Shown here: one piece after another, positions 1 to 64,000 of the stretch
Layout of the letters: every line of letters begins with the position of its first letter
Numbering within the stretch: the stretch's first letter is position 1
Assembly (NCBI GenBank): GCA_040218735.1
Contig: JAVJQW010000022.1
Coordinates: forward strand, 32,001 to 96,000
Reading direction: 5' to 3'
DNA from: Deltaproteobacteria bacterium
GTDB lineage: Bacteria; Myxococcota; Kuafuiibacteriia; Kuafuiibacteriales; Kuafuiibacteriaceae
DNA: 64,000 bases
Notes under the pieces: generated by a model
Database searches by the model: none
What the model was told of the DNA's origin: nothing
Seen by the model: only the letters and a program-made list of their open reading frames with translations
Position numbers and translations under genes: made by a program

Positions 1-74
1 CGTCGACCCTGCCCTCCCCTACTGACCTCGCGCCTTGCGATCCCCTCCGGATCCAACCAACATCCCGCGCGCCG

Positions 75-1352
75 ATGCGCGTCCTGCACGTCCTCGACAT
101 CTCCGTGCCGACGCTCGCCGGGTACACGTCCCGGAGCCGCTACATCGTTCACAACCAAGCGGACCTGGGCATCGAGCCCGTCATCCTCACGTCCGCGCGG
201 CAGCCCAACCCGAAGGGCTGCTCGATGGAACAGATCGACGGCCTGAGCTACCACCGCACCCTCCCCCCGAAGCCCGGCCTCCTCGACCGCGCGCGCGACA
301 AACCCGGGCTGCGTGAGCTCCTCGAGATCCACCACCTGCGGCGGCGCATCGTGGAGGTCGCCCGGCGCGAAAAGCCCGACGTCATCCACGGCCACAGCTC
401 CATCCTCGTCGGCATCCCGGCGATGCTCGCGGCCCGGCAGCTCGGGCTCCCCGTCGTCTACGAGATTCGAGCGTTCTGGGAGGACGCCGCCGTCGACGCC
501 GGCGCCACGACGATCGGCTCGCCCCGCTACCGCGCCACGCAGCAGGCCGAGACCCAGCTCGCCCGCCAGGTCGACGCCCTCGTCGGCATCTGCGCGGGCA
601 TCCGAAACGAGCTCGTCGAGCAGCGCGGCATCGACCCGGACGACGTCATCGTCGTCCCCAACGGCGTCCAGGCCGAGAAGTTCACACCCCGCCCCCGGGA
701 CGCCGCCCTCGAGGCCAAGTACGGGCTGAAGGGCAAGACGGTCGTCGCCTACATCGGGACGTTCGCGAACTTCGAGGGCGTCACCTACCTGGTCAAAGCG
801 CTCATCCAGCTCATCCAGTCGGGGCGCGACGACCTGAGGGGCCTGATCGTCGGCAAGGGCCCGACGTACGAGACCTGCCGCCGCCTCGCGCAAGAGGCGG
901 GCCTCGAGGACAAGATCATCCACCCCGGGCGAGTCCCTCACTCGGAGGTGAAGCCCATGTACTCGGTGGTCGACATCCTCGCGTATCCCCGCGATCGCCA
1001 GCGCATCACCGAGCTCGTCACCCCGCTCAAGCCCCTCGAGGCCATGGCCATGAAGAAGGCCGTCATCGGGTCGGACGTCGGGGGCCTCACCGAGCTCATC
1101 GCCGACGGCGAGACCGGGCTGATCCACCGGGCGGAGGATACGGACCACCTCGCCGCCCAGATCCAGCGCCTCGCCGACGACCCGGAGCTACGGCGCCGCC
1201 TCGGCGACAACGGCCGGGCCTACGTGGAGCGCGAGCGCCAGTGGCCGAAGATCATCGCGGAGCACTTCGCCCTGTACGACCGGGCCAAGCAGAACTGGGC
1301 GAAGCGCTCCGGCGTCTACCGCGGCTTGTCGTTCGTGACACGTCGCCTCTGA
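75..1352 (+). CDS. GT4 glycosyltransferase, resembling the PEP-CTERM/exosortase A-associated type
   Basis: N-terminus MRVLHVLDISVPTLAGYTSRS; PVVYEIRAFWEDAAVD; C-terminal GT-B motif TPLKPLEAMAMKKAVIGSDVGGLTELI. Confidence 0.9.
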   Translation: MRVLHVLDISVPTLAGYTSRSRYIVHNQADLGIEPVILTSARQPNPKGCSMEQIDGLSYHRTLPPKPGLLDRARDKPGLRELLEIHHLRRRIVEVARREKPDVIHGHSSILVGIPAMLAARQLGLPVVYEIRAFWEDAAVDAGATTIGSPRYRATQQAETQLARQVDALVGICAGIRNELVEQRGIDPDDVIVVPNGVQAEKFTPRPRDAALEAKYGLKGKTVVAYIGTFANFEGVTYLVKALIQLIQSGRDDLRGLIVGKGPTYETCRRLAQEAGLEDKIIHPGRVPHSEVKPMYSVVDILAYPRDRQRITELVTPLKPLEAMAMKKAVIGSDVGGLTELIADGETGLIHRAEDTDHLAAQIQRLADDPELRRRLGDNGRAYVERERQWPKIIAEHFALYDRAKQNWAKRSGVYRGLSFVTRRL

Positions 1353-1383
1353 TCTCGATCCAAAGTCTGAGGTTTGGTACGAC

Positions 1384-2370
1384 GTGCCCCACGATATGGG
1401 TGCGCCGGGGGTCCAAGACGCCACCATCGACTGGCTACCGCTCGGAAGCGCGGCCGTCATCGACTGGAAACAACTGGGTGCGTCCGCGAGCGTTCGCGGC
1501 GCGATGGCGTTCGGCGCCCGCATCGGCGGCGAACCGCTCCTCTTGAGGACGTGGACGAACGAGACCACGACCTACTACGAGTTCCACTTCCTCGCGTACG
1601 AGGACATGAGCGGAACGATCGTCGTCTCGACGGAGCGCCCCGAGGACACCCGCATCCGCCTCACCGCGACGATCGACGTCGAAGGGCGTATCGGCTACTC
1701 CGACATCAGCGAGTTCACGCAGCACGCGCGCACCGGACTGTACGGTTCGATCGTGCGCACGGTCGACATCAGCAACGGCGACCTCAAAACGGATCACCTC
1801 GACAGCCCCACGTCGGCGGAGGCCGAGATCTTCGAGTACGCGCCCGAGAGCGCGCTGCTGACGAACTGCGGCCAGTGGATCGGCGGCCTGCTCGACGCCG
1901 TCCGCGCACAGCTCCTCGACGGCGAAGTCGCCGAAGACGCGGGCCCCGCCGAACCCGCGCGCCCGCCGCGCTCGGCGCCGCCGCCGCCCGCGAAGAAACG
2001 CAGCAGCAAACGCGAGACCGTCGAGGCGCCGCCGGAGCGACCTACGCCAGCCCCGCCGAAGGAGCGCGCCCCGCCGAAGCGGGCGTCGATCGGGAACCTC
2101 TTCGCGACGACGAACTCGGGCGACTCCTGGGAGGTCACCGAGCAGGAGACCTTCCTCGGCCGCAGCAAGCAGTGCTCGATCGTCCTGAAGTCGCAGCGGG
2201 TGTCGCGCAAACACGCTTCGATCACGAAGGAAGACGACGGCTTCTACATCAACGACCTGGGCGCCGCGAACGGCATCTGGGCCGGCACCGAGAAGATCGA
2301 CCGCGAGCGCATCGTGGATGGGTCCGAGTACATCATCGGCGACGTCCTCGTGAGCTTCTCGCTGAGCTGA
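1384..2370 (+). CDS. FHA domain protein (unknown N-terminal domain, Pro-rich linker, C-terminal FHA); start may be ATG 1396
   Basis: FHA motifs FLGRSKQC, VSRKHASI, DLGAANGIW, IIGDV; 6 bp gap to the next gene. Confidence 0.85.
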   Translation: MPHDMGAPGVQDATIDWLPLGSAAVIDWKQLGASASVRGAMAFGARIGGEPLLLRTWTNETTTYYEFHFLAYEDMSGTIVVSTERPEDTRIRLTATIDVEGRIGYSDISEFTQHARTGLYGSIVRTVDISNGDLKTDHLDSPTSAEAEIFEYAPESALLTNCGQWIGGLLDAVRAQLLDGEVAEDAGPAEPARPPRSAPPPPAKKRSSKRETVEAPPERPTPAPPKERAPPKRASIGNLFATTNSGDSWEVTEQETFLGRSKQCSIVLKSQRVSRKHASITKEDDGFYINDLGAANGIWAGTEKIDRERIVDGSEYIIGDVLVSFSLS

Positions 2371-2376
2371 GCCACC

Positions 2377-3423
2377 ATGCCGGACGTCGACGCGAGCAAC
2401 GGTCCCGAGACTCGCGTCGATGATCCCGGACTGAACAGTGCGGTCGACGCGCTCTCGCGTCGACTCGAATCCGCCGGAGCCTCCGAGACCTCGTTGAAGC
2501 GAATCGCGGAGGCGCGCGATGCGCTCGTCGAAGCGGAACCCACGCCTGAGCTGATCGAAGATCTGTCGGCGGTGCTCACGGGCACCGCCAGCGCGGAGGC
2601 CTTTGCGGAGAACCTCGACGAGATGATCGCTTCCGCCGAGCAGATCGCCGAGGCGCCGATCGACAACAACCTGGACGACCACGCCTACGCGCAGCTGATG
2701 GTGAAGAAGGACGACGCGCGCCTCGACGTCGCGGCCGCGACAGCTTCCCATCAGCTCATCGCCGCGGCGAAGGACGCCGCCCGCACCGTCGCGCGGGCCG
2801 ACGCGCTGACCGAAGCCCCGAAGTGGTCGTCCGATACGCTCGAGTCAGAGCGCGACGAAACCATCGCGAAGTTCCGCACACACACCAAGGACGCAACCGG
2901 GCGCACCAAGTACGAACGGCTGAGCCAAGCCGTCGACGAAGCGTCCGACTTCATGTCGAAGCACCGCGCCGAGAAGATCCTCAGCGACTACGTGTCGCGC
3001 GAGTCCGACATCTTCGAGACCTTCGTCGACACGATGAGCGCCGTCAGCGTCTCGGACGAGCGCTGGGAGAAGTTCGCGAAGGGGTACGCGGAACACAGGC
3101 ACGACGGCCTGTCGTCCGACGCGCGCCGCACGGAGCTACGCAACGCCGCCGAACGGGGAGCGGCGGACGTCTTCCTGCTCTTCGCACGCGACGTCGTCCA
3201 TCATTACGCCACGAGCGAGGCCGCCGCGGACGCGCAGCAGCGCCGCCGCTACGGGGCCTGGTCCGGCGAGCACCGCGTGTATCGCGTCGACACCCTGTAC
3301 CGCCACAGCCCCGCGTACACCCGCGAGGTCTTCGAGGACATCGGATCGATCTGGTCCTACTGGCGACCGGCCGCACGCTGGGGCGACCTCGTCTTTCGGA
3401 TTGCGAGAACGGAGATTCGATAG
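2377..3423 (+). CDS. Hypothetical helical protein, paralogue A of a three-member family in this locus
   Basis: 348 aa; 55-aa block at 2557-2721 aligns without gaps to the CDSs at 3424 and 6240; its TAG abuts the next ATG. Confidence 0.8.
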   Translation: MPDVDASNGPETRVDDPGLNSAVDALSRRLESAGASETSLKRIAEARDALVEAEPTPELIEDLSAVLTGTASAEAFAENLDEMIASAEQIAEAPIDNNLDDHAYAQLMVKKDDARLDVAAATASHQLIAAAKDAARTVARADALTEAPKWSSDTLESERDETIAKFRTHTKDATGRTKYERLSQAVDEASDFMSKHRAEKILSDYVSRESDIFETFVDTMSAVSVSDERWEKFAKGYAEHRHDGLSSDARRTELRNAAERGAADVFLLFARDVVHHYATSEAAADAQQRRRYGAWSGEHRVYRVDTLYRHSPAYTREVFEDIGSIWSYWRPAARWGDLVFRIARTEIR

Positions 3424-4359
3424 ATGCCGCGCCCCGAAGACGAGCAACGGGCGCAGCTCGAGCAGAACGCCAAACTCGACGCGCACCAGGACACCGCCCT
3501 CCAACGCAAGACCGAACAGGCGACCGACCACCTCGGTCAGGAGCTCCGCGACACCCTCGACCGCATGCAGAAGTCCGGCGACCTCGGCGCCGAACGACGC
3601 GAGCAGCTACAGCAGGTCTTCGATCAGAACCTCGATGCCGTGGAGCGCGCCGCCGACGCCCTGAAGGACACGTCCGACGAGATTCGGCGCGACGTCGTGT
3701 CGGCGCTTCGAGGCCACAACGATCCCGCGGAGACGATCGACCGACTCGAAGAACGCGCCGCGGAGGCGCAGCGAACCTTGGACACGCAGGTGGACCGCGA
3801 CGCGTCGTTCCAAGAGCAAGCTCAACAGGACACGAACCACGCGGACGCACGCGCGGACCTCGAGGACATCGCGCGAGCGAAGGACCTGATCGAGGGCCTC
3901 CAGGCGGCGCGCGAGACACTCCAGTCCATCCAGGACGTGGAGCAGAAGGCCCAGGCGGGGCGAGAGGCCGAGGCGGGGCGAGAAGCCCAGCTGAAGGGCG
4001 AACGGCTGGAGGCGCGCGCCGCGGAGGCGCTCCGACAAAGGGGATTCGAAGTACGCCAGTGGAACCAGAAGCTCCGCGACACGGAGATCGATCTCATGAT
4101 GACGACGCCCGAAGGGATGTTCGGCGTGCTCGTCGGCGGTAATGCGAAGGGCCTCCTCTTCGACAAGATGAACGAGGAGAGCGTGGCCAAGTCGCTCGAT
4201 CGATTCCAGCGCGCGGATGACGTGCTCTCGGACCCCGACGGCCCGTTCCGCGGCGAGGCGGCGGGCGCGAAGATGGCCTTCGAGGCCAGCACGACGGACC
4301 CCCGCGTCGTCGAGCGTTTCCGAGAAGAGATCGGCCGCGACCGCGTCCTGCTGTTCTAG
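3424..4359 (+). CDS. Helical paralogue B with C-terminal YraN/PD-(D/E)xK-like fold (degenerate)
   Basis: Shared helical block at 3688-3852; C-terminal GERLEARAAEALRQRGFEVRQWNQKLRDTEIDL resembles UPF0102/YraN but ExK is missing. Confidence 0.7.
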   Translation: MPRPEDEQRAQLEQNAKLDAHQDTALQRKTEQATDHLGQELRDTLDRMQKSGDLGAERREQLQQVFDQNLDAVERAADALKDTSDEIRRDVVSALRGHNDPAETIDRLEERAAEAQRTLDTQVDRDASFQEQAQQDTNHADARADLEDIARAKDLIEGLQAARETLQSIQDVEQKAQAGREAEAGREAQLKGERLEARAAEALRQRGFEVRQWNQKLRDTEIDLMMTTPEGMFGVLVGGNAKGLLFDKMNEESVAKSLDRFQRADDVLSDPDGPFRGEAAGAKMAFEASTTDPRVVERFREEIGRDRVLLF

Positions 4360-4381
4360 GGACGGAGGCCCAAGACGTGGC

Positions 4382-6259
4382 CTAGACGGCCTCTTCCACG
4401 GGTGTCGAACGTCGCCGGCACCGCGCGAGGAACGGGTCGACGTCCGGAGCGACGAAGGACCCCTCCAGGTTCTTCGACGCCGGCTCGAGGAGCGCCTGCT
4501 CGACGCTCGTCGGCGTCCAACGTGAGAGCCGCTTCCCCTTCTTGAACTCGGCGGCGGACGGCGTCACCGGGAGGGTGCCGCGCCGAAAGATGAGCCAAGC
4601 CATGAGGTGACGGCGCGGCAGCTCGACGGTGCGAATCGGGGCGAACACACGCTCGACCGCGGTGGCGGTCGGGCTGGTGTCGACCACGGGGAGCCCGAGG
4701 AACTTCGCCATCGCTTGTTTGGCGGCCTCGTTGTCATCCTGCATTCCGAAGCTGGCGAGGACGCCTTTGAAGAGATCCTTCTGCTCCTGAGCGTCGAGGT
4801 CGACGGCGCGTTGGTTCCCCTGGACGACCTCCTCCAGACACTGCGCCGGGAGCGGCCGGGCCGCAGGGTCGCCGAGCGCAGCCAACCGAGCGAGCAACGC
4901 TTCACCATCGGCGCGCGCCTGCTCCGCCTTGAGCTGGATGCGATCGCTCATGGACAGCGCGGTTCCGTCGCCCAGGATCGACGCGACGCCACCCATGCCC
5001 GTCGGACGCATGCGTAGCCAGTTCGTCACGGCGTAGGACAGCTTTCCAGCGGTTAGCTCGTAGTAGGCGACCAGGTCCGTCCGGATGACGTGTTCGAGAT
5101 CGACGCGCGCCGTGTCGACACGTCGCGTGAACGTCTTCAGCGCCTCGACAGTCTCGTCCGAGACGATGCCCAGCCGGATGATACGCAGGTACCCCTCGAT
5201 CGCAGCGATGAGATCAAGCGGGTCGACGACCCCCGCCATGTACTCCGCGACCTGCTGCGCCGCGATCTTGGCGGCGAGGATCGCGTCGTGGCGACTGAGG
5301 TTGACGAACCAACCCCACTCGAACGCGTCCGCCCCCGCAATGAACGGCAGCAGGCGTTTGTCCCCCGAAGGCGCCGGGAGCATGTCGAGCGCGCCGGGCG
5401 GGAACTTCGACTCCTTCGCCCAGCGACGGAACCCACGCTGAACCCAGTCCGCCGCCGTCTCGGCGCCCGGCGACTTCTCCATCCAGTCCACGAACAACTG
5501 GACGCCAGCCCGCAGATCGTCCGGCGGCGTCGCGGCGACGCCCTGGATGATGTCGAGCGTCTTGGTGAGCGCGACCTCGTCCACGTAGCTCTTGGGCGGC
5601 TCCATCAGAACCGGCGGCACCGGGAGACACGGTGAGTGATCGAGACACTGACTCCGAAGGTTTGCGAACGGAACCACGTAAGCCTTGCCGCCGCTGCGTT
5701 TTGCTCCGCAGGTGTGGAGGAAGCTCACGACCGGGAGCAGACCATCGCCGTAGAAGCTCTGCTCGATCTCGAGCCCCATCGCCGCCGCTTCCGAGTCCTC
5801 CTTGTCCTTGTTCTGCTGCCGCACGTGGTCGCGGAGCCCCTGGTTCATGTACCCCTTGATGCTCTCGTGACGGTCGCCGATTTTCATCTGCGGCGCGGTC
5901 ATGAAGATGCACGTATGGCACGCGCTCTCTTCGCGGCTGCGTGCGAGTTTGTGGTGCTCACATCGCCCCGCCTGATTCTTCAGCGCCGCCACCAGGACCT
6001 TGTTGCCGTGGTTGCAGTACGGCGCGAACCTCGGCTCGTGCGGCCACTCCAGCAACTCACCGCGCACGAGCTCGAACAGCAGCTCGACCTCGCTCTCGAG
6101 CGCTTCGGTCTCGGCCTTACGAACCTCGCGGAGCGAGTCCATGATGCCCTTGCGGGGCATGCTTTGGTCGGTGCGTTTCCAGGTGTCGACGAAGGACACC
6201 TGCGGTCGATAGTGAAGACAGGTCTCACAGTTCGGCCGTTCAGAATTCGATCTCTCCAT
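4382..6259 (-). CDS. Hypothetical 625-aa protein with two tandem N-terminal CxxC...C...Nx4C domains
   Basis: CETC..PYC..KNQAGRC and CHTC..HTC..ANLRSQC; start overlaps the end of the upstream gene. Confidence 0.8.
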   Translation of the reverse strand: MERSNSERPNCETCLHYRPQVSFVDTWKRTDQSMPRKGIMDSLREVRKAETEALESEVELLFELVRGELLEWPHEPRFAPYCNHGNKVLVAALKNQAGRCEHHKLARSREESACHTCIFMTAPQMKIGDRHESIKGYMNQGLRDHVRQQNKDKEDSEAAAMGLEIEQSFYGDGLLPVVSFLHTCGAKRSGGKAYVVPFANLRSQCLDHSPCLPVPPVLMEPPKSYVDEVALTKTLDIIQGVAATPPDDLRAGVQLFVDWMEKSPGAETAADWVQRGFRRWAKESKFPPGALDMLPAPSGDKRLLPFIAGADAFEWGWFVNLSRHDAILAAKIAAQQVAEYMAGVVDPLDLIAAIEGYLRIIRLGIVSDETVEALKTFTRRVDTARVDLEHVIRTDLVAYYELTAGKLSYAVTNWLRMRPTGMGGVASILGDGTALSMSDRIQLKAEQARADGEALLARLAALGDPAARPLPAQCLEEVVQGNQRAVDLDAQEQKDLFKGVLASFGMQDDNEAAKQAMAKFLGLPVVDTSPTATAVERVFAPIRTVELPRRHLMAWLIFRRGTLPVTPSAAEFKKGKRLSRWTPTSVEQALLEPASKNLEGSFVAPDVDPFLARCRRRSTPVEEAV

Positions 6260-6902
6260 TCGTCAACTCCTGACTGATGCGCAGCTTGCGTTCCTCTTCG
6301 TCACGTAACGTCTCGGCGTCCTCGATGATGCGCTGAAGCTGGCGCAAGGCCTGAGTCGCGGACTCGGCGTTCTGCAGATCCCGGCTGATCTGCTCCATCT
6401 CCTTCGCGACATCACGCACCTGCTGCGCCATCTGTGTCGCTTCGCGAGCGGTCTCGTAGGCTTCGAGCTGCTCCCGCGCATCTTCGCGATTGGTCATCTC
6501 CTGCGCGTACTCGGCGTCCGTGATCGTGTTGTCGATCGGTGCCTCCGCCTGCTCCCGGAGCGCATCTGTGCGCTCGTCGAGCTGCTCCTGGAACGCGTCG
6601 AGATCCTGATCGCCGCGGAGCGCCTCTTCGAAGTCCTGGGCGACGTCGCGATCGAGGTCGCGCAGATCGAGGTCGTCCATCTTCTTGTCGAGATCATCGA
6701 GCTGCTCGTTCATTCGACGTTCGAGATCGCCGACTTGGTCGGCGTCGGTGTCGGGTCGCTGCTTCAGCGTGTCCGTCAGGTCCCGGAGGCTGTTGCGCGC
6801 GACGTCCTGCTTGTCGTCGAGTCCCTGCCTCAGCTCCCGTTCTTGACGTTGTGAGAGCTGCGCGGACTCGTCCGCCTGCACCCGGTCGTCGAGCTTCGGC
6901 AT
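6240..6902 (-). CDS. Helical paralogue C (stand-alone, acidic, coiled-coil-like)
   Basis: ATG 6902 lies 8 nt after a GAGGAG RBS (alternative GTG 6911 overlaps the ATPase stop); shared block at 6474-6638. Confidence 0.8.
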   Translation of the reverse strand: MPKLDDRVQADESAQLSQRQERELRQGLDDKQDVARNSLRDLTDTLKQRPDTDADQVGDLERRMNEQLDDLDKKMDDLDLRDLDRDVAQDFEEALRGDQDLDAFQEQLDERTDALREQAEAPIDNTITDAEYAQEMTNREDAREQLEAYETAREATQMAQQVRDVAKEMEQISRDLQNAESATQALRQLQRIIEDAETLRDEEERKLRISQELTNGEIEF

Positions 6903-6907
6903 GGCGG

Positions 6908-8386
6908 TCACTCCTCGACTTTCACGAACTGGATCTTCGCGCGCCCCATGCCATCGGTGAGCCCCATGAACACGAGGTGCCCCAGCTCGAGCCCGGTGAT
7001 GAACAGGTCACTGCTCAACGTCGTCCACCGATCCATCTTGCGGTCGGCAGAGACACTCGCTCCGTCCTGCCCGTGCGAGGCGCTGCGCCCCGACATGACG
7101 ACGTCGCTCTCCCCCATCATCTTCGCGGCGAGCTCGGCGCTATCCGGGTCGCCGAGGCGAAACATCAACTTACCCGCCGAGTTGGTCAGGATGCTCTTCC
7201 AGGTCTCGCGCACCCCGGAGTTCTCCAGCATCGGGATGCCCTGGGTCGCGATGAACGAGAGCACTTTGAACTGCCTAGCCTGACTGAAGAAGTAGCTGTC
7301 GCCGAAGCCCTCGCCCGGGAGATCACTCGCGACCTCGGCGTACTCGTCGATGACGAGAAATACGCGGCGCTCGTTGTCCGGATAGAGCTGCTTGCGATTC
7401 AGGGCGGCGCTGGCGAACAGCACCTTCACGAGCGTCGAGAGGAAGCGGGACACGGCGAGCCGGCTCTTCGGCACATCCAGGATCAACCAGCGCGCGTCGC
7501 GTAACACGTGATCGCCGACCGTGTCGGCGACGGTGTCGTCCGACAGGAAGTCGAGGTCCGGATCGAGGAACGGCGCGAGGATCTGACGAATGAACGTCCG
7601 CACCGTATGAGCGTTGTCGCTCTTTGCGGTCTCGTAGTCGGTCAGGCTGGAGATGATCGCATCACGCCGACGTGCGTCCGCTTCGCTGAGTTTCGCGTTC
7701 CGAAGGCGGTCGAGCTGCGTCTTCAGCATCGTTCGCTCCTCCGTCTTCTTCTTTCGATCGCTCCAGGTCCTCGTCGAGGTGAGGAACAGCGTCGCGAGCC
7801 GCCGAAGGGTCATCGGGCGTTCGAGGAGCTTGATCACCGCCAACCCATCGCCGAACAGGCGCTTCATCTCGTTGATCCAGTAGGGATCACTCGCGGAGAT
7901 TCCGGACGACTGCGCCGCGAGCGCGATCGCCGTTCCGAGATCGGTGGGCTCGAGGTGGCTCGCCAGCAGGTTCATCGTCGTGCCGGCGCCCGGGCCGATG
8001 ACGAGGCGTCGTTCGGGAGGGATGCTCGCCTTCACGTCGTGGACGAGCGTCTGCTTCGGATCCAGCAACAGGCCGCCCCACGGCATCGACCACTGCGCAT
8101 CGTTCGCGAGCTGGTCGAGGAGCTTGCGAAGGAAGTACGACTTGCCCGTCCCGGGCGCACCGAGCACGAGGTAGAGCTGCTGGAGGCCCGCCTTCTCGAG
8201 CGCGACCTGTCCGCCCTCCCTCGCGTACACGTACTCGAAGGATCGCGGGGGCGGTACACGACCAGAAGACACCCGACGCCAACTCGGGAGGTGTCGACCG
8301 CGCGGCACGGCTTCGGCGTTGGCCTCCTCGGTCCGAAGTTGTTTGGCCAGGGTCATCGCCGACCCGAGTACGAGTCGCTCGGTCAT
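6908..8386 (-). CDS. VirD4/TraD/TraG-like coupling-protein ATPase (FtsK-HerA superfamily), no obvious TM segment
   Basis: Walker A LVLGAPGTGKS, GGLLLDPK, Walker B FLVIDEY, SQARQFKVLSFIATQ, ILTNSAGKLMFRLGDPDSAELAAKMMG; start placed at an ATGA overlap with the upstream stop. Confidence 0.85.
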   Translation of the reverse strand: MTERLVLGSAMTLAKQLRTEEANAEAVPRGRHLPSWRRVSSGRVPPPRSFEYVYAREGGQVALEKAGLQQLYLVLGAPGTGKSYFLRKLLDQLANDAQWSMPWGGLLLDPKQTLVHDVKASIPPERRLVIGPGAGTTMNLLASHLEPTDLGTAIALAAQSSGISASDPYWINEMKRLFGDGLAVIKLLERPMTLRRLATLFLTSTRTWSDRKKKTEERTMLKTQLDRLRNAKLSEADARRRDAIISSLTDYETAKSDNAHTVRTFIRQILAPFLDPDLDFLSDDTVADTVGDHVLRDARWLILDVPKSRLAVSRFLSTLVKVLFASAALNRKQLYPDNERRVFLVIDEYAEVASDLPGEGFGDSYFFSQARQFKVLSFIATQGIPMLENSGVRETWKSILTNSAGKLMFRLGDPDSAELAAKMMGESDVVMSGRSASHGQDGASVSADRKMDRWTTLSSDLFITGLELGHLVFMGLTDGMGRAKIQFVKVEE

Positions 8387-8706
8387 CGGCGGTCCGAGAA
8401 GTCTTCGCAGCTGCCGTGGGGGTTCTTGGCGCTGCAGAGCACGAACAGATCGTGTGTCGCGCCCGAGTTCGGATCCAAGATGTCGCGCTTCGAGTCGTGG
8501 GCGCAGTAGGGGAACGCGATCGGCTCGAAGTCGAAGGGCTCCCCCGAGAGCATCCGCTGCTCTTCGTAGGTCGCGCGGGTCGCGAGCTCCTGCTGCCACT
8601 TGGCGCGAAGCTCGAGGACCTTCTGGGAAACGAGGCGGATCCCTTCGAGCGGGTTGGCCGGCTCGCCGAAGCGAATGTGGTGGCAGTTGGCGCAGTGCCG
8701 ATCCAT
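8383..8706 (-). CDS. 107-aa stand-alone CxxC...C...Nx4C domain protein
   Basis: GGAGG RBS, MDRHCANCHH...FEPIAFPYC...KNPHGSC; homologous to the repeats in 4382-6259. Confidence 0.8.
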   Translation of the reverse strand: MDRHCANCHHIRFGEPANPLEGIRLVSQKVLELRAKWQQELATRATYEEQRMLSGEPFDFEPIAFPYCAHDSKRDILDPNSGATHDLFVLCSAKNPHGSCEDFSDRR

Positions 8707-8717
8707 GAGCCCTCCGA

Positions 8718-9122
8718 TCAGGGGTGTAGCGGGTGGCCCCCGCTTCGTTCGGCTTCGATGCGTTTCTTCTCCTTGTCGAAGATGACGTACGCGGCGATTC
8801 CGAAGGGGATGCCGAACGGGATGAAGAAGAGGACGGCGACGATGCCCAATCCGATGACCAGGTGTTTCTTGTCCTTCGGGAGATCGTTCAGGCCGATCGA
8901 GGTCTTGGGGGGCGGGCGCTTCACGACCGGGTTGGGTGTCACGTTGGGCGCCCCGGTCGGGGTCGCGGTCGGCGCTCCGGTCCGCTCCGCAGGCTGCGTC
9001 GCGTCGGCGGTCGGCTCCGCCACCGGTTCGGGCGCGCCAGTGACCGGTAACCCCTCGTAGCCGCACGCCGCGCACGTGGACTGTGTTCCGGCGTGGGGCG
9101 ATCCACAGTTGGGACAGTTCAC
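8718..9122 (-). CDS. Zinc-ribbon, Pro/Thr linker, C-terminal TM protein (start uncertain; GTG 9122 or TTG 9158)
   Basis: CPNCG...CAACG, then hydrophobic LVIGLGIVAVLFFIPFGIPFGIAAYVIF. Confidence 0.75.
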   Translation of the reverse strand: MNCPNCGSPHAGTQSTCAACGYEGLPVTGAPEPVAEPTADATQPAERTGAPTATPTGAPNVTPNPVVKRPPPKTSIGLNDLPKDKKHLVIGLGIVAVLFFIPFGIPFGIAAYVIFDKEKKRIEAERSGGHPLHP

Positions 9123-9199
9123 TCCCGAGGTGTAGCCGAGAGCCGTAGGCGCTTGCAAGGCCGCGCATCGGGGGATTTACGCAACGATCCCCAGGACAC

Positions 9200-9207
9200 G
9201 CCGATAC
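9200..9207 (+). promoter_or_regulatory. Possible sigma28/FliA-like -10 element
   Basis: GCCGATAC versus consensus GCCGATAA, 11 nt before ATG 9219; -35 match is weak. Confidence 0.25.
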
Positions 9208-9218
9208 TGAGCGCTGTG

Positions 9219-9494
9219 ATGGGGATTCGATTCAACCCGGTTCGGGACACGCTCAGCGCCTTCACCGGCTGGGCGCTCGGCAACGGCGGCCTCACGGGGC
9301 TGCTCGGCACCGCCGCCAAGAAGGCCTTCATCCGCGACGACAGCTCGCGCGCGAAGAAGTTCGGCGTCGGCCTCCTGACCTGGTTCTTCGCCGGCATCCC
9401 CGGCGTGCTCGCCTACCTCATCGCCGGGAACGGCGGCCGCGGCGACGTGCAGAACGCCCGGAGCAACGCCACCACCAACCGCTACTCGAGCTGA
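9219..9494 (+). CDS. Small Gly-rich hydrophobic (membrane) protein
   Basis: 91 aa, MGIRF..., two Gly-rich hydrophobic segments, strong GC3 codon bias. Confidence 0.7.
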   Translation: MGIRFNPVRDTLSAFTGWALGNGGLTGLLGTAAKKAFIRDDSSRAKKFGVGLLTWFFAGIPGVLAYLIAGNGGRGDVQNARSNATTNRYSS

Positions 9495-9507
9495 TCCCCG
9501 GCGCGCC

Positions 9508-10047
9508 GTGAACCCGGCCGACGTCCACCCCCGCGTCCAGGACGCCGTTCGCGCCTGGGGCGCCGCACCCGACATCGAAGCCGCCGCGAAGCAGCTCGAA
9601 GAACACCGTCGTGCGCTCCCGCCCGAGCTCGTCGCGCAGCTCGTGGACGAGGTCGCCGAGATCTCCGCCGAGATGATGATCGACCTCCTCACCGAGGAAC
9701 GTGGCGTCGACGTCTCCGCGGAGACAGTGGAGCTCGGCGGCGTCGAGCTCCTCCCTAGGCAGGCCGCGCGGCTCAGCGCTTGGCTCGAAGATCAGAAGCG
9801 CACCGCCGAGGCGCTCGGCCTCGACGGCGACGCGTGGATCCGACAGATGGAGCGTGGGTTCGATCGTTACGTCGCGCGTGAGCGCGGGGACGCAGCGACC
9901 GAGGTCGCGGAAGCCACGGACAAAGCGCACCAGCTGTTGGGTGGCGAGCGCGGAGCCTTCGAGCCCCGCCCGGCGCCCGGCGAGAGCGCCAAGGCCGGCC
10001 TCGCGGGGATGCTCGCGGCGCGCGACTTCGCGAAGAAGAAGAGTTAG
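9508..10047 (+). CDS. Hypothetical protein, putative partner of 9219-9494
   Basis: 179 aa, 13 bp after the previous stop; N-terminus resembles 51851-52384. Confidence 0.75.
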   Translation: MNPADVHPRVQDAVRAWGAAPDIEAAAKQLEEHRRALPPELVAQLVDEVAEISAEMMIDLLTEERGVDVSAETVELGGVELLPRQAARLSAWLEDQKRTAEALGLDGDAWIRQMERGFDRYVARERGDAATEVAEATDKAHQLLGGERGAFEPRPAPGESAKAGLAGMLAARDFAKKKS

Positions 10048-10077
10048 CCGCGCGGCGAGCTCGGCCGGCCGCGCGGC
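10047..10077. terminator. GC-rich hairpin between convergent genes
   Basis: Palindrome GCCGCGCGGC at 10047-10056 and 10068-10077; no U-tract. Confidence 0.35.
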
Positions 10078-10104
10078 GGACCCGCACGACGGCGAAGCTC
10101 CAGA

Positions 10105-12399
10105 TCAGCGCAGCATGAACACCGGCTGCTCCCAGCCGAACGAGGCGCCGCCGCCGGTGTCGACGACGATGCGCACCTCGCGCGGGAGGAGCAGGTCGGA
10201 GTCGAGCGCGCCGAGGGAAGCGCTCGTGGCGCCCGACGTCGTACCGGCGACGACCGACTGCGCTGCGGTCGTGCTCCACAGGTAGTAGCCGCTCGAGCTC
10301 CCCGACGCCGGCCAGCCGGTGCCGCCGCCGCACTCGCCGTCTTCGCCGGGCGTGAGCAACGTCCAGACGTTGGAGACACCGCGGGCGTAGACCTCGTGCC
10401 CGCCGTTACCGTCGTTCTGATAGTTGCCGTTGTCGTCGTCGGAGGTCGTCGCGACGATGCGCGTGTTCGCGTGGAGGTTGCTGACGATCGTCCGCAGCGC
10501 CGCGACCTGCGCGTCCGAGTACACCGCGCGGCTCGCCGGGTTGCGATACTGCATCGTGATGCGGAAGTCCGACTGCCCGGAGCGGTCCGGCGACACCTGC
10601 CCCTCCGAGACGCCGCTGTAGTACTGCGCCGAGTCGCCGCCGCACTTTCGCCACGGGTTCGATGCATCGTACTCGGCCATCAGCACGCCGTCGTTGTCGA
10701 CCATCTCGAAGCGCATCCAGCCGCCGCCGTTCGAGCTCATGTCGCAGTCCACGAGGAACGGCGCCAGGCCGTTCGCGCCGTCCGGATCGATCCAGTACTC
10801 ACCGTCGCCGAGCGCGACGCCCGCCTGCACGACGTCGAGGCAAGAGATCGCCGGGTTCTGCTCGCTCGACCCGATGTTCGGCACGCAGCTCCGGTCGGCG
10901 ACGAGCTCGGCCAGCGGCGCCGGCGTCGGTGCGCCGGGCTCGCTGTATGCGGCCCACGACTGCACGTTGGTCGCGTAGAAGTCGCTGTTCGATGCCCCAC
11001 CCGAGCTCGCGAACGTGACGATGTCCGGATAGAGGAAGTGGATCGGCATCGCCTCCCGCGGGTACGCGACGAGCGTGGGGATCGAGAGCGCAAACGGGAG
11101 CCCCTGCGTGTCGACGAACCACCGGCCGATCGTCGAGCCGTCGTCCGCCGTGCCGAAGAGCGTCGGGTCCATGCGGTTCGTTCCCGAGTAACCCGTGCGG
11201 TGAATCTCGTGCGACGGCACCGCGCTGCGGAAGATGAACAGGTCGAACGGCGCCTGCGCGATCGGGATCGACTGCGGCGTCGCGAACGTCAGCTCGATCT
11301 CCAGCGGCTGGCCCGTCAGCGGAGGCACGCCGGGCTCCGCGTTGATGATGCTCTGGTTGTTCCCGAACAGCTCGCGGAGGTCGTTGGAGATCAACACCGT
11401 CGCTTCGTTCTCGCCGGGGAACAGCGGGATGGACTGGTCCGCGCCACCACCCACGCGCCGCACGGCGCTCGTGAGCGCGGCGGACGGCACCGGAAGATGA
11501 AGCGCGAGGCCGTTCGAGTACGCGCCACCGATCGCGATCGGATCGATCGACAGAAGGATCGAAGACACGTCGGCGTTGGCGTCCTGCAGGAACGCGTAGC
11601 GGTACGCGACGACGACATCGTTGAAGTCGAGGTCCGCCGCCTGCGGCCAGTGGTCCTCGAACATCAGCATCGCTCGCTCCGTCGCCGACGGGGCGTAGGT
11701 CACCGCGGACGCCGTGGCGTCGCAGGGGAAGATGTCGGAGGCGTCGAGCACGCCGTCGCTGTCCGTGTCGCGCGGGTCGACCGGCGCGACCGAGACCGGG
11801 TTCGACGCGGGCGTGATGCGGTACTCACGACCGAGCGTCAGCGACAGGTCGTCGGAGAAGTTCGCGACCTCGCCGCTCGCCGCGTACCAGTTCGTGACGT
11901 TCCCGAAGTCGACCGAGTCGACGATGATCGTCCAGCTCGTCCCCGTGATCCCGGAGACCATGATCCCGTCGGTGTTGTTGCCGTAGTTGAACGTGCCCTG
12001 GAAGCTACCCGGCGTGCTCTCGGTCGCCTCCCCCGCGTCGTCGGAGACCGCGACGAACACGTTGCCGGCCGTGTCGACGATGCGGAACGCGAAGTTCGCG
12101 CTGTTGGACGGCGCGCCGTTGTTGTCCTGCCCGAAGATGAAGCCGAACGAGAACTCTCCCGTCGCCGTGTTCTCGTGAACCCAGATGTTGGCGTTCGGGT
12201 TTGCGACGTTCACGCCCACCGGGTGCCCCGACGCACTGTAGAAGTCGTAGTGCTGGGCCCCGGAGCCCGTGGTCTGAATCGTGTGGATCAGCCCGATCGG
12301 GGTGCTGAGGTCGGCCGAGTCGTAGACCTCGAGCTCCAAGGCGGACGCCGTGGCGGGGGTGAACAGCGCAACGAGGGCGAGGGCGCGAAATCGATTCAC
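10105..12399 (-). CDS. Secreted LruC (DUF4842) domain protein with C-terminal fibrinogen-like domain
   Basis: Signal peptide from GTG 12399 (NRFRALALVALFTPATASA); DTDSDGVLDASDIFP; LMFEDHWPQAADLDFNDVVV; SCLDV...GDGEYWIDPDG...DCDMSSNGGGW. Confidence 0.85.
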   Translation of the reverse strand: MNRFRALALVALFTPATASALELEVYDSADLSTPIGLIHTIQTTGSGAQHYDFYSASGHPVGVNVANPNANIWVHENTATGEFSFGFIFGQDNNGAPSNSANFAFRIVDTAGNVFVAVSDDAGEATESTPGSFQGTFNYGNNTDGIMVSGITGTSWTIIVDSVDFGNVTNWYAASGEVANFSDDLSLTLGREYRITPASNPVSVAPVDPRDTDSDGVLDASDIFPCDATASAVTYAPSATERAMLMFEDHWPQAADLDFNDVVVAYRYAFLQDANADVSSILLSIDPIAIGGAYSNGLALHLPVPSAALTSAVRRVGGGADQSIPLFPGENEATVLISNDLRELFGNNQSIINAEPGVPPLTGQPLEIELTFATPQSIPIAQAPFDLFIFRSAVPSHEIHRTGYSGTNRMDPTLFGTADDGSTIGRWFVDTQGLPFALSIPTLVAYPREAMPIHFLYPDIVTFASSGGASNSDFYATNVQSWAAYSEPGAPTPAPLAELVADRSCVPNIGSSEQNPAISCLDVVQAGVALGDGEYWIDPDGANGLAPFLVDCDMSSNGGGWMRFEMVDNDGVLMAEYDASNPWRKCGGDSAQYYSGVSEGQVSPDRSGQSDFRITMQYRNPASRAVYSDAQVAALRTIVSNLHANTRIVATTSDDDNGNYQNDGNGGHEVYARGVSNVWTLLTPGEDGECGGGTGWPASGSSSGYYLWSTTAAQSVVAGTTSGATSASLGALDSDLLLPREVRIVVDTGGGASFGWEQPVFMLR

Positions 12400-12612
12400 A
12401 TCACACGAATGAATCGTTCGTTGAGTTTTCGCAAGGCATTCTTCCGAAGTTTTCACCCTTCCGCTCAATTGTGAACGAGGAGTCCCGGGGTTTGACCCAG
12501 CGGCACTCGGTGAAACACCCCTGCGCGGCGCAACCCGTTCGCGGATTTTCGAGGCGGCCGAGCCCTTCACGCCGCGCGATCGACGGGCATGACGTTTGCG
12601 CTCGGCCGGCCC

Positions 12613-13947
12613 ATGAGGCTACGCGCCGGGGCGCTCTTCGCGAGCACCGTCCTCCTCCTCGCGTGCGGGACCGCACCCGACGATCCGCCACCCGATGGAG
12701 GCCTTCGCCCCGACGGCGGCGTCCCGCAGGACGGCGGCGCCCGCGACGCCGGCACCTGCCCGGCCCCGTGGCCGGACACGTCGATCGACGGCCCACGGGA
12801 CGACGAGGTCCTCGCCCTCGCGATCGACGGTGCGAGCCGTCTCGTGGTCGCCGGCTACCGAGGCGGCGGCAACCTCGGGCGTCTCATGCCGGACGGCGAC
12901 GCCAACGCCTTCGTGTCGTGGTGGTCGCCCGACGGTGCCCAGCTCGCGGAGGTCAGCTTCGCGACGCACGGCGCCGATGTGGTCGAAGCGATCAACGTCG
13001 GCGACGATGACCTGGTGCGCATCGCCGGTCGCACCACCGGCGGTCTCTTCTCACCGACCCCCGGCGGCCAGTACGACCTGTTCTTTGCGGCCGTGCACCC
13101 CGAAGCCCCCGTGCCGCACTTTGGCCTCCAGATCGGCGACGCCCACCCGCTCCACCCCCGCGGCCTCCTCGTCGAGGGCGCGCAATGGATCGCCACCGGC
13201 TTCACCGACATCTACGTCCCGACCAACTACGTCGAGGACTGGGAGGATCCGTTCATCGCCCGCGCCACCTTCGACGGCGCGCGCCTCGTCGACGGTCGGT
13301 TCGAACGCTGGCCGAGCCCGATCACCGACGTCATGCAGGGCGCCGTCCACACCGGCGACGACACCGGTGATCTCATCGTCACGTACTTCGCGCAGGTCGG
13401 CGCACGGCGCGGCGCGTGGCTCGAACGCGTCACCGCCGACGGCACGCACCGCTGGCGCACCCACGTCTCGAACACCGGCTTCGACTCCAGTGTCGCGGTC
13501 CTCCTCGACGGCCAAGGCCACGTCGACCTCGTCGGGACCACGTTCGGCGTCATCGGCGAACGCTCGTACGGCCAGCAGGACGTCTACGTCGCCTCCGTAC
13601 GCCTCGACGATGGTTCCGTCCGACACGTAATGCAGGTCGGGAGCGAGGAATCGGATTGGGTCACCGCCGCGGTCCGTGGCCCCGACGGCGCCCTCTACGT
13701 CACGGGCCAGACGTTCGGCGCTTGGTACGGCGCGCCCCTCCCCGAAGAAGCCGTCGCGGCGTTCGTCGTGCGGATCGCGGACGGCGTCGCGACGTCGGCG
13801 TGGCAGTCCGCGCCCACCATGGAGCCGATGCTCCCGCAAGCCATCGTAATCGACGCGTGCGACCGCGTCCTCATCGGGGGCTACGAGACAAACGACGGCC
13901 ACCGCGCAGGGTTCGTGCGCGCCGTCGAGCTCTCGAGGTGGCCGTGA
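12613..13947 (+). CDS. Lipoprotein with SBBP-like beta-propeller repeats
   Basis: Lipobox LLLAC; repeats such as DGQGHVDLVGTTFG...GQQDVYV and PDGALYVTGQTFG. Confidence 0.75.
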   Translation: MRLRAGALFASTVLLLACGTAPDDPPPDGGLRPDGGVPQDGGARDAGTCPAPWPDTSIDGPRDDEVLALAIDGASRLVVAGYRGGGNLGRLMPDGDANAFVSWWSPDGAQLAEVSFATHGADVVEAINVGDDDLVRIAGRTTGGLFSPTPGGQYDLFFAAVHPEAPVPHFGLQIGDAHPLHPRGLLVEGAQWIATGFTDIYVPTNYVEDWEDPFIARATFDGARLVDGRFERWPSPITDVMQGAVHTGDDTGDLIVTYFAQVGARRGAWLERVTADGTHRWRTHVSNTGFDSSVAVLLDGQGHVDLVGTTFGVIGERSYGQQDVYVASVRLDDGSVRHVMQVGSEESDWVTAAVRGPDGALYVTGQTFGAWYGAPLPEEAVAAFVVRIADGVATSAWQSAPTMEPMLPQAIVIDACDRVLIGGYETNDGHRAGFVRAVELSRWP

Positions 13948-13948
13948 T

Positions 13949-15238
13949 TCAGGCTTCGCGCTTGAACGACCGCGCGAACAGCGCGCGGACCGCTTCGAGG
14001 CCCTGGTCGGAGAGGAAACGCGTGCCGGTCCCCGTGAAGCGCGTGCGCTCGATGGTCGGCTCGACGCCCGCCTCCCAGGCGCCGTTCTTCCAGGCGCACC
14101 ACGCGTTCTTCTCCTGGTCGAAGACGAACAGCGGCTTGTTGAAGTGCTTCGCGAGCTCGGCCGCCCAGCCCGTGCCGCCCTTGACCGTGCCGTCGTCCTG
14201 GATCAGGCCGACGACGAACACCTGCCCCGAGGTCGCGACCTGGTGCCAGATGGTCTGCAGCATCTTGGAGAACTGCGGCGTCTTCGGGAACTTCCGGTGC
14301 AGGTGCGCCTCGATGTACGCGGGGCTGGCTTCACCCTGCTTGAGCTCCTGGTCGGAGAGCACGACGAGGCCGCGCTGGCGCTCGGTGCTGCGGCCCGCGA
14401 ACGTGAAGTTCATCTCCTCGAGCCCGTACTCCTCCGCGCACGCGCCGAAGGCCGCCTCGGCGCCCTTGTTCGCACCGGACAGCAGCGTGTAGGCCCGCGC
14501 CGGGAGGCGCGTCGGCGACGCCTCGGCGTCGGTCACCAGCTGCATCGTGTCGGGCTCGAGCTCGAGGTGCGTCTGCTGCACGTCGGGGTTGTCGTGGTCC
14601 TTGAGCAGGCGCACGCGCACGTGGTGCTCGTGGGGCTCGAGGAAGACCGCGACGTCGATCAGCTTCTTGTACGTGTCGTACGGCGGGCAGATGTCCGTGG
14701 GGTGGTCACCGGACGTCGACCGATGGGTCTGCGCCGTGAGCCACAACTCCGCGCCGAGCCGCCGCGCCAGCGCCTTGAACGCGCCGATGTCCGCCGCCTG
14801 GGAGACGACGTCGTCCGACCACTCGTAGCCGTCGATCAGGATCGCCTTCGGCTGGTGCTCGAGGTGCTGCGTGTACAGCTTCACGAGCTCCTCGACCTGC
14901 TTCGGCGACACCGTCGAGTCCGCGTAGGCCTGGATGACCCGACGGCGCGAAGTGCTCGCACGGACCTGCTCCCGGTTGTCGAGCTTCACGTCCTTGGCGA
15001 GGTCGTCGAACAGCCCGTCGTACCAGGACTGCACGTGCTCGAGCGACTGCCCGAGGGCGACGTGCAGGACGTCGCGCTCACGCATGATGTCGTCGAGGCC
15101 GACCTGGACGAGGAAGGCCGTCTTGCCGACACCCGCGCGCGCCATGACGACGCCGAGGTTGCCGGCGCCGAGACCACCGTGGATGGAGCGCTCCAGGATG
15201 CGGAGCGGGCTCTGTGCGTTGACTTCTTTCCTGTACAT
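13949..15238 (-). CDS. RecA/KaiC-like P-loop ATPase fused to a SLOG-like (cpYpsA/MoCo-carrier-like) domain
   Basis: GGLGAGNLGVVMARAGVGKT, AILIDGY; C-terminal LLSGANKGAEAAF and GGTGWAAELAKHFNKPLFVFD; 10 bp after the fusA stop. Confidence 0.7.
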   Translation of the reverse strand: MYRKEVNAQSPLRILERSIHGGLGAGNLGVVMARAGVGKTAFLVQVGLDDIMRERDVLHVALGQSLEHVQSWYDGLFDDLAKDVKLDNREQVRASTSRRRVIQAYADSTVSPKQVEELVKLYTQHLEHQPKAILIDGYEWSDDVVSQAADIGAFKALARRLGAELWLTAQTHRSTSGDHPTDICPPYDTYKKLIDVAVFLEPHEHHVRVRLLKDHDNPDVQQTHLELEPDTMQLVTDAEASPTRLPARAYTLLSGANKGAEAAFGACAEEYGLEEMNFTFAGRSTERQRGLVVLSDQELKQGEASPAYIEAHLHRKFPKTPQFSKMLQTIWHQVATSGQVFVVGLIQDDGTVKGGTGWAAELAKHFNKPLFVFDQEKNAWCAWKNGAWEAGVEPTIERTRFTGTGTRFLSDQGLEAVRALFARSFKREA

Positions 15239-15248
15239 GACGGCCCCC

Positions 15249-17339
<2,091 letters not shown>

Positions 17340-17590
17340 GGCGCGGCAACCTACGCGCGTGGCGCGGCGTGTAAAGAAGATTCGTACCTCGGACGGCGTG
17401 ACAGTTGTGTGGCGTGTCGTTTTGTGCCGTGGTCACGCGCCCGGTGCGCGGGATAGCCCTGCAGGCTGACTTGCGGCGGGATCGGTGTCGGGCTCGGTCG
17501 GGCAGCGCGCGTTCGTCCGGGTCATGGCCACCGTACAGAGCAGGCGGCGTGCCACGCCGGATCGGCCGATTCTCGACGATCCTGGGGCGT

Positions 17591-17627
17591 CGTGACACGG
17601 GATCGCGCGCCCCGGCCCGTGACACGG
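17591..17627. promoter_or_regulatory. Direct repeat CGTGACACGG x2 upstream of the FabH-like operon
   Basis: Copies at 17591-17600 and 17618-17627; same 10-mer at 34836-34845. Confidence 0.4.
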
Positions 17628-17644
17628 CACGACAGCGAGCGCCC

Positions 17645-18640
17645 ATGGTGGTAATCCGATCCCTCGTGCGAATCCCGGCGCGAATCCGATCCACCGGGCG
17701 ATGGCGCGGGGGGCGAACGGTCCCCACGCGCGAGCTGGTGACGCGCGCGATGCCTAACCGAGATCCGGACCGGATCGAGGCCCGCGTCGGCATCAAGACC
17801 CGTCGCTGGGCGGGCGCCGAAACCACGATCGCCGAGATGGGCGCGGCCGCCCTCACGGAGGCCCTGGAGCGCGCGGACCTGTCGGCGGAGGCGCTCGGTC
17901 GCATCGTCCTCACGTGCTCGACCGGGGGCGACCTGTTGATCCCCTGCGCCGCGGTGGACGTCGCGCACCGGCTGGGCCTGCACGACCACGCACTCGACAC
18001 GTTCGACCTCGCCAACTCCTGCAACGGGTTCATCTCCGCGTTGGATCTGACGGCTCGCTCCGCGTGCTCGACGGTCACGGCCATCCTCGCCGTGGAGCAG
18101 TTCTCGCGCTTCGTCCGCGAGGAGGAGCCGCGCTGCTACGTCATCTTCGGCGACGCCGCGGTCGCCGCGATTCTGGACGGCGAAGCCGGCGACGGCGGCA
18201 TCGCCGCGACGAGCTTCAGGACGGTGACCTCCCCCGACCGACGCATCGACGTCCCGCACCCCGCACGAACCCACGAACCCGCGTTCATCGACTTTGGTGA
18301 TCTCGACAGCGACTTCCTCACCGGCCAGGCGCTCGACGCGATGGGCCGCGCGATGGAGGACGCGCTCACGCGGGCCGAGGTCCCGCTCGCCGAGGTGGAC
18401 TGGGTGCTCACGCACCAACCGAACGCGGAGATGGTCGAGCGCTTCCGCGCGCACTTCGGCGTCGACAAGGCCCGCATGGTTCCGATCACGGCGGACAACG
18501 GGAGCATAGGATCCGCCGCGGTGCCGATGAGCCTGGACGCGCTTCACCAGGCCGGCCAGCTCGAGTCGGGGCAGCACGTGCTGATGGCGAGCGTCGGCTC
18601 GGGGACGGTCGCGGGCGCGGTGGTGTACCGCGTCCCGTGA
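17645..18640 (+). CDS. 3-oxoacyl-ACP synthase III (FabH)-like protein with atypical triad
   Basis: IEARVGIKTRR, FDLANSCNGF (Cys), IFGDAAVA, THQPN (His), GSIGSAAVP where GN is expected; start may be 17645 or 17666. Confidence 0.85.
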   Translation: MVVIRSLVRIPARIRSTGRWRGGRTVPTRELVTRAMPNRDPDRIEARVGIKTRRWAGAETTIAEMGAAALTEALERADLSAEALGRIVLTCSTGGDLLIPCAAVDVAHRLGLHDHALDTFDLANSCNGFISALDLTARSACSTVTAILAVEQFSRFVREEEPRCYVIFGDAAVAAILDGEAGDGGIAATSFRTVTSPDRRIDVPHPARTHEPAFIDFGDLDSDFLTGQALDAMGRAMEDALTRAEVPLAEVDWVLTHQPNAEMVERFRAHFGVDKARMVPITADNGSIGSAAVPMSLDALHQAGQLESGQHVLMASVGSGTVAGAVVYRVP

Positions 18641-19365
18641 TGAACGCTCGCGCGCAGGCCGCACGCACCGCGTGGCTGTCGTACTGGAACGCGATGCGGC
18701 GGTATCACCGCTACCGCGTCGACGGGCTGGAGCACCTCGCGGCGCGCCCGGCGCTGATCGTCGGGTACCACGGGCGGCCGATCGCCCGCGACCTGTGCAT
18801 GCTGCAGGCGCTGCTCGCGTCCGAGCACGGGCGCTTCCCGCGCGCGATCATGCACGAGGCGGCGGCGTCGATCCCGGTGGCGCGAGACCTCGTGACCGGG
18901 ATGGAGTTTCTGACCGGCGTCGGTGACGCGTTGGACGCCGCGGTCGCGAACGCGGACCACATCATCGTCACGCCGGGCGGGACGCGGGAGGGGTGCCGGA
19001 GCCATCGGCACAAGTACCGCGTGGATTGGGGATCGCGGCGGGGGTACGTGCGGCTGGCGCTGAAGCACCGGCTGCCGATCATCCCCGCGGCGGGGCACGG
19101 CGTGGACGACACGTACGTCGGCCTCAACGATGGTTACCGAACCGGGAAGCGCCTGCGAGCGCCGGGGCGGATGCCGGTGTGGCTCGGCGTGGGACCGCTG
19201 GGCCTGTGGCCGGTGTCGCCGCCGTGGCCGGTGCGGATCACGACGGTGTTGGGGGCGCCGCTGTCGTTCGACGGCGCGGACGCCGAGGACGCGGGCGCGG
19301 TGGAACGTGTCCACGAGACGGTCGTGCGTGCGGTGCAGTCGCTGCTCGACGCGCGCGACAACTAA
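18637..19365 (+). CDS. Lysophospholipid/diacylglycerol acyltransferase (PlsC/DGAT2-like)
   Basis: VDGLEHL, VGYHGRPIARD, TPGGTREG, WGSRRGYVRLALKHRLPIIP; GTGA overlap with the upstream stop. Confidence 0.85.
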   Translation: MMNARAQAARTAWLSYWNAMRRYHRYRVDGLEHLAARPALIVGYHGRPIARDLCMLQALLASEHGRFPRAIMHEAAASIPVARDLVTGMEFLTGVGDALDAAVANADHIIVTPGGTREGCRSHRHKYRVDWGSRRGYVRLALKHRLPIIPAAGHGVDDTYVGLNDGYRTGKRLRAPGRMPVWLGVGPLGLWPVSPPWPVRITTVLGAPLSFDGADAEDAGAVERVHETVVRAVQSLLDARDN

Positions 19366-19380
19366 ACGGAGGGGGAGCTC

Positions 19381-19995
19381 ATGCCGGACAAGAAGGACAA
19401 GAAGAAGACGAAGAGCGAGGGGAAGAGGAAGAAGTCGCGGCGTTCGCCGAAGAAGGAAGCGCCGAAGTCGAAGCGCGGCGCGAAGAAGAAAGCCCCCGAG
19501 CCCGAGGCGCCGAAGGGGCCCGAGACGCCCGCGGGATCGGCCGCGCTCATCTCGGACGTGCAGCTCGAGACCCTGCGGAAGGGCTACGACCGCAACGTCC
19601 TCCAGGCGCTCGCGCTCCGTGCGTTCGAGACGCCGTTCCCGCCGGCGGCCGGCGTGGCGAAGGCGATCATCGCCGGCTTCTACGCGGGCGAAGAAGGCTG
19701 CGGCGGTCTGTCCTTCCGCGACCGCGAGCTCGCGCTGCTCGCGCGCGGCGTGGATCGGCCGGACATGAACTTCGTGACACACGTGTACTTCGCGCTGATG
19801 GAGGGCGTCTCACCCTCCGAGGTGTTGAGCGTGTGTTACCTGACGTCGCTCTACGGCGGCGCGGACCTGTGGACCGGCGCGGCCGGCGTGGTGACGAAGA
19901 CGTTCGAGGCGCTGGCGAAGGCGGCGGATGCCGGCGGGGATTCGGCGACGACGGTCGGGGTGCTGGGGGCGCTGCGCGGGACTAAGGCCAGCTGA
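19381..19995 (+). CDS. Carboxymuconolactone decarboxylase/AhpD-like protein with Lys-rich N-terminal tail
   Basis: GGAGG RBS; LSFRDRELALLA...THVYFALMEGVSPSEV. Confidence 0.65.
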   Translation: MPDKKDKKKTKSEGKRKKSRRSPKKEAPKSKRGAKKKAPEPEAPKGPETPAGSAALISDVQLETLRKGYDRNVLQALALRAFETPFPPAAGVAKAIIAGFYAGEEGCGGLSFRDRELALLARGVDRPDMNFVTHVYFALMEGVSPSEVLSVCYLTSLYGGADLWTGAAGVVTKTFEALAKAADAGGDSATTVGVLGALRGTKAS

Positions 19996-21145
19996 GCGTG
20001 ACGCCGAGCCGCCCGCCACCCTCCTCGAACGCAACGGCCGGTGCGATGCCCGGCGTGGGTTCGTCGAGGAGGTAGAGCACAAGACCCGTAACGGCGCCGG
20101 CCGCCGCGACCGAGAGCATCGAGGCCGCGACGACGCGGGCCCGTCCCTGCCGCCGCTTGTCGGACTGGTACGCGCGGATCTCGTCGGCGGTCAGGGCCAT
20201 CTCTTCGTCGAAGAGCTTCGTCGCCGTCTCGTCCGCGTCCGCCCCGGCGTCCACGCCGATCAGCGCGACGACGCCCCCCGCGACCGCGAGGGCACCCGCC
20301 CCACCGAGCATCCACAGCGCCACGTGCCGCTGCGTCGTCGCTTCGAGATTTGCGTCGACGTGCAGCGTCCCACCGCGCGTGACGTCGAGTCGGCGGGCAA
20401 ACGGACGTCGTCCGGCTTCGACGACCTCGACCCGGTGAGGCCCCTCAGCGAGCTCCAGAGGTCGGCCGAGCGGCGCTTCACCCTGCGGCGTTCCGTCCAC
20501 GAACACGTCGGCGCCGTCGGGTGCGGCGACCGTCACGACACCGGGCCTCGGTCGAAGCTCGACGTCGACGACCGCGATCGTCCCCTCGGCGGCGGTGCGC
20601 GTGAGCTCCGCGGGGAAGTAGCCATCCGCCGTCACACGGATCGCGTGACGGCCCGGGGCGACCTCTTCGATCAACGGCGCAGAGGTCGCGGGATGATCGT
20701 CGAGCGCGACCTGCGCAGCACCCACGTCGACTTGCACCATCAGGCGTGTCGGTCTCTTCGACGACGCCGACCTCGTCGACGTCGAGGACAGGCGAAGGCG
20801 CTCGATCATCGGTGTGATCGTCGCGAGGTGTTCGACGGCGTGTTTGCGGCGACCGCCGGTCGGCGCCTCGGCGAGGTACCGACGATAGAGCTCCTCCGCC
20901 CGTACGAGATCGGCACCGTCGAGATCGGCGAAGTAGCGAAGCCGATGGGCCTGCGCGAGCGAGAACACCACGGCGGGGTTGGGTAGTGCAGCCTGCGCCT
21001 GTTCGAACGCGGCGATCGCGGCGCCGTACTTCGTCTGCGCGAACGCGCGCTCGCCGGCGTCGAAGTATCGACGGGCCTCTGCGCGGCGCGAGACGTCCGC
21101 GCCCGCCTGGGCGACGAGCAACGTGCTGAGGACGATGGCGATCAT
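19982..21145 (-). CDS. TPR + PEGA domain protein with signal peptide and C-terminal TM
   Basis: ARRYFDAGERAF (TPR); PDGADVFVDGTPQGEAPL and APGRHAIRVTADGY (PEGA). Confidence 0.85.
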   Translation of the reverse strand: MIAIVLSTLLVAQAGADVSRRAEARRYFDAGERAFAQTKYGAAIAAFEQAQAALPNPAVVFSLAQAHRLRYFADLDGADLVRAEELYRRYLAEAPTGGRRKHAVEHLATITPMIERLRLSSTSTRSASSKRPTRLMVQVDVGAAQVALDDHPATSAPLIEEVAPGRHAIRVTADGYFPAELTRTAAEGTIAVVDVELRPRPGVVTVAAPDGADVFVDGTPQGEAPLGRPLELAEGPHRVEVVEAGRRPFARRLDVTRGGTLHVDANLEATTQRHVALWMLGGAGALAVAGGVVALIGVDAGADADETATKLFDEEMALTADEIRAYQSDKRRQGRARVVAASMLSVAAAGAVTGLVLYLLDEPTPGIAPAVAFEEGGGRLGVTLSWP

Positions 21146-23595
21146 CGCTGCCGCCTCGAGCGCCCGAGGAGCGTATAGAGCTTCGCGTCGTCGGACACGA
21201 TGACGTCCTGAAGGCCGTCCCCGTTGACGTCGGCCACGGCCAGACGCGCTCGCGACGACAAGACTCGCTCCAGCACGGGACTCGCCCGTGGGCGAAAGCC
21301 GCCCTCGATCGAGATGTCGCCGACGCGCACACCGGCGTCGTTCAGCACCAACAGCTCGAGGTCACGGTCCGCATCGACGTCGATCGCCACCATGTCGAGG
21401 ACCGTCTCCGCTCCCTCAGCGATCGGCGTGACGAAGCTGAACTGCGGCGCATCGAACATGTCGCCGACCGCACCCGAGAGGTCCCAACCGATCGCGCTCG
21501 GCGAGTCGGCTGCACCGTCGCCCACGGTGAGGAGATCGGTGCGTTCGTTCCGATTGAGATCGGCCGTCGACAAGCGCCGGCCGATCAGGTCCGAAGGGCC
21601 GGGTCGACACACGTAGTCGCCTTCGCGTTCGAACAGTACGAAGGCTCGATCGCCGCAGCGATCGACGAGGAACGCGGCCTCGCGGGTCTGCCCCGGCAAA
21701 CGGATGCTCTGACCCGACAGACAGATCGGCTCGATCGGCGCGGTGTTGCACAACACGCCAAAGTCGATCGGAGACATGTCGCGCTGCTCGAACAGCGCGT
21801 CGCCCGAACCGCGAATCAACCATGCGTCGCGCTCGCGAAGGAGGAGGAAATGAACGGGCGGATTCGGCCCCGAGTCGACTTGCTCGGCCTGCAGCGCGAA
21901 GACGGCGAACGAGGAGCCGTCGGGGTTCGGTGGTGTCACGAGCGACGACATGCGCCGTATCCGGGCGCCGCTGAGGAATGTGTTGCTTCGAAGACCTGTG
22001 CCGTCGGCCTCCGCCGCCGTCCCTACCAACAGATCGCTGATGCCCTCCGGCTCGTGAGAAGTCTGGATGTTGTACCGCTCGAGCGTCTGGATGAAATCGA
22101 GGCGCCCCATCTGAATGGGGGCGGTCGGCACACCGAGGCCCGTCCCGTAGGAAACCGCGATCGTCGTACCCGCGCCGGGGTCGTTCTCGAGCTCGTCCTG
22201 GACGAACGCGACATCGTCGACGAGGTCCCCATCGTAGTCACCAACGGTGAGTGCGCGCACCCGCGCCGAGGCCACGAGGTCTCCGTAGTTGAAGCGCCCC
22301 TCGCGTGTGTTGAGTAGGATGCGCACACGCCCCACCGAAGCGGTCGCCGCGACGTCGAGGAAACGATCGCCATTGAAGTCGCCGAACCGCGCTTCGCGCC
22401 AGGTCGGAAACGCAGCGTAGGTCCGAACCGTGGCATCGCCGCGACGCAGGTGGACGCCGTCGGGCGTGAGAAAATCGACGAGACCGTCGCCGTCGAGATC
22501 GCCGACGTCCAGCGGCCAGCGTTCGAGGAAGTCGGCACGTTCGGCGTCTCGAAACACGGGCGAGCCGCGGTAGGCGACCATGGCGCCCTCCGCGCCGTTC
22601 ACCAGCAGATCGGTCCCGCCCTGACCGTCGACGTCCGCCACGAACATCCCCGGGGCGCTCGGCCCGGGCAAGACGATCGTCGCGACCCGAGTGATCGTGA
22701 GCGACGCGAAGTCGAAACAGCTCGTCGGGCACTCCAACTGGTAGACGTAGACACGGTCGTCGCCGTGAACGTTGACGAACGCCTCGCCTCGCGTCGACGT
22801 GACGACGGTGCGCTGCGTGACATCCAGGGCTGCGGGGAACTCGATCGACCGCCCAGGATCGTTGCAGACGGAGCGATCGAACGGGTCCGTTCCGAAGATC
22901 AGACACACGCGGTTCGAGACGACGTCGGTCCCGAGCGCATAGCTGCCGCGCTCGGGAATGTCTGCGGCGTGGAAACGGAACTCTTCCGGGAGGCGAGTCA
23001 GCTGAGGGTACGGGATGGTCTCGGGTAGGCGGCTGGGCGAACCGCGGAGCACGAGCAGGCCGTTGCCGAGCGGCACCGCGACGTCGGTGATGTCGTCGTC
23101 GTCGACGTCGACCACCGCGATCTGTAGGTCGGGACGAACGTCGAACGGGATGTCGAAGCTGCTGTCCGAGAGGCCGGACTCCCCGGAGAAGCGATAGCTG
23201 AGACCGATGGACGTGAGCGCCAACAGGTCGTCGCGCCCGTCCCCGTCGAGATCACCGACTGCGAGTGACCGCGCGGGCGCGCCCAACGCGGTGGTCGGCA
23301 CTTCGCGATATTCACCCGAGGCGAACAAACAGATCCCGTCCGTCCCGCATCGCCACCCGACCGGGCAGGCCGGGACGTCGGAGCTGGCACGACAGACGTA
23401 CCGGCACCGGCGGATCGGGTCGTCCGGCGCACCACACTCGAGGTTCGGTCCGAGGCTCTCGTCCTCGGCGACGTCGCAGTCTTCGTCGTTCGTGGGTTCG
23501 ACGAGACCGTTGCCACACACGTCGAACTCGATGTCGGGCAGAAGAAAGCACCCCGGCAGGACGAGCAGGGCGACGATGACGGTTCTCGTCCTCAT
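21142..23595 (-). CDS. FG-GAP/VCBS repeat lipoprotein
   Basis: MRTRTVIVALLVLPGC lipobox; CGNGLVE..EDCD; repeated GDLDGDGRDDL, GDFNGDRFLDV, ADVNGDGLQDV. Confidence 0.85.
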   Translation of the reverse strand: MRTRTVIVALLVLPGCFLLPDIEFDVCGNGLVEPTNDEDCDVAEDESLGPNLECGAPDDPIRRCRYVCRASSDVPACPVGWRCGTDGICLFASGEYREVPTTALGAPARSLAVGDLDGDGRDDLLALTSIGLSYRFSGESGLSDSSFDIPFDVRPDLQIAVVDVDDDDITDVAVPLGNGLLVLRGSPSRLPETIPYPQLTRLPEEFRFHAADIPERGSYALGTDVVSNRVCLIFGTDPFDRSVCNDPGRSIEFPAALDVTQRTVVTSTRGEAFVNVHGDDRVYVYQLECPTSCFDFASLTITRVATIVLPGPSAPGMFVADVDGQGGTDLLVNGAEGAMVAYRGSPVFRDAERADFLERWPLDVGDLDGDGLVDFLTPDGVHLRRGDATVRTYAAFPTWREARFGDFNGDRFLDVAATASVGRVRILLNTREGRFNYGDLVASARVRALTVGDYDGDLVDDVAFVQDELENDPGAGTTIAVSYGTGLGVPTAPIQMGRLDFIQTLERYNIQTSHEPEGISDLLVGTAAEADGTGLRSNTFLSGARIRRMSSLVTPPNPDGSSFAVFALQAEQVDSGPNPPVHFLLLRERDAWLIRGSGDALFEQRDMSPIDFGVLCNTAPIEPICLSGQSIRLPGQTREAAFLVDRCGDRAFVLFEREGDYVCRPGPSDLIGRRLSTADLNRNERTDLLTVGDGAADSPSAIGWDLSGAVGDMFDAPQFSFVTPIAEGAETVLDMVAIDVDADRDLELLVLNDAGVRVGDISIEGGFRPRASPVLERVLSSRARLAVADVNGDGLQDVIVSDDAKLYTLLGRSRRQR

Positions 23596-24479
23596 CACGG
23601 ACCGCTCGTGGCCCGGGAAGTCTCGCCCTTCGGGCTCTCGGTTCGCGGCATCGCGAACGTGAGGCAGTAGAAGAACCTCGCGATCTGCTCGTCCCGCACA
23701 TCCACCGCGTCGCGCGGGACCATGGTCTTCGGGTCGCGCTGCGCGAAGTCGTAGAAGGTGACGAGCCTGTACATCGCGCGGTGGTAGAGCGTGTGGCGTT
23801 CGTCGGGCGCGAGGCGTTCGTCGACGACGACGATCGGCGTGCCCGGCTTCGCGACGCGCGCCATCTCGGCGAGCGCGAGGTCCGGGTCGCGGTAGTTGTT
23901 CGTCGCGCCGATGTGGAAGACACGGTCGAAGAATCCGTCGCGGAACGGGAGCGCGTGGGCGTCCGCCAACACCAGCCGCGGCTGCTTGCGGTGCGCCTTC
24001 TTCACGCGACGCACACACCCGCGCAGCATCATTTGTGCGAGGTCGACACCCCACAGCTCGACGTCGAGGCCCGACGGCAGCGCGTCGTAGATCCGCGGGA
24101 CGTTCGCGCCCGTGCCCATCCCCACTTCGAGGATGCGCACCGGCCCGCCGTCGGGCGGCGCGCGCAGCGAAGACAGCGCGAGACGCTCGAAGTAGCGGTG
24201 GCGCATCACACGCTCCGTACCCGAGCCCATCAACGGCAGCAGCACCGAGACCGCCGGGTCGTGCAGCGGCGCGAAGTTGTCGTAGATCAGCCGCATCAAC
24301 CGATCGTTCCCGCGCACCGCGCCCGGCTCGAACAACCGTGGCAAGTTGTCTTGCACCGGCCACGCCCGCACGCAGGTCTGACAGACCAGCGCGTCGCCGA
24401 CCCGCTCCATCGCCGCGCGACAGCACGGGCTCGCGAGGTTCGCGACGTCCGCCGCCGACAGCGCTTCGAAGCCGGTCAC
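23595..24479 (-). CDS. Class I SAM-dependent methyltransferase with N-terminal Trm112-like Cys knuckle
   Basis: SPCC..LVCQTC; ILEVGMGTG, GVDLA, ADAHALPF, ALAEMARVAKPG; overlaps both neighbours. Confidence 0.85.
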   Translation of the reverse strand: MTGFEALSAADVANLASPCCRAAMERVGDALVCQTCVRAWPVQDNLPRLFEPGAVRGNDRLMRLIYDNFAPLHDPAVSVLLPLMGSGTERVMRHRYFERLALSSLRAPPDGGPVRILEVGMGTGANVPRIYDALPSGLDVELWGVDLAQMMLRGCVRRVKKAHRKQPRLVLADAHALPFRDGFFDRVFHIGATNNYRDPDLALAEMARVAKPGTPIVVVDERLAPDERHTLYHRAMYRLVTFYDFAQRDPKTMVPRDAVDVRDEQIARFFYCLTFAMPRTESPKGETSRATSGP

Positions 24480-27400
24480 AGCGCCACCTTGCGCGACTCC
24501 AGCGCCGCACGCGCCTGCGAGAGCGCCCGTGCGGCGCCCATCTTCTCGTAGGTCTCCACCGCGAGGTTCAGGTGGCGATCTCGGTCGGGCCCCTCCTGGT
24601 GACGCCCCAGCTCGTAGGCCGCCCGCGCGATCGCGTGGTGCATCTGGTGTTTCTGCGCGAGCGCCAAACCCTTCGACCACTCCGACAGCGCCGCCGCCGA
24701 CTTCTCCTGCCGCCACTTCAACCCGCCGCGGGCGAGGTGCGCGTACGGCCGAGCGAAGCGAACCATCTTCGCGTAGGTGTCGAAGATCTTCACGAGGTCC
24801 TCCAGCTGCGTGAGGATCGCCTTGGTCTCCACACCGCTCGCGTCGGCGCGCGCCTCCAACAGGTCGAGGTAGACCTGCGACAACGCCCACAGCCCCGGCG
24901 TCACGAAGAACGGGAACGGCGGGCTCTCGCGCATCAACATCACCGCGCGGTCCGCGTGCGTGCGCGCGCGGTCGTCATCGCCCGCCACCAACGAAACCAA
25001 CGCCACGATCCCGTGCGCCCACGCCGCCTCCGCCTGCTCGCGCGGCCCCTTCGTCCACTCGTCGAGCTCGGGGAGGATCGCCTTCGCCTCCGGCACGCGG
25101 CCGGTGCGCAGATAACCCTCCGCGAGGCAGCACTGAATCCACCCCGTGACCTGCTCGTCACCGCGCGCCTTCGTCATCACGATGCTCTGCGACAACGTGG
25201 CGAGCTGCTCCTCGTACCGCCCCTGCACGCCGAGGCCGATCGCGTGGGTGATGTGCACCTCGGTGATCGAACGTTGGTCGCCGGTCGCGTGGGCGATCTC
25301 GAGCGCCTTCGCCGCTGTCGCGTCGGAGCGCTCGAAGTCGCCGACGGTGATGTAATACGCACCCACGCGCGCGAGCGCGTAGCAGAGCGTCGGTTCGTTC
25401 CCGAGCTCCTCCGCGAGCGCCACCGAACGCTCCGCCCACTTGCGCGCGATGCCCTGGAACGGGCTCACGCCCGCGACGTTCGCGAGCATCGCGTACCCGC
25501 GCACCAACGCCGGCGTAAGCGGGATGCGCGACGCGAGGTTCACGTTGCGGAAGTTCGTGAACACCGCGAGGAACGGTTGGTTGTCACGGAACGTCGGCTC
25601 GACGAGGCGGTTGTACATGTACGCCGCCTCCGCGAGGCGCGTCCGCTTCGTGCCCGGGCCGACCCGGAAGAGGAACGGCAGCCACGCCTGGAACGTGTAC
25701 TTCACGACCTCGCGGAACATCGCAAACGCCTGCGCGCCCGACGTGCTCGGCAAGCGGTCCTGCCCCACGAGGACCAGCGCGTCCTCGACGTGCTCACGCC
25801 CTTCGCTGTCGCGTCCACGATCGAAGTGTGCGTCCGCGAGCCCGCGTGACCAGCGGCTCCTCCGCAGCGGACCGACGTCGACTTGCTCGCGTTTCCGGAT
25901 TTCCTCGAGTGTCGTGAACGTGCGGATCGCCTGCTCCGTGGAGAAGTCGCGCAGCGCACCTTCGGCCGCGCGCTCCAGGGCGTCGATCGCCTTCGACCAC
26001 ACCTCCGCCTCGGACCAGAACTGCGCGAGCATCCCGAGGTCGACGTCGCCCTCCCCGCTCGACGCGCGCGCCTCGAGCGCGACCGCCGCGCGGTGGGAGA
26101 GCTCGAGCCTCCGCTCGCGCTTCAGGTCGTCGTAGGCCGACTCTCGGAGTTTGTCGTGGACGAAGCGCAGGTCGCCGCCGTCCACGTCGAGCACCTGCCG
26201 CACGACGAGCTCCTTGATGGCGTCGCCGGTCTCTTCGTCGGTGGTCTCGTCCTCCGCGAGCACCGCCTGGAGCAGCTCGCGGTCGAACTCCCGCCCGAGC
26301 ACGGACGCCGCCTCCAGCGTGGTGCGCGCCGCGGGTGAGAGACCTCGCAGCCGCTGGGCCACGAGCTCCAGCAGCGACGCCGGGAGCCCGAGCTCCGCGT
26401 ACGCGCCCGGGGTGTCCTGTTCGACGCCGAGGTGCCAACGCCCCCCGCGCCGCTCGAGCACACCCTCCGCCACCGCGAGCCGCAGGTACTCCGCGACGAA
26501 GAACGGGTTGCCCTCGGAGTGTTTCGCGAGGAAGCGCACGAACTCGTCCGGCGGCTTCGCGAGCGCGAGCATGTCGCCGACGACACGTTTGACGCTCCCC
26601 TCGTCGAGGCGTCCGAGCATCAGCGCATCGACGCGATCGAGCACCGGCTTCAGCGAGTCGGTGATCTCGTCGCTGCGGTACGTCCCGATGATCGCGACCG
26701 GTAGCGTCTTCACCTTCCCGCTCGCGAGGTAGTCGAGGAACGCGAGCGTGAGATCGTCGGCCCACTGCAGGTCGTCGATCATCAAGACGATCGGACCGTC
26801 CTCGGCGATCAGCGCGGCGAGCGTCTCGTAGAGTGCCTCCATCAGGCGAAGGCGCGCGCTCTCCCCCGGCAGCTCCGGCACCGACGTGCCCGACACCCCC
26901 GGCACCGTCAGCAGCGTCGGCTCGTAGAGCGCGAGCAGCGCCGCCCGCGACTTCACGAGCAGTCGATCCGCGACCTCGTCGTCCGCGGTACGCGCGCGAT
27001 CCGCGACGCGCTGGAGCAGCGGTTTGATCGGGTGCAGCGGCGCCCCCTGCACGTCGACCCGCGTGTGCCCGCCGACGGTCAGCGGCAGGCACTCGCCGAT
27101 GACCACCTCCAACCGCTGCGCGGTCGCGTAGTGCGCGGCCTCCGAAGCGAGGAATGTCTTGCCGACGCCGCTCTCGCCGCCGATGAAGATCATCCCGCCC
27201 TCGCCGTCGCGGGCGCGTTTGATGACGTCCTCGAGCACGAGGAGATCGTCGCCCCGCCCCGCCATCTCGGCGCGGTACAGGTACGCCGGGGTCTCGATGC
27301 CCGGGAGCTCGTCCTGCTCGGCGCCGAGGAGCTCGAGGAGCCGCGCGACGTCGTCGGCGTGGCCGATGCGGTCGCGCGGGCGCTTCGCGAGCAACCCCAT

Positions 27401-28252
27401 GATCAGCTCGTCGACGCCCTTCGGGCAGCCCTCGACCAGCTCGGACGGCGCCGGCGGCGTGTCGTTGAGAACACGCCGCATCCAGTCGTTCACCGACTCG
27501 CAGCGGAACGGGAGGCGCCCCGTGATCGTCTCGAAGAGCACCGTCCCGAGCGAGTACAGATCCGCGCGTGCGTCGACGTGCATCCCGCGCGCCTGCTCGG
27601 GCGCCATGTACCGCAACGTCCCGACGAGCTTGCCCGCCTGCTCCAGCTTCTCGCGGCCGACCGCACCCCGGAACCGCGACGCGATCCCGAGGTCGGTGAG
27701 CACCGGGCGCGTGTCGACGAGGAAGATGTTCGCGGGTTTGAGGTCGCGGTGAACGAAGCCGTGACCGTGGAGCACGGAGAGCGAAGTGCACAGCCGGCGC
27801 GCGAGGGAGAGGACTTCTTTGAGTCGCCCCTTCGCGGCCTTCGGACGCGAGAACGTCGCGACCTCGCCGGGGCGCGCCTGCGCGGTCGCGTCGAAGTCGA
27901 ACGCGGAGTCGTCGCGCACCGCCGTCGGGTCGGTGGAGCCGGGGTTCCACAGCTCCTGGTTGAAGTCGTCCCAGGTCTGCCCTTCGAGCAGCTCCATCGC
28001 GTACCACGGGAGCCCGCCCTCGGAGCCGTGGCCGATGATGCGCACGATGCCGGGGTGCTCGATGCGCGCGAGCGCCGCGATCTCCGCGCGGACGCTGTGC
28101 AGCGCGAAGGACGCGGTCGCCTTCGGGGGCTTGAGCGCGACCTGTTGGCCGGTGTCGGGGTGGCGTCCGCGGTAGACGACGCCCATGCCCCCTTCGCCGA
28201 GCGTCCCTACGACTTCGTAGGGGCCGATGTTCCGCGCGTCGCCGCCAGCCAA
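24476..28252 (-). CDS. Ser/Thr protein kinase-AAA/STAND ATPase-TPR
   Basis: LGEGGMGVVY, VALK, HRDLKPAN, DLG, YMAPE; GESGVGKT, IDDLQWAD, GNPFF; helical repeats at C-terminus. Confidence 0.92.
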   Translation of the reverse strand: MAGGDARNIGPYEVVGTLGEGGMGVVYRGRHPDTGQQVALKPPKATASFALHSVRAEIAALARIEHPGIVRIIGHGSEGGLPWYAMELLEGQTWDDFNQELWNPGSTDPTAVRDDSAFDFDATAQARPGEVATFSRPKAAKGRLKEVLSLARRLCTSLSVLHGHGFVHRDLKPANIFLVDTRPVLTDLGIASRFRGAVGREKLEQAGKLVGTLRYMAPEQARGMHVDARADLYSLGTVLFETITGRLPFRCESVNDWMRRVLNDTPPAPSELVEGCPKGVDELIMGLLAKRPRDRIGHADDVARLLELLGAEQDELPGIETPAYLYRAEMAGRGDDLLVLEDVIKRARDGEGGMIFIGGESGVGKTFLASEAAHYATAQRLEVVIGECLPLTVGGHTRVDVQGAPLHPIKPLLQRVADRARTADDEVADRLLVKSRAALLALYEPTLLTVPGVSGTSVPELPGESARLRLMEALYETLAALIAEDGPIVLMIDDLQWADDLTLAFLDYLASGKVKTLPVAIIGTYRSDEITDSLKPVLDRVDALMLGRLDEGSVKRVVGDMLALAKPPDEFVRFLAKHSEGNPFFVAEYLRLAVAEGVLERRGGRWHLGVEQDTPGAYAELGLPASLLELVAQRLRGLSPAARTTLEAASVLGREFDRELLQAVLAEDETTDEETGDAIKELVVRQVLDVDGGDLRFVHDKLRESAYDDLKRERRLELSHRAAVALEARASSGEGDVDLGMLAQFWSEAEVWSKAIDALERAAEGALRDFSTEQAIRTFTTLEEIRKREQVDVGPLRRSRWSRGLADAHFDRGRDSEGREHVEDALVLVGQDRLPSTSGAQAFAMFREVVKYTFQAWLPFLFRVGPGTKRTRLAEAAYMYNRLVEPTFRDNQPFLAVFTNFRNVNLASRIPLTPALVRGYAMLANVAGVSPFQGIARKWAERSVALAEELGNEPTLCYALARVGAYYITVGDFERSDATAAKALEIAHATGDQRSITEVHITHAIGLGVQGRYEEQLATLSQSIVMTKARGDEQVTGWIQCCLAEGYLRTGRVPEAKAILPELDEWTKGPREQAEAAWAHGIVALVSLVAGDDDRARTHADRAVMLMRESPPFPFFVTPGLWALSQVYLDLLEARADASGVETKAILTQLEDLVKIFDTYAKMVRFARPYAHLARGGLKWRQEKSAAALSEWSKGLALAQKHQMHHAIARAAYELGRHQEGPDRDRHLNLAVETYEKMGAARALSQARAALESRKVAL

Positions 28253-28292
28253 ACCGCCTGGACCTTACCCGAGCACCTGGAACAGAGCGAGA

Positions 28293-31163
28293 TCAGGGCC
28301 CCCAGATCTCGTCGCGGTAGCCGCGGACGCGTGCGTCGTAGTCGACGTTGAAGCGGCTGCGGTCGGGGTTCGGGTCGTTCGCGGGTCCGCTGATCACCGG
28401 CGCCACGAAGAAGTCCACGAACTCGCGGTTGAACGCCTTCGTGGGGGCGTTGTGGGCGATGCGTGCGATCGAGCGGTAGAAGGCGTCCTTCTCCTCGGCG
28501 CCCCATCCCAGCTCCGCGGGGAGTGTGTGCTCCGGGAAGACCTCGCGCGCCTTGTCGTAGTTGCGCTCGTACAACCCCATCCCCGCGAGGATGTTGCCGC
28601 GCGCGTCCTTGTAGAACCGGTCGCCGAACCGCGTGTCGTAGTGGAGGTTGTCGGCGCCGTCGAACGCGATCCGCACCTGCTCGGGGACGTCCTTGATCTT
28701 GAACGTGCCGCGGCTCTTCAGCGATGACGGCGTGTAGGCGTGCTCCGGCCGACCGTAGCGCGCGTTCACCTGCTGCGCGGCCGCCTCGTACGTCAGCCCG
28801 TCGGCCTCCATGAGGTTCGCGACCTCGATCTCCTTACGCCACCCCGCGACGTCCGGGAGCAGCCCGTGCTCTTGGTTGTACGCGCGGTTCTCCGCGGCCT
28901 CCTCCTCGGACACCGTCGCGAAGTAGTTGCGCGCGCCGCGCACCGACTCCCGCGCCGCCCAGTGCAGCGGGTTCATTGTGTCGTCCGTGAACCACTGCTT
29001 GCCGGCGTCGCCCGCCGCCGCGAGGACACCGTCGTCCGTCGACCGGATGATCGCGTTGTCGAAGTTGCTCTCCTGCACGCCGATCGCGATGAGGTCCTGG
29101 AAGGTGCGGTCCGCGTGCTGGGGGCTGATGCCGTACTCCTCACCGAACTCGCGCCGTACGTCCTGGTAGGCCGAGACGTACTCGTTCACCGCGTGACGCT
29201 CGTCGGCGTCGGTGAGCTGCACCGCGCCCGTGAAGGCCCCCGCGTCCTGCCACTGCCGCTTCGCCTCCGTGGCGCGCTCGGCGTCGAGGTGACGCGCGCG
29301 CACCGCGTCCGTGTCGGTGAACGGCTCGGCGCGGAAGACGGAGATCGCGCGGTAGTGCAGCGGCGATCGCGACAGGTCGTTGATCGGCTCGCGGTACACC
29401 TCACCCGCGAAGTTGTGTTCGACGATCGGCACGCCGTCCTTGTTGCGACCGACGACCACACCGCTGTGACGCACACCCTCTTCGAACGCGAGGTCGTCGT
29501 AGCGCTGCGTGTGTTTGCTCATCCGGCCGTTGCCGAGCGAGACGAAGTCGCCGACCTGGATGTCGTCGTACGCGCCGCTCACCGGTCCTTCGCCGCGCTG
29601 CCAGACGGATTCGCCGCCGTTGTCGAGGACGACGCCGCGTTTGTGCCACGCGCCGAACCCTTCGCGACCGACGCCCGTCGGGTCGCCGGTCTCCTCGAGC
29701 ATCCGCCCGTAGGAGACACCGGCGATCTCCGCCGCGCGCCGCGTGGTGTGGAAGGAGCACGCCTCCCACTCGTCGTGCATGCGCTGGAGGCGCTCCTTCT
29801 CGGCCGGGTCGTCCGTCGCGTCGATGCGTTTCTGCAAGCGAGCTTGCTGGACCTCGACCTCGCGCGTGCCGCGCCCGTACACGCCGGGCTCGAAGTTCTC
29901 GAGCTCCGGCAGGTACAGCTCGCGGTCCGCGTTCGGCGACTGGGGTCCGTCGTCGTTCGTGACCTCAGCGTCACCACCCGTCGGGAGGCCGGTGGGCAAC
30001 CCGGCGGGGAAGAGCTTCGCGACGGTATCCTCGCCGACCACGCCGTCCGGGCTCAGCCCGTTCGCGCGCTGGAAGCGCTGGACCGCCTGCTTGGTGCCGC
30101 CGCCGAACACACCGTCGGCGTTCGGTCTACCGGCCGCGCTCGACGGCGCGAGGTGGCCGCTGTCGATCAGCGCGCGCTGAATCGACCGCACCGACTCGCC
30201 GCCCATGCCGCGCTTGATCAGCGCATCGCCGCTCGCCGCCGCTTCGAGATCCGGCGCGTCGGTGTAGCCGGCCGGCAGCTCGATCGGGTCGGCGCGGACG
30301 TTGGCGTTCCGCTGCGTCGTCGGTCGCTCGACCTCCGGCTCGGCGGCCGGCTGGAGCTTCCCGAGCGTGGCTGGCCCCACGACGCCGTCCGGCCCGAGGC
30401 CGTTCGCTCGCTGGAAGGCCTGCACGGCGTTCTTCGTCTCGAGATCGAAGACCCCCCGCGCGTTGCTCCCGCCGCGCGCGTTGGTGGGCGCGAGGTGCCC
30501 GGACTCGATCAGGCTGCGCTGCACGTCGCGCACCGAATCCCCCGCCATCCCGCGCTTCATCAGCCCTTCGCCGGCCCGGATCTGCGCGGCGGTCGGCGCC
30601 GCCTTGAAGCCGGCCGGGATCTCCACCGGCGCATCGGCGATGGGCGGCGCGACGGTCGGCGCGGGCGGCCCCATCTGCGGCGGGATGCGCGCGGTGACGG
30701 CCGGCGGGGGCGGCGGCGCCTTCGGGAGGTGGGGCTGCAGCTGCTGCTGCGCCTCGCGGTCGAGCATGTTCATCGCCGCGGTGCGATCACTCGGGCGCAT
30801 GCTGCGGAGGTCGCGGCTCAGGGGCTGAAAGCCGCCGGCCTTCAGGACCTCCTTCGCGGTGACGGTGCCGTCGGCCTCCTCGAGACCGACGAGCGACCAC
30901 AAGCTGTCTTGTCCGTTGTCGTACTTGGCGCGGAACTCGGAGTAGCTCAGCCCCTGGGGTCCCTGCGTGAGCCGCTGGAGGGCGAGCGCCTCGTCACTGC
31001 CTTCGGCGGGAGCGTCCGCGGGATCGAGGCGGGCCGCTTCGACGGTCGGCTCCGCGGCCGGGTCGACGTTCGTATCGGTGATTGCGGGCGAGGTGCCGGG
31101 CTGACCGACGCTGACCGACTTCGACACACCCTGATTGAACGGGGTGCGCACGGGGGACCGCAA
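28293..31163 (-). CDS. Peptidoglycan-binding protein with putative NlpC/P60-CHAP-like and lysozyme-like domains (start uncertain)
   Basis: Two PG_binding_1 repeats (TKNAVQAFQRANGLGPDGVVG; TKQAVQRFQRANGLSPDGVVG); EACS/RHSGVV; IGVQESNF...AHNAP. Confidence 0.7.
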   Translation of the reverse strand: MRSPVRTPFNQGVSKSVSVGQPGTSPAITDTNVDPAAEPTVEAARLDPADAPAEGSDEALALQRLTQGPQGLSYSEFRAKYDNGQDSLWSLVGLEEADGTVTAKEVLKAGGFQPLSRDLRSMRPSDRTAAMNMLDREAQQQLQPHLPKAPPPPPAVTARIPPQMGPPAPTVAPPIADAPVEIPAGFKAAPTAAQIRAGEGLMKRGMAGDSVRDVQRSLIESGHLAPTNARGGSNARGVFDLETKNAVQAFQRANGLGPDGVVGPATLGKLQPAAEPEVERPTTQRNANVRADPIELPAGYTDAPDLEAAASGDALIKRGMGGESVRSIQRALIDSGHLAPSSAAGRPNADGVFGGGTKQAVQRFQRANGLSPDGVVGEDTVAKLFPAGLPTGLPTGGDAEVTNDDGPQSPNADRELYLPELENFEPGVYGRGTREVEVQQARLQKRIDATDDPAEKERLQRMHDEWEACSFHTTRRAAEIAGVSYGRMLEETGDPTGVGREGFGAWHKRGVVLDNGGESVWQRGEGPVSGAYDDIQVGDFVSLGNGRMSKHTQRYDDLAFEEGVRHSGVVVGRNKDGVPIVEHNFAGEVYREPINDLSRSPLHYRAISVFRAEPFTDTDAVRARHLDAERATEAKRQWQDAGAFTGAVQLTDADERHAVNEYVSAYQDVRREFGEEYGISPQHADRTFQDLIAIGVQESNFDNAIIRSTDDGVLAAAGDAGKQWFTDDTMNPLHWAARESVRGARNYFATVSEEEAAENRAYNQEHGLLPDVAGWRKEIEVANLMEADGLTYEAAAQQVNARYGRPEHAYTPSSLKSRGTFKIKDVPEQVRIAFDGADNLHYDTRFGDRFYKDARGNILAGMGLYERNYDKAREVFPEHTLPAELGWGAEEKDAFYRSIARIAHNAPTKAFNREFVDFFVAPVISGPANDPNPDRSRFNVDYDARVRGYRDEIWGP

Positions 31164-31181
31164 GTAGCGGTCGCCCGAATC

Positions 31182-33359
<2,178 letters not shown>

Positions 33360-33422
33360 TCACGCGCCGGACCCGGTGTCCATGTGGGGTAGCGACGCGC
33401 ACCGGTCGCGCTGGGACCGGGC

Positions 33423-34793
33423 TCAGCGGAAGCGGGCGGGGTCGATGCCGGCGCGTTTGAGCCACCGGTACAGCTGCGTTCGGTGCCAGCCGTTGTCGAT
33501 CGCGGCGGCCTTCACGTTGCCCTTGGCCTGCGCGAGCGCGGCCTCGAGCGCCGCGAAGGACGGAATCCCGTCCTCGCTCTCGGGGTCCGCGGGCGCGACG
33601 GCCGCGCTGGCCGGCGCCGTCTTGTCGAAGCGCTGCGCGAGCGGACCGCGCAGCTCCAGCGGGAGGTCGATCAGCTCGAACGGCCCTTCTCCGGCGAGCT
33701 GCTCGAGCCGCTTCGTGAGCTTGCGGAGCTCGCGCACGTTCATCGGCCAGTCGTGCAGGAGCAGCGCCTCGTAGAACTCGGGGGTGGCGTCGCGCACCGG
33801 ACGGTCCGGGAACTCCGTGCGCAGGAAGTGCTTGAACAGCGTCAGGACGTCGGCGCGGCGCTCGGCGAGCGACGGGATGCGGAGCACCCAGTCACACAGG
33901 CGCGCCAACAGGTCCTGCCGAAAGCCCGTGTCCTCCAGGTCGATGTGCGTCGCGGCCACCACGCGGACGTCGACCGAAACCGGCGCCCCGCCGCCGAGCG
34001 GCTGGATGGTCTTGTCCTCGAGGACGCGCAGAAGCTTCGCCTGGACCGGCGCCGGGAGGTCGCCGACCTCGTCGAGGAAGAGGGTCCCGCCCTCGGCGAG
34101 CCCGAAGTAGCCGGTGCGCTCGGACTCGGCGCCCGTGAAGGCCCCCTTCTTGTGGCCGAACAGCTCCGACTCCGCGATCTCCGCGGGGATGGCGGCGCAG
34201 TTCACCGGGACGAACGCGCCATCGCGCCCGCTCACCTCGTGGATGGCGTGCGCGGTGACCTCCTTGCCGGAGCCCGTGGGGCCGAGGAGCAAGACGGTGC
34301 CGTCCGTCGGCGCGACGGTGGCGATGGAGCGCTTGAGGAGCAGCGTCGCGGCCGAGCCGCCGATCACCCCGCCGACCCCCGACGGATCCGCGTTGGGCGC
34401 CGCCGGCAGGTGGTCTCGCGACGGTTCGCGGTCGACGACCATCAGCGTGTCACCGGCGGAGAGCACCACGCCGTCCAGGGGGCGGCGTCCGGTGACCGGG
34501 GCGCCGTCCAGGTAGGTGCCGTTGGTCGTGGCGAAGTCCTCGACGAGGTAGCCGGAGGCCCCCGCGCTGAGCGCGACGTGGCGGCGCGACATGCGCTGGT
34601 CCCGCACCCGCTCGCCGGCGTCCGAGCTGCGCCCGAACACCAGCTCGCGGCCGTCGAGCACGAATTCGGCCCCGTGGTAGTCCGGATCCGGGGAGTGGAC
34701 GATGCGGATCCTCAGCGCGCTCGTGTCCGCCGTGAGGGTGACGTCGCGACGGAGCGTCGTCATCGTCACGGGCGGGTCGAGATCTGCGCTCAC
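33423..34793 (-). CDS. FHA-domain sigma54-dependent enhancer-binding protein
   Basis: FHA (FGRS, MSRRH, TTNGTYL); GPTGSGKE, ESELFGHKKGAFTGA, LFLDEVG, WPMNVREL; C-terminal HTH. Confidence 0.93.
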   Translation of the reverse strand: MSADLDPPVTMTTLRRDVTLTADTSALRIRIVHSPDPDYHGAEFVLDGRELVFGRSSDAGERVRDQRMSRRHVALSAGASGYLVEDFATTNGTYLDGAPVTGRRPLDGVVLSAGDTLMVVDREPSRDHLPAAPNADPSGVGGVIGGSAATLLLKRSIATVAPTDGTVLLLGPTGSGKEVTAHAIHEVSGRDGAFVPVNCAAIPAEIAESELFGHKKGAFTGAESERTGYFGLAEGGTLFLDEVGDLPAPVQAKLLRVLEDKTIQPLGGGAPVSVDVRVVAATHIDLEDTGFRQDLLARLCDWVLRIPSLAERRADVLTLFKHFLRTEFPDRPVRDATPEFYEALLLHDWPMNVRELRKLTKRLEQLAGEGPFELIDLPLELRGPLAQRFDKTAPASAAVAPADPESEDGIPSFAALEAALAQAKGNVKAAAIDNGWHRTQLYRWLKRAGIDPARFR

Positions 34794-34818
34794 GGCTGCA
34801 CCTTAGCGCAATCTTTCG

Positions 34819-34844
34819 CGTGTCACGACACGCCGCGTGACACG
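34819..34844. promoter_or_regulatory. Inverted repeat, candidate upstream activator sequence
   Basis: CGTGTCACG-N8-CGTGACACG between the divergent activator and the sigma54 promoter. Confidence 0.55.
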
Positions 34845-34896
34845 GAGCTCGTGTCAAACGGGCGGCTGGGGTCGGCCTGTGACCGCACGAAGGTCA

Positions 34897-34912
34897 TGGC
34901 ACGGCCCGTGCT
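34897..34912 (+). promoter_or_regulatory. sigma54 (-24/-12) promoter
   Basis: TGGCACGGCCCGTGCT versus consensus TGGCACG-N4-TTGCW, with exact GG-N10-GC spacing. Confidence 0.75.
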
Positions 34913-34924
34913 CTTACGAGACAC

Positions 34925-36166
34925 GTGGCCGACGCATCCTCCCCACGACCCTCGGAGTTCTTCGCCTACGCCGCGCAGCACGGCGCCGCGCAGCTGGTCG
35001 CCCATTCGACGGGCAACTCGAAGATCGAAATCGACGGGCAGACCCTCGCCGACTTCACCTCCAACAGCTACTTCGGCCTCGAGCGCGACCGCCGCCTCCA
35101 GGCCGCGGCCCACAGCGCGATGATGCGGTTCGGGGTCCAGTACGCTGCACCGCGTGCGCACGTCTCGCTCGATCTCTACCGCGAGCTCGAGGGGCTGCTG
35201 GACCAGATCTTCGTGGGCCCGACGATGCTTGCGGCGAGCACCACGCTCGCCCACCTCGCGACGCTCCCCACGTTGGTCTCGCCGCGGGATCTCGTGTTGA
35301 TGGAGACCAGCGTCCACCCGAGCGTCCGGCTCGCCGCCGAGAATCTCGTGGCGCGCGGCGTGCGCGTCCACGAGGTCACGCGCGGGGACTTCGAGACGCT
35401 CGACTCCGTGATGTGGCAACACGCGCCGACGTTCGAGCGGGTGTGGTACCTCGCCGACGGCGTCGACGCGACGTTCGGCGACGTGCTCGACATCCAGCGC
35501 CTCGAGAAGGTCCGCGACGAGCACCCGCAGCTGTATCTGTACATCGGCGATTCCCACGGCATGAGCATCCGTGGGCACCACGGCCGGGGCTTCGCGCTCG
35601 ACGGGCTCCGGTCGCGCGCCCGGACCATCGTGGTGAATTCGCTCTCCAAGTGTTTCGCGGCCGCGGGGGCGGCAGTGGTGTTCCCGAACGACGGGATGAA
35701 GCAGCGCGTGTTCGACGGGGGGGCGCCGATCATCTCGAGCGGACCCCTGCCGCCCCCGATGCTCGGGGCCGCGATCGCGTCCGCGCGCATCCACCTCGCG
35801 GACGAGATCATCGGCCGACAACGGCGCCTGGAGGCGCTGATCGTCACGCGCAACGATCTGCTCGCGCGACACGAGCTGCCCACGCCGGTCACGAGCACCT
35901 CGCCGATCGCGTTCGTGGAGTTGTCGTCCGAGCGGGAGGTCGTCGCGGTGGCGAACGCCCTGAGGACGCGTGGGTACTACGTCCACGCGACGCCGGTGAC
36001 GAACGGCCGCACTGGAATCCGCTTCACGACCACGGTCGACACGTCGGCGCGCACGTTGGAGGCGATGTTGGAGCTGCTCGCGCACGCCCGAAACCACCTG
36101 CACCGGACGCCGTCCGGGCGGCCGTCGTCGTCGAGCCCGCGCGACGTTCCTTGTCGCACCACGTGA
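34925..36166 (+). CDS. PLP-dependent alpha-oxoamine synthase family protein (BioF/SPT/CqsA-like), divergent
   Basis: DFTSNSYFGL, HPSV, YLADGVDATFGD, GDSHG, NSLSK (PLP lysine). Confidence 0.82.
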   Translation: MADASSPRPSEFFAYAAQHGAAQLVAHSTGNSKIEIDGQTLADFTSNSYFGLERDRRLQAAAHSAMMRFGVQYAAPRAHVSLDLYRELEGLLDQIFVGPTMLAASTTLAHLATLPTLVSPRDLVLMETSVHPSVRLAAENLVARGVRVHEVTRGDFETLDSVMWQHAPTFERVWYLADGVDATFGDVLDIQRLEKVRDEHPQLYLYIGDSHGMSIRGHHGRGFALDGLRSRARTIVVNSLSKCFAAAGAAVVFPNDGMKQRVFDGGAPIISSGPLPPPMLGAAIASARIHLADEIIGRQRRLEALIVTRNDLLARHELPTPVTSTSPIAFVELSSEREVVAVANALRTRGYYVHATPVTNGRTGIRFTTTVDTSARTLEAMLELLAHARNHLHRTPSGRPSSSSPRDVPCRTT

Positions 36167-36212
36167 GGCGCCGCCCGCTGTTTGGGCGGCCGTGACGTGC
36201 TATGCGACGAAC

Positions 36213-39200
36213 ATGAACACCCCCCGGGAGATCGCCCTCGCCGAGAAGCTCGCGTGCCTGCGCGCGGTGCCCGAGTTTCGTGGTCTCTCGGAGGAAGCGC
36301 TCACGCCCCTCGCGAAAGCGATGGAGATGCGCGTGTATCCGCCGCCGGGGGGGCCCGGTGTCCTCATGGGTCGGCTGCTGGGGTTGGTGGGTAACGGCGA
36401 CGAGCACTGGATCACGCACCCCAACCGTCCCGTCGCGGAGCGGTTGCTCTCGGTCGTCGTCGACGGACAGGTGCGCCTCGTCCAGACGCAGAACGGCGAG
36501 CCGTGGTCGCGCGCGCTCGGGCCGGGCACGCTGTTCAACGAAGAAGGCGTCGCGCACGCGCTCGGGATGCGCGGGCCCGAGGGTATGAAGATCGGCGCCG
36601 CCCCCGTCGGGCGCGCGTGGGTGTTGGAGCTGCCGAAGGCGAAGGTCGAGTCGGTGCTCGGTCGAGACCCGGAGCAGTCCGCCGTGTTGAGCGGCGTGCT
36701 CCGCGGCTTCGTGAGCGCGCAGTACGCGCCGCCGGTCGTGCAAGTCATGAAGCGCGACCCGAGCCTCGGGAACGCGCGGCTCGACGATCTCTACGCGCTC
36801 GCCGAAGGCGCCGAGGTCGTGCACCTCAAACGCGGCGCGCCGGTGCCCTACTTCGAGCCGGGCCAGGTGCCACAATACTTCTACGTGGTCGTCAGCGGGC
36901 GGCTCGTGTCGGCGCCGCGCGGTCTGCCGGACCCCGTCGCCGTGGGTACGCGCGTCGACACCGCGTTCCCGATCGGGTTGTCGCAGATGATTCGCCGGCA
37001 GGTGTTGAGCGAGCAGCTGTACGCCGCGGACGACGTGACCGTGATGGCGATCGGCGCCGACCGATTCCAGGAGCTGCTCTACACCAACACCGACTTCTTC
37101 CGCGCAATCCTCGAAGGCGCCGGCGTCGACCCGCTCCGCGGACAGCGCGACCAACAAACGGACGTCGACGTGGTGCTCGTCGCGGCGAGCCCGAAGCTCG
37201 AGACGCCGATCGGACCGGTCACGGATCTCCTCGGCGAGGCGATCGCTTCACACATGTACGATCGCACCTGCGTCCTGCACGTGCTCCCGCCGGGTGAAGG
37301 CCCGGTGCCCAACACCCAGCGCATCCTCGCGCCGCACCACGACTCCCGCTACCCGGGTGCCACCGCCGTCACCCATCACTACGCCCGCGCCGACGCCGAG
37401 GGGGTCGAGGCGGTGGACCGGGTGATCGAGGCGCTACGCGAGGAGCGCGCGCACGACCAGGACGTCGCGCACGACATCATCCTCGTGGACATCTCGCGCT
37501 TGGAGAGCGCGAGCACGACGCTCACGCGCTTCGCGGCGTTGAAGGCGCTGACGCGTATCTGCTTCGTCATCGACGACCCGGAGGACTACGTCCCCTTCTC
37601 GATGCTCCTGCGGAGCGTGGAGGTCGTGACGGTCGGTGTGCTGCCGGCGTTCCGCGACCAGCGCCCGATCGGCCTCGTGATGGAGGAGATGCACGACCAC
37701 TTTCAGGAGCAGTCCGTCCTGTCGCGTGTGAAGCAGGCATCGTCGACCGTGTTCGGGTACGGACGGACCCGCCTGCAGCGACGCGCCGAGTCCGCGCAGC
37801 GCTACGCGGAGCGGTTGATGCGGCCGTGGGAGTACGCGGACGGCTCACCGATCGCGATGCCGCCGTGGCCGCCGAGGACGACGCGCGTTCGTTTCGATCC
37901 GGAGCTCCTCGAAGCCGTTTATGCGCGCGTGAACGCGCCGGCCGACGCAGCGCCGCTGAAGCTCGGTGACTGGGAGGCTTCGCGCGACTCGATCAACCGG
38001 TGGGCGCGCGGCGTGACGGGGCGACGCGTGGGCATCGCGCTCGGCGGCGGCGGTGCGTTCGGTTACGTGCACGCCGCGTTGATCCGCCGGCTTCGCAGCG
38101 ACGACTACGACGTCCCGATCGACCTGGTGAGCGGGTCGAGCTTTGGGGCGGTGGTCGGCGCCTACTACGCGGGCGGCGACACGGACTTCGAGCGCCTGAT
38201 CGACCACTGGTACCTCATGACCGCGGCGGTCTCGGTCGGCATCGTCACGACGGCGTCGATGACCTTGGCGATCGACCTCGACGTCGGCGCCTACGACATG
38301 AACGAGATCGAGATCTCGTACTACCCGGTCGTCACCGACGCCGACACCGGGACGGAGTGGAGCCTGCGCCGCGGCACGCTCGGTCGTGGTGTGCGCGCGT
38401 CGGGCTCGCTGCCGCCGATGGCGCCGACGATCGAAGGTGTGCGCCGCCTCCTCGACGGTGGCCTCGTCGCCAACGTCCCCGTGCAGGTGCTGCACGACGA
38501 AGGCGCGGGGATGATCATCGCGTCGAACCCGATTCCGGACCCTGCGCCGCGCGAGCCGAAGGCGCCGTTGCCGATCCCGTTCCTCGGAGCGTTCCTGCGA
38601 TCGAGCGAGCCCATCGACCGCATCATGGACGGGTTCCGCTCCACGCTGATCCTCATGCGCGCGGCCGGCGCGAGCCAGGAGCGGTTCGCGGATCTCGTGT
38701 ACGCCGCCGAGACCCGCGGCACGACGATGTTCCGGTTCCAGGATCGCAAACAGATCATGGCGGAGGCGGAGCGTGATCCCGAGCGCCGGCTCGACCAGGC
38801 CGCAGAGCGCGCGTTGTTGCGCTGGCGTCGCTCGCTGCGACGTCCGCCGACCCGCGTGCAGGTGCTGGAGTCGGGCGAGATCCACGTGCCGGCCGGGCTG
38901 TGTTTCATGGAGCGCGCGGGGCGTGAAGTCTTCACGGAGACCGCCGCGGAGATCCTCGGCGAGGTCGCTGCCTTCCTTCGGGCCTCGCCGCAGATCCGGA
39001 AGGTCGGCGTGCACATCCCGATTCAATCCGCGCGCGGGGAGGAGGCCGTCGGTCCGCACCGACTCGCGGCGGGCGACACCGACGCCGACGAGCGCGCGAG
39101 CCGCGTCGTGGAGGAACTCACGCAGCGCGGCGTCGAGCCCGACCGCCTGCAGATCCTGAAACACGGCTCTGCGCGGTTCACGCGCGGACGCGAGGTGGAG

Positions 39201-41555
39201 CTCATCGCCCTGGAGGTCGCGACGGGGATCGCGGCGCAGCGGCTCGTGGACGCCGCCCAGGTGCAGGCGCGCGTCGAGCGACGACGACGCCTGACGTCGG
39301 ACGCCCGGGCGCAGCTCGAAGCCGGCAACGTGGGGCTCGCGCGACTCCTCGCGTTGGAGGCGGCGGCGCTCGGGATGGACCTGGAGGTCGACGGCGTGCT
39401 GCGCACGATCCTCGAACGGCCGCTCTCCCGGCGGTACGCGCTGCCGGCGCTCGAAGATTCGATTCACCGACTGCGCTGGTCGCCGGACGGCAACTACCTC
39501 GCGCGCGCGGGGTCGGGGGCGTTTTCGATCCACCCCCACGACACCCCCGACGACGCGATCCTCGTCCCCGCGAACGGCTACGGGACCGGCCTGTCCTGGA
39601 GCCCGGACCAGACCAAGCTCGCGCGCGGGAGCCACGACCGCACCGAGCGCATCTACGACGTCTCGCGCCTCCCTCAGGCGCCGCAACAGATCGCGATGCG
39701 TTCGACGAACACCTGGCGCGGCTGGGGCGTCGCGTTCCACCCCGAGGGCGATCGACTGCTCGGCACCGACCAAAACGGCGCTTCGATCTGGACCCTCCCC
39801 GGCACCCTCGACTCCGTCCGCCTCGAACACGAAGGTCCGATCAACTGGGCCGCGTGGGACGCGGACGGAAAGTGGGTCGTGACCACCGGGGAAGACGGGC
39901 GCATCGGCCTGTGGAACGCGGCGACCGGAGCACGGGTGCGCTGGTTACACGAAGGCGAAGCGAAGCCCGGCATCGCGGCCTTCAACCGGGATGGCGTGCT
40001 CGCTGCGGCGGACGGGAGGCACGTCCTGCTCTGGACCGACCCCGAGCAGGGCGACGCGAAGGTGCTGCACGGTCACCACCGATCGGTCGTGCACATCGCG
40101 TGGTCCACCTCCGGGCGACGCCTCGCGACCGCCTCGGACGATCTGTCCGTGCGCCTGTGGAACGCGGCGGGTGAGCTGCAGACCGTGGTGTGGGGCCACA
40201 GCACGCCGGCGCAGGTGCTCGCGTGGCACCCCGACCACGAGGTCCTCGCGAGCGGCGGACACGATGGGCGCACCAACCTCTGGGACGGCGAGACGGGGCG
40301 AAGTCTCCTGCGGATCGGAGGCAAGAGCGGCGTCACGTCCATCGACTGGCGACCGCAAGGTGACTTGCTCGCGACGGGCCGCGCCGACGGCACGACGCAG
40401 GTCTGGGATCCCGACTCGCGCGCCTCCGTCACGCGGCGTTACGCCGGTGAGCCGGCGTCGCGCGTCACGGTGTTCCCGTCGGATCCTTCTCGGGTCCTCA
40501 CGAGCACGCGCGACGGTCGCGTGGAGATCTGGTCGAGCATCAACGGACGGCCCGAGCAGGTCCTCCGCGAATCCGACGGACACGCGGTCGAAGCGGCGCT
40601 GCACCCGGACGCTTCGGCGGTGGCGTTCGGTCGTGAGCACCGCCTGACGATCGTCGACCTCACCACCGGTGAAGAGACCGTCGTCGACACGCCAAAGGGG
40701 GCGGTCGAGCGGATTCGCTGGTCGCCGGACGGCAAGTACGTCGCGTTCACCGGCGACGAACGCTGTCAGGTCGTGGACGTGCAGACCCGGACGGTCGCGT
40801 TCGTCTCGGACGACATCGGCGCGATCACCACGGTGGAGTGGTCACCGGACTCCACACGTTTGTTGATCGGTGCGTGGTTGGCGCGCGAGCCGGTGCACGT
40901 GTGGGCCTTCGCCGACGGACCGAGGCCGGTGCGCCTCCCGCTCGCGCACCGCGACGGCGTGTGGAAGGTGGCGTGGAGCACCGACGGCACCAAGATCGCG
41001 TCGGGCAGCAACGAGGACGGAACGCTGGCCGCGGCGCGCCTCGACGGGACGCAGATCGTCGGCGACATCGTGTACGCCACACACGCGAGCGCCGTGCTCG
41101 ACGTGAAGTGGTCTCCCACCGGCAACCTCGTCGCGACGGCCAGCGGCGATCGCAAGGTGCGCGTCCTCGACTTCGACTCGGGCCGTGCGGAGACGATCGG
41201 CGAGCACGACGAAGCGGTCTTCACGGTGCGGTGGAGCGACGACGGCCGACACCTCGTCTCGGGCGGCGGCGACGCCGTGGCGCGGATCTGGTCGGTCGCG
41301 GAGCGGACGCCGGTCGCGGTGATCCGCGGCCACGAGAACAGGGTCTTCGGCGTCGGTTACCTCGACCGGGACAAGAGCCTCCTCACCGCGAGCGACGACG
41401 GGACGATCCGCGTGCACCTCGCGTCGAGCGTCGACGTGCGCGACGCGGTCGCGGAGTCGGCGTCGCGACTCACGATGACACCTGAGGAGTGGGCGAAGTG
41501 GATGCCGAGCGGCGAGCCGCTGCGTCCGTCGTGGCCGCCGGGGTCCTCCTCGTGA
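36213..41555 (+). CDS. cNMP-binding x2 + patatin phospholipase + OmpA_C-like + WD40 repeat protein
   Basis: VVVDGQVRL and YVVVSGRL (cNMP); ALGGGGAFG, GSSFG, LLDGG (patatin); many WSPDG/ATASDD..VRLWN repeats. Confidence 0.85.
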   Translation: MNTPREIALAEKLACLRAVPEFRGLSEEALTPLAKAMEMRVYPPPGGPGVLMGRLLGLVGNGDEHWITHPNRPVAERLLSVVVDGQVRLVQTQNGEPWSRALGPGTLFNEEGVAHALGMRGPEGMKIGAAPVGRAWVLELPKAKVESVLGRDPEQSAVLSGVLRGFVSAQYAPPVVQVMKRDPSLGNARLDDLYALAEGAEVVHLKRGAPVPYFEPGQVPQYFYVVVSGRLVSAPRGLPDPVAVGTRVDTAFPIGLSQMIRRQVLSEQLYAADDVTVMAIGADRFQELLYTNTDFFRAILEGAGVDPLRGQRDQQTDVDVVLVAASPKLETPIGPVTDLLGEAIASHMYDRTCVLHVLPPGEGPVPNTQRILAPHHDSRYPGATAVTHHYARADAEGVEAVDRVIEALREERAHDQDVAHDIILVDISRLESASTTLTRFAALKALTRICFVIDDPEDYVPFSMLLRSVEVVTVGVLPAFRDQRPIGLVMEEMHDHFQEQSVLSRVKQASSTVFGYGRTRLQRRAESAQRYAERLMRPWEYADGSPIAMPPWPPRTTRVRFDPELLEAVYARVNAPADAAPLKLGDWEASRDSINRWARGVTGRRVGIALGGGGAFGYVHAALIRRLRSDDYDVPIDLVSGSSFGAVVGAYYAGGDTDFERLIDHWYLMTAAVSVGIVTTASMTLAIDLDVGAYDMNEIEISYYPVVTDADTGTEWSLRRGTLGRGVRASGSLPPMAPTIEGVRRLLDGGLVANVPVQVLHDEGAGMIIASNPIPDPAPREPKAPLPIPFLGAFLRSSEPIDRIMDGFRSTLILMRAAGASQERFADLVYAAETRGTTMFRFQDRKQIMAEAERDPERRLDQAAERALLRWRRSLRRPPTRVQVLESGEIHVPAGLCFMERAGREVFTETAAEILGEVAAFLRASPQIRKVGVHIPIQSARGEEAVGPHRLAAGDTDADERASRVVEELTQRGVEPDRLQILKHGSARFTRGREVELIALEVATGIAAQRLVDAAQVQARVERRRRLTSDARAQLEAGNVGLARLLALEAAALGMDLEVDGVLRTILERPLSRRYALPALEDSIHRLRWSPDGNYLARAGSGAFSIHPHDTPDDAILVPANGYGTGLSWSPDQTKLARGSHDRTERIYDVSRLPQAPQQIAMRSTNTWRGWGVAFHPEGDRLLGTDQNGASIWTLPGTLDSVRLEHEGPINWAAWDADGKWVVTTGEDGRIGLWNAATGARVRWLHEGEAKPGIAAFNRDGVLAAADGRHVLLWTDPEQGDAKVLHGHHRSVVHIAWSTSGRRLATASDDLSVRLWNAAGELQTVVWGHSTPAQVLAWHPDHEVLASGGHDGRTNLWDGETGRSLLRIGGKSGVTSIDWRPQGDLLATGRADGTTQVWDPDSRASVTRRYAGEPASRVTVFPSDPSRVLTSTRDGRVEIWSSINGRPEQVLRESDGHAVEAALHPDASAVAFGREHRLTIVDLTTGEETVVDTPKGAVERIRWSPDGKYVAFTGDERCQVVDVQTRTVAFVSDDIGAITTVEWSPDSTRLLIGAWLAREPVHVWAFADGPRPVRLPLAHRDGVWKVAWSTDGTKIASGSNEDGTLAAARLDGTQIVGDIVYATHASAVLDVKWSPTGNLVATASGDRKVRVLDFDSGRAETIGEHDEAVFTVRWSDDGRHLVSGGGDAVARIWSVAERTPVAVIRGHENRVFGVGYLDRDKSLLTASDDGTIRVHLASSVDVRDAVAESASRLTMTPEEWAKWMPSGEPLRPSWPPGSSS

Positions 41556-42691
41556 AGACCGAAGCGTGGGCGATCCGAAGCGGCGACGGGCCCGGCGCGC
41601 TGGAGCGCATCGAGCTGACGCTGCGTCCCCCCGGACCGCACGAGGTCCTCGTCGAGCCGCTCTACGGATCGTGGGAAGCGAACATGTCGCACGCGATCGC
41701 GCGGCGCCCGGTCGACGTGTGCAAGATGCGAAACGAGCCGTTCGTCGTGCTCGGCAACTCCGGCGTCGGGCGCGTCGTCGCGTGTGGGCCCGGAGTGACG
41801 CTCGCGGAGGGCGACGTGTGCCTGTACGCCCTGCCCCACGAGTTCGACCCGTACGGCTACCCCGAGCGGTTGATGGGCTTCGACCGACCGCACGTGCACG
41901 GCCTCCTCGCGCGGCGCGGGCTGTGGCGCGCCGAAGACCTCCACCCGCTGCCGAAGGACACACGTCACTCGCTGCGACAGTGGGCGGCGTTCTCGGTGCG
42001 CTTCCTCTCCGCCTGGTCGAGCTGGAAGGTCGCGCACGGCGCGTGGCGGCTGCAGATGGACGAGTCCGATCAACGTGTCCCGTACGTCTTCGGCTGGGGC
42101 GGCGGGACGACGCTCGCGACGCTCCAGCTCGCTCGGCTGTTCGGCGCCGACGCCACGATGGTCGCGTCGAGCCCCGCGCGCCTCGAGCAGATCGAGTCGC
42201 TGGGCATCCACCCGCTGGATCGCCGCGACTACCTCGACCTCGTACACGACGAGACCCGGATGAAGGACCCCGCGTACGCGGCGCGTTACCGCGAAGCCGA
42301 GCGCCGCTTCCTGCGTGACGTCCGCGGACGCACGGAAGGCCGCGGTGCATCGATCTTCTTCGACTACATCGGGACGCCGGTGTTGCGCGCGACGCTCAAG
42401 GCGCTCGCGCGGCAGGGGGTGCTGGCGACCGCGGGTTGGCTCGAGGGGCGCGACACGAACCTCAACCGCGCGCGAGAGTGCGTGAGCCGGCACATCCACG
42501 TGCACACCCACGGCTATCGGCGGCAGGAGGTCGCGCCCGCGGTGGCGTTCGCGGAGGCGAACGACTGGGTGCCGACGATCCACGACGAAGAGCGCGTGTA
42601 CACCTTCGACGGGATCGACGAGCTCGCCGAGGACTTCGCGGCCGGGCGCGTGACGAGTTACTTCCCGGTGTTCGAGATCAACCCCGCGTGA
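41552..42691 (+). CDS. Medium-chain dehydrogenase/reductase (zinc-binding ADH superfamily)
   Basis: PPGPHEVLV, LGNSGVGRVVACGPGV, WGGGT, GASIFFDYIG; GTGA overlap with the upstream stop. Confidence 0.8.
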   Translation: MKTEAWAIRSGDGPGALERIELTLRPPGPHEVLVEPLYGSWEANMSHAIARRPVDVCKMRNEPFVVLGNSGVGRVVACGPGVTLAEGDVCLYALPHEFDPYGYPERLMGFDRPHVHGLLARRGLWRAEDLHPLPKDTRHSLRQWAAFSVRFLSAWSSWKVAHGAWRLQMDESDQRVPYVFGWGGGTTLATLQLARLFGADATMVASSPARLEQIESLGIHPLDRRDYLDLVHDETRMKDPAYAARYREAERRFLRDVRGRTEGRGASIFFDYIGTPVLRATLKALARQGVLATAGWLEGRDTNLNRARECVSRHIHVHTHGYRRQEVAPAVAFAEANDWVPTIHDEERVYTFDGIDELAEDFAAGRVTSYFPVFEINPA

Positions 42692-43799
42692 GGACGATCT
42701 GATCGAGGACGAGGCCTTCACCGAACGGGAGGTCGTGTTCGATCGCGATCGAGGACCTCGGACGCTGCGGGGTGAAGTGAATCGCGTGGCCGCCGCGCTC
42801 GGTCACTTCGGTCGACGAAGTCACGATCACCGGGTCGCTCAGCAGCGCGATGCCTGAGGGTTCGAGCGTGAAGGTCATCCCGTCCGAAGTCATCGAGCGT
42901 ACGTAAAAGCTCAGCGTGTACGTCTCGCCGGGCTCTGCGTTCTCGAAGATGAGCGTCGGTTGGAAGTTGTCGACGACGTGCCCGAGCATCACGCCCATGC
43001 GCTCCGAGATGCCCTGGTCGGCGCCGGACCAGTGGACCTCGGTCGGCGTGGCGCCGGGGGCGCCCACGACGATCGGTGCGGTGTCGAGATCGAAGCGGAC
43101 GTCGAGGGGGACCGGCTCGCCCGAGCCGTAGATGCTGAAGGACTTCGTCTCGGCGATGCTCCGGGTCGAGTAGTAGGAGAGCATGCGGTCGCGGTAGGCC
43201 TCCTCGTCGGGCTGCTCGGCCTCCGTCTGGTAGAGATCGAACCCCGTCTGGAACGGCACCAACCCGGCGAGCGCGCGGCGCGGCTCGGCGCGCATCTCTT
43301 CGAAGTCCAACACGCGCCCCTCGGAGACGAAGATGCCGGCGTACGTGACGTCGAAGTAGTGCCAAGCGTCGTCGTAGCAGAACTGCACCGCAGTGTGGCC
43401 CGAGCCGGGCTCGATGAAGTTGTAGAGGCTGACCATCTCGGCCCGCAGGCCCGCGCGCTCCGCGAGCTGCTTCGTGACGACGGAGCGCTCTCCGCACAGG
43501 CCGTAGAACGGGATGGCGCGGAGGTGCTGTCCGTCGCCCTGGTCGGCCGCGACCTCGCGGTCGTTGACGGAGCTCAGCGCGACCCAGCGCGCGATCGTCT
43601 CCGCCTTCACGGCGTCGGGCATCTCGGGATCCAGCGCCGGTTCGAGCTGTGTCCAGAGCCAGGAGACGTCCCACTTCTCGGGGTCCGGCGTGTAGTTCGG
43701 CGTCGCGACCGGATCACACTTCGACGTTGGATCCGCGGGCGTCACGACGGGGTGACACGCCGCGATCCCGACCACGATGACGATGGCCGCGCGAGACAC
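42678..43799 (-). CDS. Lipoprotein with transglutaminase-like domain
   Basis: Lipobox GIAAC; GLCGERS (Cys), GHTAVQ (His), WHYFDVTY (Asp). Confidence 0.7.
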   Translation of the reverse strand: MSRAAIVIVVGIAACHPVVTPADPTSKCDPVATPNYTPDPEKWDVSWLWTQLEPALDPEMPDAVKAETIARWVALSSVNDREVAADQGDGQHLRAIPFYGLCGERSVVTKQLAERAGLRAEMVSLYNFIEPGSGHTAVQFCYDDAWHYFDVTYAGIFVSEGRVLDFEEMRAEPRRALAGLVPFQTGFDLYQTEAEQPDEEAYRDRMLSYYSTRSIAETKSFSIYGSGEPVPLDVRFDLDTAPIVVGAPGATPTEVHWSGADQGISERMGVMLGHVVDNFQPTLIFENAEPGETYTLSFYVRSMTSDGMTFTLEPSGIALLSDPVIVTSSTEVTERGGHAIHFTPQRPRSSIAIEHDLPFGEGLVLDQIVLTRG

Positions 43800-43841
43800 G
43801 ATGCCGTGTCTATTCGGTGAAGCGCGCGCTCGGCGCAAAAA

Positions 43842-44987
43842 TCAGGCTGACGTGATCGCCCGCTCCAACGTCACGAGCAGCGACGCCGCGCTCTCTTCCC
43901 AGGTCGGCACCTGCGCGAGCTGCGTGATGCGCTCCGGTTCGACGGGCTCTGCGAGCTGCGCCGCGAGCGCGTCCGCGAGCGCCTCGGGGTTGCTCGGCGG
44001 CACGAGGCGGCCCAGCGCCGGGTGGTGTACGGCCTCGGGGATCCCACCCACGTGGGTCGCGACGACCGGGCGACCGCACGCGTGGGCCTCGCGGACGACG
44101 TTCGGCATGCCCTCATCCCAGCTCGGCAGCGTGAGGACGTCGCACGCCGCAAGGTAGGTTGCGATCTGCTCGTGCGGCTTGCGCCCCACTGCGCGGACGG
44201 TCGGGTTCGCCTGGAGGGTGTCGAGCATCGGGCCGTCGCCCACGTAGAGCACGGTCGCGTTCGGCGTGGTCCTCGAGAGGAGCTCGGCGGCGCGCAGCAG
44301 ATCCTCGGCGCCTTTGTGGTCGGCGAGGTGGCCGACGTAGAGGATCAGGCGGTCGACGTCGGTGAGGCCGAGCGTGCGGCGCGCGGCGTCGCGGTCGCGG
44401 ACGTGGAAACGCTCGCGGTCGATGCCGTTGTAGACCACGTCGATGCGTTCACGCGGCACGTTCAACAGCTGCGCCGCCTCCGCGAGCTTCTCACTCACGC
44501 AGACGACGCGCTCGGCGCGCGGGAGGAGCTGCTCCATCTGCAGGCGCGCGCTGAGGTGCTCGGGGACGCGGTTGAGATCACTCCCATGGCACTTCACGAC
44601 GACCGGGAGGCCCTGCGCCTTCGCCGCGACCAACGCACCGCACGCGTCGGGATACGCGTAGGCGCCGAGCACCAAGTCGTAGCGCTGCCCGCGCAGGCGC
44701 CGCGCCGCGAGGTGCGCGGTGACGGACGACGCCACCGACGCCGCGTTCAGCGCAACCGCGCCCGGCACGGTGAGGAAACGAGGGCGGAACACGTCGATGC
44801 CGTCGAAGACCTCGTGCCGCGAGAGGCCGCTTCGCAGCGGCGGGAAGATCTTCCTCGGGACGAGCGCGAAGATCTCGACGTCGGCGATCTCGGCGAGCGC
44901 GCGGAACTGCTGACGGTTGAACGGCGCGAAGTCCGGCCGCGCTTCGCTCGGGTAGAGGTTCGTGACGACGAGGACCGAGCGGCGCAC
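43842..44987 (-). CDS. GT4 glycosyltransferase (TuaC-like)
   Basis: VLVVTNLYPS, CHGSDLN, LPSWDEGMPNVVREAHACGRPVVATHVGGIPE. Confidence 0.9.
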   Translation of the reverse strand: MRRSVLVVTNLYPSEARPDFAPFNRQQFRALAEIADVEIFALVPRKIFPPLRSGLSRHEVFDGIDVFRPRFLTVPGAVALNAASVASSVTAHLAARRLRGQRYDLVLGAYAYPDACGALVAAKAQGLPVVVKCHGSDLNRVPEHLSARLQMEQLLPRAERVVCVSEKLAEAAQLLNVPRERIDVVYNGIDRERFHVRDRDAARRTLGLTDVDRLILYVGHLADHKGAEDLLRAAELLSRTTPNATVLYVGDGPMLDTLQANPTVRAVGRKPHEQIATYLAACDVLTLPSWDEGMPNVVREAHACGRPVVATHVGGIPEAVHHPALGRLVPPSNPEALADALAAQLAEPVEPERITQLAQVPTWEESAASLLVTLERAITSA

Positions 44988-44988
44988 G

Positions 44989-45522
44989 TCAGGCGGCCTT
45001 CGTTTCCTGCAGCGTGTCGAGCGCGCGCCGCACGCTCCGTTCGGCGCGGTCGAGGCAGGCGTGCACCTCGTCGACGTAGCCGTCCGCCGAGGCGGACCAC
45101 GCGCGGTTGAGCGCGCGTTCGCCGCTCGCGAAGGCGTCCATCGTGCGCGCGTAGACGTCGAGGCCGTGCACGGTGGCGATCGTCTCACGAACTTCGACGA
45201 AGCGGTTCACGTCGTGCATCACGTCCGCGTCGATGCGGCCGTGGATGCCGTAGACGCCGACACGCTCGCGCTCCGCGTTGAGGGCTTCGATCGCGGCGAG
45301 TGTCGCGGCCAAGCTCTCGTGGACGACCTGCAGCTCCGCCGCCGCGGCCTTGTGATCCGTCGTTCCGCCGCGCGCCGTGAGGCGTAGGAGCACGACGCCC
45401 GCGATCGCGATCGCAACGGTGATGCCGTACTGCCACCACGTCACGGTCGACAGCTCGCGCACCGTGACGAACGTACCCGCGGTGACGCCGAGAAAGAAGA
45501 GGACGAGCCCTGCGATACGCAT
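44989..45522 (-). CDS. Two-TM membrane protein following the OPT transporter
   Basis: Two N-terminal hydrophobic helices then a helical domain (FASGERALNRAWSASADGY). Confidence 0.75.
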   Translation of the reverse strand: MRIAGLVLFFLGVTAGTFVTVRELSTVTWWQYGITVAIAIAGVVLLRLTARGGTTDHKAAAAELQVVHESLAATLAAIEALNAERERVGVYGIHGRIDADVMHDVNRFVEVRETIATVHGLDVYARTMDAFASGERALNRAWSASADGYVDEVHACLDRAERSVRRALDTLQETKAA

Positions 45523-45525
45523 GGT

Positions 45526-47289
45526 TCAGCTCCCCGCCGCCGCGGCGATCTTGACGAGGGCGATGCCCACGCCGACGAGCGCCTCGCCGACGATCAACCC
45601 GGCCGCGACCGGGATGCCGACGTTTTCGCACCACTCGCGGCCCTTCACGCGCTGCAGGAGCACGCGGTTGGCGACGCCGATCGTGTACGTGAGGACGATG
45701 TTGAAGGGCATGTAGAAGCCGAGCCCGATGAGGACGCCGATGCCGCCGAGCCCGGACAGCGCCATCACGAACCCGATGCCGGCCCCCGCGCCGTAGCGGA
45801 ACGTCGGCACGTCGCCGCCCATGATACCGCCGACCATGCTCGCGAGCGCCTGGCCTTGCGGCGCGGGGAGCTTCTCGCTCCCGAGCCCGTACGCTTCGTG
45901 GAGGACGAAGATCAGGCCCATGACGAGGATGGGGCCGAGCCAGGTCGCGAGGAACTGGCCGATCTGCTGCGCGCGCGGGCTGGCGCCGGTGAGGTAGCCG
46001 CTCTTGAGGTCGAGCATCATGTCGCCCGCCTGCGCGATGGCCACGCAAATCGCGGCGCCGACGATCACACTCACGACGATCGTCGAGCGGTCCGACATCC
46101 CGCTCGCGACGAAGATCAGGATCGTCACCGCGATGAGCGTCATGCCGGAGAGCGGTGACCAGTTCGTGCGGCCGAGGCACTCGGCGACGATGACGCCGGC
46201 GACCCAGATCCACAGCGTCCCCACGACCGCCATCGCGATGGCGCGGAGGATCGTCATCTCGGGTGCGGAGAAGAACGCAAACGCGGTGAGGCCGACCGCC
46301 GCGAGCGCGACCCCCGCGTAGAGCACCTTGATCGGGAGCTCGTCGTTGTCGCGGGCCAGCTCCGACGAGGCGCGACCCGCCTCCTGCATCGAGCTGATGG
46401 CGCTCTTGATCAGCGGGAACGCCGCGATGACACCACCGATCGCCGCGCCGATCAGGATGCCGATCCCCGCCGGCTGGAACAGCGCCCCGCGGAGCGCGCC
46501 CGGCCCGGCCTTCAGGACCGGCTCCACCTCGGGCCCGCCGAACACGGTGAGGAGCGGCGCGAAGAGCCAGTAACAGGCGAAGCCGCCGATGCCGAACGTG
46601 ATGCCACCTTTGCCGGAGAGGAAGCCGACGCCGACGGTGAGCAGCGAGAGGTACAGCGCGACGTTGAGGTAGCTGGGCAGGCCGAGCTGCGCGCCGAGCT
46701 CCCAGGTCTCGTGGTGGACCTCGATGACCTGCGTGACGATCAGGTGGACGACTGCGGAGACGATCGCGCCGCCCACGAGGAGCATCGCCTTCTTGAGTCC
46801 CGCGCCCGGCGACTTGAGGATCGCGGCGACCGCGATGCCGCCCGGGTAGGCGAGGCGGTTGAAGTCGATCATCTGCTTCCGCAGCGGCACGATGAACGCG
46901 ATGCCGAGCACGCCGCCGGTGATGCAGGCGAGCACCATCAGGTACGGGTTGAAGTCGATGAGGCCCGGCGTGTCCTTCTCGAGGATGAACAGCGCGGGCA
47001 CGGAGAACATCATCCCGGCCGACGCGCCGTTCACGGCGGAGGCGACGGTCTGGTTCACGTTGTTCTCGACGATCGAGGAGCGCCTCAGGATCCCGCGGAG
47101 GATGCCCCAGCCTAGGATGGCGGCGAGCTCGGAGCCCTCGATCGAGAAGCCGAGGATCAGGCTGGCGTAGCCGATGCTGATCGCGATCAGCGCGCCCAGC
47201 CCGTAACCCACGAGGATCCCGACCCAGGTCAGCTCCGGGTACGGTCCACGTCGAATCGGGCGACCCTGCGGGTCGAGGGCGGCGGTCAT
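45526..47289 (-). CDS. OPT/YSL family oligopeptide transporter
   Basis: PELTW, ENNVNQTVASA, LAYPGGIA, DMMLDLKSGYLTGASPRAQQ, LPAPQ, AAGLIVGE. Confidence 0.92.
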   Translation of the reverse strand: MTAALDPQGRPIRRGPYPELTWVGILVGYGLGALIAISIGYASLILGFSIEGSELAAILGWGILRGILRRSSIVENNVNQTVASAVNGASAGMMFSVPALFILEKDTPGLIDFNPYLMVLACITGGVLGIAFIVPLRKQMIDFNRLAYPGGIAVAAILKSPGAGLKKAMLLVGGAIVSAVVHLIVTQVIEVHHETWELGAQLGLPSYLNVALYLSLLTVGVGFLSGKGGITFGIGGFACYWLFAPLLTVFGGPEVEPVLKAGPGALRGALFQPAGIGILIGAAIGGVIAAFPLIKSAISSMQEAGRASSELARDNDELPIKVLYAGVALAAVGLTAFAFFSAPEMTILRAIAMAVVGTLWIWVAGVIVAECLGRTNWSPLSGMTLIAVTILIFVASGMSDRSTIVVSVIVGAAICVAIAQAGDMMLDLKSGYLTGASPRAQQIGQFLATWLGPILVMGLIFVLHEAYGLGSEKLPAPQGQALASMVGGIMGGDVPTFRYGAGAGIGFVMALSGLGGIGVLIGLGFYMPFNIVLTYTIGVANRVLLQRVKGREWCENVGIPVAAGLIVGEALVGVGIALVKIAAAAGS

Positions 47290-47399
47290 CGGCGCCCTTA
47301 CAGCGCGCTCGGTCGGGGCGGTCAAGCGATCTGGTCCCGACTGGCGGCGTGAAGTTTGTCTTGGGGCCTTCGCGGCGCTTCCGCTAGCTTGGCGCCGCG

Positions 47400-48281
47400 A
47401 TGACGAGGACCGCCGAGCACGACAAGTTGGAGCGTCAGCTCGAGCGGCAGATCCGCCAGACGTCGAAGCGCTACGGCCTCCTCGCAGAGGGCGACAAGGT
47501 GCTCGTCGCGATCTCCGGCGGCAAGGACAGCTACACGATGCTGCGCATCCTCTCGCGCATCGCCACGCGGTTGCCGTTCGACGTGGAGCTGGTCGCGGTG
47601 CACCTCGACCAGCAGCAGCCGGGTTACGACGGGCGGCCGCTCGTCGAGTGGTTGGAGCAGCACGCAAACGTCGCGTACGAGATCCTCTCGGAGGACACGT
47701 ACTCGGTGGTGACGGACCACCTCGATGCGGCGTCGACGTACTGCTCGCTGTGCTCGCGCCTGCGCCGCGGCATCCTCTACACGGCGGCGGAGCGCCTCGG
47801 CTGCAACAAGATCGCGCTGGGCCATCACCGCGAGGACACGCTCGAGACGTTCATGATGAACCTCTTCTACGCGGGCAAGCTCCAGGCGATGCCGGCGAAG
47901 TACACGACCGACGACGGTCGCTTCGAGGTCATCCGCCCCATGATCGAGTGCAGCGAGGACAAGATTCGACGCTACGCCGAGCTGGAGGCGTTCCCGATCC
48001 TCCCCTGCAACCTGTGCGGCTCGCAGAGCGGCCTGAAGCGCGAGCTGATGGGGCAGATGCTGGAGCATATGGAGCAGACGAACCCGCACGTGCGCGCGGT
48101 GATGCTCAACGCGCTGACGAACGTGCGCCCGACGCACCTGCTCGACCAGGACGTGTTGGCGGCGTGGTCGGAGCGCGACGAAGCGATTCGGCCGGACGCG
48201 GAGGTCACGCCGCGCCGCGCCCACGCGGCCGCGGAGCCGGTGCTGAAACGGAACGCCCGGTTGCCGATCTTGGAGCACTGA
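47400..48281 (+). CDS. ttcA: tRNA 2-thiocytidine(32) synthetase
   Basis: ISGGKDS, CSLCSRLRRG, ALGHHRED, PCNLCGSQ. Confidence 0.95.
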   Translation: MTRTAEHDKLERQLERQIRQTSKRYGLLAEGDKVLVAISGGKDSYTMLRILSRIATRLPFDVELVAVHLDQQQPGYDGRPLVEWLEQHANVAYEILSEDTYSVVTDHLDAASTYCSLCSRLRRGILYTAAERLGCNKIALGHHREDTLETFMMNLFYAGKLQAMPAKYTTDDGRFEVIRPMIECSEDKIRRYAELEAFPILPCNLCGSQSGLKRELMGQMLEHMEQTNPHVRAVMLNALTNVRPTHLLDQDVLAAWSERDEAIRPDAEVTPRRAHAAAEPVLKRNARLPILEH

Positions 48282-48327
48282 TCGCTTTGTCCGGTGACGC
48301 TCCCGTCGTCGTCGCTACGATGTCCGG

Positions 48328-48669
48328 GTGACGGTCCGCATCACGCCCCTGAAGGTCGTCTTCCTCCTCGCGCCGCTCCTCCTCCTCGTCTTCGGCCTCG
48401 AGCACTACGACGCCTACTGGGTGCCGCGCGGACCGAAGAACGTCATCGCCGGGGAGGCGCTGCTCTTCACCACGGGCTTTTGCTACTTCACCCTCCTCCT
48501 CAGCTACGTGCCGTTCGTGCACGACTTCCTGAGCCAGGGCTTCTGGTACAAGTTCCACTTCGTCCGTTCGAGCCCCGGCCAGGCGAGCGTCGCGCTGTTC
48601 GTGGTGCGCTGGGGCGCGCAGCTGCTGTTGTGGACGGTCGCGATCCTCGCGGCCACCGGCCGGGGTTAG
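48328..48669 (+). CDS. Small three-TM hypothetical protein
   Basis: 113 aa, three hydrophobic segments, GC3-biased codons. Confidence 0.6.
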   Translation: MTVRITPLKVVFLLAPLLLLVFGLEHYDAYWVPRGPKNVIAGEALLFTTGFCYFTLLLSYVPFVHDFLSQGFWYKFHFVRSSPGQASVALFVVRWGAQLLLWTVAILAATGRG

Positions 48670-49241
48670 GCGTGGTACTTCGCGACGATCGCGTCGACGC
48701 GCTCGAGGAACTTCGGTTTGTGGTGCCGGTCGAACTCCGTCCACGTCGCGAACGTCGTCGGGTCGGTGACGCGGTCGACGAAGATCTTCCCGAAGAGGTG
48801 GTCGACCTCGTGCTGGATCGTGCCCGCGGTGAAGCCCGCGTAGGTCTCGTCGATCGCTTCGCCGTGGCGGTCCCAAGCGCGTAGCCGGATGCGCGCGGTG
48901 CGCGCGACGAGCCCTCTCAAGTTCGGCACCGAGAGGCACCCCTCGTAGTTGTCGAAGGTCTCGTCCGTGAGGTGCTCGATCTTCGGGTTCACCAAGATCG
49001 TCAGGGGGATCTTCGGCTTGTACGGGTAGCGCGGGTTGTCGCCGACCTCCATCGCGCAGATCTGCAGCGGCGTGTAGACCTGCGTCGCCGCGAGGCCGGC
49101 GCCGTTGGCGTCGCGCATCGTCTCGATGAGGTCGTCGATGAAGGTCTGGATCTCGGCGGACAAGAGCTCCTCCCTCGTCACTTCCCGGGCGACCTCCCTC
49201 AGGATCGGGTGTCCGATCTGCGCGATCTTTCGAATCGTCAT
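48666..49241 (-). CDS. def: Peptide deformylase
   Basis: GAGLAATQV, EGCLS, QHEVDHL. Confidence 0.95.
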   Translation of the reverse strand: MTIRKIAQIGHPILREVAREVTREELLSAEIQTFIDDLIETMRDANGAGLAATQVYTPLQICAMEVGDNPRYPYKPKIPLTILVNPKIEHLTDETFDNYEGCLSVPNLRGLVARTARIRLRAWDRHGEAIDETYAGFTAGTIQHEVDHLFGKIFVDRVTDPTTFATWTEFDRHHKPKFLERVDAIVAKYHA

Positions 49242-49272
49242 CGCGCCGAGTATCGCGTTAGACACGGGCGCC

Positions 49273-50046
49273 GTGAAGATCGTGACGTGGAACGTGAACT
49301 CCCTCCGCCTCCGCGAGGACCTCGTGCTGAACTGGATCGAGGGCGAGGATCCGGACGTCGTCTGCATGCAGGAGACGAAGGTCCCCGACCAGGAGTTCCC
49401 GGAGGACAGCTTCGGCGACCTCGAGTACGACGTCTCGTTCTACGGGCAGCCCGCCTACAACGGCGTCGCCATCGCGAGCCGCGAGGAGCAGGAGGACGTC
49501 ACGCCCGGCTTCCCCTCCGACGACGACGACAGCGAACGGCGCTTCCTCGCCGCCACCGTCGAAGGCATCCGCCTCGTCGATCTGTACGTCCCGAACGGCC
49601 AGACCTACGCGAGCGACAAGTACGCCTACAAGCTCCGCTGGCTCGACGAGCTGACGGGCCTGCTCGAAAAGGAGCTCGCCGCACACGACGCCGTCGTGGT
49701 GTGCGGTGACTTCAACATCGCGCCGCGCGACGTCGACGCGCACGACCCGCACCTGCTCGACGAAAAGAGCCTCTTCGTCAGCACCGAAGAGCGCGCCGCG
49801 TTCAACCGCCTCCTCGACCTCGGCCTCACCGACGCCTTCGCGCACCTGCACGGCGACGAAGACAAACCGTACACCTGGTGGGACTACCGCGGCGGGAGCT
49901 GGGAGCGAAACCGCGGCCTACGCATCGACCACTTCCTCGTAAGCGACGCGGTCCTCGAACGCGCGAAGTCCGTGACGATCCACCGCGCGATGCGCGGCGA
50001 AGAGCAGCCGAGTGATCACGTCCCGGTGGTCTTGGAGCTCGACTGA
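49273..50046 (+). CDS. xth: Exodeoxyribonuclease III
   Basis: TWNVNS, MQETK, YVPNG, GDFNIAP, YTWWDYR, GLRIDH, PSDHVPV. Confidence 0.95.
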   Translation: MKIVTWNVNSLRLREDLVLNWIEGEDPDVVCMQETKVPDQEFPEDSFGDLEYDVSFYGQPAYNGVAIASREEQEDVTPGFPSDDDDSERRFLAATVEGIRLVDLYVPNGQTYASDKYAYKLRWLDELTGLLEKELAAHDAVVVCGDFNIAPRDVDAHDPHLLDEKSLFVSTEERAAFNRLLDLGLTDAFAHLHGDEDKPYTWWDYRGGSWERNRGLRIDHFLVSDAVLERAKSVTIHRAMRGEEQPSDHVPVVLELD

Positions 50047-50486
50047 ATCGAGCAGTGCACCGAGACCTTCGAGATGAGCTGCCCGCACGGCTGATCGCCG
50101 GGGCGCCCGAGGTCGATGCAGCGCTGCACCGCCCACTTCGAAACACCGAGGATGTCGTCCGCCGCGGGGACCCCGTCGCAGAGGCCCGCAGTCTGGCGGG
50201 CCTGGTCGAGGCACTGGGTGAGGAAGGCGCTGACCATGCCGCGGCACATCGCGGCGCCGAGCGCGCCCCCTTCGCAGGCGTCGCTCTTGCGCAGCGACTC
50301 GTCGATGCACTCGGACTGCTCGTGCGCCGCGGCGAACTCACCCGCCTCCGCGGCGACCTGGTCCGCCTTGGCTTTGAAGTCCTCGGCGTTGTTCTGGAAC
50401 CAGACGTAGCCGGCGACGCAGGTGCCCGCGCCGAGGAGGAACATGCCGGCGATGACGCCGATGATGACCTTCCACGTGGTGCTCAT
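50016..50486 (-). CDS. Membrane-anchored Cys-rich hypothetical protein
   Basis: N-terminal TM helix then a helical domain with eight Cys; 3' end overlaps xth. Confidence 0.7.
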   Translation of the reverse strand: MSTTWKVIIGVIAGMFLLGAGTCVAGYVWFQNNAEDFKAKADQVAAEAGEFAAAHEQSECIDESLRKSDACEGGALGAAMCRGMVSAFLTQCLDQARQTAGLCDGVPAADDILGVSKWAVQRCIDLGRPGDQPCGQLISKVSVHCSIQSSSKTTGT

Positions 50487-50490
50487 GAAT

Positions 50491-51057
50491 TCAGACCCAA
50501 GCCTTGCGCAGCTCGGCGCCGAGCTCGACGACGCTCATACGGAACAGCTCGTCCTCGCGGACGCGCGCGACGACGTCCTGGTCGTCGCGGACCAGCACCA
50601 CGGCGCGGAAGTCCTTGCGCTTGAGCTTCGCGAGCGCCTTCTCGCGCGGGAGGATCTTCTGGAGCTTGGCGACGTCCGCCGGCCCGACCTTCACGTCCGC
50701 GGCGCCCGCGTCCTCGAGGAGCTGGGCGATCCCGTCCTGGAGCTGCTCGGAGAGGCGCCCGAGGTTGTTCTTGGCCCGCAGCGGCACCCGGGCGACCTGC
50801 GCGGTGGCGGGGTCGACGTCCTTGGAGAAGGTAACCCCGGCCCCGTCCATCTTGAGGCCGGAGAACTCGGGGAGGCACAGGAGCATGAAGCTGTAGTCCA
50901 GCGGGTGCTCCATGGCCGGGTTGAGGTAGTCGTCGACCCAGTTTTCCCAGTCGATCCGGAGTGTTCGGCAGATGAACTTGTTGAGGTGCAGCCACGCTTG
51001 CACCCGCTCCTGCTGATCCGGCGACAGCTGCCGGTAGCTCTCGAGCCACGCGCCCAT
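50491..51057 (-). CDS. Hypothetical protein (188 aa)
   Basis: C-terminal part of track ORF 50491..51975 from MGAWLESY, protein-like composition. Confidence 0.7.
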   Translation of the reverse strand: MGAWLESYRQLSPDQQERVQAWLHLNKFICRTLRIDWENWVDDYLNPAMEHPLDYSFMLLCLPEFSGLKMDGAGVTFSKDVDPATAQVARVPLRAKNNLGRLSEQLQDGIAQLLEDAGAADVKVGPADVAKLQKILPREKALAKLKRKDFRAVVLVRDDQDVVARVREDELFRMSVVELGAELRKAWV

Positions 51058-51144
51058 GCGTGGTTGTTCTAACATCCCCCGACGAAAAAGGCGCAACAGA
51101 CGGCGCGAACCTGCGAAAATGTAGGTCGAGAACGGAGATTCTTC

Positions 51145-51834
51145 ATGACCAGCGGTATCCAGTTTTCCGGCAAAGGCGCACTCGCCGGCTTCGTGGCCGA
51201 CAAGCTCTTGGGGACGTCGTTCCCGATCGGCACCGCCATCGGCGCGCTCTACAAGAACCTGTCGAAGTTCGATCCGAGCGACATGAACGCCGCCTACAGC
51301 GAGACGTTCAACCAGGCGAAGGCGCAGTTCCAGTCCGGCGATCTCGAAGGGATGGCGCGCGGTCTGTTCGACAAAGCGGCCGAGTGGCTCGGTGGCGGCG
51401 TGTCCGAAAATGGCCAGCCCAACACCAACGAAGCGGCGCTCGCGATGCTCCGCCCCCGCGCGGACGGCGATGCGCAGAAGGAAGCCCAGTCGAAGTTCGG
51501 CTTCGGCGGCTGGGGCAAGGCGCTCATGATCGGCGGCGGCGTCCTCGCGGGCATCTCGCTCCTCAACAACCTGTCGTTCGGTGGCTTCGGGATGCCGATG
51601 TTCGGCGCGGGCATGCAGAACATGTTCGACCCCGGGATGCTGATGTACCAGATGCAGAACATGATCGCGGGCGGCGGCATGACGCCCGGGATGATGAACC
51701 CCGCCATGATGGGCATGGACCCGACGATGATGATGGCGGGCATGGGCGGCGGCGGCGGCGGCCTCACCTCGCTCGCGCTCCTCGCGGGCGGCGGCTGGCT
51801 GCTCTCGAAGATGCTGAAGGGCGCCAAGTTCTGA
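51145..51834 (+). CDS. Gly/Met-rich hydrophobic protein
   Basis: GGAG RBS; MTSGIQF...; several Gly-rich hydrophobic segments; Met-rich tract. Confidence 0.78.
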   Translation: MTSGIQFSGKGALAGFVADKLLGTSFPIGTAIGALYKNLSKFDPSDMNAAYSETFNQAKAQFQSGDLEGMARGLFDKAAEWLGGGVSENGQPNTNEAALAMLRPRADGDAQKEAQSKFGFGGWGKALMIGGGVLAGISLLNNLSFGGFGMPMFGAGMQNMFDPGMLMYQMQNMIAGGGMTPGMMNPAMMGMDPTMMMAGMGGGGGGLTSLALLAGGGWLLSKMLKGAKF

Positions 51835-51850
51835 TACCGTCCCTGTCGAC

Positions 51851-52384
51851 ATGACCGACCAAGAAGGCCCGTCCCGGGTCGTTCCGCGCGTCGAGGGCCA
51901 CGTCGAGGCGCTCCGCGCGGCCGGCCTCAACACCGAAGCATTCTTCGACGCGCTGGTCGGCATCCGCGACGACACCCTCCTCCAAGACCAGCACCGCGAA
52001 GCGCTCTATCGCCTCATCGCGACGGAGTCGTTCCTCTGGTACCTCGAGGCGCTGAAGGGGGAGCCGATCGACCGGATCAAGCTCGCGCTGGTCGCCCAGG
52101 AGATCGCGGAGAAGAACGCCGCCGCGATCAAGAAACACGTCCCCGGGGAGAACGCCGCCGAGCTGCTGCTCCGCGCGATGCAGGACGACGAGCCGACCGA
52201 GCCCGCGCAGGGCCCGCCGAACACACCTCGGAAGGCGCCGCCCAACGCACAGACGAAGCTCGACCGCCCCGCGCCGCGCAAACCCCCGGCCGACGCGAAG
52301 ACCGTGCGCGACAAACACCCGCGCCCGCGCCGCCCGCCGGACGCGTCGACGCGTGTGGATCGCCCACCGCCCAAGAAGAAGTAG
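51851..52384 (+). CDS. Hypothetical protein, putative partner of 51145-51834
   Basis: 177 aa, helical N-half and Pro/Lys-rich tail; N-terminus resembles 9508-10047. Confidence 0.72.
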   Translation: MTDQEGPSRVVPRVEGHVEALRAAGLNTEAFFDALVGIRDDTLLQDQHREALYRLIATESFLWYLEALKGEPIDRIKLALVAQEIAEKNAAAIKKHVPGENAAELLLRAMQDDEPTEPAQGPPNTPRKAPPNAQTKLDRPAPRKPPADAKTVRDKHPRPRRPPDASTRVDRPPPKKK

Positions 52385-52418
52385 CCGCGCGGCGCCTTCG
52401 TTCGTTAAGACGCGGCGC

Positions 52419-53234
52419 ATGAAGCGCTTCGAGGATCGCATCGTCTGGATCACCGGCGGAGGCACCGGCCTCGGCCGAGGCCTCGCGGAGGAGCTCGCGC
52501 GCCGCGGCGCGACGGTCGCGGTCTCGGGGCGCCGTCGTGAGCCGCTCGACGAGGTGGTGCAGGCGATCGAAGCCGCGGGCGGCAAGGCGATCGCGGTGGA
52601 GTGCGACGTCACGGACGAAGCCTCGGTGCGCGAGGCGGTCGAAACGGTGACGAAGACCCTCGGCGGGTTGGACGTCGCGATCGCCAACGCGGGCGTGAGC
52701 GTCAGCGGGAAGATCGAGAAGGTGCCAGCCGAGCAGTGGCGGCGGCAGATGGAGATCAACGTCGTGGGCCTGACCACGACCGTGCGCGAGGCGCTCCCGT
52801 ACTTGTACGAGCGCGGCGGGCAGGTCGTCTTGATCGGCAGCGTCGCGGGGATGATCGCGGCGCCCGGCTTCGCGCCGTACCACGCGTCGAAGTACGCGGT
52901 GCGGGCGATCGGACAGTGCCTCGCGATCGAGCTGCACGGCACGGGCGTGACGTGCACGACGATCCACCCCGGCTTCGTGGAGAGTGAGATCGCGAAGGTC
53001 GACAACGCCGGCGTCTATCACCCCGACCGCGCCGACACGCGCCCCGCGAAGCTGATGTGGAAGACGGACCGCGCCGCGAAGGTGATGGTGGACGCGATCG
53101 GCGCCCGCAAACGCGAGTTCACGTTCACGGGCCACGGAAAGTTCGGCGCGTTCGTCGGGAGGCACGCGCCGGGCCTCGCGCACCTGGTGATGACGCGCGC
53201 GGCGAAGAAGCTGCGACCGCCGCGGTCGAGCTGA
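52419..53234 (+). CDS. Short-chain dehydrogenase/reductase
   Basis: TGGGTGLG, ANAG, YHASK. Confidence 0.93.
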   Translation: MKRFEDRIVWITGGGTGLGRGLAEELARRGATVAVSGRRREPLDEVVQAIEAAGGKAIAVECDVTDEASVREAVETVTKTLGGLDVAIANAGVSVSGKIEKVPAEQWRRQMEINVVGLTTTVREALPYLYERGGQVVLIGSVAGMIAAPGFAPYHASKYAVRAIGQCLAIELHGTGVTCTTIHPGFVESEIAKVDNAGVYHPDRADTRPAKLMWKTDRAAKVMVDAIGARKREFTFTGHGKFGAFVGRHAPGLAHLVMTRAAKKLRPPRSS

Positions 53235-53260
53235 GTTCGGGCCCGAGAGGGCTGGGGCTG

Positions 53261-53277
53261 CGCTGACTTCGTCAGCG
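53261..53277. terminator. Hairpin between convergent genes
   Basis: CGCTGAC-TTC-GTCAGCG; no U-tract. Confidence 0.4.
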
Positions 53278-53280
53278 TGA

Positions 53281-53904
53281 CTAGATCGACCGGCAGCAGC
53301 GGAACCCGATCTCCGTGTTCGCTTCGTTCGGGGGGGCGTTCGGGAAGGCGTCGACGCAGCGGTGGGTCTGCGAGCTCTGCGGGCCTCCGCCGCGGGCGGC
53401 GGCGGAGCCCATCGAGCCGCCCGTCCACTCGTAGACGTTGCCGCTCTGGTCGTAGGTCATCGAGAGGGCCTTGCAGGTCTCGCGGAGGCCGGTGGGCTCG
53501 ATGCCCATGTTCATCGTGTTGCAGCGGGTCGCGTCGAGCGTGTCGCCGTAGACGTACGTGTTGCCGCCGTCGCCAGGGACGCCATCGCAGGCGTCGACCC
53601 ACTCGTCGAGCGCGCAGAGGCGTTTGCCGCTGCGTTCACACGCGGAGCGGGCGCCGGACCAGTTGATGTCGGTCCACGGGACGCGATCGGGGAGCGAGCG
53701 GGCGCGGCCGTCGTCCATCAGGCCGGCGGTGTCGCGGTCGGCGTCTTCGCGCGAGGCCTCGTAGACGTCGATGCAGTAGCGCGCGCCGTCGCTCCGATCG
53801 AGACAGACCTCTTCATCCGGGACCTCGACGGTCGGCGTGTCCGAGCACCCGACCATCAAGAGTCCGACCATCGAGAGTACGACCCACAGCCCTCGCCACG
53901 ACAT
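53281..53904 (-). CDS. FGE-sulfatase (SUMF1) domain lipoprotein
   Basis: Lipobox LMVGC; YCIDVYE, GKRLC..DEW, YDQSGNVYEW, IGFRCC. Confidence 0.88.
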   Translation of the reverse strand: MSWRGLWVVLSMVGLLMVGCSDTPTVEVPDEEVCLDRSDGARYCIDVYEASREDADRDTAGLMDDGRARSLPDRVPWTDINWSGARSACERSGKRLCALDEWVDACDGVPGDGGNTYVYGDTLDATRCNTMNMGIEPTGLRETCKALSMTYDQSGNVYEWTGGSMGSAAARGGGPQSSQTHRCVDAFPNAPPNEANTEIGFRCCRSI

Positions 53905-53979
53905 GTCGACCCCTTCTACTACGGCCCGCGCCGCGCTCGGCTGGAATCTTCGGTCGGGCGGGCCTAAGCTGTCCGCCAG

Positions 53980-54417
53980 ATGGACGTCCCGGTCGAGCGC
54001 CTGATCGCCCAGTCGAAGATCTTCGCGCGGCTCGACGAGGAGGGCCGGCAGCGCCTCTCCCGCATCGCGACCCAGGAAGACTACGCGGCGGGCGACGTCA
54101 TCCTCCGTGAAGGCGAGCCCGGCGACGCCTTCTACTACGTCCTCGCCGGCGAGGTCGCCGTCGACGCCGCGAGCTTCGACGCGCAGGACAAACGCCTCGC
54201 CACCCTCGGCGCCGGCCACGTGTTCGGCGAGATCGCCTCGCTCACCCGCGAGCCGCGCACCGCGACGATCACCGCGGAGGTCGACACGCGCTGCCTGCGC
54301 TTCGAGATGGTGAGTGTCTTCGCCGTCCTGAAGGACTACCCGGACGCGCTCGCGGATCTGAACCGCCTCGGCCTCGCGCGCACCGAGGATCTATTGAACA
54401 AGATGAACGACGGGTAG
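53980..54417 (+). CDS. Stand-alone cyclic nucleotide-binding domain protein
   Basis: ILREGEPGDAFYYVLAGEV, VFGEIASLTREPRTATI. Confidence 0.9.
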   Translation: MDVPVERLIAQSKIFARLDEEGRQRLSRIATQEDYAAGDVILREGEPGDAFYYVLAGEVAVDAASFDAQDKRLATLGAGHVFGEIASLTREPRTATITAEVDTRCLRFEMVSVFAVLKDYPDALADLNRLGLARTEDLLNKMNDG

Positions 54418-54439
54418 GCCGGCGGTGGAGCTCGCTGTG

Positions 54440-54898
54440 TGAGCCATGAACGCTCGCGCCACGTCAGGGGGACGGTTCGCTCGATGGTCTGCACAGGTGC
54501 CTAACTCTAAGGCGATGGCCGGCGTGGCGAGCGAGCGCTGGGATGAGAGGCGCAATTGCACCGCGCTCGATCGCGATCTCGATCGCATCGGCGAGCGCCT
54601 CGGGGCCGTATCGAGCTGCCGGTTGAGGTAGCCGGTCTGCGGTCGAATCGGCACGTCGCGTTCGAGCAGCGCCTGCAGAAACGGTTGGGGGAGTGCCACG
54701 TCGTTGCGAAAATCGCTGCGGAGGAAGCCAGGCAACTCGCCAGCGGAAGCGGCTGGTCCTAGCGCGTGCCGGATCTCGTCGAAGGTTAAACTTGTCGACG
54801 TTATTGCGGCCGACGAGAACGTTGAGTCCAGAACGCAAATCCAGCCAGCAGTCGCTCATATTCCGGAAGTTTTCAACGACGACGGACGATAGATGCAC
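54440..54898 (-). pseudogene. Relic of an OLD-family ATP-dependent endonuclease (ABC-ATPase N-terminus)
   Basis: GAGGAAGG RBS + GTG HLSSVVVENFRN...GLNVLVGRNNVDKFNL, frameshift near 54785 into FDEIRHALGPAASAGELPGFLRSDF; broken Walker A; too short for a full gene. Confidence 0.7.
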
Positions 54899-55205
54899 GT
54901 CGCCTTCCTCTTTAACGATCTCACAGGTGGTACCCGATCGGTCAACGACCAACCCGCGCGATGCCCTCGTCACCAGCGAGCGCAACCGCCAAGACCGATC
55001 GGATCCGGAGGCGGGGAAAGCTGCTCTCGTCCATTCGACCAAGGCTGCACCCTCCACGATGGAGGTGCTTCGCCAGGTCCGCGGCAAATGACCTGACGAC
55101 GTCGCTTGGATTCCTTGGACGGCGAGCTGCGGTGTCGGGCTTTGAAACTCCTTCCGAGCGCAGGCCGAATCCGGTCCGCCTCGACGAACGTGAGGTCAGG
55201 GCTGT

Positions 55206-56873
55206 TCACGCCCCTGCGCCTACCAGTCGTGCCGTCGCCGAGTCCGCACATAGCACGGCCAAACGGGTCCTTGCCCGCGTCGTGGCGACATACAGGTCAC
55301 GCCGGTCCAAAGGTGGTCCAGTCGGCTCAGGAGCATCGATCAGCACCACAGCGTCGGCCTCCAACCCTTTGAATGATCTCACGGTGCTGAACATGACGGT
55401 AGTGTCGTTCCACTCTGCCAGCTCGGTGACGAGGCTCAGGTTGTGGCCTTTGCGTGCGGAGGCCATCGAGGACTTCTCGAGTGTGAACGGTGAGAGTATC
55501 GCCACACGCACTCCACGACCGGCCCAGCTCGCGGCATGCCGCCAGGCAGCTTTCGCCATCGCCCGCCGGTCGGCAATGTGCTCGACGACGGTGTCAACGC
55601 CCTCCGGCAGCCCGGGCATCGGCTTGACGTGCTCGTCCAGGACTCGGTTACCAGTCTCATTGATCCGCACCGTGTTTCGGCAGTTGTGAAGGAGCGAGAA
55701 GACCACCTCCGCTCCCACGGCCTCGCGAACGCGGCGGTCGTAGAGGTCCTGCCGGTCGTCGGAGCAGTACACGAATGTGCCGCCGGGGCGGACGAGATTT
55801 CGCGCTGCCCAGAGGCGGTACTCGCCGAAGTCTTGCCCCTCGTCGACAATGAGCGCATCCACGGCAAGCTTGTTCGAGCCTCGTGTCTCGACGAGGTCGA
55901 TTACGAGCCCGGGGAGCGTTTCGCTGTAGTACTCGTCCATCTCGCGCTTGGGCACTGACGGCCTGGGACCGACCAACCGAGCAAAGTAGCTGTCCGCGTG
56001 CCAGATGTGCTCGGCGAGATCCGAATTCTGCAGCCGCAGGTGGGTCGCGAGCATCTTGTTGAAGCAGAGGAACAAGGCCTGCTCGCCCTGTTCCACCAGA
56101 GCGCGCAGCCGCCAAACGGCGAGCACGGTCTTGCCGGAGCCGGCTGGGCCGGTCACAGCGACACTCGGGTGAAGGAAAATACCCCGGAGAGCTGCGTGTT
56201 GCTGGCGAGTCAGGACCTCGATGGTGTCTCGGTCTTCGACCACGTCCTCCAAGGAATCGGCCGGCCCGATCTCGAGAGGGTGGTTCATCAGCACTTCGCC
56301 GATCTCTGATGATTTGTCTCCGTTCAGAGGCTGGCGATTCTCCATCGTACCGCGCGCATTCAACGCGCTGCGAATCGATTTCGCCAACCCGGGCAGCTGC
56401 CTTCGGAGCACGATTGTGGAGGCGTCGAACGTGTTGAACCCTCCGTTCGTGATCTCGCCTTGTGGGTAGACCACGACGTAGCCGAATGGCCATGGGAACG
56501 CTTTCCAACCCATTCGGTGACAGGCGAGGCGCGTGATCTCGTGGACGTTCGATGTTGCTTGCTCAGGCGGCGTTCTTGGTGTGATTGCGGTCCATGCTAT
56601 GCCGTCATGACTTCGGTACCAACACCCGTCGGAGCCCACGCGCACATGCTTGGAACCTTTCACCTCCACAACACAGAGGCCAAAGCCAGGCGCAATGACC
56701 ACGAAATCGGCCTGTCCATCTCGAACCCACGTCCGGCCATTTGGACTGGTGCTCCGCGTGGTCCAGTTCACGTTCGAGAGGACTACCCAGTCGGCCGGTG
56801 CCTGCTGCTGGAGCTCATTGTAGACGACGCGCTCGGACCGGTTAGCGGGGATTGGACCCAAGATCCGCGGCAC
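55206..56873 (-). CDS. NERD nuclease-SF1 (UvrD-like) helicase fusion
   Basis: SERVVY, QADFVVIAPGFGLCVVEVKG; GPAGSGKT, IVDEGQD, NCRNT, RSFKGLE, LYVATTRAR. Confidence 0.9.
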   Translation of the reverse strand: MPRILGPIPANRSERVVYNELQQQAPADWVVLSNVNWTTRSTSPNGRTWVRDGQADFVVIAPGFGLCVVEVKGSKHVRVGSDGCWYRSHDGIAWTAITPRTPPEQATSNVHEITRLACHRMGWKAFPWPFGYVVVYPQGEITNGGFNTFDASTIVLRRQLPGLAKSIRSALNARGTMENRQPLNGDKSSEIGEVLMNHPLEIGPADSLEDVVEDRDTIEVLTRQQHAALRGIFLHPSVAVTGPAGSGKTVLAVWRLRALVEQGEQALFLCFNKMLATHLRLQNSDLAEHIWHADSYFARLVGPRPSVPKREMDEYYSETLPGLVIDLVETRGSNKLAVDALIVDEGQDFGEYRLWAARNLVRPGGTFVYCSDDRQDLYDRRVREAVGAEVVFSLLHNCRNTVRINETGNRVLDEHVKPMPGLPEGVDTVVEHIADRRAMAKAAWRHAASWAGRGVRVAILSPFTLEKSSMASARKGHNLSLVTELAEWNDTTVMFSTVRSFKGLEADAVVLIDAPEPTGPPLDRRDLYVATTRARTRLAVLCADSATARLVGAGA

Positions 56874-56875
56874 GA

Positions 56876-59800
56876 TTACGCTCCCCCGGTCGGCGAAATA
56901 GCTTCAGCGAGGACTCTGTAGCGGGAGAACGCTGATGGCTCGATGAACTCTCGTGCTTCGATCACTCGGACGCGGTTGGGCACCTGACCCTTCTTCAGCA
57001 GAACAACGAGTCCGTCGTCGCGACGTGCCAAGTATGTCCCTTGAGCAAACGTACCGTCGAACGGCTGTTCATGCACTCTACGGAAGGTGCGGGCCCTGCG
57101 CTCAAAGGTCTCGCCTTTGGGCACGTCCCACGGCTCGGCCGGCGAGGTGGCACTTTTCACCGACAGCCTCGGAAGCGCGAGTCGCTGCTGTTGAACCCAT
57201 GACATCCGACGTTCCAGATTGAAGGTGTCTACGAGATGAACTCGGTCGACGCCTGCCGACTCTGCAAGTGTCGTCACCTCTTGCAGTGGATTGAGCCGGC
57301 CTGGCGAGATGCCCCAGAGGGGGTGTACAGCTGCGAACATGACGCCGGGTCGGTTGGCTTCGGTCCACGCGAGTGGCCCCTCATCTCGGTCCACGCCGAT
57401 GGCCTCGAGGTTTGAGTGGACTGCCTCCATCCGCTGCACCAGCGTCCGTGCTCGCGGACGCCAACGCCGTAGGATCGAAGATCCCGATGACAGTTCCCCT
57501 GAGCCGGGAACGAAGTCAGCGTCCGAGAATGTCGCGAGCAGGTCCAAGCCGAGAGCGTAATCGAGGAGTGGGTGGATGAAGCGGTTCTGGAACCCGCGAA
57601 GTAGCCCATCCGGGTCGCTCTGCCGTGGTGGCTTGCGCAGCTCCTCGGCGAGAGCATCGCCGAGAATGCTCTTCCCGTTCGGGGCGAGCAACAGCCCTTG
57701 CAGTACCCGTTCCCAGTGATCGCGTACCCAACGAACCAGGCCAGCTCCGTTGGGATGCTCATCAGCCAGGTAGAGCTCGGTGCCGCGGGCATTGTGGCTG
57801 AAGACGACGTGGAGTGAAGCGATCTCGATTCCCGTTGAGTCCACGTCGAGCTCGAGCGCTACCGCGCGTTGCAACAACGTTGCCGCCGAAAACCACGCGG
57901 CCCGGCACGCAGCCAGTCTGGGGCCGCTGTCGGGATCCGCGAACCTCAAGCCGTCTCGTTCGAGCGCACGAATGGCAAGAACATCGGTGGTCTTCGGGGC
58001 GACGATTGCGAGTCGACGGGTCGTGTCGTTTCCTCCAGAGCGGGGAACGAGACGCCAAAGGTGTCCCTCAGCTCCGGAGCTCGAACGAGCTCTCAGCCAA
58101 TGCTCCTGGCCGTTCCGGCTCACTGCAAACCCGGGAATTGCATGCATCTCGAACAGGCCACGCCCGCCGGGTGTACTCAGCCTGAACACTTCAGCCGTGT
58201 CGCTGAAGCCGATCTCGACGGAACCGTTCTGATTGTAGTCAGCACCATCCAGCCGAGGGGAGGTGACGAACGCGTGAGCATTATGACCAGGTGTCCGTTG
58301 GTTTCCGCCACGCGTGACAGATCGGTCCATCCGCAAGTCCGTCACGAAACCGCGTGGCGCTACAGCGATGAACGCGCGAGTGTTCGTTGAGCCGCAGGAC
58401 GTACACTCGGCACCCTCATGCTCTTGGAATGGGCTGTCCACGCACCACCAATCCGGAAGGTCGTTCTGGTGCTCCACCATGTCGTCGGAGAGTAGGGAGC
58501 TCGAGAAGTGCTTGCGCTCTGTCGTCCTGCAATCTTCGCAGAGCAGGACCCGGAATGTGGCGCCGATGGGACGGGTTCCCGCAATCCACGACCTCTGACC
58601 TTTGTACTCGTGTTCCTGAACGCGCTCGACGAAGCCCACGGTATGGAGCTCGCGCTTGTCCCAGGTCCGCACGGCGCCAGGAGCGAAAGCCGCGACGGCC
58701 TGGTCGAAGTTACGATCCATCGAGCGGCCTTCTCCGCCACCGTCCGTGGCGCGGCGAAGGTCGTAGTAGAGATTCCGAACGCTCGTCGGCATCCCATACA
58801 TCGGAAGCAGCCCCACCTCTGCGAGTCGTCCGGCCAGGTTCGGGTCGACCAGCTCAGGGTCCTCGACTGCTTTCTCGATTCGGGTGCGTAGCGTCGCGGC
58901 GACCGCGGCGAGGGAGTGTGCGTCGTGGTCCGTACCCCTGGCGATCACCGAGGCCACGCGTTCGACTTCTGCGTGGTTTTCGTCGAGCCACGACGCGAGC
59001 GCTTCTGCGTCGCTTGGAGTCCACTGCTCGACTGTTCCGAACTCGCCGTGAGGATCCGGCTGGGCATCGAAGTCTACCCATGAGCGTCCCAAGTCGCGGA
59101 AGAACTGGCGCAAGACCTCCTTGGCGACCAGCCGATCGGCGAGAATGGCTTGTTCCTCTCCGGTGGCGACGGCGGGCTGCGGTGGGGCTCCTCCAGTCAT
59201 TTCGTTCGGGTGGAGGAAGTGAACAAGGTCGTGCGTCTGGGCCCGGCAGTAGGTAAGTGCTGCAGAGTACCGCTGCCCCTTTCGTCCGGCGCGGCCGACG
59301 CGCTGCTGGTAGTTGAAGCGCTCTGGAGGCATGTTGGCCTGGAAGACCGACTGCAGCGACCCGATGTCGACCCCGACCTCCATCGTGGTCGTGACCGACA
59401 GCAGGTCGATTTCGTCGACTGGAGGCAGCGCTGCCCGCTCGTGGATGTCGTCCACCTGTTCGTTGGAGAAGAAGATGCGACGGAAGAAGCGTTGGCGTTG
59501 GCCCGGGTCGTCGGTCTGGCCGCTCAACTCCTCGCAGTGCAGTCGGAATGCAGTGTCGACCCTCTTCGACTCGCTCGCATAGTAGTGGGTGTCCGCAATC
59601 GACTCTGCGGTGTGAGCGGCGCTCGGGTCCGCGGGGAGATCGTTCAGGCACCGAGTGCACACCCCACCGGAGCGATGCCAATGGGTCTGTCTGCACTGGG
59701 TACAGATCCAAGGCCTCTGTTCGGGTTTCATCGGGCGGACCCAGGTGTGTGTGAGGCTTATGATTCCCCAAGTGCCATCTCCGTCTGGGTGCCCGTGCCC

Positions 59801-62800
59801 AGCGTCGATGAGGTTCTTACGCACATCATCCCGAAGGGAGGTGGTCGGCACGCGGTGGATGGCGGCCACGCGCTCGAGATATCGCCACACGCGCGACTTG
59901 CCTCGCCCTGTGGTCTTCTCGCTCGGATGATCTGCTCGCCAAGCCTGCAAGGTTCTGCCGAAACGGTTCGGATCGGTTTGGTTCTCTTCGGTCAACAAGC
60001 GAAGCACCGCGTTGGTCACCTCTTCGATGCCGGGGCCAGCGAGACTCGTCGGATAGTGGGCGCAACTACCCGGTTGGAGGCACAGGTGACCCACTCCCTG
60101 TGCGTCGAGGTCATAGAGCAGGCGTCCGGAGACCGCCCGCCAGGTAGCCATTCGCGTGCGTGCCCCGAGCTGCTGGAGTGAATCGATTTCCACGTTGGTG
60201 AGCGGTGGCGTCTGTCGCACACCGGGCAGCGGTTGGCTCCAGTCGAAGAGCGTTGTCCAGTCCGCGTCGCCGTTGTCGTTGCGCACCGTCCGGTCCTCGA
60301 GCGATGGTCCCGCCGGACATACGCCTAGACCGAGCATCCGCTCCCAGACGCTGGACATGCCACCCGTCGGTTGTGGAGGGGAGACGAGGTCGGTGAGTCG
60401 TACGGCAGAGGACCTGGCCAAGATGCGAGCTCGTTCCTTTTCTTCGAGCTCTTCCTCCTCGAGTTCAGTGAAGAGGTTCTTGAGCTCCTGCAGACCCTTC
60501 TTCGGCAGGTCAGCTCCTGACTTCGACACGATCTTCTCGACATCGCTTCTCGAGGCTATCTCGCCGCGGTCGAACGCTTCGACGACGCGTCCCTTCCAGG
60601 CGTCGATACTCTCCGCGTCCCCTCTCCGCAGTGCGTCGAACAGGAACACGCGGAACAAGTGCTCCCATTGCTCGATCTCCACTCCGGCGGAGAGTTTGGC
60701 TGCTCCTTCGCGACTGTCGGAGAAGGCGACCAGCTTGGTTTCGTTCGACCCACCCGATGTCACTCGTAGCTCGGACATCAAGTGCTTCGACAGGAGGTGG
60801 GACATCCTGAGAATACCGGTGGCAAATCCTCGAATGGGTGATTGTCGACCACCGCCTCGCTCGGAGTAGTCGGTTCCGCAGTGGGGGCACCGCTGTGGCA
60901 ATGCCGGAAACTTCTTGGGCACGGCCCCGTCCGCCTTCAGGGACGCACCGAGTTCGAACCAGAGGCACGGCAACGATTGCTCGTCCGGCGGATCGCCGCC
61001 GAGAAGTACGTAGCCGGTCTGGGGGTGAATCCATGCATTCACCCATTCGGCGTGCCGGAAGTGGGACGCACGGCCGAAGTCGCCCTTCGTTCGCTCGAAA
61101 CTGCCTTGCGCCCACTTCATGTGGCGCCTCTCCGGCGCCTCTCCGGCACGAAGCCAGACCACACCAAAGTCCGGGTAAGGCTGCTCGTAGGATTGGGTGT
61201 CGACGAAATCCTCGGGCAGTCCGTCGATACTGGACGTGGCGAGCGACAACTCGAATGCCTCAGGCCGCTGCGTCTGTCCCCAGCCTGGGATACCTCCGAC
61301 GTCGCCGGTCGCCTCGTGATGAACGGCTGTCTTCTGGCCCGAGAGGAACTGCGTGCCGCAGCACTCGCAGTAAAGCACCTCGAGCAGTCGCCCTTGGTCG
61401 TGCCACGCATCCGGCTTGGGACTGAGCGTGCCGACGGCGCGCTTCGGATCCTCTGGGAGCAGGCCAGGCAGCGCCCAAAGTCCCGAGATGTTTCGGACCA
61501 TCCAGTGGAAGCGGATCCGGGGTGCATCGATCCGGCCCCAACGTGTCTCGGGGTTCATTGGATAAACGCGTGACAGCGCCATCAGGAGGCCGCGCAGTGC
61601 GGTTCGACTGTCCGGCTGTTTCGGAAAGAGCGAGCCTTCGATCTCTGTCAGGGGGCGCGCTGTCGGGACTCCGTCCTTTGCGAACGCGGCGAGGATGCTC
61701 GCCGGCAGCTCATCTTCACCAGCCAGTGCTTGCAGTGCTCCATCGATGACATCTTGAGGAGCATTCACCCCCGCAGACCCAAGTGCGATGCAGGCTTCGA
61801 AGGTGGTAGGCGAGAGCTCGGCCGACCCCTTTGGCTTCCAGAGAGGGTCACCCGTTTCGACGTGGAAGGTGTCCCGTACGTTCTCGGCGGAGAGACCGAA
61901 GAAGCCACCCAGATAGTTCAACGTCTCGTCCGTTCCCTCGCTGAGAGAGGCAGACGAAGCCAAGATTCGAAACTGCGGATGATCGGGTGCCAAGCCCAAA
62001 CGATCGAGCAGAATTCGAACAAGGTACGCGACCTCCGTGCCTGCCGATCCTCGGTAGAGGTGCAACTCGTCGACGACGAGCTGGAAGACGTTACGCTCGT
62101 CGGCTTCGAGCCACTGGCGTGTCTTCCGGAAGATGTCGGAGTCGGCCTGGTCTCTACTGACCGACCGGGCTCGATTCCGCATCAACATGATGGATAGCAT
62201 GCTGACGTTCGTGATGAGGATGTCGGGTGGGTCAACCTGCATCTCCCACCGATGGAACATCTCTGCGGCGTTCGGGTCGATCTTCTGGACGAAGGTTGCC
62301 AGCTCAATCGCATGTTCGACGGCCTCCTTCGCAGTCGCCTCCTCGGACGTGCCTTTGGCCTCGTCGTACCGTCGACGTGCTTCGTCGAGTTGTCGTTGTG
62401 CGCCCGAATGCGCCTTCTGAGCATCTTGGAAGGCACGCTTGAGAGCATCACGCTTCGACTGGTTGGCGCGCCCCTTCCGCTCGAACGGGTGACCGGGCAC
62501 CGGGGTCTTGCCGATGAAGCGGCCGAATCGGATGCGGTTGTCCCCCAAGTGAGCGCGAAGAGCCTCATGGGCGCGATCGGAATCGAGGGCCTCTCGGAGC
62601 CGAGTCAGCTGATCTTCGACGAGAGCGTTCATCGGGTACAGAACGAGGGCACGGACGGCCGGAGTGCGCTCTTCACTACGTTTGGCTGCGCGGCGGTAGT
62701 CCCATGTGAATCGGTTCGGGTCGCGGCCCGTGGGGTTGCTCGGCCATGGCTTCGCGGTCTGGGCTGCCGGCCACGCCCGACAGGCTTCTTCGACGATTGT

Positions 62801-63199
62801 GGCGAACATGGGCAGGAGAAACGACTCGGTCTTCCCGGACCCGGTACCTGTCACCACGACGCAGTGCTTTCCCGATAGCGACCGTTCGAGGAGCTTTTGC
62901 TGGTGGGTGTAGAGTGGGTATCCGTTCTTGAACAGCCCTGCGCGCATGAGACTCACGAACGTCTCCCGAGCCTGCGCGGCTAGTCCCGGAATGTCCGCCG
63001 GCTCCAGTTGCTCAAGCCTTTTGCCGGACCGGTACTCCGGTTGTGGCTCGAGATAAGCCTCCTGGAAGAGGTTCCCAGGTTCGAGGAGCAATTCTCGCCG
63101 CTCGTTTTCAAAGGTCGGCGAGTTCGTTCCGAACGCGCTCGTGATGTAAAGGCGGATGCTCTTTTGGATCGACTCGTACACGCCAATGGGGTCGTTCAT
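56876..63199 (-). CDS. druE: Large DEAD/DEAH helicase with DUF1998-like C-terminus, Druantia DruE-like (2107 aa)
   Basis: MNDPIG...YITSAFG; [66 protein letters not shown]; ATGA overlap with the upstream gene. Confidence 0.8.
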
Positions 63200-64000
63200 C
63201 TCAAGTCTCCGATTTCGTCCAGCCTGCACCCCAGTCGGTTCGCGACGATCTTCACGACCTCTCGGGGGACGGCTTGGTATTCGAGCCACAGGCGTACGTC
63301 GTTGGGAGGCAGGAAGTCCCTGTAGTTCCGGTCGAACGAGCCTACGAATGCGCCGCCGACGGTGCGTGCTCGCAGCCGATCAGCGTCAGTGTTTTGGTCA
63401 GCGATGAGTCTCGCCCGTGCCGGCGGACCTCCGCTGCATGCTACGAGCGCACGTTCGAGAATCAGCGGGAGTTTCATTCCTGCCGGTACCCACAATGAAC
63501 GAGTGACTTGCTGGTAGGAGAGAGGCCAGGGCGCGATGCCTGGGAACATAGTCGCAAAATGGCGGACGCAGGAGTCGTAGGCCATCCACGTTGCCCAGCG
63601 CTCATTGCGGACGTGCCGGTAACGGTAATGCCCAGGGGCCCCGTTGCGCAGCGAGTGCAGGCGATGGCTCCCGGTGTCAGGATCGGTATATCGCAGAAGG
63701 ACCCAGTCGAAGTCCGAGCGTGGAGTCGAGTCACTCCAGTCGGCACATCCTGGCTGAAACCACTCCCGGTCGTGAGCTCTCTTATCGAGTGTTTCGAATC
63801 CGCGTGATGCGAATGCTTGTCGGAGCTCCTCGAGCGACGAGCTACAAGTTGCGATCGCGGTCGGCGGTTGCTTGGTCACGTGGAAGGGGCCTGAGTCGCG
63901 GACGGCACCGCGGAGACGAAATACAGGCAGGCTGGTTTCCGGATCTTGCGACATGTAAAGGTCGGCCCCCGTGGCCACGAGATGCCTCCAATAATCTTGA
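63196..64000 (-). CDS. C-terminal part of a DruH-like protein (5' end outside the window)
   Basis: Frame is open to the window edge; [20 protein letters not shown]...[17 protein letters not shown] tail; translationally coupled to druE. Confidence 0.6.

Follow-up and report, generated by a model that had tools for sequence, protein, structure and literature searches.

Type IV coupling proteins such as TrwB of R388, VirD4 and TraD normally carry an N-terminal membrane anchor. The DotL coupling complex of Legionella includes DotN, a zinc protein, and IcmS and IcmW as small adaptors, and type VIIb secretion employs the ATPase EssC together with LXG toxins and small helical partners. The VirD4 of Xanthomonas recognises antibacterial effectors via a conserved C-terminal domain (PMC8740702). 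For Patescibacteria the count is 5,713 VirD4 homologues across 2,918 genomes, with virB4 close to only 148 of the homologues (PMC12102498). A soluble P-loop motor beside a changeable toxic effector is the arrangement of MAD7/MAD8 of MADS, Sir2-HerA and HerA-DUF4297, and MAD7/MAD8 is described as a module of ATPase and nuclease that defence requires (PMC13662399). The module that we describe below recurs in distant bacteria and matches no described system.

The locus lies in a window of 64,000 nucleotides, by which we mean the whole stretch of DNA that was analysed. All eight open reading frames of the original prediction are present with coding-type GC3 (0.80-0.91), and they do form two tight operons that converge over a 22-bp gap (4360-4381), the spacings within the operons being 6, 0, -20, -4, -7 and +11 nt in map order from the FHA gene to the Zn-ribbon gene. 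The plus-strand operon encodes an FHA-domain protein, helA and helB; the minus-strand operon encodes a Zn-ribbon protein, Cys1, the ATPase, helC and a tandem-Cys protein. The observation made in the original prediction is, as a whole, partly confirmed, and its interpretation is partly supported.

The ATPase (493 aa, minus strand, 6908-8389; the longest ORF extends to 8599, and we adopt the start at MTERL) is a soluble VirD4-like P-loop protein, as had been proposed. It belongs to the TrwB/VirD4/TraD clade by its matches to PF10412 (51.6 bits, cut-off 20.5, E 8.9e-14) and PF12696 (31.4 bits, cut-off 22, E 2e-7), and a hydrophobic segment is found in 0 of 22 homologues, where the highest 19-residue hydropathy window does not exceed 1.67. 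The HerA family DUF87 stays under its cut-off (17.5 bits against 23.2), FtsK_SpoIIIE gives an E of 0.048, EccCb scores 14.8 bits against a cut-off of 346, and the ATPase profile finds no PDB chain at E<=0.01. Judged by its motifs the enzyme is catalytically intact: alignment A1 shows no variation in Walker A (GAPGTGKS) or Walker B (DEY), and of the homologues all 22 have Walker A and 21 have Walker B, which only a 304-aa fragment lacks. The ATPase forms a conserved family of its own, 45-66% identical across lineages, with only 22 relatives among 5.8 billion clusters; tblastn against 72,556 plasmids comes back empty even at E 1e-5, and 50,697 phages give no match either. Unlike the coupling proteins, this family has no N-terminal anchor (22 of 22) and is always paired with a Cys-domain protein. 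Furthermore, relaxase-like or T4SS genes never stand beside the ATPase in the loci seen, and the window's own genome, which is 96.5% complete, has no match to VirB4 (PF03135). Lying mostly away from virB4, the orphan VirD4-like ATPases of Patescibacteria resemble the window ATPase in this respect; none of them is among its 22 relatives.

The partner of this ATPase is a small domain with four cysteines, laid out as CxxC, a helical hairpin, and then C and C. Cys1 (107 aa, minus strand, 8383-8706) is a single such domain whose gene overlaps the ATPase start by 7 nt. It adjoins the ATPase upstream in 7 of 7 distinct loci (the window, L002, L003, L004, which equals L005, L006, L133 and L134), and in three proteins of 636 aa each (P0008, P0158, P0159) it is fused to the ATPase N-terminus. 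The tandem-Cys protein (625 aa, minus strand, 4382-6259) has two copies of the domain (5585-6259) with eight invariant cysteines (C11, C14, C82, C100 and C114, C117, C184, C205); the C-terminal domain behind them, some 400 aa, is helical throughout and gives generic helical structural matches only (best Z 6.1). Its gene is present in 5 of the 5 loci that reach far enough. Pairwise comparison of Cys1 with the tandem protein is weak (E 0.015); hhalign shows homology between Cys1 and the tandem module's first half (probability 97.1%, E 5.8e-11). With a profile of the tandem-Cys protein, 128 representatives are recovered at E<=1e-3, and in about 100 of these the match is to the tandem module only. 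That the Cys domain is new, as claimed, stands: Cys1 has no Pfam, NCBIfam, PADLOC or PHROG match, the tandem module has neither a BFVD nor a Pfam match, and it has no match in the PDB (Foldseek best E 1.2; VIA best Z 3.3), the AlphaFold model of residues 1-225 being confident (pLDDT 93.3). The module probably binds zinc. A coupling-type ATPase with a small Cys-rich, putatively zinc-binding protein, small acidic adaptors and cargo recalls the DotL complex; in contrast to it, no Dot/Icm channel is present and the ATPase is soluble. Nor can the DotN fold be recognised in the zinc partner, since Z 3.3 is the most that any PDB chain reaches against the tandem-Cys model.

Does this set of genes exist as a unit in other genomes? 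Using the Cys module alone as a probe, 85 pattern matches were obtained, of which two were true by HMM, and both of these distant loci have an ATPase homologue next door (33-35% identity). Over the seven distinct loci covered by our gene-context counts, the core consists of the single-Cys protein, then the soluble ATPase, then a variable protein, plus the tandem-Cys protein. A lack of co-occurrence elsewhere had been named beforehand as what would refute the original prediction; the core genes do co-occur, whereas the FHA gene does not, and the claim of an undescribed system holds for the minus-strand genes as a conserved module recurring in other lineages. The distribution is extremely sporadic. 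The Cys module is genuine in G000 only among 401 genomes of the phylum, the ATPase occurs in 1 of 301 genomes of the phylum of G402, and the host lineages in the records are Nitrospira, Gemmatimonadaceae and Nannocystaceae. The ATPase of L134 is split over two reading frames, so this copy may be decaying or mis-assembled.

The position directly downstream of the ATPase is filled by unrelated proteins of 499-625 aa in L002, L004, L133 and L134. The proteins of L002 and L004 match in the N-terminal region (E 1.7e-12) and the C-terminal tail (6e-6), with a divergent middle. In L004 this middle is a Tae3-like CHAP amidase (PDB 4hz9_A, E 4.5e-7), with which the Atlas features agree. Such amidases normally act on peptidoglycan outside the cytoplasm, and the L004 domain therefore fits export better than an intracellular effector. 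A Cys and a His in it align, as counted by hand in the alignment, with C23 and H81, named as the catalytic pair in PMC11796386. The L133 protein has a glycine-rich hydrophobic segment, and the L134 protein is an acidic coiled coil with no enzymatic domain and with a weak match to WXG100_2 (E 3.7e-4, 20.9 bits, cut-off 27). The slot proteins of the distant loci have no detectable homology to helA, helB or helC, and their equivalence to these is positional only. The next conserved gene comes after the cargo gene with no ORF in between, and no immunity-type gene follows. The neighbours comprise an RHS protein, adjoining the module, and HigB (E 4.5e-31) in L004, vWA and PP2C (E 3.9e-47) in L134, and, in L133, an HExxH protein that weakly resembles Lit (4.2e-4); the toxin-antitoxin, RHS and phosphosignalling associations are each seen at one locus.

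These slot proteins bring in the main rival to an intracellular role, namely that the ATPase recognises polymorphic-toxin-like helical substrates by a conserved terminal region and passes them to a translocation route toward competitors, with the zinc-module proteins as an adaptor platform. We regard this toxin export as somewhat unlikely. It would agree with the clade of the ATPase, which is known for substrate recruitment, with the conserved ends and variable, in L004 Tae3-like, middle of the L002 and L004 cargo, with the hydrophobic segment in L133, the WXG100_2 match in L134, the adjoining RHS protein, and the hydrophobic segment of the window's Zn-ribbon protein; recognition of toxin-like proteins by a conserved terminal region may be shared with Xanthomonas VirD4 and its X-Tfe effectors (PMC8740702). 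However, neither a conserved membrane channel nor an anchor, signal peptide or immunity gene is found across the loci seen, the ATPase homologues have no membrane segment, and a Zn-ribbon protein bearing a hydrophobic segment occurs in this window only, the segment not being kept at other loci. The missing plasmid matches also argue against export, as does the lack in the genome of any match to TssC (PF05943) as well as to VirB4. Nitrospira, Gemmatimonadaceae and Nannocystaceae are two-membrane bacteria, and export from such hosts would need a large envelope-spanning machine.

In the window, the slot directly downstream of the ATPase holds helC (223 aa, minus strand, 6240-6911), a bare, very acidic coiled coil (28% D+E) without an enzymatic domain. 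Two relatives of it lie on the plus strand: helA (2377-3423), whose C-terminal domain, about 170 aa long, is an orphan, and helB (3424-4359), with a YraN-like (PD-(D/E)xK-like) tail. The helical block does occur on both strands, as was noticed at the outset: BLASTP gives E 3e-11 for helA against helC, over helA residues 61-179 with the common motif AEAPIDN..D..YAQ.M, and 2e-4 for helB against helC, and when the whole 11.6-Mb genome is searched in six frames, helA has no other match than helC, and neither has helB over its helical part. It is this paralogy with helC that ties helA and helB to the minus-strand operon. In the search of 5.8 billion clusters helA finds only itself. The tail of helB (residues 169-311, 3928-4359) had been called nuclease-like, for which the evidence is weak: it resembles the YraN NCBIfam models (E 1.8e-4) and, in a six-frame match, a genuine YraN ORF in G270 (E 1.9e-4), but the model scores are far under the cut-offs, and by eye the tail reads N-A-K where its copies, 47-52% identical and found in G001 and, within the same genome, in a second protein (C9, 459 aa), have E-A-K. 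With a tail so weakly YraN-like, an N for the acidic residue and an orphan helA tail, toxicity of the window's cargo is unsupported. Small helical paralogues beside helical proteins with variable toxin-like tails, and an ATPase of the same broad superfamily, are reminiscent of type VIIb secretion. The window ATPase differs from EssC in being single-domain and anchorless, none of helA, helB and helC has an LXG or WXG100 Pfam match at E<=0.1, and none of the eight proteins has a relaxase or WXG100 match at that threshold.

Our preferred reading, which we put forward tentatively, is that the island carries a previously undescribed conflict module under the control of its ATPase, with an action that is probably intracellular. 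In this module Cys1 would dock on the ATPase N-terminus and replace the membrane anchor usual in coupling proteins, the tandem-Cys protein with its two Cys domains and large helical domain would serve as a scaffold, and the fast-changing gene directly after the ATPase would supply the cargo, the set here being helA, helB and helC. The ATPase and the zinc-module proteins would thus form a cytoplasmic sensor-motor complex that may respond to invading DNA, phage infection or a similar cue, spending ATP to release, unfold or activate the helical effectors, which would then damage the cell or the invader. Such ATPase-driven release would make this a system of the abortive-infection or defence type, with a logic like that of the HerA- or MAD8-type ATPase-effector modules. 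The best PADLOC match of the ATPase is indeed mad8 (E 7e-12, partial); the other MADS genes, however, are absent, the module has no Sir2 or DUF4297, and the Cys-module partners have no counterpart in the MADS and HerA systems. In PADLOC, 7 of the 8 window proteins have no match below E 1e-3, and apart from the partial mad8 there is no convincing match for these eight and ten neighbouring proteins.

Next to the island lies the FHA gene (plus strand, 1384-2370; Pfam FHA E 9.3e-14, domain C-terminal). An FHA orthologue of 50-67% identity directly follows the orthologous exopolysaccharide glycosyltransferase in G011, G006 and G004 (3 of the 6 relatives' loci examined), and the ATPase is found in 0 of 40 relatives, these three included. 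We therefore take the FHA gene as host backbone and probably an adjacent gene outside the module; transcription reading through it may extend into helA and helB, 6 bp further on. Its proposed role as a system component is thus not borne out, and neither is the analogy with an EssC-like FHA ATPase that depended on it; of the proposed single unit, the minus-strand genes with helA and helB remain. The stretch from about 2377 to 9168 has a GC3 of 0.80-0.87 against 0.93-0.95 in the flanks and is best read as a horizontally acquired island, flanked in the window by housekeeping or exopolysaccharide genes with no defence island.

This neighbourhood, with the FHA gene 6 bp away, could point to a role outside conflict, in which a motor that handles DNA or protein, partnered by zinc-finger and coiled-coil proteins, takes part in chromosome or nucleoid organisation, or with FHA in envelope or exopolysaccharide regulation. 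TrwB-type ATPases are DNA-dependent motors, zinc modules are frequent nucleic-acid binders, and neither helC nor the L134 protein is more than an acidic coiled coil. We find such a role quite doubtful: against it stand the extremely sporadic distribution, the atypical codon usage, an FHA gene that is kept where the module is missing, toxin-type domains in the variable slot at other loci, and the lack of any conserved housekeeping partner. It is highly improbable that the island is left over from, or accessory to, a mobile element, conjugative or of another kind, with its remaining genes elsewhere. While the coupling-protein family of the ATPase, the lowered GC3, and the presence in the genome of a canonical TrwB-type gene (contig C47, E 1e-107) and of a fragment (C30) would suit a remnant, the separate conserved family of the ATPase, its intact motifs, its constant company of Cys1 rather than of relaxase-like or T4SS genes in the loci seen, and the lack of plasmid matches do not, and no tRNA, integrase-like match or flanking repeat is found at the island.

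The first gene of the minus-strand operon encodes the Zn-ribbon protein (8718-9158). The end given for it earlier, 9122, is an in-frame GTG and an alternative start, the ORF reaching 9158. Its Zn-ribbon Pfam matches are below cut-off (Zn_ribbon_3, E 6.1e-4), and its one C-terminal hydrophobic segment, with a top 19-residue hydropathy window of 2.52 at residue 100, is a probable transmembrane segment. Zn-ribbons accompany the module elsewhere as well: L004 has one in a separate 139-aa gene, L133 has a DZR fused to the tandem-Cys protein (E 1.2e-8), and Zn-ribbon Pfam matches are present in 11 of 102 members of the tandem-Cys family.

We begin by considering the genes themselves in the window, whose GC content is about 0.63-0.72. 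The eight ORFs listed in the original prediction are those with a coding-type GC3 (0.80-0.91). The plus strand carries an FHA protein (1384-2370; FHA domain at residues 257-317, E 9.3e-14), followed by helA (2377-3423) and helB (3424-4359), two of three helical paralogues. The minus strand, read in its own direction, carries a Zn-ribbon protein with a hydrophobic segment (8718-9158), Cys1, which has a single four-cysteine domain (8383-8706), the ATPase (6908-8389), the third paralogue helC (6240-6911) and a tandem-Cys protein with two copies of the Cys domain and a helical C-terminal domain (4382-6259). The two sets of genes converge across 22 bp, and on each strand neighboring genes abut or overlap, in agreement with the tight coupling claimed for them. 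The paralogy across the two strands also holds: helA compares with helC at E 3e-11, and helB with helC more weakly at 2e-4. The motif AEAPIDN..D..YAQ.M is common to helA and helC, and in six-frame searches of the whole 11.6-Mb genome the three are the sole mutual relatives over the helical part. Profile comparison, in turn, shows Cys1 to be homologous to the first half of the tandem module, at 97.1% probability (E 5.8e-11).

The next question is "which of these genes occur together elsewhere?", as the original prediction took the FHA, helical, Cys and ATPase genes to be one export or conflict unit. A search of 5.8 billion protein clusters yields no more than 22 relatives of the ATPase (45-98% identity); their labels include one Nitrospira sp. 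and one Deltaproteobacteria, the latter belonging to the window's own 90% cluster. A metagenome scan gives five loci, two of them identical, and Cys1 precedes the ATPase in all; in L002 and L004 (the same as L005), where the contig continues, the ATPase is followed by a protein of ~500 aa and then by the tandem-Cys protein. The tandem-Cys profile finds 128 representatives among 1.84 billion proteins, sixteen at E<=1e-30. About 100 of the 128 match only the ~205-residue tandem module and have varied C-terminal extensions, and Pfam, run on 102 members, picks up Zn-ribbons (in 11 members) and scattered repeats but has no match for the module. On species-representative genomes, a motif pattern (protein regexes, recovering ~32 of 107 family members) gives 85 matches, of which 83 are chance and two are true by HMM, in a Nannocystaceae MAG (L133) and a Gemmatimonadaceae MAG (L134). 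In both, Cys1 and an ATPase homologue (33-35% identity) adjoin the tandem-Cys gene, and a large unrelated protein follows. Within the seven distinct loci whose context was inspected, Cys1 is upstream of the ATPase in seven, and the tandem-Cys gene is present in all five that reach far enough; three 636-aa proteins, moreover, have Cys1 fused to the ATPase N-terminus. The expected co-occurrence is thus borne out for Cys1, the ATPase and the tandem-Cys gene, and fails for FHA, helA and helB: tblastn with these three finds nothing in loci L002-L006, L048 and L088, and the homologue search with helA returns only itself.

The module is very sporadic in distribution. Among 401 genomes of the phylum, the Cys module is genuine only in that of the window, and in the phylum of the Gemmatimonadaceae MAG one genome out of 301 has the ATPase. 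When the ATPase alignment is used for scanning, 11 pattern matches come up on genome contigs and 31 on viral contigs, none of which is confirmed, and PHROGs returns nothing meaningful. Twenty other genomes listed for the window's phylum match only model positions ~280-350, outside the Cys module, and are not counted.

The FHA gene has a different setting. The gene upstream of it encodes a PEP-CTERM/XrtA-type glycosyltransferase (TIGR04063, E 6e-131), with an orthologue in six relatives (63-74% identity). An FHA orthologue, 50-67% identical over its whole length, lies directly 3' of the glycosyltransferase in three relatives (G011, G006, G004), and the ATPase is in none of 40 relatives; the FHA gene is therefore host backbone, outside the module, and is not the system component it was proposed to be. 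The glycosyltransferase-FHA gene pair (window 75-2370) is conserved in three family-level relatives (L157, L158, L159), an indication that the FHA protein has its place in exopolysaccharide regulation and not in the island. At the opposite end, the gene order in a same-genus genome (G001) matches the window flank, with EF-G, an unnamed gene, a DUF4842 gene and the counterpart of the small gene at window 9508-10047, and the nucleotide similarity reaches approximately window 9201, which is the end of the G001 contig. With this backbone on one side and this synteny on the other, the island is placed at ~2377-9168. GC3 drops from 0.93-0.95 in the flanks to 0.80-0.87 within it. At the island no tRNA or flanking repeats were found, nor an integrase-like match among the scanned neighbors, and the promoter and terminator scan stays at chance level. 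A mobile-element remnant fits the data less well, and we consider it highly improbable. The small ORF at 9508-10047 on the plus strand, between the island and the DUF4842 gene, has 61% identity over 174 aa in the same-genus genome and gives no Pfam match.

We turn to the ATPase. To our knowledge, the only role understood for coupling-type ATPases is that of gatekeeper in type IV secretion. The ATPase here scores above the Pfam cut-offs of PF10412 (TrwB_AAD_bind, 51.6 bits vs 20.5) and PF12696 (TraG-D_C, 31.4 vs 22), and its motor motifs are kept: all 22 homologues have Walker A, and 21 have Walker B, the exception being a fragment. Walker A starts at about residue 64-98 behind a polar N-terminus, and a crude hydropathy test finds no N-terminal transmembrane anchor in any of the 22 (highest 19-residue window <=1.67). 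Among the neighboring ORFs that were run (window 1-18.6 kb, L004, L133, L134), there is no Pfam match to the channel or relaxase families of type IV secretion. Compared with the coupling proteins VirD4, TrwB and TraD, the ATPase is alike in sequence but, in the homologues and loci covered, shows neither their anchor nor their linkage. Since its profile matches no chain among the PDB sequences at E<=0.01 and 72,556 plasmids and 50,697 phages give no match by tblastn, the ATPase is, as judged by sequence, far from characterized members. A canonical TrwB-type coupling protein gene is also present in the genome (contig C47 705-1853, E 1e-107, at the contig start), together with a TrwB-type fragment (contig C30 4-198); yet VirB4 (PF03135) has 0 matches in this 96.5%-complete genome. 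In L134 the ATPase homologue (11049-12606) is split over two reading frames, either by a frameshift or by an assembly error.

What accompanies this ATPase is a new cysteine module. The tandem module contains two sets of four invariant cysteines, whose CxxC...C...C pattern points to probable zinc binding. Its model is confident (pLDDT 93.3, 86-sequence alignment), and the fold searches find no relative for it (best E 1.2 in Foldseek PDB, best Z 3.3 in VIA, best E 3.0 in BFVD); in the ESM Atlas the best score is 0.86, to unnamed clusters that are uninformative. The C-terminal domain of the tandem-Cys protein is all-helical, ~400 residues long, with generic matches only. The model of the full protein (pLDDT 61, with a poor N-terminus) returns nothing in Foldseek PDB at E<=0.001 and generic helical bundles in the wide VIA search (best Z 6.1). 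The predicted complex of the ATPase and Cys1 scores 0.00, which counts neither for nor against binding. Together, the linkage, the fusion of Cys1 to the ATPase and the missing anchor suggest that Cys1 may stand in place of the membrane domain of a coupling protein, and that the tandem-Cys protein may be a scaffold or sensor made of copies of the same module. Zn-ribbons recur with the module; the window and L004 have one as a gene of its own, and in L133 it is joined to the tandem-Cys protein. In L004 (14978-16595), two proteins follow the tandem-Cys gene: one of 139 aa with a Zn-ribbon, and a helical one of 391 aa that ends in CxxCxGxG repeats, DnaJ-like by eye. Neither has a significant Pfam match.

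The slot directly after the ATPase is variable between loci, and the slot genes of distant loci are equivalent by position only: helC in the window is a 223-aa acidic coiled coil, the L134 protein is an acidic coiled coil of 569 aa, and the L133 protein has a long glycine-rich hydrophobic stretch. The slot proteins of L002 and L004 have an N-terminal region (E 1.7e-12) and a C-terminal tail (6e-6) in common, with a divergent middle. In L004 this middle resembles the type VI effector Tae3, an amidase (match to 4hz9_A, E 4.5e-7), and a Cys and a His align with C23 and H81, the catalytic pair given for Tae3 (4HZ9) in PMC11796386; the Atlas features of this region agree with a Tae3-like identity. 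The amidase is also the strongest point for the main alternative, that of the original prediction, in which the ATPase recruits the cargo for export. The clade of the ATPase and the conserved ends of the cargo proteins are in line with export, and a precedent exists in VirD4, which recognizes antibacterial effectors by a C-terminal domain (PMC8740702). The module, however, has no conserved anchor, channel, immunity gene or signal peptide, and the genome lacks a match to TssC as well as to VirB4; we find export of the cargo rather unlikely.

The tail of helB, described as nuclease-like, is weakly YraN-like (YraN models at E 1.8e-4 to 0.04, with 14-22 bits vs cut-offs of 69-124; UPF0102 at 17.6 bits, cut-off 23.6). 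The tail recurs, at 47-52% identity, behind an unrelated N-terminal region in a 459-aa protein encoded at another place in the genome (L040 1498-2877 on contig C9) and in the same-genus orthologue of that protein in G001 (L136 520-1899). By eye, helB has N-A-K where the paralogous tail copies have E-A-K.

How does the module compare with known systems? Against the type VII ATPases (EssC/EccC), the ATPase here is single-domain and anchorless (PF01580 at E 0.048, below the cut-off; EccCb 14.8 bits vs 346.55). None of helA, helB and helC has a WXG100 or LXG Pfam match at E<=0.1, and the L134 coiled coil reaches 20.9 bits for WXG100_2 (cut-off 27). Against MADS, the ATPase matches mad8 (E 7e-12, profile positions 27-270 of 314), but the other seven of the eight proteins have no mad match. 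Against the HerA pairs (Sir2-HerA, HerA-DUF4297), the ATPase gives DUF87 at 17.5 bits vs a cut-off of 23.2, with no Sir2 or DUF4297 match in any of the eight proteins. The conserved region with a swappable toxin domain that marks polymorphic toxins is seen in the related loci only (the ends in L002 and L004, the Tae3-like middle). No immunity gene is directly downstream, where the tandem-Cys gene comes next, overlapping or abutting (window, L002, L004), and helB has only the 22-bp convergent gap behind it, with no immunity gene. The module thus does not qualify as MADS, a HerA pair, a type VII system or a classical polymorphic-toxin locus. The literature search (supplements being outside its reach) gives no description of it, as the original prediction had anticipated, and in the available parts of Kaur et al. 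2020 and 2021, FtsK ATPase domains come up solely in the role of effector domains. In kind, we would place the module with ATPase-plus-effector conflict modules or with coupling-protein-plus-cargo pairs, the new element being the domain at its center.

Our leading reading, held tentatively, is that of a tightly controlled cytoplasmic effector system of the defense or abortive-infection kind, with a logic parallel to the HerA/MAD8-type ATPase-effector modules (as described in PMC13662399, and in keeping with the mad8 match). A changeable toxin-like gene after an intact motor ATPase, the lack of an immunity gene, and the patchy distribution with atypical codon usage all fit such a system, as do the neighbors HigB and RHS (L004), vWA and PP2C (L134) and a weakly Lit-like metalloprotease (L133). 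In this we infer that the cargo is toxic, that metal is bound and that a complex is formed. A cellular role outside conflict fits the data less well and appears improbable. If the defense reading is correct, the module adds an architecture not described before, together with a sensor or adaptor fold that is likewise new; if toxins are exported instead, it implies an unrecognized delivery route in two-membrane bacteria. The core of four genes (Cys1, ATPase, slot gene and tandem-Cys gene) is small and suited to heterologous tests either way.

A published survey (PMC12102498) records many homologues of coupling ATPases that stand apart from all secretion genes and to which no role is assigned, among them thousands of VirD4 homologues away from virB4 in Patescibacteria. 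Through the module, an orphan motor of this kind acquires partners that are defined and can be tested: the new cysteine module, whose predicted fold is confident and has no relative among known structures; a natural fusion, from which the place where this module binds the ATPase can be predicted; and a cargo slot in which toxin-like domains are exchanged. It is conceivable, though we think it doubtful, that this is a coupling-type motor of a new, membrane-independent class: a soluble VirD4-like ATPase that has exchanged its anchor for a novel zinc module and that, with a scaffold made of the same module, would load, unfold or arm toxin-like helical proteins that are interchangeable. Soluble VirD4-like ATPases paired with Cys-rich zinc proteins would then make up a general undescribed machine that also explains the thousands of Patescibacteria orphans, and the theme would be much broader than the island, if those homologues are indeed homologous to the parts here.

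The neighbors in other loci are as follows. Directly upstream of the module in L004 (2677-9131, on a metagenome contig), the genes encode an RHS/YD-repeat protein of 1600 aa whose N-terminus resembles a signal peptide, a small membrane protein with several passes, and the toxin HigB; next to the HigB gene is a small ORF without a Pfam match. Just upstream of the module in L134 (5309-6889) are a vWA gene and a PP2C phosphatase gene; the ORF at L134 7163-8503, kinase-like by eye, is rejected as such for want of Pfam or PADLOC support. Downstream of the module in L133 (6582-8306) is a 574-aa HExxH protein, weakly like Lit (E 4.2e-4) and peptidase M48 (E 0.007).
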